A stretch of 64,000 bases of DNA from a virus, in the IMG/VR virus record IMGVR_UViG_3300030116_002312, positions 2,260-66,259 of that record; one strand, given 5' to 3'. The position numbers were made by a program, and so were the translations under genes. Numbering within the stretch: position 1 is the stretch's first letter; each line of letters starts with the position of its first letter. A model generated the notes under the pieces. It was given only the letters and a program-made list of their open reading frames with translations. It was not told where the DNA came from and ran no database searches. Positions 1-64,000 of this stretch are shown here, piece by piece.

Positions 1-186
1 GATGTTCAATATGGACTGGTTACATCAGCTACAGCAGGTGGGGCCACACAAAGTGTTGCTACCACAAAATCTTTAGCTATGACAAGTGGAGTTCCTTTAT
101 TTCCTTTTGTTGGTGTAGAAACTTTAACCACTGCCGCTAAAACAATTATTTTATTCTACGAAAGAATTAGTAGGATCATAGGCTAG
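1..186 (+). CDS. C-terminal fragment of tail fibre/spike protein (homolog of 59492..60880)
   Basis: Frame 1 reads DVQYGLVTSATAGGATQSVATTKSLA...YERISRIIG*, aligning with the end of 59492..60880. Confidence 0.85.
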   Translation, partial: DVQYGLVTSATAGGATQSVATTKSLAMTSGVPLFPFVGVETLTTAAKTIILFYERISRIIG

Positions 187-239
187 TTGTATTAATAAAA
201 AATTTTTACTATATTGGTAGAAATTTAATTTAATATAAC

Positions 240-632
240 ATGAAAACAGAAAAGGTAATTAAAAAGGTCTGTAAAGAAGTCCAGGACCTTCTCATAAAAA
301 AAAATAAAGACTACGGAGATTCTGCTCTAAACCCATCAAATGTATTTTCTAAAGGAGACGTTTTTGAATCATTAGGATCAAGAATAGATGATAAACTTAT
401 GCGTATACAAAACGTAGGGGTTTGTGATGAAACAGAAGACACTATACTAGACTTAATAGGTTATCTTATTTTATATAAATCAGCCATGATAATGGAAAGG
501 GACAAGGTGTATAATGAAGAAAAAGATTTTATTGAAAACGGAGGGCATCTTTCTGTAAATGGCAGAATGTTAAGTACAGTAGATGATTTAGATATTTATT
601 ACTCAGAAAAAGAAGAAGAAAATGGAAATTGA
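240..632 (+). CDS. Nucleotide-modification-associated domain 1 (Nmad1/DUF1599-like) helical protein
   Basis: KKNKDYGDS...RIDDKLMRI...DTILDLIGYLIL signature. Confidence 0.7.
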   Translation: MKTEKVIKKVCKEVQDLLIKKNKDYGDSALNPSNVFSKGDVFESLGSRIDDKLMRIQNVGVCDETEDTILDLIGYLILYKSAMIMERDKVYNEEKDFIENGGHLSVNGRMLSTVDDLDIYYSEKEEENGN

Positions 633-903
633 ATCAATAAATCCTATTATAAGAAAAATAACAATAGGAGACTTAAAACAAGGATTAACCTACAAGGTGG
701 GTCAAAAAATGCTAGGTGGTTCGGTAGAGGTAACAGCAATCATTCAAGATGAAGCAGCGTGGTACAAACATCAACAAGTTGTTTATGATGTATACACAAG
801 ATCGGAGGGTGAAGAGTTTTCTAGACCATGGAAAAGATTTTTCGATCAACCAACAGCTATAGAATTTGATGTTCAAGAAAGAGATTCTTACGAAGTAAAA
901 TAA
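622..903 (+). CDS. Hypothetical phage protein
   Basis: ORF track; conserved, but frameshifted, in second copy. Confidence 0.8.
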   Translation: MEIESINPIIRKITIGDLKQGLTYKVGQKMLGGSVEVTAIIQDEAAWYKHQQVVYDVYTRSEGEEFSRPWKRFFDQPTAIEFDVQERDSYEVK

Positions 904-906
904 CAT

Positions 907-1488
907 ATGAAGCCAATTAAAGATTATTTTTTTGTCAAGGTTGAGAAAACAACTGAGGACACTGTAGATATTAACGGAACAGAATTAATAATAGATACTA
1001 GCTACGACCCAATGAAACTAGCTAGGCAGCATGGTGTTGTTGTAGAAACTCCTATATCATTTTCTAAAGGGGTTAAGCTAGATGTTAAAGAGGGGGACAT
1101 TGTTTATTGTCATCACTTTTTAGTAGAAAAAGAAAATGAAGTAAAGTTTTATGAACAAGATCTTGTGTATAAAATTCATTGGAGTGATGTGTACTGTAGG
1201 GAAAGAAATGGTAAATTAAAGATGTTACATTATTGGAATTTTGTTGAACAAAAAATGGAGAACGAAGAAGATTTTAAAACCGAATCTGGACTAATAACAA
1301 AGCCTTATATGGAAGAAGTTAAACTACATGGATACATAAGGTATATGAATGATTGGATGAAAAAACAGGGTATAAAAGAGGGTGATGAGGTTATTTTTTC
1401 AGAAAATTCAGAGTATGACATGAATATTATGGGTAAAAAGTTGATGAGGATGAGAAATTTTGATATCTTAGCTAAAATAGAAAAATAG
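907..1488 (+). CDS. Tandem GroES-like co-chaperonin (two Cpn10-like domains)
   Basis: MKPIKDYFFVK...GVVV...VKEGDIV and KTESGLI...IKEGDEVIFS...MRNFDILA. Confidence 0.8.
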   Translation: MKPIKDYFFVKVEKTTEDTVDINGTELIIDTSYDPMKLARQHGVVVETPISFSKGVKLDVKEGDIVYCHHFLVEKENEVKFYEQDLVYKIHWSDVYCRERNGKLKMLHYWNFVEQKMENEEDFKTESGLITKPYMEEVKLHGYIRYMNDWMKKQGIKEGDEVIFSENSEYDMNIMGKKLMRMRNFDILAKIEK

Positions 1489-1489
1489 T

Positions 1490-1792
1490 ATGGAGGATCA
1501 TGAAATTTTAGACATATGCATGGAAAACTCTTATGATCTCATCATGGGAAAAAAATCTCTAGATGAAATACTAGACTCAAGCGAAGTACCCTATATCTTA
1601 TGGAATGCGGTTAGCAACAAGGACCTTGAAGGAACTATATTTAATGATGTTTTAGATCTTATGATAAAATATTACGAAGATATAGAGGCTTACGAAAGGT
1701 GTTCAAAATTATTAAAATTTAAGAAAAATGAGAAGCTTAGACGTAAAAAAAAGATTAGAGGAATTAATAGAATCAGGAAAACAGGCGTTTGA
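1490..1792 (+). CDS. Hypothetical protein with UVR-like C-terminal motif
   Basis: YYEDIEAYERCSKL motif; conserved in second copy. Confidence 0.65.
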   Translation: MEDHEILDICMENSYDLIMGKKSLDEILDSSEVPYILWNAVSNKDLEGTIFNDVLDLMIKYYEDIEAYERCSKLLKFKKNEKLRRKKKIRGINRIRKTGV

Positions 1793-2018
1793 TTTACTAC
1801 TAGAAGAGGTTAAAAAACCTATAGACCCAGAACTACAAGATGATAAAGCTAGAAATGCTATGAAGGCAAAAAAAGAGTGTTTCATGGACGCTCAAGAAAT
1901 ATTAATGTCTATAAACAAAATTCAAAAACAAATAGAAAACGAAAACGTAGAAGAAAATATAGATAAAGAGGAAAGTTCTTTTCAGGCTGGGTTCTCAGAA
2001 AAATACGCTAAAAAATAG
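1728..2018 (+). CDS. Small helical protein, candidate terminase small subunit
   Basis: Directly upstream of TerL; nearly identical in second copy; function inferred from position. Confidence 0.55.
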   Translation: MRSLDVKKRLEELIESGKQAFDLLLEEVKKPIDPELQDDKARNAMKAKKECFMDAQEILMSINKIQKQIENENVEENIDKEESSFQAGFSEKYAKK

Positions 2019-2037
2019 AGAGTACAATTTATTTTAC

Positions 2038-2045
2038 TATATTTG
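2038..2045 (+). promoter_or_regulatory. Bacteroidota -7 promoter element (TATATTTG) upstream of terL
   Basis: Matches TAnnTTTG; intergenic region conserved in second copy. Confidence 0.7.
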
Positions 2046-2066
2046 CATAATTGGTAAAAATTTCTT

Positions 2067-4094
2067 ATGGAAGGAAAAATAAGAGTAAATGGATTAGAAT
2101 TTAAGCTCCCTCCTAAGCCCAGGAAAAAAGACATTCTTTTTTCAGATCTAAAAAAGAAAGATCAAAAGTGGAAAAGGACGGAACTTCCAGACACCCTTTC
2201 AGAAGAAACAGCAGCCAGTCATTCAGAGTTTATAAGCACGGAGTTTGAAAGAAGAAAGAGTGGTGTTTGGTTTATGAATAATGGAAAACCTACCTACATA
2301 ACAGGTGAACATTATTATTATTTAAACTGGTGCAAACTAGATATAGGTTACCCTGAGTATAGAGATAGGGATAGAAGGTTCTTTATTTTTTGGGAAATAT
2401 GTAAAAACGATCCAGAGTGTTTTGGAATGGTGATGGTTAAACACCGTAGAGAGGGTGCTTCTTACAAGGGTGCCGCTATGTTATTATACGAGATAACATC
2501 TAGATATAATTCACACGGTGGTATTATAAGTAAAACAGGAGTAGATGCTAAGTCTTTATTTACAGACAAATTAGTTTATATGTTTAGACACCTACCTTTT
2601 TTCTTTCAACCTATTATAGATGGTAGCGATAATCCAAAGAGCACTTTAAGTTTTAATGCTCCAGGACAAAAGATTTCTAAAAACTTTAAGAAGATTGTAA
2701 AGTCAGAAGCATTAAACAGTAAGATAGATTGGAGGAACACAAAAGACAACTCTTATGATTCAGTAAAGTTAATTAGATATTTGTGTGATGAGGGTGGTAA
2801 ATGGGTAGATGCTAATGTGGAAAAGAACTGGCAAGTTGTTAGATCTTGTTTAACACTAGGTGATAAGATTATAGGAAAATGTTTTATGCCTACCACGGTA
2901 AACGAAATGGCAGATTCAGGTGGAGAAAGGTTTAAGAATATATGGGATGATAGCAGTATAGAAGAAAGAGATGGTAATGGAAGAACTAGATCTGGTATGT
3001 ATAGCTACTTTACTCCAGCTTACGATGGGTATGAAGGGTTTATAGATGAGTATGGGATGTCTGTTGTAGACACACCAACAAAAGAACAGGCTAGGTTTAT
3101 AGGTAAAAATATAGGAGCTAAAGAATATCTTCAAAACGTAAGAGAAGGCTATAAGAAAAATACAACTAAGCTTTCTGAAGAAAAAAGACAAAGACCGTTT
3201 ACTGTAGAAGAGGCTTTTAGAAGTGACTCTAGACACAGTCCTTTTGATGTAGAAAGAATATATCAACAAATGGATTATAATGAAGAGTCAGAGGGATTAA
3301 TAGTAAAGGGTGACTTTATATGGAAAGATGGGATGAAGGACACTAAAGTTCTTTGGAAACCAGGATCTACTGGTAGATGGAGAATATCTTGGTTGCCTCC
3401 AGAAGAAAGAAGAAATAATATAAAGATGAAGGGTAATAGAAAGTGCCCAGGAAACGAAATAGAAATGGTGGCTGGATGTGATCCTTACGATCACGACACA
3501 ACAACGGATGGTAGAAGATCGGATGCAGCTTGTTATGTTTATAAGAAGTTTACAATGATGGATGATTTTTCTAACGTGTTTGTTTGTGAGTATATAGCTA
3601 GGCCACCTAAGGCAGAAATGTTTTACGAGGATGTTCTTAAGACTTGTGTTTTTTATGGGTGTCCTATATTAGTAGAAAATAATAAAATAGGTATTTTAAA
3701 GTATTTTGAAAGAAGGGGATATTATGAGTATTTAATGGATAGGCCAGAATCAACTCATACAGATAGTAGTAGAAAACAAAAAACAAAAGGAATACCTTCA
3801 ACAGGTGTTGCTGTATTGAATGCACAAACAGAAGCTATAGCTTCTTATGTGTATGATTATGTAGGAATACTTGATTTGGATAAAATGGAAATGGGTAAAT
3901 GTTATTTTAACAGACTACTTGATGATTGGAGTCGTTTTGAACCAGATAATAGAACAAAGTATGATGCTACTGTTGCATCTAGTTTAGCTTTACTTGGTGC
4001 TCAAAAACATGTTACACAGAAGAAAGTTAAAAAAATAAGTATTAACTTTATAAAAAAATATAATAATTCAGGATTAATATCTAAGAGAATATAG
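2067..4094 (+). CDS. terL: Terminase large subunit
   Basis: VKHRREGAS Walker A-like, YLCDEGGK Walker B, AGCDPYD RNase H-like nuclease, LVENN and YDATVA motifs. Confidence 0.92.
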   Translation: MEGKIRVNGLEFKLPPKPRKKDILFSDLKKKDQKWKRTELPDTLSEETAASHSEFISTEFERRKSGVWFMNNGKPTYITGEHYYYLNWCKLDIGYPEYRDRDRRFFIFWEICKNDPECFGMVMVKHRREGASYKGAAMLLYEITSRYNSHGGIISKTGVDAKSLFTDKLVYMFRHLPFFFQPIIDGSDNPKSTLSFNAPGQKISKNFKKIVKSEALNSKIDWRNTKDNSYDSVKLIRYLCDEGGKWVDANVEKNWQVVRSCLTLGDKIIGKCFMPTTVNEMADSGGERFKNIWDDSSIEERDGNGRTRSGMYSYFTPAYDGYEGFIDEYGMSVVDTPTKEQARFIGKNIGAKEYLQNVREGYKKNTTKLSEEKRQRPFTVEEAFRSDSRHSPFDVERIYQQMDYNEESEGLIVKGDFIWKDGMKDTKVLWKPGSTGRWRISWLPPEERRNNIKMKGNRKCPGNEIEMVAGCDPYDHDTTTDGRRSDAACYVYKKFTMMDDFSNVFVCEYIARPPKAEMFYEDVLKTCVFYGCPILVENNKIGILKYFERRGYYEYLMDRPESTHTDSSRKQKTKGIPSTGVAVLNAQTEAIASYVYDYVGILDLDKMEMGKCYFNRLLDDWSRFEPDNRTKYDATVASSLALLGAQKHVTQKKVKKISINFIKKYNNSGLISKRI

Positions 4095-6506
4095 ATGAAA
4101 GCACAATTTGAAACTATAGGGGGGTATCCTACTATTTTTGTTAGCAACGAAGATAAAGCTAAAAACGAATACGGTCTTCAGTATTTTAAAAGAATGTATC
4201 ACGACTGGAAAAACAACAGTCAAATGAACTATCAAGATAGAAAAAGAAGATTTGAAAAAATGAGATCCTACGCAGAAGGAACTCAAAGTGTTGGTAAATA
4301 TAAAGATTTATTAGATGTTCAGGGCGACAGTTCTTATATGAATATAGATTGGACTCCAGTTTCCATAGTGCCTAAGTTTGTTGATGTTGTTTGTGGTAGT
4401 ATTATTAATCAAGAACACACCGTAAAAGCAAACGCTATAGATCCTATATCCATAGATGTTAGAAGAAAGGATACCAGAAAGATGGTAGCTGACATGTTAT
4501 TAAGGCCAGTTAGATCTGCTATGACTCAAAAAACTGGAAGGACTTATGATAAACCTGGGTTTGTAGCTAAAGATTATGATGAAATAAAAATATTCATGTC
4601 TTTAAATTATAAACAGGCTCAGGAAATAGCTATAGAGAATGGAATCACTTTTGTTTTACAACAAAATGATTTTGAAGAAATGAGAAAAAAATTAATAAGG
4701 GATATGGTTGTTATTGGAACAGCGGCTATAAAAACTTATATAGACCCTTCTTATGGAGTAAAAATAAGATATGTTGATCCAGCAAACTTAATAACATCTC
4801 ACACGAACTATCCTGATTATAAAAACATACAGCACGCTGGTGAAATCTATACAATATCTATAGCTGAATTAAAACAAATGGCTGGTGATCAGTTCACAGA
4901 AGAAGAGTATAAAGATATAGCACAAAATTACGCAAAGAAAACAGAAGATACTGATTACATGAATAATGGTAGGTTTTCTGGTATAGGGGATTATAATCAC
5001 GAATATGATAAGTTTTCTATAGAGATAATGGATGCTGAGTTTATATCTACCTATGACATGAAGTATGAAAAGAAACAAAATAACTTTGGTGGATATGCGG
5101 TAAATAAAAGAGGTTATAACTACAAGCTTCCTAAAAACTCAAAAAACAAAAGAGAGGTTATAAGAAATAGCGTAAAGGTTGTTTACAGCGGTAAATACAT
5201 TGTAGGTACAGATTATATATTTGATTATGGTCTTGCTAAAAACATGTCCAGAAAAAAATCAAAACTATCTGAAGTTTCTTTGTCATATATGGTTTATACT
5301 CCAAATATTCACAAAATGCAGAACGTTTCTTTGGTTCAAAGAATGATTCCTTTTGGAGATCAAATACAACTAGCTCACTTAAAAATGCAACAGGTAATGG
5401 CTAAAGCTAGACCAAAAGGAGCTGCTTTTGAGGTAGGATCTTTAGAAAATGTTTCTAAAGGAGATGGTGGAACATTTACACCTCTTGAGCTTCAAGAAAT
5501 ATTTGATCAAACAGGTAATATATACTATAGAAGAATGGATGATGAGGGTATGGCCTCAAACGCTGTTCCTATACAAGAATTAGAGAATGGTATTGGTAGA
5601 GACATGTTGCAGTTAATTCAAATATATCAACACAATTTACAGATGATTAGAGATGTAACGGGTGTTAATGAGGCTAGGGATGGAACTAAACCATCTAGTG
5701 AGGCTTTGGTTGGTGTGCAGAAAATGCAGTTGTTAGCATCTAATAATGCTACTAGAAGTATAAATGATGGTTATTTGAAAATATACAAAAACTTATCAGA
5801 GTCTATATGTTTAAAGCTACAAGATATAGTAGAGTATGATAAAGCTATTGATGGTTATATATCAGCCATAGGTAGTTCTACTATAGAAACTATAAGAATA
5901 AACAAAGATGTTTCCGCTAGAGACTTTGGTATATTTGTTGAAATAGCTCCTGATGAAGAAGAAAAAGCTAGACTGGAACAAAATATTCAGGTTTCTATAG
6001 CACAAAAAGAACTTCGTATAGAAGATGCTATTATGATCAGAGACATAAATAATGTTAAGCTAGCTAATCAATTACTTATTCTTAGAAGAAAAAAGTATCA
6101 AGAAGAACAAATGGCTATGCAAAAAGCTGCCTCTCAAGCTAACGCTCAACAACAACAACAATCTGTTATGGCCGCTACACAAGCAAAACAACAAGAATTG
6201 CAAATGGAGGCCCAAATAGAAATGCAAAAAATGCAAGCAGAAGCACAGATAGAAAGTCAAAAAATGCAATTAGAGTTTCAGTTAAAAAATCAATTTGAAG
6301 AAGCTTCTCATAAAAGAAGATTAAACGAAATTCACTTAACTAATCAAGCTAAAGTTGCTGCTGGAAAAATACAAGGAGATTCTAGAAAAGATAGTATAGA
6401 AAAAAGTGCTCACTTTCAATCAAGAATGATCGAGCAAAGAAAGGGCAATCAACCACCGATAGAGAATCCTGATGAAGAGTTTGGTGCGTTACCAGACATG
6501 GAATAA
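4095..6506 (+). CDS. Portal protein
   Basis: 803 aa after TerL; IRDVTGVNEARDG motif; Q-rich coiled-coil C-terminal barrel. Confidence 0.85.
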   Translation: MKAQFETIGGYPTIFVSNEDKAKNEYGLQYFKRMYHDWKNNSQMNYQDRKRRFEKMRSYAEGTQSVGKYKDLLDVQGDSSYMNIDWTPVSIVPKFVDVVCGSIINQEHTVKANAIDPISIDVRRKDTRKMVADMLLRPVRSAMTQKTGRTYDKPGFVAKDYDEIKIFMSLNYKQAQEIAIENGITFVLQQNDFEEMRKKLIRDMVVIGTAAIKTYIDPSYGVKIRYVDPANLITSHTNYPDYKNIQHAGEIYTISIAELKQMAGDQFTEEEYKDIAQNYAKKTEDTDYMNNGRFSGIGDYNHEYDKFSIEIMDAEFISTYDMKYEKKQNNFGGYAVNKRGYNYKLPKNSKNKREVIRNSVKVVYSGKYIVGTDYIFDYGLAKNMSRKKSKLSEVSLSYMVYTPNIHKMQNVSLVQRMIPFGDQIQLAHLKMQQVMAKARPKGAAFEVGSLENVSKGDGGTFTPLELQEIFDQTGNIYYRRMDDEGMASNAVPIQELENGIGRDMLQLIQIYQHNLQMIRDVTGVNEARDGTKPSSEALVGVQKMQLLASNNATRSINDGYLKIYKNLSESICLKLQDIVEYDKAIDGYISAIGSSTIETIRINKDVSARDFGIFVEIAPDEEEKARLEQNIQVSIAQKELRIEDAIMIRDINNVKLANQLLILRRKKYQEEQMAMQKAASQANAQQQQQSVMAATQAKQQELQMEAQIEMQKMQAEAQIESQKMQLEFQLKNQFEEASHKRRLNEIHLTNQAKVAAGKIQGDSRKDSIEKSAHFQSRMIEQRKGNQPPIENPDEEFGALPDME

Positions 6507-6523
6507 AAATATATGAGTAAAAT

Positions 6524-6555
6524 TTTGTTTTAAACAAATAAAATAATTACTTTTG
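6524..6555 (+). promoter_or_regulatory. Bacteroidota promoter for scaffold/capsid operon
   Basis: TTTG (6524)-N20-TACTTTTG (6548). Confidence 0.8.
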
Positions 6556-6587
6556 CGAAAATATTGTTTAATTTAATTTAATTTATT

Positions 6588-7724
6588 ATGGCAGACGAAA
6601 TGGGAGACATCATCGCAAGTGAAATGGGCGGTGAGGTAGTATCTAATGATAATTCACAAGTTGCTGAGGTAGTTGATTTATCAACACCAGCACCACAAGA
6701 ATCAGTAGAAGCTACACAAGAAGCTCCACAACAAATACAACAGGAGGAACCTGTTCAAACAGAGAATCCTGTAGAACAAAATAATGATCGTTCTTTAAAT
6801 ACTGAATCTAGCAATCAACCTGCACAAGAGGTAAGTCAAGAACCTACGCAATCTGAAATAAATGAAGGCTTTATAAACTACATGAACGAGCAGTTCGGTA
6901 CAGAGTTTTCTTCTATTGATGATGCTAAAAATGCTCTATCACCACGAGAACAAAGTTTTGCTAACGAGCAGATAGCACAAATGAACAAGTTCGTAAGTGA
7001 AACTGGTAGATCAGTTATTGACTATTTACAATCTCAAGCTATTGACTACGGGAAGATGTCTAATGAAAATGTAATGAAGGTTTATATGAAACAAAATAAT
7101 CCTGATCTTACAAACGAAGAAGTTGACTTATTAGTTAATTCTAAGTACAAATTAGGTGACGGTAACGGTAGCGAAACGGATAAAAAACTTGGACAGATTG
7201 AGCTTAAAAGAGATGTTGCTAATGCAAGAAAAGATCTTTTGAAAATGCAAGAACAATACAGAATGCCTATAGAAAACGAAGGTATGAGTAATGAGGAGGC
7301 AAATGAAATAAGACAAGATTGGATTAATAGCATGAAAAATGAAGTGGCTGATGTAGAGTCTTTATCTTTCGATATAAATGACAATGGAGAAGTTTTTGAT
7401 TTTCATTTAACTGATGATCACAAAAGATCACTGGTGGAATCAAACTCTAATCTTAATAATTTTTTCGATAGGTATATAGAGGAATCAGGCAACTGGAACT
7501 TTGACAAATTAAACATTGACATGTTTGTTTTGGATAATTTTCAAGATATCATAAGAAGTGTTGCAAGTCAATATAGGTCCAAAGGCACCGAGCAGGTGGT
7601 AAGGGATATAAAAAATCCATCGTTTAACAACGAGCCTAGAAGCACTACAACTCAGTCTAAATCGATTCTTGAGCAGCTAGATGATCAGATACATGGAGGG
7701 AACAATTCATTATGGAATAGATAA
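6588..7724 (+). CDS. Capsid scaffolding protein (putative)
   Basis: Acidic disordered N-terminus, between portal and capsid. Confidence 0.65.
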   Translation: MADEMGDIIASEMGGEVVSNDNSQVAEVVDLSTPAPQESVEATQEAPQQIQQEEPVQTENPVEQNNDRSLNTESSNQPAQEVSQEPTQSEINEGFINYMNEQFGTEFSSIDDAKNALSPREQSFANEQIAQMNKFVSETGRSVIDYLQSQAIDYGKMSNENVMKVYMKQNNPDLTNEEVDLLVNSKYKLGDGNGSETDKKLGQIELKRDVANARKDLLKMQEQYRMPIENEGMSNEEANEIRQDWINSMKNEVADVESLSFDINDNGEVFDFHLTDDHKRSLVESNSNLNNFFDRYIEESGNWNFDKLNIDMFVLDNFQDIIRSVASQYRSKGTEQVVRDIKNPSFNNEPRSTTTQSKSILEQLDDQIHGGNNSLWNR

Positions 7725-7754
7725 TAACAAATATTAATTTAAAATTTTTAAAAA

Positions 7755-9206
7755 ATGGCAACAGTAAATATACCTAGCGGTATGCTAATAAAGCCTTCAG
7801 CAGTTCAAGTTGCAACTAACGAGAACTATGTAAGTGCTTTAACAGCTACTTCAGGTCAATTTAGACAAAGAGATGTCTCTGAAAAACTTGTTAAGCGTTA
7901 TGGCGAACAAGGTATTACAGGACTTATGGAGCTAATGGGATCAAAGGCTCCTTCTTCAAACACTACGTTTGAACACTACGAAGAAACTTTTGTACATCAC
8001 AGTGTATCTGCAACTTTCTCATCTGCTTCAGCAAACAATGCTGCTGAGGTAACCCTTACTCTTCAATCAGATTCTTATAATGAAGACTTTATAGGAACTG
8101 ACGATTATTCAGCGGTAAGACCAGGTGATATCTTAAGAGATAAAGATGGTGATATGTGGTACGTGATTAGCACACAAATGCCTAGTGCATCTACAAGAAC
8201 TGTTAAAGTTCACTCTATAGATGGTGCTAACCAAGCAAAAACAGGTACAGGTGATGCATATGAGTTTGTAATTATTGGTAATGCTCACCCAGAAGGTGGT
8301 ATACAACCAGATGGATTATCTCCATTAATTTATGAATACTCTAACAAGTGTATGATTTTAAAAGAATCTTTTGAGGTAACAGGTTCTGAGGCTACAAACA
8401 TTGTATACGTAAAAGTTGACAATGAAAAAATGGGATCAGGATATGTATGGTACTTAAAAGGTGAAGCTGACACTTACAAGAGATTCTTAGATTATTCTGA
8501 GATTATGATGATGTTAGGTGAGGATATCACTAACGCTACTCTAGAAGGTGTTAATACAACTTTCCAAAGTGGTACTGCACAAAGTAACGCAACACTTAGA
8601 GGAACTCAAGGTTTACTTCCTTGGATAGAGTCTAACGGACAGTCTATGGACTTAGGTTCTGCTTCTATCACAATGGCAGACTTTGATGCTATTATTAAAT
8701 CATTAGATAAATATAGAGGTGCTAAAGAATACGCTATGTATTCAGGTATCAATCTATCTTTAGATATTGATGACTTATTAGCTGCTCAAGGAGCTTATGC
8801 TGCTGGTGGTGCTAACTATGGTGCTTTCCAAAATAATAAAAACATGGCGTTAAACTTAGGTTTCAACTCATTCACTAGAGGAGGTTATACATTCCATAAG
8901 AAAACTTATGATTTATTTAACCACCCTAGATTATTAGGAGCTACTGGATTTAACTACAATGGATATGGTGTTTGTATTCCTATGGATACACAAAAAGATG
9001 CTAGATCTGGCGAAAGTATTCCATCGTTAAGAATACGATATAAAGCTGCTAATGGTTACTCTAGAGATATGGAGCACTGGTTAACTGGTTCTGCTGTTCT
9101 ACAAAACAAAACTAACACTTCTGACGTGCTACAATCGCACTACAGATGTGAAAGAGGTTTTGAAGGATTTGCGGCTAACAGATACATGTTAATCAAGAAA
9201 TCTTAA
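7755..9206 (+). CDS. Major capsid protein
   Basis: 483 aa, position, GTQGLLPWI motif, biased high-expression codons. Confidence 0.82.
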   Translation: MATVNIPSGMLIKPSAVQVATNENYVSALTATSGQFRQRDVSEKLVKRYGEQGITGLMELMGSKAPSSNTTFEHYEETFVHHSVSATFSSASANNAAEVTLTLQSDSYNEDFIGTDDYSAVRPGDILRDKDGDMWYVISTQMPSASTRTVKVHSIDGANQAKTGTGDAYEFVIIGNAHPEGGIQPDGLSPLIYEYSNKCMILKESFEVTGSEATNIVYVKVDNEKMGSGYVWYLKGEADTYKRFLDYSEIMMMLGEDITNATLEGVNTTFQSGTAQSNATLRGTQGLLPWIESNGQSMDLGSASITMADFDAIIKSLDKYRGAKEYAMYSGINLSLDIDDLLAAQGAYAAGGANYGAFQNNKNMALNLGFNSFTRGGYTFHKKTYDLFNHPRLLGATGFNYNGYGVCIPMDTQKDARSGESIPSLRIRYKAANGYSRDMEHWLTGSAVLQNKTNTSDVLQSHYRCERGFEGFAANRYMLIKKS

Positions 9207-9233
9207 TTATTAACCTTATAAAATTTATATAAA

Positions 9234-9701
9234 ATGGCACAAATTTTTGGAGACAAACTATTAATGTTTCACGTTTCTACAGTAGATTCAAACTCTGTTA
9301 CCAATGCTGATGATGGTACTAATATTGATTTAGCAGCTTTTCCTGCTAAAAACATTAGTTCTATAGCAGCAGAAAATAATGGTAGTGGTTTAGTTTACAT
9401 TTACTTTACTGGAGGAACGAAGTATGAACCAGGCATGATGGCTGCTACAACAGAACAAGATTCTGATGACACCACAGCTATGGTTAATATCTTCGAATCA
9501 ATGGAGCAAGCATTTGTTAGAGTTACTTGTACTTCTGGAAAAGAAGCTGCGGTTATAGAAGACCTTTGGGTTGCTATGAACTCAGTTTCTGCTGGACCAG
9601 TTTTAAAATTCGATGCTGTAAACAATGTTTACCCTATCGAAAATGTTACTGGACTTCAAGTTAGACGACACGTTACGTCTGCTACAGTTACTTCTGACTA
9701 A
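9234..9701 (+). CDS. Putative auxiliary capsid/decoration protein
   Basis: Follows MCP; similar codon bias. Confidence 0.5.
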   Translation: MAQIFGDKLLMFHVSTVDSNSVTNADDGTNIDLAAFPAKNISSIAAENNGSGLVYIYFTGGTKYEPGMMAATTEQDSDDTTAMVNIFESMEQAFVRVTCTSGKEAAVIEDLWVAMNSVSAGPVLKFDAVNNVYPIENVTGLQVRRHVTSATVTSD

Positions 9702-9757
9702 TAACAATTAATAGACTGTCTTGAAATGATATATAGGCAGGATAAAGAACACATTAA

Positions 9758-9780
9758 GGAGGGGGAGTTTCTCCTCCTCC
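9758..9780 (+). terminator. GC-rich hairpin after capsid genes (terminator or stabiliser)
   Basis: GGAGGGGGAG-TTT-CTCCTCCTCC 10-bp stem; U-tract delayed. Confidence 0.55.
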
Positions 9781-9819
9781 AAGATGTTTTAATTTTAATT
9801 TAATTTAATTTTTAATACA

Positions 9820-10722
9820 ATGACTACAAAAAAAACTACAAAAGTAAAGGAGCCAATGGTTACTACAACTGTTGAGACTCCAGTGGCAGAAAAGCCAGTT
9901 AAAAAAACAAATACTCACGGAATAAAAAACCTAAATCAAGGTTTTAAGAAAATTTCTAAACAAGCTGTTACATATAGATTAATAAAAGAAAGAAGGGATC
10001 GTAAAGGTCATCTTAAGTTTCCTATTGTTTATATGTTAAAAGCTGAAGATATTATATTTGATGAAGAAAAGGGTATAAATAGAAAAATAAGATACATACC
10101 TGGAGAATCATCTATATTTGAAGATGAGCAAAAAGAAGATGCAAAAATAAAATCACCTATTACATTTAATAATGGATTCTTAAGAGTTGACTATACAAAT
10201 CCTACTTTAAAAAAGTTTTTAGATATGTGTAATGCTAATGCTAGCAATCCTAATAGGGTAGCTACATCACCAGCTATATTTAAATTTATGGATTACGCTA
10301 AACAAGCTCAAGAAAAGTTAGAGAAAAGTGTTAAGTCTATGGATGCTTTAAAATTAGTTTTTGATCTTCCTTTAGATAAATTAATAGGTTACGCTCAAGT
10401 TTTAGGAGTAAAAGTTGATAAGTCTACAGATGAAATTAGATATGACATGAAAGTTTTGGCTGAAAAAGATCCTGAAAAATTTATAACAGGACTTGACGAT
10501 CCTAAAATGGAAATTAAACAAACTTTAATTAGAGCTAAAAATCATAATATTATAGATTGGAACGCTCAACAAGTTATGTGGGTTCAAGGAGACAAAAGAC
10601 CTGTAATAACAAAAGTGCCATTGGGAGTTAAGCCAGTGGACTTTTTAGCTGATAAATGTATGACTGATTCTGGTAGTTCTATTATGGACCAGATAAAAAT
10701 ACACTTATCTAAATATAATTAA
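9820..10722 (+). CDS. Hypothetical virion/assembly protein
   Basis: 300 aa ORF in structural module. Confidence 0.7.
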   Translation: MTTKKTTKVKEPMVTTTVETPVAEKPVKKTNTHGIKNLNQGFKKISKQAVTYRLIKERRDRKGHLKFPIVYMLKAEDIIFDEEKGINRKIRYIPGESSIFEDEQKEDAKIKSPITFNNGFLRVDYTNPTLKKFLDMCNANASNPNRVATSPAIFKFMDYAKQAQEKLEKSVKSMDALKLVFDLPLDKLIGYAQVLGVKVDKSTDEIRYDMKVLAEKDPEKFITGLDDPKMEIKQTLIRAKNHNIIDWNAQQVMWVQGDKRPVITKVPLGVKPVDFLADKCMTDSGSSIMDQIKIHLSKYN

Positions 10723-10742
10723 TATTATTTTACATTAACAAT

Positions 10743-10778
10743 AAGGGGGGTACAAGTTTGTTGCCTCCCTTTTTTTTT
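10743..10778 (+). terminator. Rho-independent terminator
   Basis: AGGGGGG...CCTCCCT stem followed by T run. Confidence 0.8.
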
Positions 10779-10788
10779 GCTATATTTG
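10757..10788 (+). promoter_or_regulatory. Bacteroidota promoter overlapping the terminator
   Basis: TTTG (10757)-N20-TATATTTG (10781). Confidence 0.75.
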
Positions 10789-10804
10789 TTGAAAATGTTT
10801 GGAT

Positions 10805-11587
10805 ATGACGATTAATGAGTTATATAAGTTTATACAATTTATAGCAAATAAAGAACAAAGGGGGTTTATAAAACCTTCTGAGTTTAATATGTTAGCTGAA
10901 AGAGCACAGATTGATTTAATACATGATAGAGTTGCTAGATATAAAGGAAAAGATAGACCATCTGAGGTATTAGAGCTAAGTCATTCTGTATTAGATGATA
11001 TAAGAACGGTAGTAGAAAGAAAGTTATTGGTGTTTAATAATATACAAATACCACCTAACTTCGCACCAGATCCTAACCCATTTCCTGAATATGATCCAAA
11101 TAAAAATGGAGCCTTTAGTTATCCTGATGATTATTTACATTTTATATCTATGTTTAAATCTTCTGCTAGTGGAAGGAAGAGTATTAAACTATTAACTTTA
11201 GATCAATTTGCAAAAAGAAGATCAAGTGTTATTGTTCCTATAGATGAAGATAATATGGTTTCTGTAATGATTGATGAGGGTTTTGAGGTTTATGAGAATC
11301 CAACTTCAGATCTTATTGAAACATGGGACTCTGTTAATTTAGAGCCTAATTCACAAAATATATTTTTAGAATATATTAGAAGACCAAAAGCTCCTCATTG
11401 GGGTTATGTTATGGTTAACGACATGTATGTATTTAATCCATCGAGTCCAAATACTGTTGAACTAGAATTGCCAGAAAAAACACACAGTGAGTTAGCACAA
11501 AGAATGCTTTCTTATATAGGTATATCACTTAGAGATAGAGAGCCTTTGGGTTACGCAGAATCAAAAATGAAAGATCAAAAGCAATAA
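10805..11587 (+). CDS. Head-tail adaptor/ring protein
   Basis: MTINELYKFIQFIANKEQRGFIKPSEFN and YIRRPKAPHWGY motifs; ATG at 10805 preferred to TTG at 10799. Confidence 0.6.
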   Translation: MTINELYKFIQFIANKEQRGFIKPSEFNMLAERAQIDLIHDRVARYKGKDRPSEVLELSHSVLDDIRTVVERKLLVFNNIQIPPNFAPDPNPFPEYDPNKNGAFSYPDDYLHFISMFKSSASGRKSIKLLTLDQFAKRRSSVIVPIDEDNMVSVMIDEGFEVYENPTSDLIETWDSVNLEPNSQNIFLEYIRRPKAPHWGYVMVNDMYVFNPSSPNTVELELPEKTHSELAQRMLSYIGISLRDREPLGYAESKMKDQKQ

Positions 11588-11590
11588 TAA

Positions 11591-13147
11591 ATGGCAACAA
11601 GAAAAAGTATAGCAGAACAAGTTTTAAGAATTATAAATGGAGGAGAACTTAATGAAGACTCTAGAATAGAGTTAAGAGATGTTATGCCTTTGGTTGATCA
11701 AGAAAGGGACACATTAATAAAGGCTCAAATAATGGACTCTATGTACACAAAGGGAACAGCTACAGCAAAAAATGAATTGGAGGTTTTGGGTCAATTTTTG
11801 TCATCTAAAGTATTAAGTGTAATAAAAAGTAACACGCAAGAAAGAAGGGGTTTGTTGTTTGCTCAACTACCTGATATAATTTCATTACCTAAAGATATGG
11901 CTGTTCAAAGGGTTGCTTCTATTGTAGATGATGAAGAACTGTCTAACAAACAAAGAAGAGTTTTAGGTGTTACGGTAACAACTCCACTAACTTCAACCTC
12001 AACCCCTGATGTTAATTTTATAAGCCTTACAAATGGACCTTTAAAAATGGATGATAATTACATTATATCATTCAAGATAAATACAGGAGATACTTATAAA
12101 GAACCAAAAGAACATAACATTAGTTTTAATGTTAATACAAAAAAATTTAAAAATACAATATACAGTTGGCAAGGATTAACACAGGCTATATGCTCTAGTG
12201 ATGATTTTAAAAATTTTTTAAAAGACTTTAAATTATCATACAACACAACTAGCACATCAGGCACCACATCTAACATAACTTTAACAGGTCTTTATAATTT
12301 TAAAATTTCAAACTTAACAATTAATTCAGCGGAGTCTGGTGGTAGTCATGGTTTTGTTTACACAGTGCTTGACGCAGATAGTTTATCTCAAGATCAAATA
12401 TCTGACACTTCTTTAGAAATTATAATAAATGACACTCCATACACAATAGATTTTTCTAATGAGGATTGGGGAGATGTTTTAGATTCTTCAGGAAGTGCTA
12501 CTATGAACGTTGAGGACGCACAGTCTTTTTTAGCAAAAGCTTTTGTATTGAAGAATGCAGATAAAATAGCAAAAGAACAAAACATATTAATTTCTACAGA
12601 ATTTACTGGCGAAGGTTCTTACCTTGGTACTGATGGAAATGGTGGATTTTCTGTAGGGTCCCCAATATTTATACAAGAGATAGAGCCTAAGGGTGGATTT
12701 TCCATTGATATCTACAGCCCTGGTGTTGCTAATGCACAGTTGGTGACTGGAACTTATGTTAAATCTTTGAATAGTGATGGAGTTCCTAATGAATTTGGTC
12801 TTTTAAATAACAATGGATATTATCCAGGTAGGTTTAGAAAACCTGTGGTATTTACAAGAATGCCTAGTAGTGGTGTGTATAACACTTTGTATGACAAAGC
12901 TGTTAAAATGAGCGGTAGGGATTACTATTATATAGAAGATCGTTTTATATATTTATACGGAAAGTATAACATTGAAGACACTCAATTTATTAGTGTTAAA
13001 TATATAGCTTCATCCTCTTCTATAAATGACACAGACCCTTATCCAATACCTGCTGACTTTGAGTCTATGATCATAAAAAACCTTGTTCAAATATTTGGTG
13101 TTATGAGGCAAGCTAAAGAAGATATGACTAATGATAACCTTAAATAA
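11591..13147 (+). CDS. Ring/neck protein with large central insertion
   Basis: Adaptor-like termini (YPIPADFESMII) flanking a beta-rich insert. Confidence 0.55.
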   Translation: MATRKSIAEQVLRIINGGELNEDSRIELRDVMPLVDQERDTLIKAQIMDSMYTKGTATAKNELEVLGQFLSSKVLSVIKSNTQERRGLLFAQLPDIISLPKDMAVQRVASIVDDEELSNKQRRVLGVTVTTPLTSTSTPDVNFISLTNGPLKMDDNYIISFKINTGDTYKEPKEHNISFNVNTKKFKNTIYSWQGLTQAICSSDDFKNFLKDFKLSYNTTSTSGTTSNITLTGLYNFKISNLTINSAESGGSHGFVYTVLDADSLSQDQISDTSLEIIINDTPYTIDFSNEDWGDVLDSSGSATMNVEDAQSFLAKAFVLKNADKIAKEQNILISTEFTGEGSYLGTDGNGGFSVGSPIFIQEIEPKGGFSIDIYSPGVANAQLVTGTYVKSLNSDGVPNEFGLLNNNGYYPGRFRKPVVFTRMPSSGVYNTLYDKAVKMSGRDYYYIEDRFIYLYGKYNIEDTQFISVKYIASSSSINDTDPYPIPADFESMIIKNLVQIFGVMRQAKEDMTNDNLK

Positions 13148-13154
13148 ATAAAAG

Positions 13155-13925
13155 ATGAGTTTTAATCAAAATTGGTACGAACAAAATAACAACATGGATT
13201 CAGCACAGTTTGTGTCTATTGAAGATGTTATACAGGATCTTATTGTTGAAGAGGGAAAATCTAGTGAGCATGATTATTTAAGATATTTTAAGATGGCTTT
13301 AAGTGGATTAAAAGAATTAAGTTTTGATACTGTAAGACAAATAAAAACAATAGAGTTATCTTTAGATCACAAAAATACAGTTAGATTGCCATTAGATTAT
13401 GTTTCTTATGTAAAGATAGGTGTTGTAGATGGGTCTGGAGAAATGAATTATTTAGGTCAAAGAACTAAAATAAATTTTGTTCACGGATCTAAATCAACTA
13501 TCGATGATAACGAAACTGATCCACCTATATTTACAGATAATATTCCTGGGGACGGTATACATGGTAGGTTTGGAGAAGGAGGTGGTAATAATGCAAATGG
13601 TTACTACAGAGAAAATTTACAAGAAGGCACTATTGAGTTTTCAAACGCAACAGGATCTATAATATTAGAATATATTTCAGATGGATCTACGGGTCTTTCT
13701 GGAGATGAAATAAAAATACACGCTTTTGCTGAAGAAGCTTTAAAAGCTTACATATATTGGAAGTCTATATATAGAAAAAGAGCAATCAATATGAATGAGA
13801 AGATGGTTGCTAAAAAAGAATTTTATAATCAAAAGAGACTTGCTAGAGCTAGAATGCAGTCGTTTAATAAAGAAGAGGCTTTACAGACTACAAGAAAAGC
13901 ATTTAAGCAGGCTCCAAAACTTTAG
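13155..13925 (+). CDS. Ring/tail tubular protein
   Basis: LPLDYVSYVKIG and ILEYISDG motifs; position before nozzle. Confidence 0.55.
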   Translation: MSFNQNWYEQNNNMDSAQFVSIEDVIQDLIVEEGKSSEHDYLRYFKMALSGLKELSFDTVRQIKTIELSLDHKNTVRLPLDYVSYVKIGVVDGSGEMNYLGQRTKINFVHGSKSTIDDNETDPPIFTDNIPGDGIHGRFGEGGGNNANGYYRENLQEGTIEFSNATGSIILEYISDGSTGLSGDEIKIHAFAEEALKAYIYWKSIYRKRAINMNEKMVAKKEFYNQKRLARARMQSFNKEEALQTTRKAFKQAPKL

Positions 13926-13929
13926 ATAA

Positions 13930-16900
13930 ATGCCTAGTCAACAATTAAAAAGAGTATTTGTAGGTGGACTAGACAAGGACACCGATCCTAGACTATTGAA
14001 GAATGGTGATTATCACTATGCTTTAAATATAAGGAATATATCTTCTGAGTCAAACACAGAAGGTGTTATAGAGAATATAAAGGGAAATAAAATAGTTTCT
14101 TATGAGTTTCCTAATTTAGTTGGTAAGTGTACACCACAAAGAACAGTTCTTTTTATGCCATCTAATAATTATATATCTAATTATTCTAACTGGCCAGAGG
14201 CATATGATTATGTAATACAACAAAACCCTTCAGCATATTTTAATGGTCAATTAATAGATAACCCTATATCATCATACGTTTCAGATACAGAACAGGGTTA
14301 CTATGCCGCAACTTTTAATATAGGACTTACATCTTCTTTATCAAATATAAATACTCCAGAAATACAAGCTCCTATAGAATATGAAGGATCTACTGCTGAA
14401 AATCAATTACTTTACTTAACAGCTTTTGTAGAAACTTATGGAGCAATGTTTTCAAATGCAGGGGTAACAGTTACTGTAATAAATAACAACTCAGAATATT
14501 GGAATGATGAAGATTGGTTTGACAACCCTAACCTTATAACAAGTAATCCTAACTACACTCCTGGTCAAATATATGCTTACGCTTTATTGTTTGAAGGGAA
14601 TTGTAGTGCTGTTTCTGTTAATCAATTTTATATAAATATATTAACTCAAGGAAGCCCTGATGTTAACATTGTAAATGGACCATATGGAGATAGTGAACAG
14701 CTGAACACACCTGATAATGGTTTAGTTTCAATGGGTTGGAATATAGTAGATCAGGCAAACAAAAACTATATGGAAGGTGCAGCCACAGCTTTAACAAACC
14801 TAGGTCAACACCCAGATATAACACCTGTAAATTATAGTTGTATAGGTTATTATGAAGACACTAAAAACGATCAAATATATTATATGATAGCTAGTGATCC
14901 TGGAGCAGGACTTCATCATATACTAAGATATGATTTACAAACTAATACTATACAAACTATTTTTAGAGATAGTGGTAATCCAGGAACAAGTGTATTTAAT
15001 TGGAGAAAAGAGTTTTTAATAAATGATATTGATAAAATAGGAGATATACTTTATTGGACCTCAAGACAGTATGGAGAACCTAATGCACTTAATGTTGTGA
15101 AATCTAGAGCTAGTATGGCTTTGATTGATGGTATAGTGGGAGATTATCAAGTTAATGAAGAAGGTGTTGTTACTGGTTATTCATTAAGTGATTATTATCC
15201 ATATCAACTATACAGCCCAACTTACCCAGCGGCAGATAAAAAGCAATATGTGGAGTTAATTAAAAGACCTCCACTTGATTATCCTACATACACATACGCA
15301 ACCGATCCAAATTTTAAAAAGAATAACTTACACGGTAGCATGTGGCAGTTTAAATATAGATATCATTTTTACGATAAAGAAGTGAGTGCATGGTCCCCTA
15401 TTAGTGACATCGCTCTTTCTCAAGTTAGTATGAATAACATACCTCAGGAAAACAATCAATCATCAGACAATAAAATAGAGGTAACTGTAAAGAACTCTTC
15501 AGGTATTGTTGAGTTTATAGAAATAGCTGTATTAAAATGTAAAGACCTTGGGAATTTTTCAAAAGGTAATAGAGGTGACTTTAAAAGTATGGCTAAAATA
15601 AAAAATGACTACGGTTCTTGGTTGATAGATCAAGACTCCACACAAACAGTTAGTTTTTATAATGATAAAATGTACACTAATGTAGATAGCGTAGAAAGTA
15701 CAAAATTATTTGATAACGTTCCTAGATCTGCTACAACACAAACTATTTTGTCTAACAATAGATTAGCTTTTGGTAATTATACAGAAGGTTTTGATGTCCC
15801 TTTAACAGATACTTTGTTAACACCTCAATACGGTTTTACATCTAACCCAACAGCTTTAACAGGTGAAGAGGCACAATCCATTGTTTTATTTCCTTATTGG
15901 ACTAACAACCAACAATCTAACACTAATGATTTAGCTTATACACTTGGTAGTATTTTAAATATAACAAATGCACCAACTTTAACTATAGACCCTAGCACAA
16001 ACCAAAGTGATGAAGATACTATTAATGCTTGGTGGGGGTCAGATCCATTAGGCCTTGGTAACCCACTAGGTACTGACACAGATTCAGATGGGTTTATAGA
16101 CACCATAGCTAGTGATAGTACAGCCAATATAAGCTTTAGCTCTCACAGTTTAAATACAGTAGGTCAATCAACACAGGTTGTTATTGATTCTTCAACCCCA
16201 ACTTTATCAGAGTCCACTACCGATAACCCACTTGGAAATGGTGTATATACTGGTTCTAATGCGGGTGATGTTACAGGTTTTCCTAGAGTTAAATTATTAT
16301 TTAATTTTGGGTTAGTTAATTGGGGTGATGGTGCTACAATTAATATAGATCTTAACTGGAAGTTTAGAGTAAGAAGAGAATTTAACCAACTAGGTACAGC
16401 TAAAGCTCAAGACTCTCAAGAACATGTTTGTCGATTTAATTATAACATTCAAACTCTTCCTGGAGAAACAGATGTGGCTACACAAATGAGTCACGTTGCG
16501 GAACAGTTAAGAGCTGCACTAAATCCTGTCACAGGTAGTGATATACCATCTTATAATGATGAATCTGATATAGATGGACTAGGAACTGATAAGCCAGAAC
16601 AAGCAAGTGATTATGACTTTTCTTGGCACAAAAGGCCTATTGTTGATGGTACTACATTAATATTAGAGTGGGTGGCCCCAAAGAAAAATGTATTTCCTGG
16701 AGACCCCCCTAACTTAAGTTCGTATGAATATAGAATGGTTAGTTCTAACGGTAGTAATGTTCCTGGATATAGTTTTTTAATAAATAATATTAATGCTAAT
16801 TTACCAGGATCTAACAATAATTTTAAAAATACAGCACAACTTACTTATGCTACAACACCTTACAATCAATATGGTGGGGGTATAAATTCTGTATCTTCTT

Positions 16901-19512
16901 TTAAGAGTGGAGCTTTTCATAATTTTGGTCTTGTTTATTACGATGAAAAAGGTAGGTGTTCTACGGTTCTTGTAGACGATGAATCAAAAACTTATGTTAA
17001 GTTTCCTACAGAAAGAACAAATGCGGATGTAGATATAGACAATGATCTTATAGATGAAGCTAATATAGACATTAACGGTCCTGTTAGTATACTATGGAAA
17101 ATAAATCATCAAGCTCCTGATTGGGCTAGTCATTATAGATGGTTTTATTCTAGAAATAATACTGTTGATGAGTTTGTTCAGTTTAGAGCATTAAAGGCTT
17201 ACGTTAATCAAAGTGATGCTGTTGATGATGATCGTATATATATAAGCATGGCTGGATTGAAAGGTAGATCAGATTCTTACATACCTCTTGATGCTGTTAG
17301 TGAAGAAGGGGTTCCTAATCCAGACGTTAATATATTTGACTATAGATTTGTAAAAGGCGATAGAGTTCGTTTTATAACAACAGGTAGTCAGTCTGCTATA
17401 TCTCCAACTCAAGAACAAAATGAACTTATATCAGATCAATATATAGATGTTCATGTATCAGGCTTTAAATATTACAGTGCCTTTGACGAGGCTGTTCCTA
17501 TACAAAATGCTTCAGAATTAAACATATTAGCTTCAGATGGATCAGAGGATGGGTACTTTTTAATTGTACGTGAGGTTAAAGATGCTCAAGGTAATACTAT
17601 TCCTGGGTATTCTAAACAAGATGTTATAAATGGCACGGATAATTTTAGACAAGCTATTTTAGAAATATATAGACCGAAAGAAGAAACAGGCCCCGAAGAA
17701 ACTTTATACTATGAGTTTGGTAAAAAGTATGAAATAGACAAGGCTTCTGGTAGACATAGGGCCCCTATTGCGGATCAAGGTGGTGTTTTTACAGAAGATG
17801 TTTTTGGTAATGTCACATCAAACACGCCAGCGGTAGGTCAGTTTACAACGGGTGATGTTTATTATAAGTCTAGAATAATGCAGCAGGAAACAGGAGCGGA
17901 CATTCCTTTTAGTGTGGAAGATTATTATTTAAACGATTATCAAGAAACAAATCACTTTAGTATAGGAAGGGTTAATATATATTCGGTAAACTATAAAGAA
18001 GATAATAGAGAAGCCTCTATTACCTATTCAGATGTTTACCAACCAGATACAGCTTACAATGGACTAAACTCATTTAATCTATCTTTATTTAATTGGGAAG
18101 ATTATGACAGAGTAGATGGTGGTATACAAAAAATAGAATCTAGAGACACCGATCTTATAATGATTCAAGAAGATGAAACTTATAGAATACCTGTTGAAAA
18201 GGATGTTATCTTTAATGCTAAAGGTGACGCTAACGTTGCTTTATCTAATAAGATACTTGGAAAAAGAACTTTCTTTTTTGGTAAATATGGTATAAGTAAA
18301 AACCCAGAGTCTTTTGTAAAAAATGGTAATATTTTTTATTGGACTGATATAAAAAGAGGAGCTGTGTTAAGATTATCTAGAGATGGTATTACAGTTATAT
18401 CAGATCTTAAAATGTCAGATTATTTTAGAGATAGATCAAATGATTATGATAAGTATGATCCACAGTATAATTGGTCGTTAAGTTTTGGTTCTATAACAGG
18501 TGCTATGTTAATGTCAGACAATAAACACTTTAGAATTAAAGGTGGTTATAATCCTAAACACAATGAGTATATTATACAGTTTCCTGAGATCATGCAAAAC
18601 CAAGATGAGTGGGAATATTATGAAACTGTTTTTGAGGGATCTGATGAAGAGTGGCAAGATTTCTTACTAGATCATACAACAATAACAGAGGGTTCTGTAG
18701 TTTCTTTTGCTGAAAAACAAAAAAGATGGTTAACATTTTATTCTCATGTTGCTGATTATTATGGTAAAATAAATAGAAAGTTTGTATCATGGAAAGACGC
18801 AGGTCTTTATATTCACGATGAAGATGAAGAAAACTACAATACATTCTACGGAGAGTTGTATCAAACAATGTTAGATTTTTATTTTAACAAAGGACCATCT
18901 TCAGTAAAAGGATATAAGTCAATCACATTAGAATCTACACAAACTACAAATGTAGGACTAACCACTGATCTTTGTTCAACGTCTATAAATCAAAACAACT
19001 TTGATGAAAGAGAAGGTAAGCTTTATGCACAAATACCGTTTGTAACCCAAAATGGAGTGGGTGGAGAGATTATTGGTGTTGGTACGGGGTCTACTACGAC
19101 AGATGATAATGACGTTCTTACATCCACTATAATTGGCTCAGGTACAAGTTTTACTAATTCTAACCTTATAATAGGAACATCTGACGATCCTACATCAAAC
19201 GAATACGGAGATCAACTTTTCTACTTTGATGAAGAAACTCAACAAAACGTTTTAGTCGGAACAATATCCGCTGTAGTAAGTGATACAGAATTAACCCTAG
19301 TGGAGCCCCCAACAACACTTGATGAAGATGGTAACGTTATAGATTTAACGTTTGATGGATTCTTTTTATTTGTTGTTAGAAATGCTTTTGCAGAGGGAGA
19401 TAGAGTAAAAGGTAGGTTTATGGAGACAAGATTAAGTAAACTATCTAATCAGCCAATAGAAATATTTAGCGTTGGCTCTACTGTATTCAACAGTGAACTT
19501 AGTGATGATTAA
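13930..19512 (+). CDS. Tail nozzle/muzzle (stabilisation) protein
   Basis: GGLDKDTDPRLLKNGDYHYALNI, NRLAFGNY, YGISKNPESF, YWTDIKRGAVLRLSRDGIT motifs. Confidence 0.72.
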   Translation: MPSQQLKRVFVGGLDKDTDPRLLKNGDYHYALNIRNISSESNTEGVIENIKGNKIVSYEFPNLVGKCTPQRTVLFMPSNNYISNYSNWPEAYDYVIQQNPSAYFNGQLIDNPISSYVSDTEQGYYAATFNIGLTSSLSNINTPEIQAPIEYEGSTAENQLLYLTAFVETYGAMFSNAGVTVTVINNNSEYWNDEDWFDNPNLITSNPNYTPGQIYAYALLFEGNCSAVSVNQFYINILTQGSPDVNIVNGPYGDSEQLNTPDNGLVSMGWNIVDQANKNYMEGAATALTNLGQHPDITPVNYSCIGYYEDTKNDQIYYMIASDPGAGLHHILRYDLQTNTIQTIFRDSGNPGTSVFNWRKEFLINDIDKIGDILYWTSRQYGEPNALNVVKSRASMALIDGIVGDYQVNEEGVVTGYSLSDYYPYQLYSPTYPAADKKQYVELIKRPPLDYPTYTYATDPNFKKNNLHGSMWQFKYRYHFYDKEVSAWSPISDIALSQVSMNNIPQENNQSSDNKIEVTVKNSSGIVEFIEIAVLKCKDLGNFSKGNRGDFKSMAKIKNDYGSWLIDQDSTQTVSFYNDKMYTNVDSVESTKLFDNVPRSATTQTILSNNRLAFGNYTEGFDVPLTDTLLTPQYGFTSNPTALTGEEAQSIVLFPYWTNNQQSNTNDLAYTLGSILNITNAPTLTIDPSTNQSDEDTINAWWGSDPLGLGNPLGTDTDSDGFIDTIASDSTANISFSSHSLNTVGQSTQVVIDSSTPTLSESTTDNPLGNGVYTGSNAGDVTGFPRVKLLFNFGLVNWGDGATINIDLNWKFRVRREFNQLGTAKAQDSQEHVCRFNYNIQTLPGETDVATQMSHVAEQLRAALNPVTGSDIPSYNDESDIDGLGTDKPEQASDYDFSWHKRPIVDGTTLILEWVAPKKNVFPGDPPNLSSYEYRMVSSNGSNVPGYSFLINNINANLPGSNNNFKNTAQLTYATTPYNQYGGGINSVSSFKSGAFHNFGLVYYDEKGRCSTVLVDDESKTYVKFPTERTNADVDIDNDLIDEANIDINGPVSILWKINHQAPDWASHYRWFYSRNNTVDEFVQFRALKAYVNQSDAVDDDRIYISMAGLKGRSDSYIPLDAVSEEGVPNPDVNIFDYRFVKGDRVRFITTGSQSAISPTQEQNELISDQYIDVHVSGFKYYSAFDEAVPIQNASELNILASDGSEDGYFLIVREVKDAQGNTIPGYSKQDVINGTDNFRQAILEIYRPKEETGPEETLYYEFGKKYEIDKASGRHRAPIADQGGVFTEDVFGNVTSNTPAVGQFTTGDVYYKSRIMQQETGADIPFSVEDYYLNDYQETNHFSIGRVNIYSVNYKEDNREASITYSDVYQPDTAYNGLNSFNLSLFNWEDYDRVDGGIQKIESRDTDLIMIQEDETYRIPVEKDVIFNAKGDANVALSNKILGKRTFFFGKYGISKNPESFVKNGNIFYWTDIKRGAVLRLSRDGITVISDLKMSDYFRDRSNDYDKYDPQYNWSLSFGSITGAMLMSDNKHFRIKGGYNPKHNEYIIQFPEIMQNQDEWEYYETVFEGSDEEWQDFLLDHTTITEGSVVSFAEKQKRWLTFYSHVADYYGKINRKFVSWKDAGLYIHDEDEENYNTFYGELYQTMLDFYFNKGPSSVKGYKSITLESTQTTNVGLTTDLCSTSINQNNFDEREGKLYAQIPFVTQNGVGGEIIGVGTGSTTTDDNDVLTSTIIGSGTSFTNSNLIIGTSDDPTSNEYGDQLFYFDEETQQNVLVGTISAVVSDTELTLVEPPTTLDEDGNVIDLTFDGFFLFVVRNAFAEGDRVKGRFMETRLSKLSNQPIEIFSVGSTVFNSELSDD

Positions 19513-19544
19513 CTTGTTTAAATAATTTTAAAAAACTATATTTG
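19513..19544 (+). promoter_or_regulatory. Bacteroidota promoter for internal virion protein operon
   Basis: CTTG-N20-TATATTTG (19537). Confidence 0.7.
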
Positions 19545-19556
19545 TAAATATTTATT

Positions 19557-20714
19557 ATGAAAAATAGAAAAGTATATAGACCAGGAGGAATGCCTACTTA
19601 TAGAGCGGGGGGTAAAACATACTCTACAAAAAAGTATAAAAAGAACCCTAGAAAGGCTGAGGATGGTTTTATGAATTTTTTAAGTTCGTTTATGAGCAAC
19701 CCTTTAGTTGATATGGGTAGCGACCTTCTTGGTTATGGTTTACAGTATGCTGCTACACAACAACAACAACAAGCATTACAAGACGCTTTAGCTAATGTTC
19801 AAAACCCAAGTCAGGTTATAGGTGAGTTTGATGATAATTTAGTTAACATTCTTACTCCAGACCCAAGTGCTACAATACAAGATAGAATTAGTCAGGTTGA
19901 AGGAAGAGGCACAGATGTGGAAATAGACACCACAGCTTTGGATGATCAAAGAAGTGCTCAAGAACAAACAACAGCAAATGTTTTAGCAAACTTAAGTAGG
20001 AGCGGAACAAAAGGAACAGCTGGATTGAGTCAGGTTTTAGATGCACAAAATAAATCTGATTTAGGATTAACTACTCAAGCTTTAAATATAGAGGCACAAG
20101 AGGCTCAATTAGAAGAGGCTGCTAAAAAAGCTAAAGAAGCTGATATAACAGCATTGTCAACTGCTCTTGGTGGCCAGGAGTTTCAAGCAGACAAAGCGAT
20201 GTCTGATATATATAAACAAGAACTTGAAAGCACCGCAGATTTAGAAACAGCTATAATGATAGCTCAACTACAAAATGTTGGTGCTGGATCAACGATGTTA
20301 GGAAATATACTAACATCTAAAGATGGAAGTATAGTCCCTAAGTATGAAGAGGGTGGTCAGAATGAAGAGGTAATGGAAGAGGGTGGAGAAAATAAAGATA
20401 TGATGGAAGCTGGTCAACCAGAGGTTTCTCCAGGTGAAGAAGAACATTCAACAAACCCTATAGATCTTGTTAGAGATGGGGAGAAGATAGGAGAAATGAC
20501 AGGTGGTGAAGTTATTATGCCATCTAAAGATGTTGAAGTTTTAGAAAAATTATTGTCAAATCAAAATGCTGATGGGGTTATGGAGTTAATGGCTACATTA
20601 ATGACGAAGTGGACTAAAGAAGCTATGGAGCATCAAGAAAAACAAATAGGTGGAACTAAAAACGCTAAAGGCGGAATGAGAATGTATAAGCCTACGGGCA
20701 AAATAAATTACTAA
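19557..20714 (+). CDS. Internal virion/ejection protein
   Basis: A/Q-rich helical region, several [YFAM]xxGG motifs, EMTGGEVIM. Confidence 0.6.
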   Translation: MKNRKVYRPGGMPTYRAGGKTYSTKKYKKNPRKAEDGFMNFLSSFMSNPLVDMGSDLLGYGLQYAATQQQQQALQDALANVQNPSQVIGEFDDNLVNILTPDPSATIQDRISQVEGRGTDVEIDTTALDDQRSAQEQTTANVLANLSRSGTKGTAGLSQVLDAQNKSDLGLTTQALNIEAQEAQLEEAAKKAKEADITALSTALGGQEFQADKAMSDIYKQELESTADLETAIMIAQLQNVGAGSTMLGNILTSKDGSIVPKYEEGGQNEEVMEEGGENKDMMEAGQPEVSPGEEEHSTNPIDLVRDGEKIGEMTGGEVIMPSKDVEVLEKLLSNQNADGVMELMATLMTKWTKEAMEHQEKQIGGTKNAKGGMRMYKPTGKINY

Positions 20715-20718
20715 TAAA

Positions 20719-22698
20719 ATGGGTGTATTAACTGGATCGCCAAAAGGGCCGATACAACTTCCTGATTATAACAAAAACTTTTTAGCCGCAAGAGGACTTA
20801 GGTTAAAAAGAAAGGAGCTTGAATTAAAAGAAAAGCTTGCAGAGCAGCAATTAAACAAAGGCAAAACTAAAGGCCCACCAATGGCTAAGTTCAATAAAAC
20901 TGAAGCCAACTTCCAAGATAAATTTCATTCAGTACATGACGAAGCGATGAATCAGTTAGATCAATTCGCTATTAATAACGCTGATAAATTAAACCCAAAC
21001 AGTGAATTATATGATATAAAAACTGATAGGTATTTTCAAAACATGCAAAGAAGTGTTACGAGGGCTGCCGATCATAGTAATAATTGGGTTACAAACGGAA
21101 CTGATTTTTTATCCTACATTAATGAAAAAGATGAATACGGAAACAGAAAGGTGGATGTTTCTAACTTAGAGCAAAAGCCTAAATACTTAAACAAAAACAC
21201 GATTCTAGCTAGTATGGAATTAAGAAATGAAGCATTTATTTTTCAAGATAGCTATTGGACTAATGATGAAACAATTCAGCAAGATTTAGTTTTAAGAGAT
21301 GGTGGTGATCCAGAGAATATAGATGATTATTTAGTTGATGATAATGGTTTCTTTTTAAGTAAAAGTGGTGGATTGGTAATAGAGCTTGACTGGAAGGGTA
21401 ATAAAGCTGGTTCAGGAGAATTTTTAATAGATGATATTTTTAATCAAGAAATTTCTGGAGACAGTGTAAGTTTTGATAGTAGTGGTAATTTAATGTATGG
21501 AGACAAATTGTTTTTTGAACATTTTGATACAGGGTTTTTTGATAAGAATAAATACCAAAAATTAGACAAACCAACAAACTTTATACACGAATTAGCAGAT
21601 AAAAAACTTAAGTTTTCTAATTTATTAAACCCAATAGACGAAAACACGTATGAAGCTGATAACGAGGCTATTGGAAAAATAAGAGATCAAGCTATTGGTT
21701 TATTTGCTTGGAATGGTCAAACATGGGGTAATGATTTTGGAGACGCTTTAGCTAATCAAATTGCTAGGAAATACGTTTCTGAAAAATTTGGTATACAAGA
21801 AAGTGAAGTTGATCAAGCTCAAATAAACGCTGTAATACCTATGTTGAAAAATAACGAAAATTTAGGTGAAGAGTTTAGGCCAGATGGAAAACCGATAAAA
21901 TCTGAATATGATAATAAAGAAATTGTAACTTTTAATGATTATGCTGGAGAGTTAATTTTAGAAAGTTATGCTAATAAACATAGGTTTAACAAAAAGAAAT
22001 TTACTAAAGGAACAACTGTTTCTATAAGCATGACAAAAGAAAAAGCTAAAACGCCTAGCTATAACTGGGCAACCTCTAGAATGTCTGGAGAGTTTGCTCA
22101 TCTTTACCCTACTCATGATACGTTTAGTGAATCATCAACTTTTAGTACATATAAGTATACAGGTGGCAAAGAAAATATAACAGGTAGTGATTATAGAGAG
22201 TTTCAAAATAACACTAGCTTTGTTCCTATAAATAGAGTGGCTGAAAAATACATTTCTGACACTTCAGGTACATTTAGTGGGGCAAGGCACGCTATGGTTC
22301 CTATTGACTCTAGAACTGGTAATAAAATGGATGGAGAGTGGACTGATGGTAATGAGATGTTTAAACCATCTAATCCTAGTGACGCTAAATATTGTGTTAT
22401 TGTGCCTATGTATAGAGGATTCTTTAAACCACAAGATCCAGATAATATAAAAAGAAGTATAATTCAAGATGGTGATGTAAGGCCAGAAGATATATTTAAA
22501 TCTGACAAAGGTATTGAGGCTTATGTACCTATGAGTCAATTTACTACTACTGGTAATAATAATTTGTATTATTCAGAGTTTATAAGTAAGGCAGAACAAA
22601 TTAATAACAAAGGTATTTACGGTAAATCTGGAGGGCCAACTTATGCAGAGGGTGGTATCGTAAGTAATAAAAATAACTGGAAACTTCCAGGAACATAA
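20719..22698 (+). CDS. Internal virion/ejection protein
   Basis: Position; C-terminal YAEGG motif. Confidence 0.55.
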   Translation: MGVLTGSPKGPIQLPDYNKNFLAARGLRLKRKELELKEKLAEQQLNKGKTKGPPMAKFNKTEANFQDKFHSVHDEAMNQLDQFAINNADKLNPNSELYDIKTDRYFQNMQRSVTRAADHSNNWVTNGTDFLSYINEKDEYGNRKVDVSNLEQKPKYLNKNTILASMELRNEAFIFQDSYWTNDETIQQDLVLRDGGDPENIDDYLVDDNGFFLSKSGGLVIELDWKGNKAGSGEFLIDDIFNQEISGDSVSFDSSGNLMYGDKLFFEHFDTGFFDKNKYQKLDKPTNFIHELADKKLKFSNLLNPIDENTYEADNEAIGKIRDQAIGLFAWNGQTWGNDFGDALANQIARKYVSEKFGIQESEVDQAQINAVIPMLKNNENLGEEFRPDGKPIKSEYDNKEIVTFNDYAGELILESYANKHRFNKKKFTKGTTVSISMTKEKAKTPSYNWATSRMSGEFAHLYPTHDTFSESSTFSTYKYTGGKENITGSDYREFQNNTSFVPINRVAEKYISDTSGTFSGARHAMVPIDSRTGNKMDGEWTDGNEMFKPSNPSDAKYCVIVPMYRGFFKPQDPDNIKRSIIQDGDVRPEDIFKSDKGIEAYVPMSQFTTTGNNNLYYSEFISKAEQINNKGIYGKSGGPTYAEGGIVSNKNNWKLPGT

Positions 22699-22714
22699 AT
22701 AAAATAATTAAAAA

Positions 22715-25700
22715 ATGGCAGTAATTTATCAAAAGGATAAGAACGCTATAAAGTTCATACAGGAATTTTACTCAAAGTTGACAAATCACGGATTGTCACA
22801 ATATGAAGTAGATAGTATATTAGCTCAATATGATGGAGATTATCAGGGCATGGTTAAAGACTTGTATGAAAAGTTATCCGATCATAGGCTATCCCAAGAG
22901 GAACTTGACTCAATAGTTAATCACTATGGGTTAAAAAAAAAAGATTTGGCAGATTCTACATCAGATTTGGAAGATGGTACATCGGATTTATCAGAAACGA
23001 AAACAGATAAAAAAACCTTTAAAGCTCAAGAAGGTGCTATTGTTCCAGATCAAGATCAAGATGTTTGGGTATACAACGATTATATAGGTTATTACCAAAA
23101 AAATGGTAGCAACGTTCCACATGGTCAGGTTCCTGAAAACATAAAAACAAAATTAAAAGAAGAATATAACTTAAAAACCAATCAAGAAAAACTTAACATT
23201 CGTGATCAGCAAATAGATCAAGCTATATCCTCTTTAGGAGATATGATTGAAACTTCAAGTTTTGACGGAAACTTTTCTGAATCATACAAAATACCACAAA
23301 CGAAAACAGGAATAGAAACTTTAATGGGATTAATAACCGATCCAAGAGCTAGAGAGAAGTTGGGTTACGGTTATATGACTGATGAAGAGGTAGATAGTTA
23401 TTTAACTAAATTAAACACTGCGGAATCAAGCCTTGCTATATGGCAACAAAACATATCTGATGAAGAGTATTTAAACATACTTAATGAAGAGGATAATCAA
23501 AAGACACATAAAAACACACCTAGGGTAAATAAAAAAATAAAAGAAGAAAAACTTAAAACCAAGCAAGATTACGATAGTGGAAAGAATACCAATATATATG
23601 GAATATCTGCTAACATGGATACTTCTGTTTTTGGACCAAAGCCTATTACAGAAGAAAATGCACAGAAATTTTGGACGGGGCAAGAAACTGTTTTTAAGGC
23701 TCCAAAAATAAATATGCCTGAATCTATTTCATACACTCAGTCTTTTCCAAATATAACAGAACTTGTTAATTTTGGAGACCCTTTTGCTAATACAAATTAT
23801 GTATCTAAAGGTAATTATAATTACTTAACGCAAGATGGTGTTAATGCGTACAATTCTTTACTGGATTTAGCTTACGAGTTTCAAGATATTCAAAAAGAAA
23901 AAGGACTAATTTTAGAAGAAGCTGGTGTTAAAAACTGGAATGATTTACCAGAAAATTTAAAAACTGAATACGTGGCACTAAACGAAAGAGAAAGCGTTAT
24001 TAATGATGCATACTCTGAAGGCCCCTACAATCAAAATATAAGTATTTATAATCAATCAATTATGAATGCTAATGAATTGGTAGCAAAAGGTCAAACAGTT
24101 AGTTCTGATCCAATTTATGATGATAATGACAAGAATGAATTTTTGGTATTTAATTATGATGTTTTTTCAAATAAAAAAATAGACAATGCTCAATTACCAT
24201 TAGACGCATTAACTATAGATGATATAAGTGAAGAACAGTTTAAAAAACTTCAATTTGAATACATGGAGAATATATCTCCTTTGTATAGTCCAGAAGCTTT
24301 GTTGTTTGGTGATGCTAGTGCTTATTTATCTAATGAGTCTGGTCTTATAGATTCTTTACAGCTGGGTAAAAATCAAAAGTATACACAAAAAGACTTTACA
24401 GCTTACGGAGACCCTCAATCATTTAGAAATACTTTTGCACAAAAATATAACATGACTGGTATAGTTAGATTATCTGAGGATATTAGAGAGATGACTGCTG
24501 GTAAAACTAACGAAGAAATATTTTCTGATCCTGCTATAATCAAGGCTATGAATGATTATGAGTATTTATTTAACAAAAATATATACGATAGGGTTACTGC
24601 TACTCGTGGGTTAAGTTATGAGGGGGAAAACGCTGCTATGGATGGTAATAAGACAATGACCATGTTTAGACTTGGTGAAGCTTATCAAAGAATATTGCGT
24701 GAAGAAAATGAGTTAACAAATCAATTAAAAAACGAAAAACTAACTAAAAAAGAAAAAGACGCTCTTGCTAATCAGTTAACTCAATTATTACTTACTAAAG
24801 AAAAAAATAGATCTATATATAACGATATTAGAAAAGAAGGTTTACCTGGTTATGAAGAGTTATTTAATTTAGTTTCTGGGGAATATAGCGATGATGTTAA
24901 GTTGGCTCCATCTAATAAAATAGAATTTGATAATAGTGTTCAACAAATACTAACTAATAGAGAAAAGTTTATACAATTATACAATAAATATGTTGAGGAT
25001 TTTGGTACAGATGCTGCTCTTCATAAGTTAAAAGATAATATGCATAATATAAATGGTAAAATTATGCACATGCAATACATGCATGATAATACTTTTGTGA
25101 CGCTTCCTTCAGGTAATAAAATTCTTGTAGGAGATTTAATGAATTATGTTTACACTAATTCAAGAACACCTGTTAGAATGGGTACTAAAGGAACTAGAGG
25201 TCAATACTATAGAGAGGTGGATCAAAATCCTTATTTAGCCTCTGACCAAATAGGGTTGCCTGACAATATGTTTGGTACACCTGATCCTACTACCCAACAA
25301 GGTCCGTCCATAGGAACCTCTGGACCACAACCTCTTTATCAGGGTCCTATTATAAAATTAGACATGGATTCTTACGGAGCTCTTAATCCAAAAAAGAATA
25401 ATTTTGCTAGCAATATGAGCATATTATTTGGTAAGGGTTATGAAAAAGAAGATTTACAATTTATGTACGAGCTTGCTTCAAAATTTGCGGCTGATTATCA
25501 AAGAAACTGGAATGATTTAGTTGGTGTTTCAGAGATAATAGCCTGGAACTATGATCCAACGGAAGGTTACTCTGAGAGAACTGGAGCTGGTCTTTTTGCT
25601 GAATCTATGGGAACCGAAATAGCGAGAGGTGCTAAGAATATTGGTAGTTTTTTAAGCACTTTGTCAGGTGGGTTTGCTTATGAACCAAATCAAGAATTAA

Positions 25701-28700
25701 CAGAAATTGAACAAAGAGATCAGGTAGCAAGACTTTTACAAGAGGGAACTGGACAAATGACAGAAGACGCAAAGCAAGAGTCTGAATTTGCTTGGTCCCA
25801 AACATTGGGTAGTGGTACAGGTATGTTATTTGTAATTGTAGCTGAACTTATTGCTACTAGAAAATTTTCTTTATCTGCTATAAATAAACTTAATAAACTT
25901 GGGGATTTATCTCAAAATGTAAAAAAATATAAAAAAATAATTAACAGCTCAAGAGTGGGTAGGGTTTCTTCAGATATATTTAAAGAAACTATAGTTGGAG
26001 CCTCTTCTTTTGAGTTAACATCAGGCGATCAGGTTACCTGGAGAATGGGTGCAGCAGAAGGTTTTGTTCAATCAACTCTTAGTAATTTATTTTTTGGTAA
26101 AAGTAAATATGCTAATCTTTTATTATCAGCATATAAAAAAGCTCCTAACACAACAAATGCTGCCTACTGGACCACTAGAACTGGATTAGGGGGTACATCT
26201 GAGATACTAGCAGAGTATGCTGGTGAATTTACGCAAAATCTAAACAATTTAAATGGAAATTGGAACGAGGCTTGGGAAATGACCTTTGGGGCTACTAAAG
26301 ATGAAGCTCTCAAAAAATTTGCTGTTACAGCTATATTGTGTTATGGTGCGTCTGGTGCTTTTAATTTAAGGACAGCAAAAGGAATGGAGCTTGAGTTACA
26401 AAAGTTTGTTGATTCAGGAATAGGTCCTGATGGGCAACCGTTATCTGAAGAAGCTAGAGCACAAGGTCAAGATTATTTAGATGCTATTAATGAGCATAAA
26501 AAGGGACCAATGGGAGAGCAGATTGACATGTTTGAAAACATGACTTGGGAAGAAACTTCTGAAGCGGCTTTATTTAAACTTGATCAAGAGGTTGATCCAA
26601 ACTTTACAGCTCCTGAAACAAAGACTGTAATTATTAATGGTCAGCCCACAACTGTTTTAGTGGATCCAGGATCTCCAGTTTATTCTGTAGATGGTAATAG
26701 TGTAAGTAAAGAAGATATAATTAAGTTTATAAACGAAGGTGGATTAGATAGAAAAGATGTTGAGGTTGTTGTCGAAAATGATAAAGAGGTGTCTGATTTA
26801 GTTGAAAACACATTAAATAAAAAATCAGACCCAGAAGAGTTGATAGATCCTAATTTAGATTTCGATGAGTCTGTAAATGAATATAAAGGCTCTGATCTAG
26901 GTGGAGGAAAGTTAGGTCAAGGAAAAGAAAAAGCAAAAGTTGTTCAGGCTTCTAAAACAGAAAAGGGTAAAGAAATTGTTAATGATTTAAAAAACAAATT
27001 GTTTGAAAATAAAAAAACAGTTACTGTTTATAGAGTAGGTTCTTTAAATGATGGCCATAATCCTTTCACAACAAGTAAAGAAATGGCTGAAACGCTTTCT
27101 AAAGAAAGAGGTGAACAAGGTTTATCAACAGAAATTATAACTTTAGAGGTAACTCCAGACGATGTTTCTGTTGTTATACCAGGTGCTGAAGGTGAGATTT
27201 TTGTAGAGCTAAATGATTCTAATAGATCTAGACTTAATAAACAAATTGATTTTAAGAGTGAGGAGTTTTTACAACAAGAAAGAAATCAAATTCAAGAAGA
27301 AATAAATACAATAGAGCAGAATATTGAGAAAAGAAATCAAGCTTTGCAAGAAGGAAAACTTAATGAAAATTTGGTTAATGATCAAAATAAAAAAGATGAA
27401 AGAAAGTTAATAAACTTAAGAAGAAGGCTTGGTGACACAACCAATATTGATTCTGATGATGGTAAACAATTAGATCTTTTTGAAGGAGAATCGACAAGAA
27501 GTTATGCTGGTAATTCAACAAATGTTCCTGCTGGACAAAGGGTGTTTAACGATCCTAATCCAGGGACAACTCAATCAACAAAAGACTATATAGCTAAAAA
27601 CGCAAAAAATTTAGGTATAGATTACACACCTCCACAAGTAGATGATAAAAGAGATGAAGAAAGATCTAAAAGAATAGCTGATGCGTATGACTCTATGGAA
27701 AATAATCCTGAGGATCCTAAAACAAAAAGTGCCTATGAAGCTTTATCTAAAGAGGTGCAAATGCAGTACAATCAAATGGTTAGTGATGGTGTTGAGGTAG
27801 AGATATGGGAAGGTACAGGTGAGCCTTATGCTAATAGTGACCAAATGATTAAAGATGTTAGAGATAATAATCATCTATATATATACTCAACACTAGAGGG
27901 TTATGGTGAGGCTGAGATTTCAGAAAAGGCTATGCAAGACAATCCTTTATTAAGACCAACTGAACAGGTGGATATAAATAATAAGCCATTACTTGTTAAT
28001 GATTTATTTAGAGCGGTTCATGATTATTACGGACATACAGAGCTAGGAAATGGATTTGGTGTTATAGGAGAAGAGATAGCTTGGCAAAATCACTCTAGAA
28101 TGTTTAGCCCTAATGCTAGAAGAGCTATGACTACAGAGACTAGAGGGCAAAATTCTTGGGTTAATTTTAACAAAAACTTAAGAAACCAAGATGGAACAAT
28201 GCCTAAAAAGGGAGATAATAATTATGTTTCTCCTAAAGAAAGACCTTTTGCTGATCAAAAAATAGGATTACTTCCAGATGAATTTGTTTTTGTAGAAAGA
28301 AAAAATGTAAGAAAGAATCCAGGTGATAGGGTGTTTAAGTTTGATTTAAACACAGCAACCTACAAAGGTGCTATAAACGGTAGAGAAATAGAAATTAAAA
28401 AGAACCCTTGGAAGAAAGAGTGGACTGAAGTTTCTACAGGTCAGGTGATAGGTAGAACTTTTGGAGAATCTGTAGATAATTTAAGAAATGTTTTTAAAAG
28501 TGTTCAGGGTACTGTTTTTTCATCAGATCCTAATTTAAATACAAAATCTTTTGAAAACGCTAAAATTTCTTTAGAAGCCTCAACAAGTGAAGCTACTGGT
28601 GTTCAACCAGATGTTGTTGTGAAGCCATTTATAGATAGCGAAAGTATTATTAATAAAATTAAAAAAAGAAGATACACAAAACTTCAACTAGAAGCTATTC

Positions 28701-31700
28701 AAAAGGCTTTAGTAAAAATACAAGAAGCTAAAGCTGATCCCACATCTATGCCACTGGAGATAGTGCTTGAAGATGGAGGTATTGTTATAAATGATAAAAA
28801 TCAAGTTGTTTTTAAAACTTACGGATATAGCTTTAGCGACAGTCCTTTACTTGAAGGAATGAATGATCAGCAGAAAATAGAGTTTTCTTCAGAAAGAATG
28901 ATTCAAGATTTTAATTCAAGAAGATCTATTTCGGATCCAGATTTTGGATGGTACAGTAAAACAAAAGATGCTATACAAAAAAAGTTTGGATCTAATGCCA
29001 ATTTATTTATTGAGTTGTTGGGAGTTACATCTCCACAGGCTTCACCCAAAGCTAATTTTCAAAAAGCATCTGAAGCTATACAGATGTATAGTCAAGGGTA
29101 TTTTGATACAGCTTTAGAAAACTATAATACAAAAGTTCAAGAGATAATAGAAAAATTTGACTCAGGTAAGTTAGGAAACCCAGACTTAGTTAAGACTAGA
29201 AATAAAATGATAAGCATGATAAAACAAGCTTCTGAAAATTCTGGTATAACAAAAATGAATGGAATGAAGTTTGGTATAACAGGAACTACGGGTGCTATAA
29301 CAAGAGTTTTATATGGTAACTGGATGAGCAATAGTCCAGGATTAAAAACAAAACAATTTACAGAAAATCTTTCTGGCAGAAACAAAAGAGCTACTATAGA
29401 TGTTTGGGCTGCAAGAAACTTAAAAAGATTACTTTATGCTGATTCAGGTCTTCCTTGGAGAGCTAGATCTTTTCAAGAAAATGGTGTTAGTCCAAAGGAC
29501 TTTGCTTTCGCACAAAGTGTATATGCAAGAGCTGCTGAAAAACTTGGAGTCAATATAGATGATTTACAAGCTGCTATGTGGTTTATAGAAAAACAATTTT
29601 GGTTTGATAATAATTACGACTCTAGTAAATCTGGTTTTGAAAAGGCTACAATGTTAGATCAGGTAGAGGCTTCTAACGCAACGGAAAGAATGATGATCGG
29701 TGCTACCGCTTATATAGGTAATGTAACCGCAGAACAAAAAGCTAGATTAGAGGCTGTTGGTTCAAAAGCTGGTGCAGATGCAAAAGCAAGAGGTGCTTCA
29801 GATATAGAAATAGAGGCCGCTATGATAGATGCTATGCAGGGTGAATTAAGGCTAAATCAAGCTGTTGTTGATCTTAATGATGTTATAGTAAAGTTAAACC
29901 CTGAAGCAGGAAGAGTTTCTTTGTCAGAGGGAGTTTATATGAATCAAGCAGAACCTAGCATAGATGCTGAAGTTTTGTTTACTAAGGGTACAGATATCAC
30001 AAGTGTTGTGGATCAAGTTATAAAAATAGGGTTAGATAATAATCAAGAGTCCGTGTTTGTTTCTAAAACAACTGACTCAACTCATCCTAATGCTAGACCT
30101 TTTACAAGAATTGAGTTTACAGAATCTTTATCTGACTCTGAAATGGCTGAAGTTTCTAACATACTTACAAAAAATGGTATAACTGGATTTTCAATACACA
30201 AAAATCAACAAGGACAAAACATAGGATTATCTTTTCAATTTATTCCTGAGTTCTTAATAGATCAAGGGCTTACATTAGAAAATGTAAAAGAATTTGAAAC
30301 AAAACATTTACAAAATACTGCTAAAGCATTAGCAGAAATACAATCAACACTTGGTGAAAATATTATAAACACCATAGAAAACGGACATGTTAACACTAAA
30401 ATTTTTACAAATGGCGAATATGAAACAATTAAACAAGAGCAAAAGTCGTTTGAGACTAACATCCAAACAGAACTTACCAGAAGACAAGGAGCGGTTGACC
30501 GTGGGGACGTCTCCAAGGACATCATCGATAAACGACAGGGAGATGTTTTTGATGAGCGAGGCATTCAAAGATTTCACGTCTTAAATGAATTTGCTGATAG
30601 ACTAAAAGAATTACGTAAAGCTTTAGGTACTAGAGCTTATAGTGATCCATTTATGATAACACCAACTATTAAAGCTGGTTTATTTGTTATGGAAAAAACT
30701 CTTAGAGCTACTTCTAATATAGCTACTTCTATAGATGCTGGTATAAATTATATAAAATCTAATTTAAAAGAAGGTGAAAAGTTTACAAAAAAACAAGAAG
30801 ATCAAATAAGAGATTACTTTAAAAACGAGATAGAGTCTGTTGAAAGACCTGGAGGTATTGATGCAAATAAAGACTCAGATCTAGAAGGTAATCAGGAGAT
30901 TACTGAAGAGGAAATGGCTCAAAGAGAATTAGATGAAGAATCTGTTCAAGAAGATGTTACGGAGGATGCTCCTTCTATAAACGAAACTCCTACTAAAGAA
31001 GAGTTGTCAGAAGAAAATATGGATAATATGTTAGATGATTTACAAACCAGAACAAGATCTAAAATGTCTGGTGGTAAGAGGCAAAGCTTACGTAGATTAT
31101 TTGAGTATATTAGGTCTGGAAGATTTCGTGATGATGCTATGATACAACTTGTTGAGCCTAAGTTTGTTATAAAGAAAAGGTTGCAACAATTAGCTGATCA
31201 GTATAATATGGGAGAAGCTGAATTTGAAGCTTTATCTCAATTAACATTATGGTTACAGGCACCAGGTGCAGCTAAATCTGAAATAGATGAAATGAATACT
31301 CGTTTATGGAGAGATGAAAATAATATAGTTATAATTAAAGGTAAACTTAAAAAAGGCGGTAAAGCTTTAACTAAAGGGCAGATAGAAAATATAGGAATGT
31401 TAAATGCCCTAGAAAGAATTATTCAACTAGATCAGCTTTCTGATCAAAATAAAGTTGTTGTTGATGCGATCATAAAAGAAATAAATGCATCTAAAGATCC
31501 AGATCAAATAAAAGAATTAAAGGCTCAATTAGATAAATTACTAGACCCTGCTGTCTCTAGAATGGGTTATACTGTAGAGGACGGTAAATACAAATTAGTA
31601 GCTAAAGTTAATCCTGATGGAGATTTAGTTGAAGGTAATCTTGTAGAGGTTCCTACAGGAATAAACTATAAAGGGGATCAGTATCATAGAAGAAAACACC

Positions 31701-34678
31701 CAAAAGCAAAAGATAATAAAACTGTAAATAAAGAATATGCAGAGGGTATGATTGAGGCTATGAAAAGAAGAGAAGGGCCTAAAGAGTTTGATCTTATAAA
31801 AAGAAAAAGTGATCAAGTTTTTGATGAATACAAAAGAGTATTAAAAGAAGATTATGAAGAGGGCCTTATATCAGAAGAGCTTTATAATGAGTTAAAAGAT
31901 ATAAATTATTCACCTAGAAAGTTTATTGATTACCTTATATTTTCAGAAAGAAATGTTCTTAATTTAAGAGGGGATAATCAATACAGAGTTGATGGTATAG
32001 ATAAATACATGCAAACATTAAAACATGGTAGCGATGGTATTTTATACACTGATCCTGTAAGGTTGTTACAACAGCGTATAGCACTTGCTCATAAATTAAG
32101 GTTTGAAAACAGATCTAGAAAAGGTATTTATGAATTTATTAAAACAATAGAAAACGCTGAAACAACACAAGATCCTGTTCAGAAAAAAAGATTTTCTAAT
32201 TTATTTGGATTAAGAAATGGTAAACCTATAACAGTAAAAGAAGCTGTGGGGCATACTTTAAAGCCTGGTGAGTCTGTAAATCCAGAAACTCATATAGAGG
32301 TTCAGGTTATGGAGGATGGTAAAAAAATTAAATTTGCTATGACAATCGATGCTTATAGAAGTTTTATAGCGACACCACATGATACTAATATTCAGAAGGG
32401 ACAATTAAGCTTACCTTTAAAAATTCTTGAAGGATTTTTTGGTGTACCAGGAAAAATATTAAAAACTTTTGCTACTGGTGTAGGAGCCCCTACATTTTTC
32501 TTAGTTAACCTTGTTCTTGACTTCACTCAACAAACACATTTTACAGACACTTATAGTGGTGGTAGATTGTGGTGGAGAAGTATGTTACCTATAAAATACG
32601 GAATGGCCTTTAGTGATTGGATGGCTGTTAGTAGAGACGCTTTTGTTGGTGGAGAAAGATCTAAAGAGTACGCTAGATTGGGTGGTAACTTAGAGTTTTT
32701 CACTGATTATGGTTTGGGTGGTTATGGTAGTGTGATGGAAATTAGTCAAGGAAATATAGCGGCTAGAGTAAAACAACTTATGGAGCAAGAGGGAATGAGT
32801 GAGGTTGATGCTGTAGAGCAAGCTACTAGAGAAGAAGGATCTGCAATTTTACAAAAAAATGAGTACGATGCATTTACAAACCCAGAGTCAAGAGGTAGTT
32901 GGAATACAGCTAAAAGCTGGATGAGTAAATTAAATCAGTGGTCAGAAACAATGGCTCGTTTAGCTAATATGAGAAGATGGGAAATAAGATATATAAATGA
33001 GTATAAAAAGAAAAATGGTGGTGCGGAGCCAACAGGTGTTGATCTTGAAAGAATAAAGAAAAGAGCTGTTGCTAACGCTGTAGAGACCGCAAACTTTAAT
33101 AACGGTGGTAGAGCTATAAAGGCCATGGATAAGGCTGGATTCTCTTATTTAAATGCCGCTTGGCAAGTAATGTATAGGGGTGCTAAACATATAAAAAGAA
33201 ACCCTGGTATATTTATTTATGAGGCTACTCAATATGGACTTATGTTTGGTATGGCTTTAATGGCTTACAACCTTAGAAAATACAAGTGGACTGGAGAAGA
33301 GGAAGAAGATGATATATTAGATCAATTAGATAAAGCTAATGAAGAGGGTAATGAAGAAGAGATTCAAAGATTAGAAAGATATTTAAAAGATAAAAGAAAA
33401 CCTTACTTAGATTTTATACCTGATTATGAAAGAGATAGATATCATATAATAATAACTGGATGGAATGATGAACAGGGTAGGCCTAAATACTACAAAATAC
33501 GTAAAGATGAAAGATTAAGTTTTGTTAATGCTCCATTTGAGTCATTAGCTTATAAATCAATAACAGGAAAAGATTATGATGCACGTAGAAATAATATATT
33601 TAACTACACTCCTGTTATAGGCCTTAGGGGTGATGAAAGAGATATTTACGGTAGAAGGTTTCAAAACGCTTTACCTCCAGGATTAGGTGATTATAGGGAT
33701 ATATTAACTAGCTCACCTATGTTAAATCTTGTTTCCAAAACTGTTTTTAATTACGATACTTGGAGAGATCGAAAAATTTGGAATAATCCTGATGCGATGG
33801 GAATGAATCAGTATGAGTACGCTTTAAAAAGTGATGATAAACTAATAAAAGATTTATCTCAACTACTTGGTAAAACTCTTGGAAATGAAGGTTTTAATGT
33901 AACTCAATGGAAAGAAGGTGTTGGATCTATATTTACAAATTTAGATAAAAATCCTTGGTATCAATTAATTGATAATGCATACATATCTGTAACAGGTGGT
34001 TTAACAGATAATGAAAAGTTAGAGTATGGATCTATGTTTAATAAAATGCTAGAAGACGCTGTACCTGGTTTAGTTGAAACTAAATTTAGTGGATCTATAG
34101 ATTTAACAAGAAGAACAGATTTAGATGAACAACAAGAGATAGATGAAGTTTTTTATGAAGATAAATTAGATCAAGCTAATTACAGTATGGCCTTTAAGGA
34201 AGCTTTAAGAACATTTAAATATAGAGTTGATCCTAGTGGTTTTTATGTAGATAAAGATGGTGTTCGTATAAAACAAGGTGAATATCAACAACAATATATA
34301 GATGATTCATACGTAGAAATAGCTGAGGCAACATTAGAGGCTTATAAAATAAGAAATAAAAGATCTGGTATAGAAGAACCTAAGTTAACTGAGGATGACT
34401 ATAATAGTATATACAGAAGAGTTAAGTCTGCTTTTGAATACGATTATTTAAAAGATGATAAAATAAAACAATTAATGTATCATTACGATAATGGTAATGT
34501 AGAAACAGCAGCATTTATTGCTTTTACAGAATGGAGGGATAAAACAGAAAATCAAACTAAGGAGGATAATGCAAGGTTTGTAAATGTTTTATATGATTTA
34601 AGAGTTTTTGATAATAAGGAATTTGAAGATATGTATTACGATCAAATAGATATATATAAAAATGATGTTTCAAAATAA
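22715..34678 (+). CDS. Giant polyvalent internal virion protein (3987 aa)
   Basis: Uninterrupted ORF; ART-like, HDxxGH metal-binding, HhH-glycosylase-like, SAM-lyase-like and LPD38-like segments recognised by eye. Confidence 0.8.
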   Translation: MAVIYQKDKNAIKFIQEFYSKLTNHGLSQYEVDSILAQYDGDYQGMVKDLYEKLSDHRLSQEELDSIVNHYGLKKKDLADSTSDLEDGTSDLSETKTDKKTFKAQEGAIVPDQDQDVWVYNDYIGYYQKNGSNVPHGQVPENIKTKLKEEYNLKTNQEKLNIRDQQIDQAISSLGDMIETSSFDGNFSESYKIPQTKTGIETLMGLITDPRAREKLGYGYMTDEEVDSYLTKLNTAESSLAIWQQNISDEEYLNILNEEDNQKTHKNTPRVNKKIKEEKLKTKQDYDSGKNTNIYGISANMDTSVFGPKPITEENAQKFWTGQETVFKAPKINMPESISYTQSFPNITELVNFGDPFANTNYVSKGNYNYLTQDGVNAYNSLLDLAYEFQDIQKEKGLILEEAGVKNWNDLPENLKTEYVALNERESVINDAYSEGPYNQNISIYNQSIMNANELVAKGQTVSSDPIYDDNDKNEFLVFNYDVFSNKKIDNAQLPLDALTIDDISEEQFKKLQFEYMENISPLYSPEALLFGDASAYLSNESGLIDSLQLGKNQKYTQKDFTAYGDPQSFRNTFAQKYNMTGIVRLSEDIREMTAGKTNEEIFSDPAIIKAMNDYEYLFNKNIYDRVTATRGLSYEGENAAMDGNKTMTMFRLGEAYQRILREENELTNQLKNEKLTKKEKDALANQLTQLLLTKEKNRSIYNDIRKEGLPGYEELFNLVSGEYSDDVKLAPSNKIEFDNSVQQILTNREKFIQLYNKYVEDFGTDAALHKLKDNMHNINGKIMHMQYMHDNTFVTLPSGNKILVGDLMNYVYTNSRTPVRMGTKGTRGQYYREVDQNPYLASDQIGLPDNMFGTPDPTTQQGPSIGTSGPQPLYQGPIIKLDMDSYGALNPKKNNFASNMSILFGKGYEKEDLQFMYELASKFAADYQRNWNDLVGVSEIIAWNYDPTEGYSERTGAGLFAESMGTEIARGAKNIGSFLSTLSGGFAYEPNQELTEIEQRDQVARLLQEGTGQMTEDAKQESEFAWSQTLGSGTGMLFVIVAELIATRKFSLSAINKLNKLGDLSQNVKKYKKIINSSRVGRVSSDIFKETIVGASSFELTSGDQVTWRMGAAEGFVQSTLSNLFFGKSKYANLLLSAYKKAPNTTNAAYWTTRTGLGGTSEILAEYAGEFTQNLNNLNGNWNEAWEMTFGATKDEALKKFAVTAILCYGASGAFNLRTAKGMELELQKFVDSGIGPDGQPLSEEARAQGQDYLDAINEHKKGPMGEQIDMFENMTWEETSEAALFKLDQEVDPNFTAPETKTVIINGQPTTVLVDPGSPVYSVDGNSVSKEDIIKFINEGGLDRKDVEVVVENDKEVSDLVENTLNKKSDPEELIDPNLDFDESVNEYKGSDLGGGKLGQGKEKAKVVQASKTEKGKEIVNDLKNKLFENKKTVTVYRVGSLNDGHNPFTTSKEMAETLSKERGEQGLSTEIITLEVTPDDVSVVIPGAEGEIFVELNDSNRSRLNKQIDFKSEEFLQQERNQIQEEINTIEQNIEKRNQALQEGKLNENLVNDQNKKDERKLINLRRRLGDTTNIDSDDGKQLDLFEGESTRSYAGNSTNVPAGQRVFNDPNPGTTQSTKDYIAKNAKNLGIDYTPPQVDDKRDEERSKRIADAYDSMENNPEDPKTKSAYEALSKEVQMQYNQMVSDGVEVEIWEGTGEPYANSDQMIKDVRDNNHLYIYSTLEGYGEAEISEKAMQDNPLLRPTEQVDINNKPLLVNDLFRAVHDYYGHTELGNGFGVIGEEIAWQNHSRMFSPNARRAMTTETRGQNSWVNFNKNLRNQDGTMPKKGDNNYVSPKERPFADQKIGLLPDEFVFVERKNVRKNPGDRVFKFDLNTATYKGAINGREIEIKKNPWKKEWTEVSTGQVIGRTFGESVDNLRNVFKSVQGTVFSSDPNLNTKSFENAKISLEASTSEATGVQPDVVVKPFIDSESIINKIKKRRYTKLQLEAIQKALVKIQEAKADPTSMPLEIVLEDGGIVINDKNQVVFKTYGYSFSDSPLLEGMNDQQKIEFSSERMIQDFNSRRSISDPDFGWYSKTKDAIQKKFGSNANLFIELLGVTSPQASPKANFQKASEAIQMYSQGYFDTALENYNTKVQEIIEKFDSGKLGNPDLVKTRNKMISMIKQASENSGITKMNGMKFGITGTTGAITRVLYGNWMSNSPGLKTKQFTENLSGRNKRATIDVWAARNLKRLLYADSGLPWRARSFQENGVSPKDFAFAQSVYARAAEKLGVNIDDLQAAMWFIEKQFWFDNNYDSSKSGFEKATMLDQVEASNATERMMIGATAYIGNVTAEQKARLEAVGSKAGADAKARGASDIEIEAAMIDAMQGELRLNQAVVDLNDVIVKLNPEAGRVSLSEGVYMNQAEPSIDAEVLFTKGTDITSVVDQVIKIGLDNNQESVFVSKTTDSTHPNARPFTRIEFTESLSDSEMAEVSNILTKNGITGFSIHKNQQGQNIGLSFQFIPEFLIDQGLTLENVKEFETKHLQNTAKALAEIQSTLGENIINTIENGHVNTKIFTNGEYETIKQEQKSFETNIQTELTRRQGAVDRGDVSKDIIDKRQGDVFDERGIQRFHVLNEFADRLKELRKALGTRAYSDPFMITPTIKAGLFVMEKTLRATSNIATSIDAGINYIKSNLKEGEKFTKKQEDQIRDYFKNEIESVERPGGIDANKDSDLEGNQEITEEEMAQRELDEESVQEDVTEDAPSINETPTKEELSEENMDNMLDDLQTRTRSKMSGGKRQSLRRLFEYIRSGRFRDDAMIQLVEPKFVIKKRLQQLADQYNMGEAEFEALSQLTLWLQAPGAAKSEIDEMNTRLWRDENNIVIIKGKLKKGGKALTKGQIENIGMLNALERIIQLDQLSDQNKVVVDAIIKEINASKDPDQIKELKAQLDKLLDPAVSRMGYTVEDGKYKLVAKVNPDGDLVEGNLVEVPTGINYKGDQYHRRKHPKAKDNKTVNKEYAEGMIEAMKRREGPKEFDLIKRKSDQVFDEYKRVLKEDYEEGLISEELYNELKDINYSPRKFIDYLIFSERNVLNLRGDNQYRVDGIDKYMQTLKHGSDGILYTDPVRLLQQRIALAHKLRFENRSRKGIYEFIKTIENAETTQDPVQKKRFSNLFGLRNGKPITVKEAVGHTLKPGESVNPETHIEVQVMEDGKKIKFAMTIDAYRSFIATPHDTNIQKGQLSLPLKILEGFFGVPGKILKTFATGVGAPTFFLVNLVLDFTQQTHFTDTYSGGRLWWRSMLPIKYGMAFSDWMAVSRDAFVGGERSKEYARLGGNLEFFTDYGLGGYGSVMEISQGNIAARVKQLMEQEGMSEVDAVEQATREEGSAILQKNEYDAFTNPESRGSWNTAKSWMSKLNQWSETMARLANMRRWEIRYINEYKKKNGGAEPTGVDLERIKKRAVANAVETANFNNGGRAIKAMDKAGFSYLNAAWQVMYRGAKHIKRNPGIFIYEATQYGLMFGMALMAYNLRKYKWTGEEEEDDILDQLDKANEEGNEEEIQRLERYLKDKRKPYLDFIPDYERDRYHIIITGWNDEQGRPKYYKIRKDERLSFVNAPFESLAYKSITGKDYDARRNNIFNYTPVIGLRGDERDIYGRRFQNALPPGLGDYRDILTSSPMLNLVSKTVFNYDTWRDRKIWNNPDAMGMNQYEYALKSDDKLIKDLSQLLGKTLGNEGFNVTQWKEGVGSIFTNLDKNPWYQLIDNAYISVTGGLTDNEKLEYGSMFNKMLEDAVPGLVETKFSGSIDLTRRTDLDEQQEIDEVFYEDKLDQANYSMAFKEALRTFKYRVDPSGFYVDKDGVRIKQGEYQQQYIDDSYVEIAEATLEAYKIRNKRSGIEEPKLTEDDYNSIYRRVKSAFEYDYLKDDKIKQLMYHYDNGNVETAAFIAFTEWRDKTENQTKEDNARFVNVLYDLRVFDNKEFEDMYYDQIDIYKNDVSK
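22933..22942 (+). other. A10 slippery run, candidate -1 frameshift/slippage site
   Basis: TTA AAA AAA AAA GAT; -1 frame reads RFGRFYIRFGRWYIGFIRNENR* (stop 23008-23010). Confidence 0.5.
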
Positions 34679-34684
34679 AATTAT

Positions 34685-34692
34685 TATATTTG
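34685..34692 (+). promoter_or_regulatory. Bacteroidota -7 element, probably giving a near-leaderless mRNA
   Basis: TATATTTG 4 nt before ATG 34697. Confidence 0.6.
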
Positions 34693-34696
34693 TAAG

Positions 34697-35737
34697 ATGA
34701 AAAATACAAAATACATATACGCTTTTATAATACTTATGTTGTTTGGTTTATTAACTTGTAACGCACAGTTTTTTAAATACTCAACTTTTTATACTTCTAT
34801 GTCTATGGGCACCCCTATGACAGAGAGAGAGGATTATATAGCTGTAAACAAAGGTTATCAGGATGTAACTGAAGTTAACCCCTATGACTATAATTTAACT
34901 ATAGGGCTCAGAAAAATTGCTAGATTTGATTATGAATACAAAGTTAAGACATGGTATTATGGTACTGAAAGAGCTGTTGCAGACAACGTTACTATTGGTA
35001 ATGCTAACGGTTGGGAGTATCTTTTTAATTATTCTTTTATACGTAATCGTGGTGAAGCATTTACTGATCAAAATTACTGGATTAGATACCTGGGAACTAA
35101 ATGTGTAACAAAACTACAATACACTGATAATCAAAGAGTTGACTTAAGATTTACTTCTTTTGATACTAGATATAGATGGAATAAAGGTAATTGGGATTTT
35201 AGCATGGGTGCTGTTATGCGTGTCCATGATCCTTATGGATTTTTGCCGATCAGAGATTTTTGGACCCCAGGTGATAACAATACTTTTAACGACTTAGCTG
35301 CTGATTTTGGTTATTCAACTCAATACGTTCAGGGTAATTGGCATTGGTTTAATAATGAACAATTAATAGCAACCAGTAATGATGAGTTTTTTAAACATTA
35401 TTTTGGAGACGCTATAGCCTCTTTTAATGAAAGAGAGTTAGAAAAGTTAGGGTCACAAAAAGAAATAAGTGCTGTTGTTGGTGTGGCATACTACAAATGG
35501 ACTGATAAATTTTGGCTACACGCTTGGGGTAATATATTACCATTTCACTATGGTTTAGATGAATACTCTTATGAATATGGTCAAGATGATTTTGATCTAT
35601 TAGAATGGGATGCGGGTATGGTTTTAGGTATAAGACTTAATAAACACTTAGGTTTATTTGTTGAAGGCACCCACATGAGATACTGGATGAAGCCTGTATT
35701 TGATGTTAAGTTTGGGTTTAATTATTTAATATTTTAG
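34697..35737 (+). CDS. Exported outer-membrane beta-barrel-like protein
   Basis: Signal peptide (CNA|QF), aromatic alternating strands, C-terminal KFGFNYLIF beta-signal. Confidence 0.65.
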   Translation: MKNTKYIYAFIILMLFGLLTCNAQFFKYSTFYTSMSMGTPMTEREDYIAVNKGYQDVTEVNPYDYNLTIGLRKIARFDYEYKVKTWYYGTERAVADNVTIGNANGWEYLFNYSFIRNRGEAFTDQNYWIRYLGTKCVTKLQYTDNQRVDLRFTSFDTRYRWNKGNWDFSMGAVMRVHDPYGFLPIRDFWTPGDNNTFNDLAADFGYSTQYVQGNWHWFNNEQLIATSNDEFFKHYFGDAIASFNERELEKLGSQKEISAVVGVAYYKWTDKFWLHAWGNILPFHYGLDEYSYEYGQDDFDLLEWDAGMVLGIRLNKHLGLFVEGTHMRYWMKPVFDVKFGFNYLIF

Positions 35738-35739
35738 TT

Positions 35740-36474
35740 ATGGGAAGATATATTACTTTTTTATTATTGGCGACATTTTCATTTTCACAGGAATATGATT
35801 TTCAACAATTATGTTTAGATTGTGCTGAGTCTAATGGTTATTATTGTGGAGATGATCCAGCAAACTGGACTCAATACGCTCCTTTAGGTTGTGTTATTAA
35901 TGAGTGGTTAAACGATGGTTGGATCGACTGTGTCGATGAGGGTGATGAAAATGGTGCTGTACCAACATTACCAATGGAATGCATGCCTCCACCACCAGAT
36001 TGTGATACTGTATATGTGGATGTTCCTGTTTATATATATGAGACTATTTTTCAAACGGATACTATATATGACATAGAATACATAACTCAAATTGTAGTAG
36101 ACACTGTACAAATAGAGACATTTGTGCCCGAATACATATATATAACAGACACAGTAACTGTATACGAAGATGTTTTAGATACCTTGTTTGTTGATGTTAT
36201 AGAGTATGTGGACGTATTTGTATTTGACACAATAGTTCAAATAGAAACAGAGTATATAGAATTTTTTACTACAGACACTATAATAGAATATATAGAGATA
36301 ATTAATACAGAATATTTAGACTGTGAAACAGGACTTCCTTGTACTTCAAACATTCCTGAAATTATAGAGCAATCTAAGAAAGATAACAAGTTTTATAATT
36401 TGTTAGGGCAAGCCATCAAAGAGCCTAATGGTATTTACATTGAAGATGGTCAGGTTAAATATAAACTAAAATAA
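35740..36474 (+). CDS. Exported protein with LDLa-like acidic Cys motif, DT[VI] repeats and T9SS-like C-terminal motif
   Basis: SFS|QE signal; GCVINEWLNDGWIDCVDEGDE; FYNLLGQ...GIYI. Confidence 0.6.
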   Translation: MGRYITFLLLATFSFSQEYDFQQLCLDCAESNGYYCGDDPANWTQYAPLGCVINEWLNDGWIDCVDEGDENGAVPTLPMECMPPPPDCDTVYVDVPVYIYETIFQTDTIYDIEYITQIVVDTVQIETFVPEYIYITDTVTVYEDVLDTLFVDVIEYVDVFVFDTIVQIETEYIEFFTTDTIIEYIEIINTEYLDCETGLPCTSNIPEIIEQSKKDNKFYNLLGQAIKEPNGIYIEDGQVKYKLK

Positions 36475-36479
36475 TTATT

Positions 36480-36695
36480 ATGAACATTTTTAAAGATGAT
36501 AACAACTGGAACGAAAAATCTATTATTGGTTTTGTAGCGTTTCTTATTATGGTTATTGTAATGATAATCGATTTAGTAACTGGAGCTGTTGGATCAGATC
36601 TAATTATTAATAAATTTGTGTATGATTCATTTGTTTGGGTTGTACTAGGTTGCTTTGGTATAAGCGGAATAGAAAAATTTGCAAAGAAAAAATAA
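36480..36695 (+). CDS. Two-TM membrane protein (holin-like)
   Basis: Two hydrophobic helices, basic C-terminus GIEKFAKKK. Confidence 0.6.
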   Translation: MNIFKDDNNWNEKSIIGFVAFLIMVIVMIIDLVTGAVGSDLIINKFVYDSFVWVVLGCFGISGIEKFAKKK

Positions 36696-36696
36696 A

Positions 36697-37041
36697 ATGG
36701 CAAAAGAATTATCAGAGGATAGTAAATTTAACATAAGTATTAAAACCCTTGCTTGGATTGTAGCGGGGGTGGCTACATTAATAGCTGGTTATTATGGGGT
36801 TCTTAGTAACATAAATGGTAAATTCATGGAATTAGAACAAAAGGTTGAGGAAGCTTTAGAAAAACCTAAACCAGGAACAGGAACTTATACTATAGATATG
36901 GGAGACCCTGCCGCTACACAGACGTGGCCACCAACAAGAATGGAGTTCAATATGAAAGACGAAATGGCTAGACAGAAAATTGACAACATTATAAAAGAGC
37001 TAGACGAACTTAAAGAAGAACTTAAAGAATTAAAAAAATGA
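36697..37041 (+). CDS. Single-TM coiled-coil protein
   Basis: MAKELSEDSKFNISIKTL then TM helix and coiled coil; ATG 36697 directly follows previous stop. Confidence 0.65.
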   Translation: MAKELSEDSKFNISIKTLAWIVAGVATLIAGYYGVLSNINGKFMELEQKVEEALEKPKPGTGTYTIDMGDPAATQTWPPTRMEFNMKDEMARQKIDNIIKELDELKEELKELKK

Positions 37042-37439
37042 CAAAAAGAATTGATATTACAGGCTTTGTTTATATGTTAATAATAATATTGATATTTGCT
37101 TGTGGTACCGCTTTTGGTCAAGAGTTTGTATCCTCTGATAATTTTAAAAATAAAATAGCTAAAGACATTGTTGTTGTAGAATTTTGGGCTGGATGGAATG
37201 CTCAGAATGAATTTAAAGAATTAACAAAATTAAATGATTGTATGGTTTATAGAATAGATATATCAAAACACATGGATATTCAAATGAAGTATGATGTGTC
37301 CGCTATACCTACAGTTATTATATTTGATAACGGAATAGAAAAAGAAAAGTTTGGAGCCACTGTTATGTTTCAGTTAGATGCTGATAAAAAAACTGTACAG
37401 AACTCCATTGACACATTATTACTAAATAAATTTAATTAG
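37038..37439 (+). CDS. Exported thioredoxin-fold protein lacking CxxC
   Basis: VVVEFWAGWN replaces WCxxC; AIPTVIIFDNG cis-Pro motif; signal AFG|QE. Confidence 0.75.
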   Translation: MTKRIDITGFVYMLIIILIFACGTAFGQEFVSSDNFKNKIAKDIVVVEFWAGWNAQNEFKELTKLNDCMVYRIDISKHMDIQMKYDVSAIPTVIIFDNGIEKEKFGATVMFQLDADKKTVQNSIDTLLLNKFN

Positions 37440-37441
37440 AT

Positions 37442-37615
37442 ATGAATTGGATAAACTCTTGGAACAAAAGAAATAAAAAAAACAAAATAGAAATACAAAT
37501 AAGACTTGGATACTTAACATTATTTGAACTTTACATATGTGCTGAAAACTGTGAAAAAGATTGCGGATGCAAAAGAATAAGATTAATGATCTTAAACTTT
37601 GGATTTGAAATATAA
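37442..37615 (+). CDS. Small Cys-containing protein (57 aa, not in ORF track)
   Basis: MNWINSWNKR...CAENCEKDCGCKRIRLMILNFGFEI* fills the gap exactly. Confidence 0.65.
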   Translation: MNWINSWNKRNKKNKIEIQIRLGYLTLFELYICAENCEKDCGCKRIRLMILNFGFEI

Positions 37616-37617
37616 AA

Positions 37618-38325
37618 ATGTTATTAAATAAAAAAAATACAAAAGGTCCAAAGACTAATAAAAAAAAGCAAAAATCTGTAGAGGAAAAAAGAGAGGAGAT
37701 AATGAATGCTATAAATCAGGTTGTTGAAAATGATGACACAACAAACCCTGAGGCTTTACAACATTTATTAATAAGCACAGCTTTTTTAGAAAACTCCTTG
37801 GGTGCTAATAAAGAAGCTTATAACAGAGATTACACAAATTCTCAGTGGTCCATTGATGATAATTTTCTTAATGATATACTTACTAAAAGTGGTTTTGCTG
37901 TAGATGAAAGGGGTCAAAAAACAGATCAACTTAGAAATAATAATTATAATAAGTTTTTACAAAGAGCTGGTTACGATCCTGGTGATAGTGAAAGCATGGA
38001 TCAGTTTGTGAAGGATTTGGAAAATGATAACGCTTTGACTGGGGCGTACATGGCTAGGTTAAAATATTCTCTAAACCCAAACGCACCACTACCTGAATTA
38101 ACAAAGGAGAGTGTTTTTAAAACTTGGTATGGTGATTATAATGCGGGTGGAATTGAAGAGGGATCGGAAGAGTATAATAAAATAACAAATACTTTTAATG
38201 AGTTTTACGATGAATTTTTTAAAAAAACAGTTCCTAGTGAAACCGAAGAGGATGGGCCTACTGGAATGACTCCAAAGTTTATGGATAAAGGCACTGATAT
38301 TTTTAGTCCTGGATCTTTGATATAA
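37618..38325 (+). CDS. Lysozyme/transglycosylase-like protein, possibly virion-associated
   Basis: LLISTAFLENSLG...AYMARLKY...PLP...WYGDYN pattern. Confidence 0.45.
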   Translation: MLLNKKNTKGPKTNKKKQKSVEEKREEIMNAINQVVENDDTTNPEALQHLLISTAFLENSLGANKEAYNRDYTNSQWSIDDNFLNDILTKSGFAVDERGQKTDQLRNNNYNKFLQRAGYDPGDSESMDQFVKDLENDNALTGAYMARLKYSLNPNAPLPELTKESVFKTWYGDYNAGGIEEGSEEYNKITNTFNEFYDEFFKKTVPSETEEDGPTGMTPKFMDKGTDIFSPGSLI

Positions 38326-38346
38326 GATAAAAAAGAATTATATTTG
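38316..38346 (+). promoter_or_regulatory. Bacteroidota promoter
   Basis: TTTG-N19-TATATTTG (38339). Confidence 0.75.
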
Positions 38347-38376
38347 ATAAATTATTAACAATTTAAAAAAAAATAA

Positions 38377-38790
38377 ATGGCAACAACGACTGCACAAATT
38401 ACGTTAACTTCTACTGATCTATTAACAGATTCATTAAGCTTAACATCAACAGCTACTTTGTTTGATGCTGGTACTTCAACTGGTATTACTCAAACTGAAG
38501 GTTTGTCTAGAAAAATTACAACAGCAACTTCTGACGTTACTTTATTTGATGCTACACCAGCTACAACTTACGGTGCTAACAAAGCTCACAAAGTATACAT
38601 TAAAAACTGTTCTACAACTAGATCGGAATATGTAGCTGTAAAGATAAATGGAGAGGAGATAGGTAGATTATATGCTGGAGACTGGATGTTTATGCCTTGG
38701 AGTGCTCACGATGATAATAACGATATTGTAATCGCTCCTAGTGTATCTACTAGCATGACTTTTGAGTACATGTTATTCATATCTGCATAG
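38377..38790 (+). CDS. Thr-rich beta protein, putative virion structural protein
   Basis: Composition and codon bias like capsid genes. Confidence 0.55.
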   Translation: MATTTAQITLTSTDLLTDSLSLTSTATLFDAGTSTGITQTEGLSRKITTATSDVTLFDATPATTYGANKAHKVYIKNCSTTRSEYVAVKINGEEIGRLYAGDWMFMPWSAHDDNNDIVIAPSVSTSMTFEYMLFISA

Positions 38791-38793
38791 TAA

Positions 38794-39405
38794 ATGTATA
38801 CTAAGGATCAAATAGAAAAGGCTGTAAAGTCTAAAGGTTACGTATGGTTTGAAGATCCTAAGGATAAGGGTTATGATGTAAATATTGTTGGGATAAGAAA
38901 CTCTGAAACAGGAGATGAGGTAACCAATAAATTTGATGATAAAATAACCATATCCTATAAAGTAAATGGTGAATGGAAGTTTCACTGTTATGATTGCACA
39001 ACAGATCCAGGAAGATATTGGGTAGAGAATATAATGAGAAAGGAGGGGGTGGCCGCTTTGAAAGAAGGCCAGTACAGAAGATCTCACAAGATAAGACTAC
39101 ACGCTGGCAAATATCCAGCACTGGGTCAACAAAATCCCGTTACAGTATACAGAGATGCTAATAAAGATGGTTGTTATGATCTAAGCGATGATAATACGCA
39201 GACTGGATTGTATGGTATTAACATACATAGAGCTACAGCTAGAGAGGGAAAGAAATCAACAAAGGTTGATAAGTGGAGTGCTGGGTGTCAAGTTATAGCG
39301 GCCAATAAAGATTGGAAAGAGTTTATGGACATTTGTTATAAAGCTAGAGAGATCTGGGGTAACAATTTTACATACACTTTGATAGAATCAAAAGACATAA
39401 TTTAA
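38794..39405 (+). CDS. YkuD/L,D-transpeptidase-fold protein, candidate endolysin
   Basis: GINIHRA...WSAGCQV (H...S-x-G-C) catalytic motif. Confidence 0.65.
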   Translation: MYTKDQIEKAVKSKGYVWFEDPKDKGYDVNIVGIRNSETGDEVTNKFDDKITISYKVNGEWKFHCYDCTTDPGRYWVENIMRKEGVAALKEGQYRRSHKIRLHAGKYPALGQQNPVTVYRDANKDGCYDLSDDNTQTGLYGINIHRATAREGKKSTKVDKWSAGCQVIAANKDWKEFMDICYKAREIWGNNFTYTLIESKDII

Positions 39406-39429
39406 TTGTTAATAAATTTTTTAAAAGCT

Positions 39430-39461
39430 ATTGTGCTAAACAATACTTTTTACTATATTTA
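39430..39461 (+). promoter_or_regulatory. Bacteroidota-type promoter with no downstream plus-strand ORF
   Basis: ATTG-N20-TATATTTA, same spacing as other promoters. Confidence 0.55.
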
Positions 39462-39464
39462 ACT

Positions 39465-48332: not shown

Positions 48333-48364
48333 CTAATATAGTAAATATTTTTCACTTCTCCAAA
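48333..48364 (-). promoter_or_regulatory. Early promoter
   Basis: TTTG-N20-TATATTAG on minus strand. Confidence 0.65.
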
Positions 48365-48507
48365 CGAATACCTAGTTCTGTTGCTCTTTCGATCAAATAC
48401 TCTGTATCGTAATCAATTTCCCCTCTATAATAAGCTAGTGCTAGTTTATCATCTTCGTTTGGTAGTATGTGTTCTTCTACAAATTGTTCTATTTCCATTG
48501 TTTTCAT
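48352..48507 (-). CDS. Small early protein (51 aa, not in track)
   Basis: MKTMEIEQF...GIRLEK*. Confidence 0.6.
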   Translation of the reverse strand: MKTMEIEQFVEEHILPNEDDKLALAYYRGEIDYDTEYLIERATELGIRLEK

Positions 48508-48511
48508 AATT

Positions 48512-48730
48512 TTATTTATTTAAGTTCATGTTTATAAATCTTATTTCGTCTGTTGATGTATTTATTTCCTCATTTGAAAAAGCTTTCTCAAAACCCTTTA
48601 AAGAATAAACTCGTCCTTGTTTCTCTGCCTCATATATAAATTCATCATCACTTAATTCATTTATCCATTCAATATCTACAACCCTATCATCATTTGTATT
48701 AATTACATATACTCTTGTTTCTTTTTCCAT
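48512..48730 (-). CDS. Small early protein
   Basis: EAEKQGRVYSLKGFEKAF motif. Confidence 0.75.
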   Translation of the reverse strand: MEKETRVYVINTNDDRVVDIEWINELSDDEFIYEAEKQGRVYSLKGFEKAFSNEEINTSTDEIRFINMNLNK

Positions 48731-48738
48731 AATTTTAT

Positions 48739-48939
48739 TTATTTAATTTGTTTAACATCATTAATTATAACTTCCTCTAAATCATCAAAGCAAACTTGCT
48801 CATCTCTTATTAGTACATCATCTAAAGGCATTTTAATATATGTATCTATACTATATCCTATATCATTATGTTTAATTACTAACTTTACATTTTTAATAGT
48901 TATTTCTATACTATCTTCTAATTTTAATTCTTTTTCCAT
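48739..48939 (-). CDS. Small early protein
   Basis: ORF track. Confidence 0.65.
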   Translation of the reverse strand: MEKELKLEDSIEITIKNVKLVIKHNDIGYSIDTYIKMPLDDVLIRDEQVCFDDLEEVIINDVKQIK

Positions 48940-48943
48940 AATT

Positions 48944-49141
48944 TTATTCTTTAATTTTTAATACTATACTTTCTAACTTATTATTTGTTTCTTCATCATA
49001 CAAATCTTCTTCTACTATTGATACCTCATAAACATCAGAATCATTAGAGTATCTATAATTTACTTGTATGTTAGATAAATCATTATCCTTTCTTAATTCT
49101 GTTAAGTAATCAAATAATTGTTTTGCGTTTAATTTTTCCAT
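48944..49141 (-). CDS. Small early protein
   Basis: ORF track. Confidence 0.65.
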   Translation of the reverse strand: MEKLNAKQLFDYLTELRKDNDLSNIQVNYRYSNDSDVYEVSIVEEDLYDEETNNKLESIVLKIKE

Positions 49142-49315
49142 TGTTTAAATTTTTTTTATTAATACTATTGACTTTGTCATTTTTTTGTTGTAACTTTTTC
49201 CACTTTGAGTCAAAGAAGTAAGAATCTTATTATAAAAATATAACTCTCTATACTACTACTCCTACTTCTTCTCCTCTTCTACAAACTACAAACTAATTTC
49301 TTGTATTAGGGTTAG

Positions 49316-49567
49316 CTATATCCTTTCTTGTATTAATGTACCTGTTTTAATTGCCTGTAATATATTAGTATATTTAGATAATTCTTTTTCAGTATAATCA
49401 AAATATTCTCCATTAATCGCACTGAATACATGAAAAATATTTTCTTCTTCATTGTACATTATTTCTTTACTACTTTTTGCTAATCCATTTGCTAATGATA
49501 TATAAAAATCCTTGTACTCATTTAAACATATTGATTTTAATTCTTCTAAACTTTTTACTACTTTCAT
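49316..49567 (-). CDS. Small early protein
   Basis: ORF track. Confidence 0.7.
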   Translation of the reverse strand: MKVVKSLEELKSICLNEYKDFYISLANGLAKSSKEIMYNEEENIFHVFSAINGEYFDYTEKELSKYTNILQAIKTGTLIQERI

Positions 49568-49578
49568 GATTTTAAATT

Positions 49579-50034
49579 TTATTGGTTATTATTATTTATT
49601 CTATCTTCTCTTAACTTAAGTTCATCAATCGCTTGACTTCTGTCTTCATAACTTCTTTCTCTATCCATTACTATCTGTTCTAAAACAGAGGTCTTGTATC
49701 GTATGTATGGTCTGTCTGGCGATAGTGAATTGCTTTCATGATCATGAGAATCATTTTTTGGTAGTTCTATATTATTTATTATATAGTCCTTAAGTTCTTC
49801 GTAATCATGACCATGTCTTAAACACCATTCAGATAATTCCACATTACTACCTTCACCTATTGAACGTAATCCATAACTATCAGTTTCTACTATATGCATT
49901 TCTCCCTCATAATCATCTAAATTAATATGTCCATATACATTAAATGTTTGTCCATTTATTATAACATCTATATCAATAGATAAGTTGTATACTTCGATGA
50001 ATTGTTCTGTTATTTGTATTTCCATTGTTTTCAT
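49579..50034 (-). CDS. Early protein
   Basis: ORF track; AAAACTAAAAACT upstream of ATG. Confidence 0.7.
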   Translation of the reverse strand: MKTMEIQITEQFIEVYNLSIDIDVIINGQTFNVYGHINLDDYEGEMHIVETDSYGLRSIGEGSNVELSEWCLRHGHDYEELKDYIINNIELPKNDSHDHESNSLSPDRPYIRYKTSVLEQIVMDRERSYEDRSQAIDELKLREDRINNNNQ

Positions 50035-50049
50035 AGTTTTTAGTTTTAT

Positions 50050-50071
50050 GAGGGGTGTATTTCAACCCCTC
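50050..50071 (-). other. Intergenic hairpin GAGGGGU-UGAAAUAC-ACCCCUC
   Basis: 7-bp perfect stem just upstream of ATG 50034, no U-tract. Confidence 0.6.
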
Positions 50072-50081
50072 TAGTTAATAT

Positions 50082-50540
50082 TTATTTTGCGAAAGGATTA
50101 GGTAAATTAGGTTCTTCATTTATATATCTAGTTTCCATAGAGTCCTTTCGTGCAACACTTGGTCTATCAACATTTGATATTACATTTTTTCTAGTTAGTT
50201 GGTATAATAAATCTTGTAACATCTCTTTGATTAACTTGAATCTTTTTTTCTCATCTTTAGACCAAGCGTGGCATGAATAATCTTCATAGTATTGCTGTTC
50301 ATTCTCCAACATTTCTTTGAACTCATTACTGTATGATTTGACTGAAGAAGATTCTTCACCTAAGTTTATCCATACATAAAATTTAGAGTTTCTTTCGAAA
50401 GCTTTTTTGAATATTTTAATCATTTCCAAAGATTTTCTGGCATCATGGTAACTACATTCAGATGCATTTTGTTGATATCTTTCTTCTTCATTAATCATGT
50501 CAGAAAATACGCTGTTGAATTTTTTGTTTATTGTTATCAT
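50082..50540 (-). CDS. Early protein with internal duplication
   Basis: FSDMINEEERY...SY and FKEMLENEQQY...SC repeat. Confidence 0.7.
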   Translation of the reverse strand: MITINKKFNSVFSDMINEEERYQQNASECSYHDARKSLEMIKIFKKAFERNSKFYVWINLGEESSSVKSYSNEFKEMLENEQQYYEDYSCHAWSKDEKKRFKLIKEMLQDLLYQLTRKNVISNVDRPSVARKDSMETRYINEEPNLPNPFAK

Positions 50541-50562
50541 AGTTTTATAGTTTTTAGTTATT

Positions 50563-50594
50563 TAAAGTTAATATTAGTTTTTGATAATTCCAAA
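50563..50594 (-). promoter_or_regulatory. Early promoter
   Basis: TTTG-N20-TAACTTTA on minus strand. Confidence 0.65.
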
Positions 50595-50618
50595 TAAAAT
50601 GAAATTTATTTTCAGTTA

Positions 50619-51122
50619 CTACCTGCATGGAGTAAAGTTTCTATCATCATATCTGCCCTCTTTTACACACTTAATATTTTCTAGTGTTCGGTAGATATTG
50701 TTCAGAATTTTATTTACCAATTTAGGTGTAGCATCTAAACAAGAGGTGTCCCAATCACTTCTTAATACTTTGATAAACCCTCTTCGTTCCATTGAATTTT
50801 GCATACTTTCTGAGCCCCATTTCCATTTACCTTTTTCGTAGTATATTCCAATGCCCGAGCTAGAGTTTACTTTTTTCACACCCTTTGAAATACACTCTCT
50901 AAAATATTGGTGATTATGGTAGTAAAACATATACATAAAATGATTTATTTCATCATTGTTTGATAGTTTTATTTCTCTAATTGTTCCATCTGAACATAAC
51001 AGTGGAGAAGTTTTTGCTAATTCTTTAGCTTTTGTTTCTCTTCTATTTTTGAGCTCTCGTGATCCTGAGAGGACTAAATTGTTAAGTTCGTTGTCTGTTA
51101 AATTTTCAAAATTTGTTTTCAT
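50619..51122 (-). CDS. Early protein
   Basis: ORF track; TAAAACTATAAAACT upstream. Confidence 0.7.
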   Translation of the reverse strand: MKTNFENLTDNELNNLVLSGSRELKNRRETKAKELAKTSPLLCSDGTIREIKLSNNDEINHFMYMFYYHNHQYFRECISKGVKKVNSSSGIGIYYEKGKWKWGSESMQNSMERRGFIKVLRSDWDTSCLDATPKLVNKILNNIYRTLENIKCVKEGRYDDRNFTPCR

Positions 51123-51134
51123 AGTTTTATAGTT

Positions 51135-51317
51135 TTATTTATTTAATAATTTTTTTGCTTTTGTTAACGCTTTATAATAATGCACTGCACTTTTATAATG
51201 ATGTGTAGTACATGAATGAAATTTTAAATTTCCAACACTATTATAATTTAAAGTATTATCTTTTTTTCTATTTATATAAAATACTTTATTTCCTATTTTT
51301 GTTTCGTGTATTGTCAT
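51135..51317 (-). CDS. Small basic early protein
   Basis: ORF track. Confidence 0.6.
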   Translation of the reverse strand: MTIHETKIGNKVFYINRKKDNTLNYNSVGNLKFHSCTTHHYKSAVHYYKALTKAKKLLNK

Positions 51318-51341
51318 TTCGTTTAGTTTTATAGTTAGTAA

Positions 51342-51734
51342 TTATTTAGACATTAGAGCAAAGCTATAGTCTATTTCTGTTTTCATGTCTGCGAAATTCT
51401 CTCTAGCTTTTTCAGTTGCATGAAGTGAAGCTAGTAGTTCACTGTTTAAGTTACAGGTAAATTGATAACCCGAGTTGTTGGCTATTTCCATAGATTCAGT
51501 TAAACTGGCGTCATTTTCCATAAGGTATTTTATTGCTTTATGGTAATAAATTATATCTACCCAAAATAGATTTTTTTCATCTAAATAGTCATATAAATCA
51601 TCATAGCTTTTTAAACCCTCTAAATCAGATTCATTAATGTATATATTAATTTGTGCTAGGTTTCTAATTATGTTATGTGCCTCTATTTCTTTTTTTGTTC
51701 TAAAGTCATCAAATCTTTCGTTATATGGTTTCAT
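51342..51734 (-). CDS. Early protein, acidic helical
   Basis: DIIYYHKAIKYL...LNSELLASL motif. Confidence 0.75.
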   Translation of the reverse strand: MKPYNERFDDFRTKKEIEAHNIIRNLAQINIYINESDLEGLKSYDDLYDYLDEKNLFWVDIIYYHKAIKYLMENDASLTESMEIANNSGYQFTCNLNSELLASLHATEKARENFADMKTEIDYSFALMSK

Positions 51735-51746
51735 AGTTTTATAGTT

Positions 51747-51917
51747 TTATCTTGTTTTTAATTCTGTTTTTAATTGCTCTTTCATTTCAATTAATTGCTC
51801 TCTTTTTAAATTCCACTTGTTTACAATAGGAATTGTAATCATTTCATTAACTGATTTTAGAATTTGATTTAATTCTTGTACTGTGTACTTACTTAATTCG
51901 TGTTTATATTCTCTCAT
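51747..51917 (-). CDS. Small early protein (56 aa, not in track)
   Basis: MREYKHELSK...ELKTR*; shared start motif. Confidence 0.65.
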   Translation of the reverse strand: MREYKHELSKYTVQELNQILKSVNEMITIPIVNKWNLKREQLIEMKEQLKTELKTR

Positions 51918-51941
51918 AATTTTATAGTTTTATAGTTAATA

Positions 51942-52139
51942 TTATTGATTTGATTTCTTTTTGAATTTTAATATTTCCCTTAATATTTCCAATCTACCTA
52001 AATCGTAAGCCCTTAACATATCGTAATCATTATCAGTGTCTTTAGATAATTGTTTTTCACCTCCATCATATTCGCTTACAAAGTGTTCAACATCTGTTAT
52101 TAAGTCAGTAAGATACTCTTCTAATGTTTTGTAGTTCAT
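51942..52139 (-). CDS. Second early gene, downstream of the ribozyme cut
   Basis: ORF track; TAAAACTATAAAACT upstream of ATG. Confidence 0.7.
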   Translation of the reverse strand: MNYKTLEEYLTDLITDVEHFVSEYDGGEKQLSKDTDNDYDMLRAYDLGRLEILREILKFKKKSNQ

Positions 52140-52160
52140 AGTTTTATAGTTTTAAAGTTT

Positions 52161-52216
52161 GTAATAGACAGGAGGAACTCCTCCTGTTTCGGTCAATCAG
52201 ACCTCATCAGTATTAC
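52161..52216 (-). ncRNA. Type I hammerhead ribozyme
   Basis: GUAAUA CUGAUGA GGUC-UGAUU-GACC GAAA CAGGAGG-AGUU-CCUCCUG UC^UAUUAC: full core and three perfect stems; predicted cut between 52167 and 52166. Confidence 0.95.
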
Positions 52217-52452
52217 TTTCTTAGGTCTGTTATTCTGTTATATATAAACCAATAAGCCTCTTGTATACCATCTTTATCTAATTTGATTGCACACCTCTCA
52301 CCAACTGCTTCTTTGCTCCAACCTGCAAGGTAAAATGTTATTTCTAGTTTATTGATATGACCACTGAAGTTAATGAACCAAGTATTATTAGTTTCATTGT
52401 TTTCCCCTAATGCTAGGCTTATAAGGTTTAGTAAATCTGCTCTGTTTTTCAT
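52213..52452 (-). CDS. First early gene (79 aa)
   Basis: ATG 52452 (MKNRAD...) lies downstream of the promoter; stop TAA is inside hammerhead stem I. Confidence 0.75.
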   Translation of the reverse strand: MKNRADLLNLISLALGENNETNNTWFINFSGHINKLEITFYLAGWSKEAVGERCAIKLDKDGIQEAYWFIYNRITDLRK

Positions 52453-52479
52453 AATTTTTAGTTTTAAAGTTTGTATGTC

Positions 52480-52512
52480 CAAAGATAAAAACAAAAAAAT
52501 TTAATATCCAAA
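52480..52512 (-). promoter_or_regulatory. Major early promoter
   Basis: TTTG-N21-TATCTTTG, full Bacteroidota consensus. Confidence 0.85.
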
Positions 52513-53075
52513 CGAAAATGTAAAAAACTTTCAATCTCTCGAGGAAAATAATTTAAAAATAATTTGTGAACAGAGGTGTCAATCTGTTTAACAGATAATG
52601 AATTTAATTAGTGGGGGGATTGACTCACTTTCTATGTTGTTTCTTCTTGAGGGAAAATCCATCTAATGAACTTTCTCACACTACCGAATGGCATTATATC
52701 AAAAAGATATTTAATGTCTTAAATCGCTTTATTTGTTGTCATGTAATTCATTTGACAATTCCAAATAAATAGTTAATTATTTTTATCAACATGTTATAAA
52801 CATTATAGTTGTTAATAAAAAAATATGTATGATTGTTTGGATATGTGGGGAATGTGTATATATTAAAATATATTATATAATAATATTCGGTACTACCAAA
52901 TATTATACACAAAAGTTTTGAAGAAATTGATGTTCAAAAATCAAGGTCTAAAATTTCAGACCAACAGATAGTTATGTTTTTTGGTTTCGGCAAATTAGTT
53001 TCGGTTACCCCCACCCCCCTAAAAAATTTCGTTTTGTTGTGGTCTGCGACTGCCCTACTATATATAGTTATCCCA
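52513..53075. other. Large divergent non-coding region, probable genome terminus/packaging or origin region
   Basis: Longest ORF-free stretch; palindromes and G/C tracts; flanked by outward-facing promoters. Confidence 0.5.
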
Positions 53076-53079
53076 TACC

Positions 53080-53110
53080 TTTGCATATCTCACTTTTTTT
53101 TATAACTTTG
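53080..53110 (+). promoter_or_regulatory. Bacteroidota promoter
   Basis: TTTG-N19-TAACTTTG, 3 nt before ATG 53114. Confidence 0.75.
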
Positions 53111-53113
53111 CAT

Positions 53114-53374
53114 ATGGCTAAACGAGACTACAAACAGGAGTACAAGGACTTTCAGAAAGATAAGATCAGCTACAGGGTTGAATTAAAGAAGAAGGATAAG
53201 GCTCTAGGGGGTAAGGTTGGTGATGGTAAAGACGTGTCACATAAGAAAGGTGGAAAGGTTGTTTTAGAAAGATCTTCTAAGAATAAAAGCCGCAGGGAAA
53301 AGTCCAGAAAGAAAGGTAGTAAAAGAAAGCCATTTGCGTTTTGGAAAAAGAAATCTAAAAGAAAAAAGAAATAA
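53114..53374 (+). CDS. Basic minimal HNH-like protein
   Basis: MAKRDYKQEY...GDGKDVSH...NKSR. Confidence 0.6.
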   Translation: MAKRDYKQEYKDFQKDKISYRVELKKKDKALGGKVGDGKDVSHKKGGKVVLERSSKNKSRREKSRKKGSKRKPFAFWKKKSKRKKK

Positions 53375-53661
53375 TGGCAGCAACTATAAGAAGAACAACT
53401 AAAGGGAAAGGGGCAAACTACAGGCCGACCAAGTCTGGGGCTGGTATGACTAAGAAGGGTGTGGCTGCTTACAGAAGGGCTAACCCAGGATCTAAGTTAA
53501 AGACTGCTGTTACTGGTAAGGTAAAAAAGGGTAGTAAGTCTGCTAAAAGAAGAAAGTCTTATTGTGCTAGAAGCAAGGGGCAAATGAAAATGCATAATGT
53601 TAATTGTAAAAAGACTCCAAACAAAAGAATATGTCAGGCTAGAAGGCGTTGGAAATGCTAA
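53374..53661 (+). CDS. Highly basic conserved phage protein (DUF6321-like)
   Basis: YRRANPGSKLKTAVTG...RRKSYCARS. Confidence 0.7.
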   Translation: MAATIRRTTKGKGANYRPTKSGAGMTKKGVAAYRRANPGSKLKTAVTGKVKKGSKSAKRRKSYCARSKGQMKMHNVNCKKTPNKRICQARRRWKC

Positions 53662-53679
53662 CTAATAAAAGATCTAAAG

Positions 53680-53859
53680 ATGGGTGTTCGAGTAAATAAA
53701 TATAAAAAGGGCGGTAAAACAAAAAAACCTAGAAGGGACGCTTGTTATCACAAGGTGGTTGCTAGATATGGCCCTAAGACCTCTGCTTATAGGAGTGGAG
53801 CCATGGCTAAGTGTAGAAAGGTTGGAGCTGCTAACTGGGGTAATAAATCTAAAAAATAA
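53680..53859 (+). CDS. Basic conserved phage protein (59 aa, not in track)
   Basis: DACYHKVVARY...SAYRSGAMAKCRKVGAANWG; TAATG overlap with next gene. Confidence 0.8.
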   Translation: MGVRVNKYKKGGKTKKPRRDACYHKVVARYGPKTSAYRSGAMAKCRKVGAANWGNKSKK

Positions 53860-54152
53860 TGGCTGTACGTAAAACAAAAGCTGGATTAAGACTTAAGCGT
53901 TGGTTTAAAGAAGATTGGCGTACACCAAAGGGCAAGAAGGATTATAGTGGCGGTGAGAATACTTTTAGACCTACTAAAAGGATTTCTAAAGACACCCCTA
54001 CCACGTGGAGTGAATTAAGCCCGTCTGAAAAACGAAGAGCACAGAAGGAGAAGAATGAGAAGGGAAGAGTTAGTAAATACAAAAAAACTAAAGTAAACAA
54101 AAAATCAAAAAGAAAAAAACGTAAAACTAGAGTAAAAAAGAAAAAGAAATAA
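53859..54152 (+). CDS. Highly basic conserved phage protein (DUF5872-like)
   Basis: LKRWFKEDW...RPTKRISKDTPTT. Confidence 0.7.
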   Translation: MAVRKTKAGLRLKRWFKEDWRTPKGKKDYSGGENTFRPTKRISKDTPTTWSELSPSEKRRAQKEKNEKGRVSKYKKTKVNKKSKRKKRKTRVKKKKK

Positions 54153-54153
54153 A

Positions 54154-54351
54154 ATGGCAAAACTAAATAAAAAATCAAGCAAGATGTCTTTTATAGATAA
54201 TTCTGATCTGTCAGAAAGACAAAAGACTACCATGAAAAAACACGCTGAACACCATACCATAAAACATATGAAGTTAATGGTTAAGTTAATGGGGGAAGGA
54301 AAGTCTTTCACAGAGGCTCACAAGATCGCTATGGATAAGGTGGGTAAATAA
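54154..54351 (+). CDS. His-rich small conserved protein
   Basis: MKKHAEHHTIKHM...FTEAHKIAM. Confidence 0.7.
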   Translation: MAKLNKKSSKMSFIDNSDLSERQKTTMKKHAEHHTIKHMKLMVKLMGEGKSFTEAHKIAMDKVGK

Positions 54352-54755
54352 TGTGTACTAAAAAGAAGAAGACCAAACAGCTAGGCATGAATCCTAGCAC
54401 TGCGGCTAACAGACTAAAAAAATCAATACTATTTTCACTTGCTAAACGATTAGATCTAAACTGGTGTTACCAGTGTGGGTGTGAAATAACGGATGTACAA
54501 AAGTTTACTGTGGAGCATAAGAAACCTTGGTTGGATTCTGAAGATCCTAAACGTCTGTTTTTTGACATAGAAAACATCGCATTCTCTCACGCTAGTTGTA
54601 ATTATAAAGCATCTAGGGGTAGAGTAGGTAAGCCATGTCCTTCTGTGACAGCCTATAGAAACGGATGTAGATGTGAAGGTTGTTTAGAAGCTAAACGTGA
54701 ATATAGAAGAAATAAGAAAAAGTTTAATGACAACCGCAGTCCTCATCGTCCTTAA
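54351..54755 (+). CDS. HNH endonuclease with extra Zn motif
   Basis: CYQC...VEHKKP...NIAFSHASCN; YRNGCRCEGC. Confidence 0.8.
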   Translation: MCTKKKKTKQLGMNPSTAANRLKKSILFSLAKRLDLNWCYQCGCEITDVQKFTVEHKKPWLDSEDPKRLFFDIENIAFSHASCNYKASRGRVGKPCPSVTAYRNGCRCEGCLEAKREYRRNKKKFNDNRSPHRP

Positions 54756-55173
54756 TCTCTTCTGTAGAGATCTCAACTACTTTTAGAATATGATCTGGCA
54801 TAAAGTCAAATAAAGAAACAATGGTTTCATCCTCTACTTCTAAAGCAAAAGCACCTAAGTGATAAAAAGCTGCGTTACCCATATCTATCATCTTTCTTGT
54901 AGTAGCCATATCGGTACCACCTTGTTGTAAAGCCATGACCTCTATTCCTAAATAATCATCAACTAACATAGCTATTTGTGCTAGCATCTCAGCCTCATCA
55001 CCTCTAAAACCTCTGTTTACAAGTTCTGAAAAAGCAGCAGTAGCCCCAGGGCATATATGAAAGTTTTGAGTTTTATAACCCATGACATCCATCTCACCAC
55101 CCTTACCATCTCTTTGCATGTCCATAGAGTGATCGCTAACGCCCTCTATTATTATAACCATTGACTCGTTCAT
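54724..55173 (-). CDS. Acidic hypothetical protein
   Basis: GYKTQNFHICPGA motif. Confidence 0.7.
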   Translation of the reverse strand: MNESMVIIIEGVSDHSMDMQRDGKGGEMDVMGYKTQNFHICPGATAAFSELVNRGFRGDEAEMLAQIAMLVDDYLGIEVMALQQGGTDMATTRKMIDMGNAAFYHLGAFALEVEDETIVSLFDFMPDHILKVVEISTEEIKDDEDCGCH

Positions 55174-55176
55174 ATC

Positions 55177-56394
55177 TTATTTATATTTATTGGTCTTGCC
55201 TCCCATTAAGTATTGCATAAAAGGCTTCATCATTCCACCACCCATATACTTCATTTTACCTCCATACTCATACTTTTTAGCCATTTCAGGATCCATTTGC
55301 ATTTGAACTTTTTCTGGTAACATAGAAAAACCTTTCATTTTATTAGGAACAGTCCCCCCATCTTCCATGTATTTAGTCATTTCATCAGCAGGATCAAACT
55401 CAGGCATATCCATATCGTTACCTCTATTCTTCTTCTTTTTATTTTTCCTTTTAAATTTCTTAAAGAAGTCTTTTATCTTTTGCTTACCTCTACCCTTTTC
55501 TTTCTTTTCATCTTCAGGTGTAAGAACGATTTCTGGCATGTCACCTTCTATTGGATCAGGACCCCCTTGATCAGCAGACTCAGAACCCTCTGAACCCATA
55601 ATCATTTCTTCAGGGCCAAATGGATCTACTGGAGTCATAAACATAGGAGTGCTTGAACCTGTTTCAACTTCTTCTTTTTTATCTTTTTTAGATGACCCCC
55701 CAAATGGATCACTAGAGCTTTTTTTAGTTTCAACAACTTCAGTTTCATCTTCTTCATCTTCATCAACTACTTCAAACTCTTTAAGCTTCTTTTCTTCAGG
55801 TGTAGAGCTGGGCATTATGTAGTTAATAAAAGCTTGTACCCCAGGATCATTCATTAGCTTTTCCTCCAACATCTCTTTATCCTTTTTCATAAGCTCTTCC
55901 TCAGATGGGATTAAATCACCTGGGCCCACCATAGTAGATTTAGAATCTTTTGGTGCAGAAACGTTAGAATCAATTTTAGGTGCTAATAAACTTACTAACT
56001 TATCAGCGTTTTCTTTACCGTAAGCGTTTTCAAATAATTTAATATCACGATCAAACCTTCTATTATTTTCTAAATCCTTACCCCCAAACTCATCTATCAT
56101 AGCTTGAGCTGATCTCTGTAAAAACTTAGTTTTTTTAGGATTACCTTCAACATTAAATTCCATTCTAGTTTCAACACTTCTTTCTCTAAGTCTATTGTCA
56201 ACCTCATCAACAGGTAGCCCTACACTAGCAGCAGCCTCTTTTTTTTCCTTTTCAGACATTTTTTGCCAGTCATATAAAAGGATACTTTCAACAGACCTTT
56301 TTCTTTTTTCTCTACCTTTATCTGTAGGATCAGTGCTGTCCTGTATTAATTGTGCTATATTTTCTAAATCTTCTGGGTTTATATTAATTGCCAT
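55177..56394 (-). CDS. Low-complexity putative internal virion protein
   Basis: C-terminal MEDGG/YEYGG/YMGGG/YLMGG repeats. Confidence 0.65.
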   Translation of the reverse strand: MAININPEDLENIAQLIQDSTDPTDKGREKRKRSVESILLYDWQKMSEKEKKEAAASVGLPVDEVDNRLRERSVETRMEFNVEGNPKKTKFLQRSAQAMIDEFGGKDLENNRRFDRDIKLFENAYGKENADKLVSLLAPKIDSNVSAPKDSKSTMVGPGDLIPSEEELMKKDKEMLEEKLMNDPGVQAFINYIMPSSTPEEKKLKEFEVVDEDEEDETEVVETKKSSSDPFGGSSKKDKKEEVETGSSTPMFMTPVDPFGPEEMIMGSEGSESADQGGPDPIEGDMPEIVLTPEDEKKEKGRGKQKIKDFFKKFKRKNKKKKNRGNDMDMPEFDPADEMTKYMEDGGTVPNKMKGFSMLPEKVQMQMDPEMAKKYEYGGKMKYMGGGMMKPFMQYLMGGKTNKYK

Positions 56395-57811
56395 AACTTT
56401 TTCTTTTTTTCTTTTTTAATTGTATTCCACCTTTTTTATATCCAGGTACCTTCATTCCTTTTTTACCCGCTTGAGGTTTGTATCCATATACGAAATCATA
56501 CTCTTCATCAGATAGTTGACCTTGAGGTTCTTTTTCAAGCATTCTTTTAGCCTCCTCTTCGCTTTCATACTCCTTTCCACCTATAGTAAATTTTTCTTCT
56601 ACTACTTCCTCTTTTTTCTCTGTTTCCTTATCCTCTGGTGCTTTTGGTTCTTTATCCGTATCACCCTCTTTATCTGTATCATCTGATGGTGGAGGTGGTG
56701 GATCATCTGTTCCTGAAGGAACATTTCCAGACATTATTTGCTTACTTTCTTCAAGATCTATTTGTTTTATATCTCCCCCTACCTGGTCATCTTTGTCTAT
56801 AAATGTTGGCATTAAATTCGTCATTCCTTGTGTAGGAGTAACAGTACCAACACTTTCAAGTCCCACTGATGGTATATTTATACCAGGATCTGCAAATTGA
56901 CCTAACTCCTGACCAGTCTTACCTTGAGTAACAATAGTCTGTAAACCTTTATTTTTAACATAAAGCTCTAATGATTTTCTTTCAGTATCTGAAAGCTTAT
57001 TAAAATCGGAGGTATCATCGTTTCTGGTGAAATCCATAAGATTACCATTCATATCAAAAACTAAACTACCTGTACTAACCTTTTCGTATAAATTTGTAAG
57101 CCTTGTATCATTAAATAAGGGGTTACCTCTACTTCTTTCTTTGTCACTAAAAGTGTATGTAAAACCAGGAACATTTTCTTTTTCTCCTGTTTGTCTATTT
57201 GTTTTTGTAAAAACATTATCGTCAAAATCAAAGCCAGAGTTTTCTCCTATCCACTCATCTCTTCCCCTCTTTCCCTTTGTATTCATGTTTTTAAAAGTGT
57301 TATATAATTCATTAGGATTATTATATAAACTCTGAATAGAGTCAGAAGTCATTCTATTCTCAGAACCTAACTCCCGACCAGTTACCCTATTAAATAAATT
57401 AGCGTATTGCTCAAAACCAGCAGACTTACCTATTCTGTCAAATCTTTTAAGAGATGGGTCACTAAAAACACCTGTGTTTATACCAAAAGGAAAGTCACTA
57501 GGATCTTTGCCTTGTTTAGTTGCAAACTCTTTAACTGCATCAAAATCCTCATTTACAAAAGTTATATTAGGTAAACTTTCTGAAAATAAATTAGCATAAC
57601 TAGCAAGTCTTCTACCAGGATTTTCTTTTTGATACTGATCTAAACTATATTGGTATTGCCTTTCTCCTGCTCTCATTCCAGCATAAGGATTTGCACGGGT
57701 AGGGTCGATAGCAGGATCGACTGTTGTTGATGGTACTTGAGTAGTTTCTTGAGCATAAACCATAGGCTTTTCTGTTTTGCCTCCAGCTCTATATTTTTTT
57801 TTGAATTTCAT
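56384..57811 (-). CDS. Putative internal virion protein
   Basis: KKYRAGGK at N-terminus, GYKKGG at C-terminus; start at ATGA overlap. Confidence 0.65.
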   Translation of the reverse strand: MKFKKKYRAGGKTEKPMVYAQETTQVPSTTVDPAIDPTRANPYAGMRAGERQYQYSLDQYQKENPGRRLASYANLFSESLPNITFVNEDFDAVKEFATKQGKDPSDFPFGINTGVFSDPSLKRFDRIGKSAGFEQYANLFNRVTGRELGSENRMTSDSIQSLYNNPNELYNTFKNMNTKGKRGRDEWIGENSGFDFDDNVFTKTNRQTGEKENVPGFTYTFSDKERSRGNPLFNDTRLTNLYEKVSTGSLVFDMNGNLMDFTRNDDTSDFNKLSDTERKSLELYVKNKGLQTIVTQGKTGQELGQFADPGINIPSVGLESVGTVTPTQGMTNLMPTFIDKDDQVGGDIKQIDLEESKQIMSGNVPSGTDDPPPPPSDDTDKEGDTDKEPKAPEDKETEKKEEVVEEKFTIGGKEYESEEEAKRMLEKEPQGQLSDEEYDFVYGYKPQAGKKGMKVPGYKKGGIQLKKKKRKSYGN

Positions 57812-58149
57812 ATTAATAATTTTTTTATAAGTACCTCTTGTTCTAGTGCGGTACAAAATTTAGTCACAATAATCTTACCCCTTTGTGATATAACATATCT
57901 TCTTGCTCTATTATGTGATCTTTCTAAATATATGCTAATATAACCATTTTTCAATAGATCTGGTAGATTTCTGGTTATAAAGGTTAAAGAACATTGATAA
58001 TCTTTCTTTATAGTAGTTCCAGTAAAAGACCTTAGATCATAAATAAAAAACAAGAACTCAAGATCAGAAACTTTTAGTTTGTAATGATCTCTAAAAGAAA
58101 ACAGTATTTTTCTGTAATTCTTTAGACAGCTCTTTAGGTCTATTTGCAT
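57808..58149 (-). CDS. MarR-like winged-helix protein
   Basis: DLEFLFFI...LLKNGYI...YVISQRGK. Confidence 0.65.
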   Translation of the reverse strand: MQIDLKSCLKNYRKILFSFRDHYKLKVSDLEFLFFIYDLRSFTGTTIKKDYQCSLTFITRNLPDLLKNGYISIYLERSHNRARRYVISQRGKIIVTKFCTALEQEVLIKKLLI

Positions 58150-58169
58150 TTAGTTAAATTATAGTACAG

Positions 58170-58217
58170 CAAATATAAATAAATATTTCTTATATTGAAA
58201 ATAATTACCTATATTTG
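58170..58217. promoter_or_regulatory. Divergent pair of TATATTTG -7 elements
   Basis: Minus 58170-58177 and plus 58210-58217. Confidence 0.65.
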
Positions 58218-58244
58218 TGAATCGTTAATTAAAAATATAATAAT

Positions 58245-58607
58245 ATGGCATTATCAGGAACAAAGGCGGATGAAGCTGCTTTCGGTCAATACGGATCAAG
58301 TTACTTAAATGGTGATGGTGATTTAATAAATTTAGAGTCTTCTACAAAAGTATTTATTTGTGCAATCACAATGTGCGAAGATACTACTTTTCAAAAACTA
58401 GAAAACTTAGGAGGAGACATAAGATCAATAAGTACGGTTACAGCAGAAAACGATCATGATCACGCAACACAAGGTTTTGGAGCGTCAGCAAATTCTACAG
58501 ACGTAACCACTTCTCACACTTTTAAAACAGGAGTTACTATATATGGAAAATGGGATCACGTTGAATTAAATAGCGGTGGTTGCATATGTTACTACGCTCC
58601 ATTATAA
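58245..58607 (+). CDS. Putative virion structural protein
   Basis: GVTIYGKW...LNSGGCICY C-terminal motif. Confidence 0.6.
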   Translation: MALSGTKADEAAFGQYGSSYLNGDGDLINLESSTKVFICAITMCEDTTFQKLENLGGDIRSISTVTAENDHDHATQGFGASANSTDVTTSHTFKTGVTIYGKWDHVELNSGGCICYYAPL

Positions 58608-58616
58608 TATATAAGT

Positions 58617-59480
58617 ATGTTAGGTTTAGGAAACAGTATAACTTCGGGATCTTCACCCGCATCAGGTTTTTCACCAGAACAAATATCAACATTAGTTGGG
58701 TGGTGGGATTTTACTGATGTAAACACTATGTATACAGATGCTGGTTCTACTAAGGTTTCCTCAAACGATGATAAAATATACAGAATAGACAATAAAGCCT
58801 ACAGTTTAATAGGAACTCCAGCTAACGCTTTAGGAGTTTATTTAGAACAAGCAATTGAGGTTAGAAGACCTTTATACAAAACAGCTGGGACTGGAGGAGC
58901 ATTGTTTGATGGCTCTAACGATCATATGAAAGCTACTAACGGAATTGGTAATGTGGCTACTAACACGCTTTCTAACACAACGCTAAATGGTAGAGAGCTT
59001 ACTATATTTTATGTGGCAGAGTTACCAGGAACTAGCGTCAGTGGTGATGAGTATTTGTTTCACACAACTACTTCTAGTATCGCTGATAGGATGTCTATAT
59101 ATGTAAAAAACGCCACTAATGATAGATGGCAATTTCACCTTCAAAACAATACTGCTAGAACAAATAGTATAATTAATAGTGGTATAGACATAACAACTAA
59201 TAAAGAGCTTTGGACTGTTGATTTAGATGGGGCTAGTAGTGGGTCTTTATATAGAGATGGCGACACATCAGATGGAGTAACAAATGGAGCTACTGATGAT
59301 TATGACATCGACCTTTCACCAAATGACGCTGATGTTAAAGTTGTATTAGGGGCAAAAGATGGTACCAGTGATTTTTTAAACTCACTTGTATATGAAGTGG
59401 TTGTTTTTGATGCGGCTTTATCAGATGCTGATATTGTTTTAATGGAAAATTTTTTAAAGGACAAACACAGTATATCATAA
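58617..59480 (+). CDS. LamG/ConA-like tail appendage protein
   Basis: MLGLGNSI start, GWWDFTD, LFDGSND, YEVVVFDAALSD. Confidence 0.7.
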   Translation: MLGLGNSITSGSSPASGFSPEQISTLVGWWDFTDVNTMYTDAGSTKVSSNDDKIYRIDNKAYSLIGTPANALGVYLEQAIEVRRPLYKTAGTGGALFDGSNDHMKATNGIGNVATNTLSNTTLNGRELTIFYVAELPGTSVSGDEYLFHTTTSSIADRMSIYVKNATNDRWQFHLQNNTARTNSIINSGIDITTNKELWTVDLDGASSGSLYRDGDTSDGVTNGATDDYDIDLSPNDADVKVVLGAKDGTSDFLNSLVYEVVVFDAALSDADIVLMENFLKDKHSIS

Positions 59481-59491
59481 AATAAAATAAT

Positions 59492-60880
59492 ATGAGCTCA
59501 TTAACAGGACAAAAAATAAAAGATAGTTATAAAAGTTTAATTAAAACTGAGGCAACAACAGGATTTAATTCTTCTACACCAACAAGAATAGAAGACGGTG
59601 ATGGGGTAAAAAGTGCAGTTCACTTAGGTAAATCATCTTTACACGTGTCTGGTAGTGTAGCTGTTAATGTTTCAGAAACCTCTACTCCTTCAGCAAATCT
59701 ACATATCATAGGAACCTCTACTAAATCTATGTTAGTTGAAAACTCAGATGGTTATGATAAGTTTTATATAGGTGACTCAAGTGGGTCTTACAATGTAAAA
59801 CTTGGCGATATAGACGTAACTTCTCCAGGTAATAATAATTACATGTGTATAGAGGATAATAATAATAGATCTTTTTTTAAAACTACAAACTTTGGTATAA
59901 ATAATACAGTTCCTACATCAACATTACATGTTGGTAATTTTTCTGGAACAGCAAACTTTTCACTAGGATCTGACACCAGTGCCTTTAAAGTAGGTAAGAG
60001 TGGTAATACAGAACTACTTAAAGTTGACACACAGAATGAAAAAGTTGTGGTTAATGGATCTTTAGAGATGACGGGTACTGGATCTTTTAGTAAAAGTACA
60101 GAAAGAATAGAATTAGAAGAATATTTTAAAAGATTACCACAGATTAATGGAACTTTAGTTATAGATCCTGATGCAGATGACGCAGCCGCTTTAGCTAATT
60201 ATGTTAGAGCAAATAAAGATTTTGAATTAGATGGAACTGATGTTGCTAGTGCGACTGTTAGGTTTGACAATAGTGCAGAGGGTTACGGGGGAATACTTAT
60301 AACAACTCACAATACAGCTAATGATCAAATAATTGTACAACCTCACACAGATGCTAATCAAACTATGTGGGACTCTGATCATTTCTTAACACAAAAACAA
60401 GTTACATGGGAGTGTGCTATTCAAACAGGGTCTTCTATAGCAGATGCTTCTTTTTGGGCTGGTATAAAGAAAACTAATGACGCTGCTTACGCAACAGATT
60501 CTGATCAGGCTTATTTTTTATATTCAGCAGATGATACTCAAGGGGCTTTAACAACAAACGCTAATTTACATTTTGTTTACTCTGTTGGAGGAACTGATTA
60601 TATAACAGACTTAGGTTTAGCAGTTGCGGCAGATACTGTTTATAGATTAAGAGTTGAAATAGATATAAATAGACAAGCATCTGTATTTGTTAATGGTGTT
60701 CAATATGGGGCAGTTACCTCATCTACAGCAGGTGGGGCTACACAAAGTGTTGCCACCACAAAATCTTTAGCTATAACAAGTGGAATAGTTTTAAAACCCT
60801 ATATTGGTGTAGAAACTTTAACTACGGCACAAAAATCAATTCGCATATTTTACGAAAGAATTAGTAGAGTTATTGCCTAG
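59492..60880 (+). CDS. Tail fibre/spike protein
   Basis: MSSLTGQKIKDSYKSLIK, FGINNTVPTSTLHV fibre repeat, beta-sandwich C-terminus. Confidence 0.7.
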   Translation: MSSLTGQKIKDSYKSLIKTEATTGFNSSTPTRIEDGDGVKSAVHLGKSSLHVSGSVAVNVSETSTPSANLHIIGTSTKSMLVENSDGYDKFYIGDSSGSYNVKLGDIDVTSPGNNNYMCIEDNNNRSFFKTTNFGINNTVPTSTLHVGNFSGTANFSLGSDTSAFKVGKSGNTELLKVDTQNEKVVVNGSLEMTGTGSFSKSTERIELEEYFKRLPQINGTLVIDPDADDAAALANYVRANKDFELDGTDVASATVRFDNSAEGYGGILITTHNTANDQIIVQPHTDANQTMWDSDHFLTQKQVTWECAIQTGSSIADASFWAGIKKTNDAAYATDSDQAYFLYSADDTQGALTTNANLHFVYSVGGTDYITDLGLAVAADTVYRLRVEIDINRQASVFVNGVQYGAVTSSTAGGATQSVATTKSLAITSGIVLKPYIGVETLTTAQKSIRIFYERISRVIA

Positions 60881-60933
60881 TTGTATTAATAAAAAATTTT
60901 TACTATATTAGTAGAAATTTAATTTAATATAAC

Positions 60934-61314
60934 ATGGAAACCGAAAAACTAATTAAAAAGGTCTGTGAGGACGTTAAAGATCTACTTCTACAAAAAAATA
61001 GAGACTACGGAAATTCCGCTCTAAGCCCATCAGGTGTATTTTCAAAAGGAGATGTTTTTGAATCATTAGGATCAAGAATAGATGATAAACTTATGCGTAT
61101 ACAAAACGTAGGAGTTAATGATGAAACAGAGGACACTATATCTGATTTAATAGGATATCTTATTCTTTATAAAGTTGCTTTAATAATAGAGAAAGACGAG
61201 GAATATAAATCAGAAAAAGAAATTATTGAGAATGGTGGTTATGTTACAATAAATGGTAGAACAATGGGTGAGGTGGATGATTTAGATTTTTACTACTCAG
61301 AAAAAAATAAATAA
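60934..61314 (+). CDS. Nmad1/DUF1599-like protein, second copy
   Basis: Homolog of 240..632. Confidence 0.75.
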   Translation: METEKLIKKVCEDVKDLLLQKNRDYGNSALSPSGVFSKGDVFESLGSRIDDKLMRIQNVGVNDETEDTISDLIGYLILYKVALIIEKDEEYKSEKEIIENGGYVTINGRTMGEVDDLDFYYSEKNK

Positions 61315-61315
61315 A

Positions 61316-61592
61316 ATGGAAATTGAATCAATAAATCCTATAATAAGAAAAATAACAATAGGAGACTTAAAGCAAGGATTAACTTATAAAGTTGGTCAAA
61401 AAATGTTAGGCGGATCTGTAGAGATTACTGCTATAAGATGAGGCAGCGTGGTACAAACACCAACAAGTAGTTTATGATGTGTATATAAAATCAAATGGAG
61501 ATAAATTCTCAAGGCCTTGGAAAAGGTTTTTCGATCAGCCGACAGCTATAGAGTTTGATGTTGAGGATAGAGATTCTTACGAAGTACAATAA
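61316..61592 (+). pseudogene. Frameshifted homolog of 622..903
   Basis: 5-nt deletion near 61436 gives TGA at 61439-61441. Confidence 0.75.
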
Positions 61593-61595
61593 TAT

Positions 61596-62177
61596 ATGAA
61601 ACCAATTAAAGATCACTTTTTTATCAAGGTTGATAAAAAAACTGAAGACACTACAATTATAGGAAATACTGAATTAGTAATAGATACTAGCTACGATCCA
61701 ATGAAGTTAGCTAGACAATATGGAGTTGTTGTAGAAACTCCTATATCACTTTCTAAGGGGGTTAAACTAGATATAAAGGAAGGAGACACGGTATATTGTC
61801 ATCACTTTTTAACTGAAAATGAAAACGAAGTAAAGTTTTATGAACAAGAACTTGTTTATAAAATTCATTGGAGCGACATTTATTGTAGGGTTAGAAATGG
61901 TAAATTAAAAATGTTACACTATTGGAATTTTGTAGAACAAAAAATGGAAGACGAAAAAGACTTTAAAACCGAATCTGGTTTAATAACCAAACCTTATATG
62001 GAAGAGGTTAAGCTACATGGATATATAAGACACATGAGTGATTGGTCTAAAAAACAAGGACTAAAAGAGGGTGATGAGGTTATTTTTTCAGAAAACTCAG
62101 AGTATGACATGGATATTATGGGTAAAAAGTTGATGAGGATGAGAAATTTTGATATATTAGCTAAAATAGAAAAATAG
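61596..62177 (+). CDS. Tandem GroES-like protein, second copy
   Basis: Homolog of 907..1488. Confidence 0.8.
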   Translation: MKPIKDHFFIKVDKKTEDTTIIGNTELVIDTSYDPMKLARQYGVVVETPISLSKGVKLDIKEGDTVYCHHFLTENENEVKFYEQELVYKIHWSDIYCRVRNGKLKMLHYWNFVEQKMEDEKDFKTESGLITKPYMEEVKLHGYIRHMSDWSKKQGLKEGDEVIFSENSEYDMDIMGKKLMRMRNFDILAKIEK

Positions 62178-62178
62178 T

Positions 62179-62469
62179 ATGGAGGATTACGAAATCTTAG
62201 ACATATGTATGGAAAATTCATATGACCTTATTATGGGTAAGAAATCGTTAGACGAAATACTAGAATCAAGTGAAGTTCCTTATATCTTATGGAACGTTGT
62301 TAGCGAAAAAGATCTTAAAAGCTCTATATTTAATGATGTATTAGACCTTATGATACAATATTACGAGGATATGGAAATGTATGAACGATGTTCAAAATTA
62401 TTAAAATTTAAGAAAAATGAAAAGCTTAGACGTAAAAAAAAGATTAGAAGAGTTAATAGAGTCGGGTAA
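62179..62469 (+). CDS. Homolog of 1490..1792
   Basis: Protein alignment. Confidence 0.7.
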   Translation: MEDYEILDICMENSYDLIMGKKSLDEILESSEVPYILWNVVSEKDLKSSIFNDVLDLMIQYYEDMEMYERCSKLLKFKKNEKLRRKKKIRRVNRVG

Positions 62470-62707
62470 ACAAGCATTTGATCTTTTGCTTGAAGAAGTT
62501 AAAAAACCCGTAGACCCAGAATTACAAGATGATAAAGCTAGAAACGCTATGAAGGCAAAAAAAGAATGCTTCATGGATGCACAAGAAATTTTAATGTCTA
62601 TAAATAAAATTCAAAAACAAATAGAAGAAGAAAATATTGAGCAAAATATAGACAAAGAAGAAAACTCATTTCAGGCTGGATTCTCAGAAAAATACGCTAA
62701 AAAATAG
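62417..62707 (+). CDS. Homolog of 1728..2018
   Basis: Protein alignment. Confidence 0.7.
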   Translation: MKSLDVKKRLEELIESGKQAFDLLLEEVKKPVDPELQDDKARNAMKAKKECFMDAQEILMSINKIQKQIEEENIEQNIDKEENSFQAGFSEKYAKK

Positions 62708-62755
62708 AGAGTACAATTTATTTTACTATATTTGCATAATTGGTAAAAATTTCTT

Positions 62756-64000
62756 ATGGAAGGCAAAATAAGAGTAAATGGATTATATTTCAATCTTCCT
62801 CCTAAACCAAAGAAGAAAGATATTCTTTTTTCTGATCTAAAAAAGAAAGATCAAAAATGGAGGAGAGTAGAAATGCCAGAAACCCTTTCAGAAGAAACTG
62901 CCGCTAGCCATTCAGATTTCATAAGCACAGAGTTTGATAGAAGAAAAAACGGTGTTTGGTTTATGAACAATGGCAAGCCTACCTATATAACAGGAGAGCA
63001 TTACTATTATTTAAACTGGTGTAAACTAGATATAGGTTATCCTCAATATAGAGATAGGGACAGAAGGTTCTTTATTTTTTGGGAAATATGTAAAAACGAT
63101 CCAGAGTGCTTTGGTATGGTTATGGTAAAACATCGTAGAGAGGGTGCTTCTTATAAAGGAGCGGCTATGTTGTTGTACGAAATAACATCTAGATATAATT
63201 CACATGGTGGTATTATAAGTAAAACAGGTGTGGATGCTAAATCATTATTTACTGACAAGTTAGTTTATATGTTTAGACACCTTCCTTTTTTCTTTCAACC
63301 TATTATAGATGGTAGTGATAATCCAAAAAGCACATTAAGCTTTAATGCCCCAGGTCAAAAAATATCTAAAAACTATCAAAAGATTGTTAAGTCAGAAGCT
63401 TTAAATAGTAAGATAGATTGGAGAAACACAAAAGATAATTCTTATGACTCTGTTAAGTTAGTTAGGTATTTATGTGATGAGGGAGGAAAATGGGTAGACG
63501 CTAACGTAGAAAAAAATTGGCAAGTTGTTAGATCTTGTTTAACGCTAGGTGATAAAATAATAGGAAAATGTTTTATGCCCACTACAGTAAACGAAATGGC
63601 TGATTCTGGAGGGGAAAGATTTAAAAATATATGGGACGATAGCAGTATAGAGGAAAGAGATGGTAATGGTAGAACAAGGTCTGGAATGTATAGTTATTTT
63701 ACTCCAGCTTATGATGGGTACGAGGGTTTTATAGATGAGTATGGGATGTCTGTTATTGATACCCCAACAAAAGAGCAGGCTAAATTTATAGGTAAAAATA
63801 TTGGTGCTAAAGAGTATCTTCAGAACGTAAGAGATGCTTACAAGAAAAATACCACTAAATTATCTGAAGAAAAAAGACAAAGGCCTTTTACTGTTGAAGA
63901 AGCTTTTAGAAGTGACTCAAGACACAGTCCTTTTGATGTAGAAAGAATATATCAACAAATGGATTATAATGAAGAGTCACAAGGTTTAGTAGTAAAAGGT
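62756..64000 (+). CDS. terL: Terminase large subunit, second copy, truncated by window end
   Basis: ATG 62756, colinear with 2067..3311. Confidence 0.9.
   Translation, partial: MEGKIRVNGLYFNLPPKPKKKDILFSDLKKKDQKWRRVEMPETLSEETAASHSDFISTEFDRRKNGVWFMNNGKPTYITGEHYYYLNWCKLDIGYPQYRDRDRRFFIFWEICKNDPECFGMVMVKHRREGASYKGAAMLLYEITSRYNSHGGIISKTGVDAKSLFTDKLVYMFRHLPFFFQPIIDGSDNPKSTLSFNAPGQKISKNYQKIVKSEALNSKIDWRNTKDNSYDSVKLVRYLCDEGGKWVDANVEKNWQVVRSCLTLGDKIIGKCFMPTTVNEMADSGGERFKNIWDDSSIEERDGNGRTRSGMYSYFTPAYDGYEGFIDEYGMSVIDTPTKEQAKFIGKNIGAKEYLQNVRDAYKKNTTKLSEEKRQRPFTVEEAFRSDSRHSPFDVERIYQQMDYNEESQGLVVKG

Follow-up and report, generated by a model that had tools for sequence, protein, structure and literature searches.

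Intergenic hammerhead ribozymes in phages have been known since 2011, when a role for them in RNA processing was also proposed, and the copy described here adds no new principle to that picture. In the excerpted text of the 2011 study, hammerheads flank single genes of prophages and phages and are proposed to process long phage transcripts; clustered prophage hammerheads are reported there to cleave in vitro, one set in E. coli as well, and a halovirus hammerhead is described as lying 13 nt ahead of the first ORF on an early transcript, with the mapped 5' end of that transcript at most 3 nt from the cut (Perreault et al. 2011, PMC3088659). A review from 2019, as excerpted, repeats the processing role while regarding the function of bacterial and phage hammerheads as still largely elusive (PMC6765202).

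The locus we describe lies in a 64,000-nucleotide stretch of viral DNA, the whole of which we refer to as the window. Its hammerhead shares with those in the excerpted text of PMC3088659 the canonical core, the intergenic position beside small genes of changing identity, and the proposed role, that of cutting RNA into single-gene or operon-length mRNAs. The prophage hammerheads of that excerpt are clustered, whereas the window holds a single copy, and the family to which this copy belongs is set apart from them as type I, with a stem I of constant length, a four-pair stem II, a U-N-A-N-U loop and a probable, covarying contact with the bases that flank stem I. The HHphage ribozyme of the haloarchaeal viruses HF1 and HF2 is like the window copy in lying a short distance before a start codon on an early polycistronic transcript; according to the same excerpt it is a core variant that needs high Mg2+, in an archaeal virus, 13 nt before the first ORF (PMC3088659), whereas the window copy has a standard core, would leave a 27-nt leader and lies between ORFs 1 and 2. 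With the curated family RAGATH-1 (RF03152) the window aligns over the A-rich stretch that precedes stem I, over stems I and III and over both core segments, but the 5' hairpin of that family is not formed in the window, where its pairs are non-standard, and by the family's score threshold the window copy is no member. Among systems of other kinds, RiboJ-type synthetic ribozyme insulators and RNase III acting on T7 early mRNA likewise make cuts that give defined 5' ends independent of the sequence upstream; the former are engineered, and the latter uses a host protein enzyme and has a different end chemistry.

Structure and statistical support of the hammerhead

On the minus strand, positions 52216..52161 read GUAAUA-CUGAUGA-GGUC(UGAUU)GACC-GAAA-CAGGAGG(AGUU)CCUCCUG-UC-UAUUAC. 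Judged on this sequence, on its score with a model built from other viral copies and on covariation within its family, the element at 52161..52216 (-) is a genuine type I hammerhead ribozyme, for which cleavage is predicted. Read in the direction of that strand, an open stem I of six pairs (52216..52211 with 52166..52161) is followed by the CUGAUGA core (52210..52204), stem-loop II with four pairs and a 5-nt loop (52203..52191), the GAAA core (52190..52187), stem-loop III with seven pairs, or eight when A15.1-U16.1 is counted (52186..52169), and finally U16.1 and C17 (52168..52167). All the conserved positions are present, namely C3 U4 G5 A6 N7 G8 A9, G12 A13 A14, the A15.1-U16.1 pair and a position 17 that is H and not G. 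The helices are arranged around the core as expected, with loops capping stems II and III while stem I stays open, and covariation in the family backs this arrangement. The predicted cut falls 3' of C52167, in a GUC triplet (52167/52166, -), and would leave on gene 2 a leader of 27 nt (52140..52166, -) that consists of the 6 nt of the 3' strand of stem I and an A-rich stretch and is without a Shine-Dalgarno sequence. The preliminary description of this locus had given the same minus-strand hammerhead with all core bases and perfect stems, had placed the UAA stop codon of gene 52213..52452 within the 5' strand of stem I, and had put the leader on gene 51942..52139 at 27 nt; the sequence agrees exactly, the stop codon occupying bases 2-4 of that strand (52215..52213, -) and the 3' product starting at 52166 ahead of an ATG at 52139.

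Nearest-neighbour folding of the isolated 56-mer gives the hammerhead secondary structure as the minimum-energy fold, at -19.7 kcal/mol. When 24 nt of the upstream ORF are added, an alternative helix is preferred, in which the last codons of gene 1 bind the 5' strand of stem II (-24.7 versus -21.2 kcal/mol for the hammerhead, an advantage of 3.5 kcal/mol). We considered this helix as a conserved anti-ribozyme element and rejected it: across the family, competition of upstream sequence with the hammerhead is at the level of shuffled sequence, with a mean difference of -5.23 observed versus -5.30 shuffled (p = 0.60). The AGGAGG/CCUCCU complementarity of stem III, which could be taken for a Shine-Dalgarno/anti-Shine-Dalgarno pair, was treated as coincidence because stem III varies freely among relatives.

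A relaxed descriptor, applied to both strands and asking for at least 5 pairs in stem I and at least 3 pairs in stems II and III, found one site in the 64-kb window against one in total over 200 dinucleotide-preserving shuffles, and 158 sites in 1.34 Mb of loci against 0 in 3 shuffled copies. A chance origin of the hammerhead match at 52161..52216 is excluded. The hammerhead models of Rfam, which the preliminary description had put forward as a check, lent no such support. At the gathering score, Rfam 15 returned 0 matches over the whole window and 0 matches in 11 related loci, so its curated thresholds do not vouch for this family; when 601 bases were searched permissively, allowing E values as high as 10, the sole hammerhead family to come up was RF03152, whose 28.0 bits fall short of its gathering score of 56.3.

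Since Rfam gave no match at the gathering score, we built a covariance model of our own, R1. Two pattern scans of IMG/VR had yielded 35 loci and at least 118 loci, and the descriptor, run on 154 sources, gave a family of at least 123 distinct type I copies in 93 of them. The seed alignment A1 took 52 of these 123, those in which stem-loop II measures 13 nt, the stem III segment does not exceed 16 nt and all six pairs of stem I are formed, a rule that happened to exclude the window; R1 was thus made from 52 other viral hammerheads. At the window hammerhead it scores 59.9 bits (E 1.9e-17), and it finds no further hammerhead in the 64-kb window, where the runner-up reaches 11.2 bits (E 0.66). Over 86 of the 154 sources, a set that omits 14 of the loci L001-L035 (10 duplicates together with L017, L023, L032 and L035) and all of L100-L153, R1 gave 91 matches, among which the window copy ranks 32nd. 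The four named loci match the stem II pattern and, by eye, look like type III, with stem I closed by a loop.

Covariation and relatives of the phage family

Covariation in related phages had been named in advance as a way to check the structure. In an alignment of the 88 distinct R1 matches, fitted to the model, 99.2% of cells pair, and of the 15 pairs 13 vary on both sides. Covariation scores 0.888, where shuffles give 0.171, and controls slid out of register pair in 30-34% of cells. In the seed alignment A1 pairing is 100%, a figure that follows in part from the descriptor used for selection, whereas the variety of pair types does not.

Across the family stem I is fixed at six pairs. Among the matches listed, 95 of 123 have a stem-loop II of 13 nt, whose loop follows the pattern U-N-A-N-U. 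The base just before stem I (position -1) is adenine in 89% of the 123, and adenine also stands at +1 in 74% and at +2 in 70%. The window copy carries these extras too, with A at -1 (52217, -), A at +1 and +2, and the U-N-A-N-U loop II; in fact it shows every feature by which we define the R1 family, which include the four-pair stem II, an upstream stop starting at +1 of stem I and the 27-nt leader.

Base 5 of loop II and base +1 vary together. The combinations, among the matches listed, are U-A in 73, A-U in 15, A-A in 4 and G-A in 3 (n = 95), so that the two bases are complementary in 88 of 95, with a mutual information of 0.48 bit and a Fisher p of 3.5e-14. Both complementary combinations occur, the window having the majority one, U with A; the minority A-U combination is found in 11 distinct stem backgrounds, and three loci contain both. 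We read this covariation as a tertiary contact that would run from loop II to the far end of stem I, its geometry being our inference, and A52160, the first base past stem I, would take part in it in the window together with A52217. In natural hammerheads that cleave fast, a tertiary contact of this kind joins loop II to stem I and is needed for speed at cellular Mg2+.

The copies are spread over phages of varying closeness to the window. The contig L014, which has several early-region genes in common with the window, carries two hammerheads in the corresponding operon: one, whose stem I is identical and whose stems II and III differ, comes right behind the first gene, and the other lies two genes beyond it; in L010/L160 a single hammerhead follows at least 3 small genes. 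Whole-record searches for the R1 family gave 1, 2 and 1 matches in three related IMG/VR records and none in MW202828.1, the nearest uncultured relative by terminase. At some other IMG/VR loci, L009, L031 and L094 among them, hammerheads of the family are crowded, with 4-5 in 2-3 kb, or about one per small gene.

Cultured phages also have the element: each of the 4 Flavobacterium elemovirus records searched contains one family match. The copies of elemoC and elemoA are intact, and those of elemoF and elemoD have two mismatches in stem II, so decay does occur. For the window copy itself, the idea that it is an inactive relic or a chance look-alike without function is very improbable; those two weakened relatives are what can be said for it, and against it stand the single descriptor match in 200 window shuffles, the E value from R1, and the fact that every core base and all three stems are intact in the window and the bases of the proposed tertiary contact present. 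In Flavobacterium phage elemoF_6-3D (NC_055853.1; L162, 16030-16137) the hammerhead lies under gp66, a 35-aa 'hypothetical protein' annotated on the opposite strand, and an unannotated 21-codon ORF with a standard leader ends at the ribozyme (L157, ~1558-1623).

Direct sequence searches were less productive. A search of viral contigs with the product of gene 1, P0001, gave 12 pattern matches, none confirmed. In the phage collection a megablast of 24 kb found no match, and a blastn of 3 kb had a sole match, to one gene at 53385-53660. A blastn of the 101-nt ribozyme region against the same collection gave, in the best 30 of 73 records, weak matches over at most 34% of the query with E from 0.08 up; those 30, mostly Staphylococcus phages, were taken as chance. 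A pattern scan of the genome collection had one match, in a Bacteroidota genome (a Chryseolinea sp. MAG; L154, 2601-2627), and that locus may be a prophage. A literature search brought up no paper that, by its title, deals with hammerheads in Flavobacterium phages.

Phage genome and placement between genes

By gene content the window comes from a tailed phage, with a large terminase at 2067-4094, a portal at 4095-6506 and, on the minus strand, a primase/helicase at 43231..41468. The terminase is closest, at 40-43% identity, to those of Flavobacterium, Cellulophaga and other Bacteroidota phages, and DNA of the window phage is present in marine metagenomes from 12 studies; the source is a marine phage that is itself uncultured and has its nearest relatives in culture among phages of Flavobacteriia. 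The stretches 751-3311 and 61440-64000 are ~87% identical at a fixed offset of 60689, so that the large terminase occurs twice. Probably the contig runs once around a genome of ~60.7 kb and back into its start, by way of two strain variants.

The hammerhead sits near the start of a minus-strand operon that runs from 52452 down to ~39540 through ~30 small ORFs and then into replication genes. Nearly all the small ORFs of 39540-52452 (-) have, just before the ATG, a common A-rich leader of ~15 nt with no Shine-Dalgarno sequence, and such leaders fit a Bacteroidota host, as the terminase relatives suggest. Gene 1 (52213..52452, -), which encodes the 79-aa P0001 and has the leader common to the other small genes, and gene 2 (51942..52139, -), which encodes the 65-aa P0002, are both without a PHROG match; in gene 2, 11 of the 20 listed strain differences fall at third codon positions, as expected of a real coding sequence. 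The 73-nt gap between them is occupied by the hammerhead, compared with ~10-25 nt for other gaps of the operon, and this is the one junction of ~30 that carries a ribozyme. Gene 1 had been called the first early gene. It is indeed the first ORF past the divergent intergenic region at 52500-53040, and the early timing of the operon is what its layout suggests.

A possible operon promoter, TTTG-N21-TATCTTTG, is suggested by its position at 52480..52512 (-). The motif is what we take to be the Bacteroidota-type promoter consensus, and its 6 matches in the window are no enrichment over the 5.57 expected by chance; a sigma-70 promoter scan was at chance level as well (8 against 10.0 expected). One RNA run, X20, prepared with oligo-dT and available as contigs, which cannot show RNA ends, covers 5 of 30 bins of the window, none of them over 52116-52316. 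The divergent region itself, at 52520-53024, has several-fold to ~20-fold the contig depth of the adjoining genes in three marine DNA runs and is partly conserved in L014; a conserved regulatory element or an origin may lie there. At the other end of the operon, 39478-39501 agrees with 52441-52464 in 22 of 24 bases. Its minus strand reads like a duplicate of the leader and ATG followed by the first four codons (MKNR), with which an 8-codon ORF begins, and what is left of a former gene start may be seen here. An 8-pair hairpin with one G-U pair (GAGGGGUU / CACCCCUC), at ~50075..50050 (-), lies directly before the leader of gene 50034..49579, in the one further gap of the small-gene operon that is unusually long.

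In the family at large the ribozyme is placed with some precision. In the 111 cases, among the matches listed, where an ORF of at least 40 codons opens within 150 nt, the ATG follows the cut at a median distance of 25 nt (interquartile range 23-30.5), and at 19 to 38 nt in 91. On the other side, 97 cases have an upstream ORF; its stop codon starts no further than 7 nt to either side of the first base of stem I (-7..+7) in 87 of them and lies inside stem I in 16, a layout that includes the window (again among the matches listed). The downstream proteins fall into 95 clusters from the 111 cases listed, have a median length of 85 aa and are mutually unrelated, and the ribozyme thus fills the gap between a stop and the next start with no tie to any gene family.

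Proposed processing of operon RNA and its meaning

Taken together, we believe it likely that the element is a functional type I hammerhead that, from the 73-nt gap, cuts the long leftward operon RNA between genes 1 and 2. Once the 56 nt have been transcribed, the RNA would fold and cut itself after C52167. Hammerhead cleavage yields 2',3'-cyclic phosphate and 5'-OH ends. The upstream piece would retain gene 1, its stop codon and the entire ribozyme body with hairpins II and III, and because that body stays upstream, two hairpins and a 2',3'-cyclic phosphate would make up the 3' end of the gene 1 piece. The RNA downstream of the cut would begin with a 5'-hydroxyl and 6 nt of ribozyme, followed by the phage's standard A-rich leader. 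By its location the cut would therefore uncouple gene 1 from the rest of the operon, while gene 2 would gain a short, unstructured, standard 5' end that insulates its start region from upstream sequence. The preliminary description had likewise proposed that the operon RNA processes itself, and this is the best explanation we have, in agreement with the proposal in the excerpted text of PMC3088659; cleavage in the cell, the end chemistry at the window site and the effects on stability and translation we infer. As to other targets, trans-cleavage by the window ribozyme was considered and set aside: there is no other copy of the substrate arms and none before the early genes, searches with a 15-nt motif (up to 4 substitutions) and a 9-nt motif (1 substitution) returning scattered weak matches only.

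The position of the stop codon had led to a further suggestion, that ribosomes terminating at the UAA block folding, so that the RNA would be cut only when translation of gene 1 drops and processing would act as a sensor of translation. The geometry fits. In the window the stop codon sits within stem I; among the matches listed, 46 of 97 upstream stops start at -2 or later and so overlap stem I or the core, and where a stop starts within -7..+7, as most do, a terminating ribosome would cover stem I and much of the core. All genes of the operon are tightly packed, however, with gaps of ~10-25 nt throughout, so that a stop close to stem I is expected from compaction alone, and in 51 of the 97 listed cases the stop overlaps neither stem I nor the core, lying more than 7 nt upstream in 10 of those. 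The cut is moreover irreversible, and one ribosome-free interval would suffice for it. Nor does the competing helix formed by the end of gene 1 come to the aid of such a mechanism: it would act in the opposite sense, ribosomes freeing the ribozyme rather than blocking it, and, being at the shuffled level across relatives, it is not a family trait. We therefore regard gating by translation as unlikely, and as supported no further than the geometry goes.

A different role, which we think improbable, is that of a cassette boundary, the hammerhead serving as shared homology at which related phages swap small genes, whether or not cleavage is important. Metagenome contigs hint at gene swapping at hammerheads. 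In three marine DNA runs, contigs that match the hammerhead leave the window sequence at its edges; the loose ends are at 52186 and 52219, the joints at 52217 and 52218, and we read one loose end as matching the gene upstream of the hammerhead in L029. A contig from run X7 has a hammerhead with a different stem III ahead of gene 1 itself, contig depth is higher in the hammerhead bin than in both flanks, and in L160 a P0002-like protein lies, by eye, upstream and not downstream of the hammerhead. At 80% likeness and with short sides, however, such joints often come from other organisms that merely have the conserved motif, and a role in recombination would not account for the perfectly conserved catalytic core or for the covariation read as a tertiary contact. 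Swapping at this boundary is compatible with cleavage of the operon RNA by a functional hammerhead, our preferred explanation, and is not a replacement for it.

Regardless of the mechanism, there are practical consequences for annotation, in that Rfam 15 at the gathering score misses the family in the window and the 11 related loci, and that the RefSeq record NC_055853.1 annotates an opposite-strand 'hypothetical protein' over a ribozyme. What the present locus adds to the known phage hammerheads is a set of placement rules at the level of the family, a probable tertiary contact backed by covariation and a pointer to culturable phages. The family offers rules that can be tested, namely the fixed distance from cut to start, the ribozyme body that would stay on the upstream message and the covarying contact. 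In Flavobacterium sp. BAL314 with phage elemoC_14-1A, which has an intact copy at NC_062743.1 17009..16952, cleavage and its effect on expression would be directly measurable, and elemoF and elemoD provide naturally weakened stem II variants for the same measurements. Tentatively, and with less confidence than we attach to cleavage at the window site, we suggest that phages whose Bacteroidota-like hosts do not rely on Shine-Dalgarno pairing may have in this family a 'ribozyme insulator' cassette of natural origin. In such a cassette the ribozyme would form a protective 3' end on the upstream message, contribute 6 nt to the next gene and leave it an unstructured leader of ~25 nt like that of a primary transcript; it might also serve as a joint for the swapping of small genes, and base 5 of loop II together with base +1 would form a family-specific tertiary lock not drawn before.
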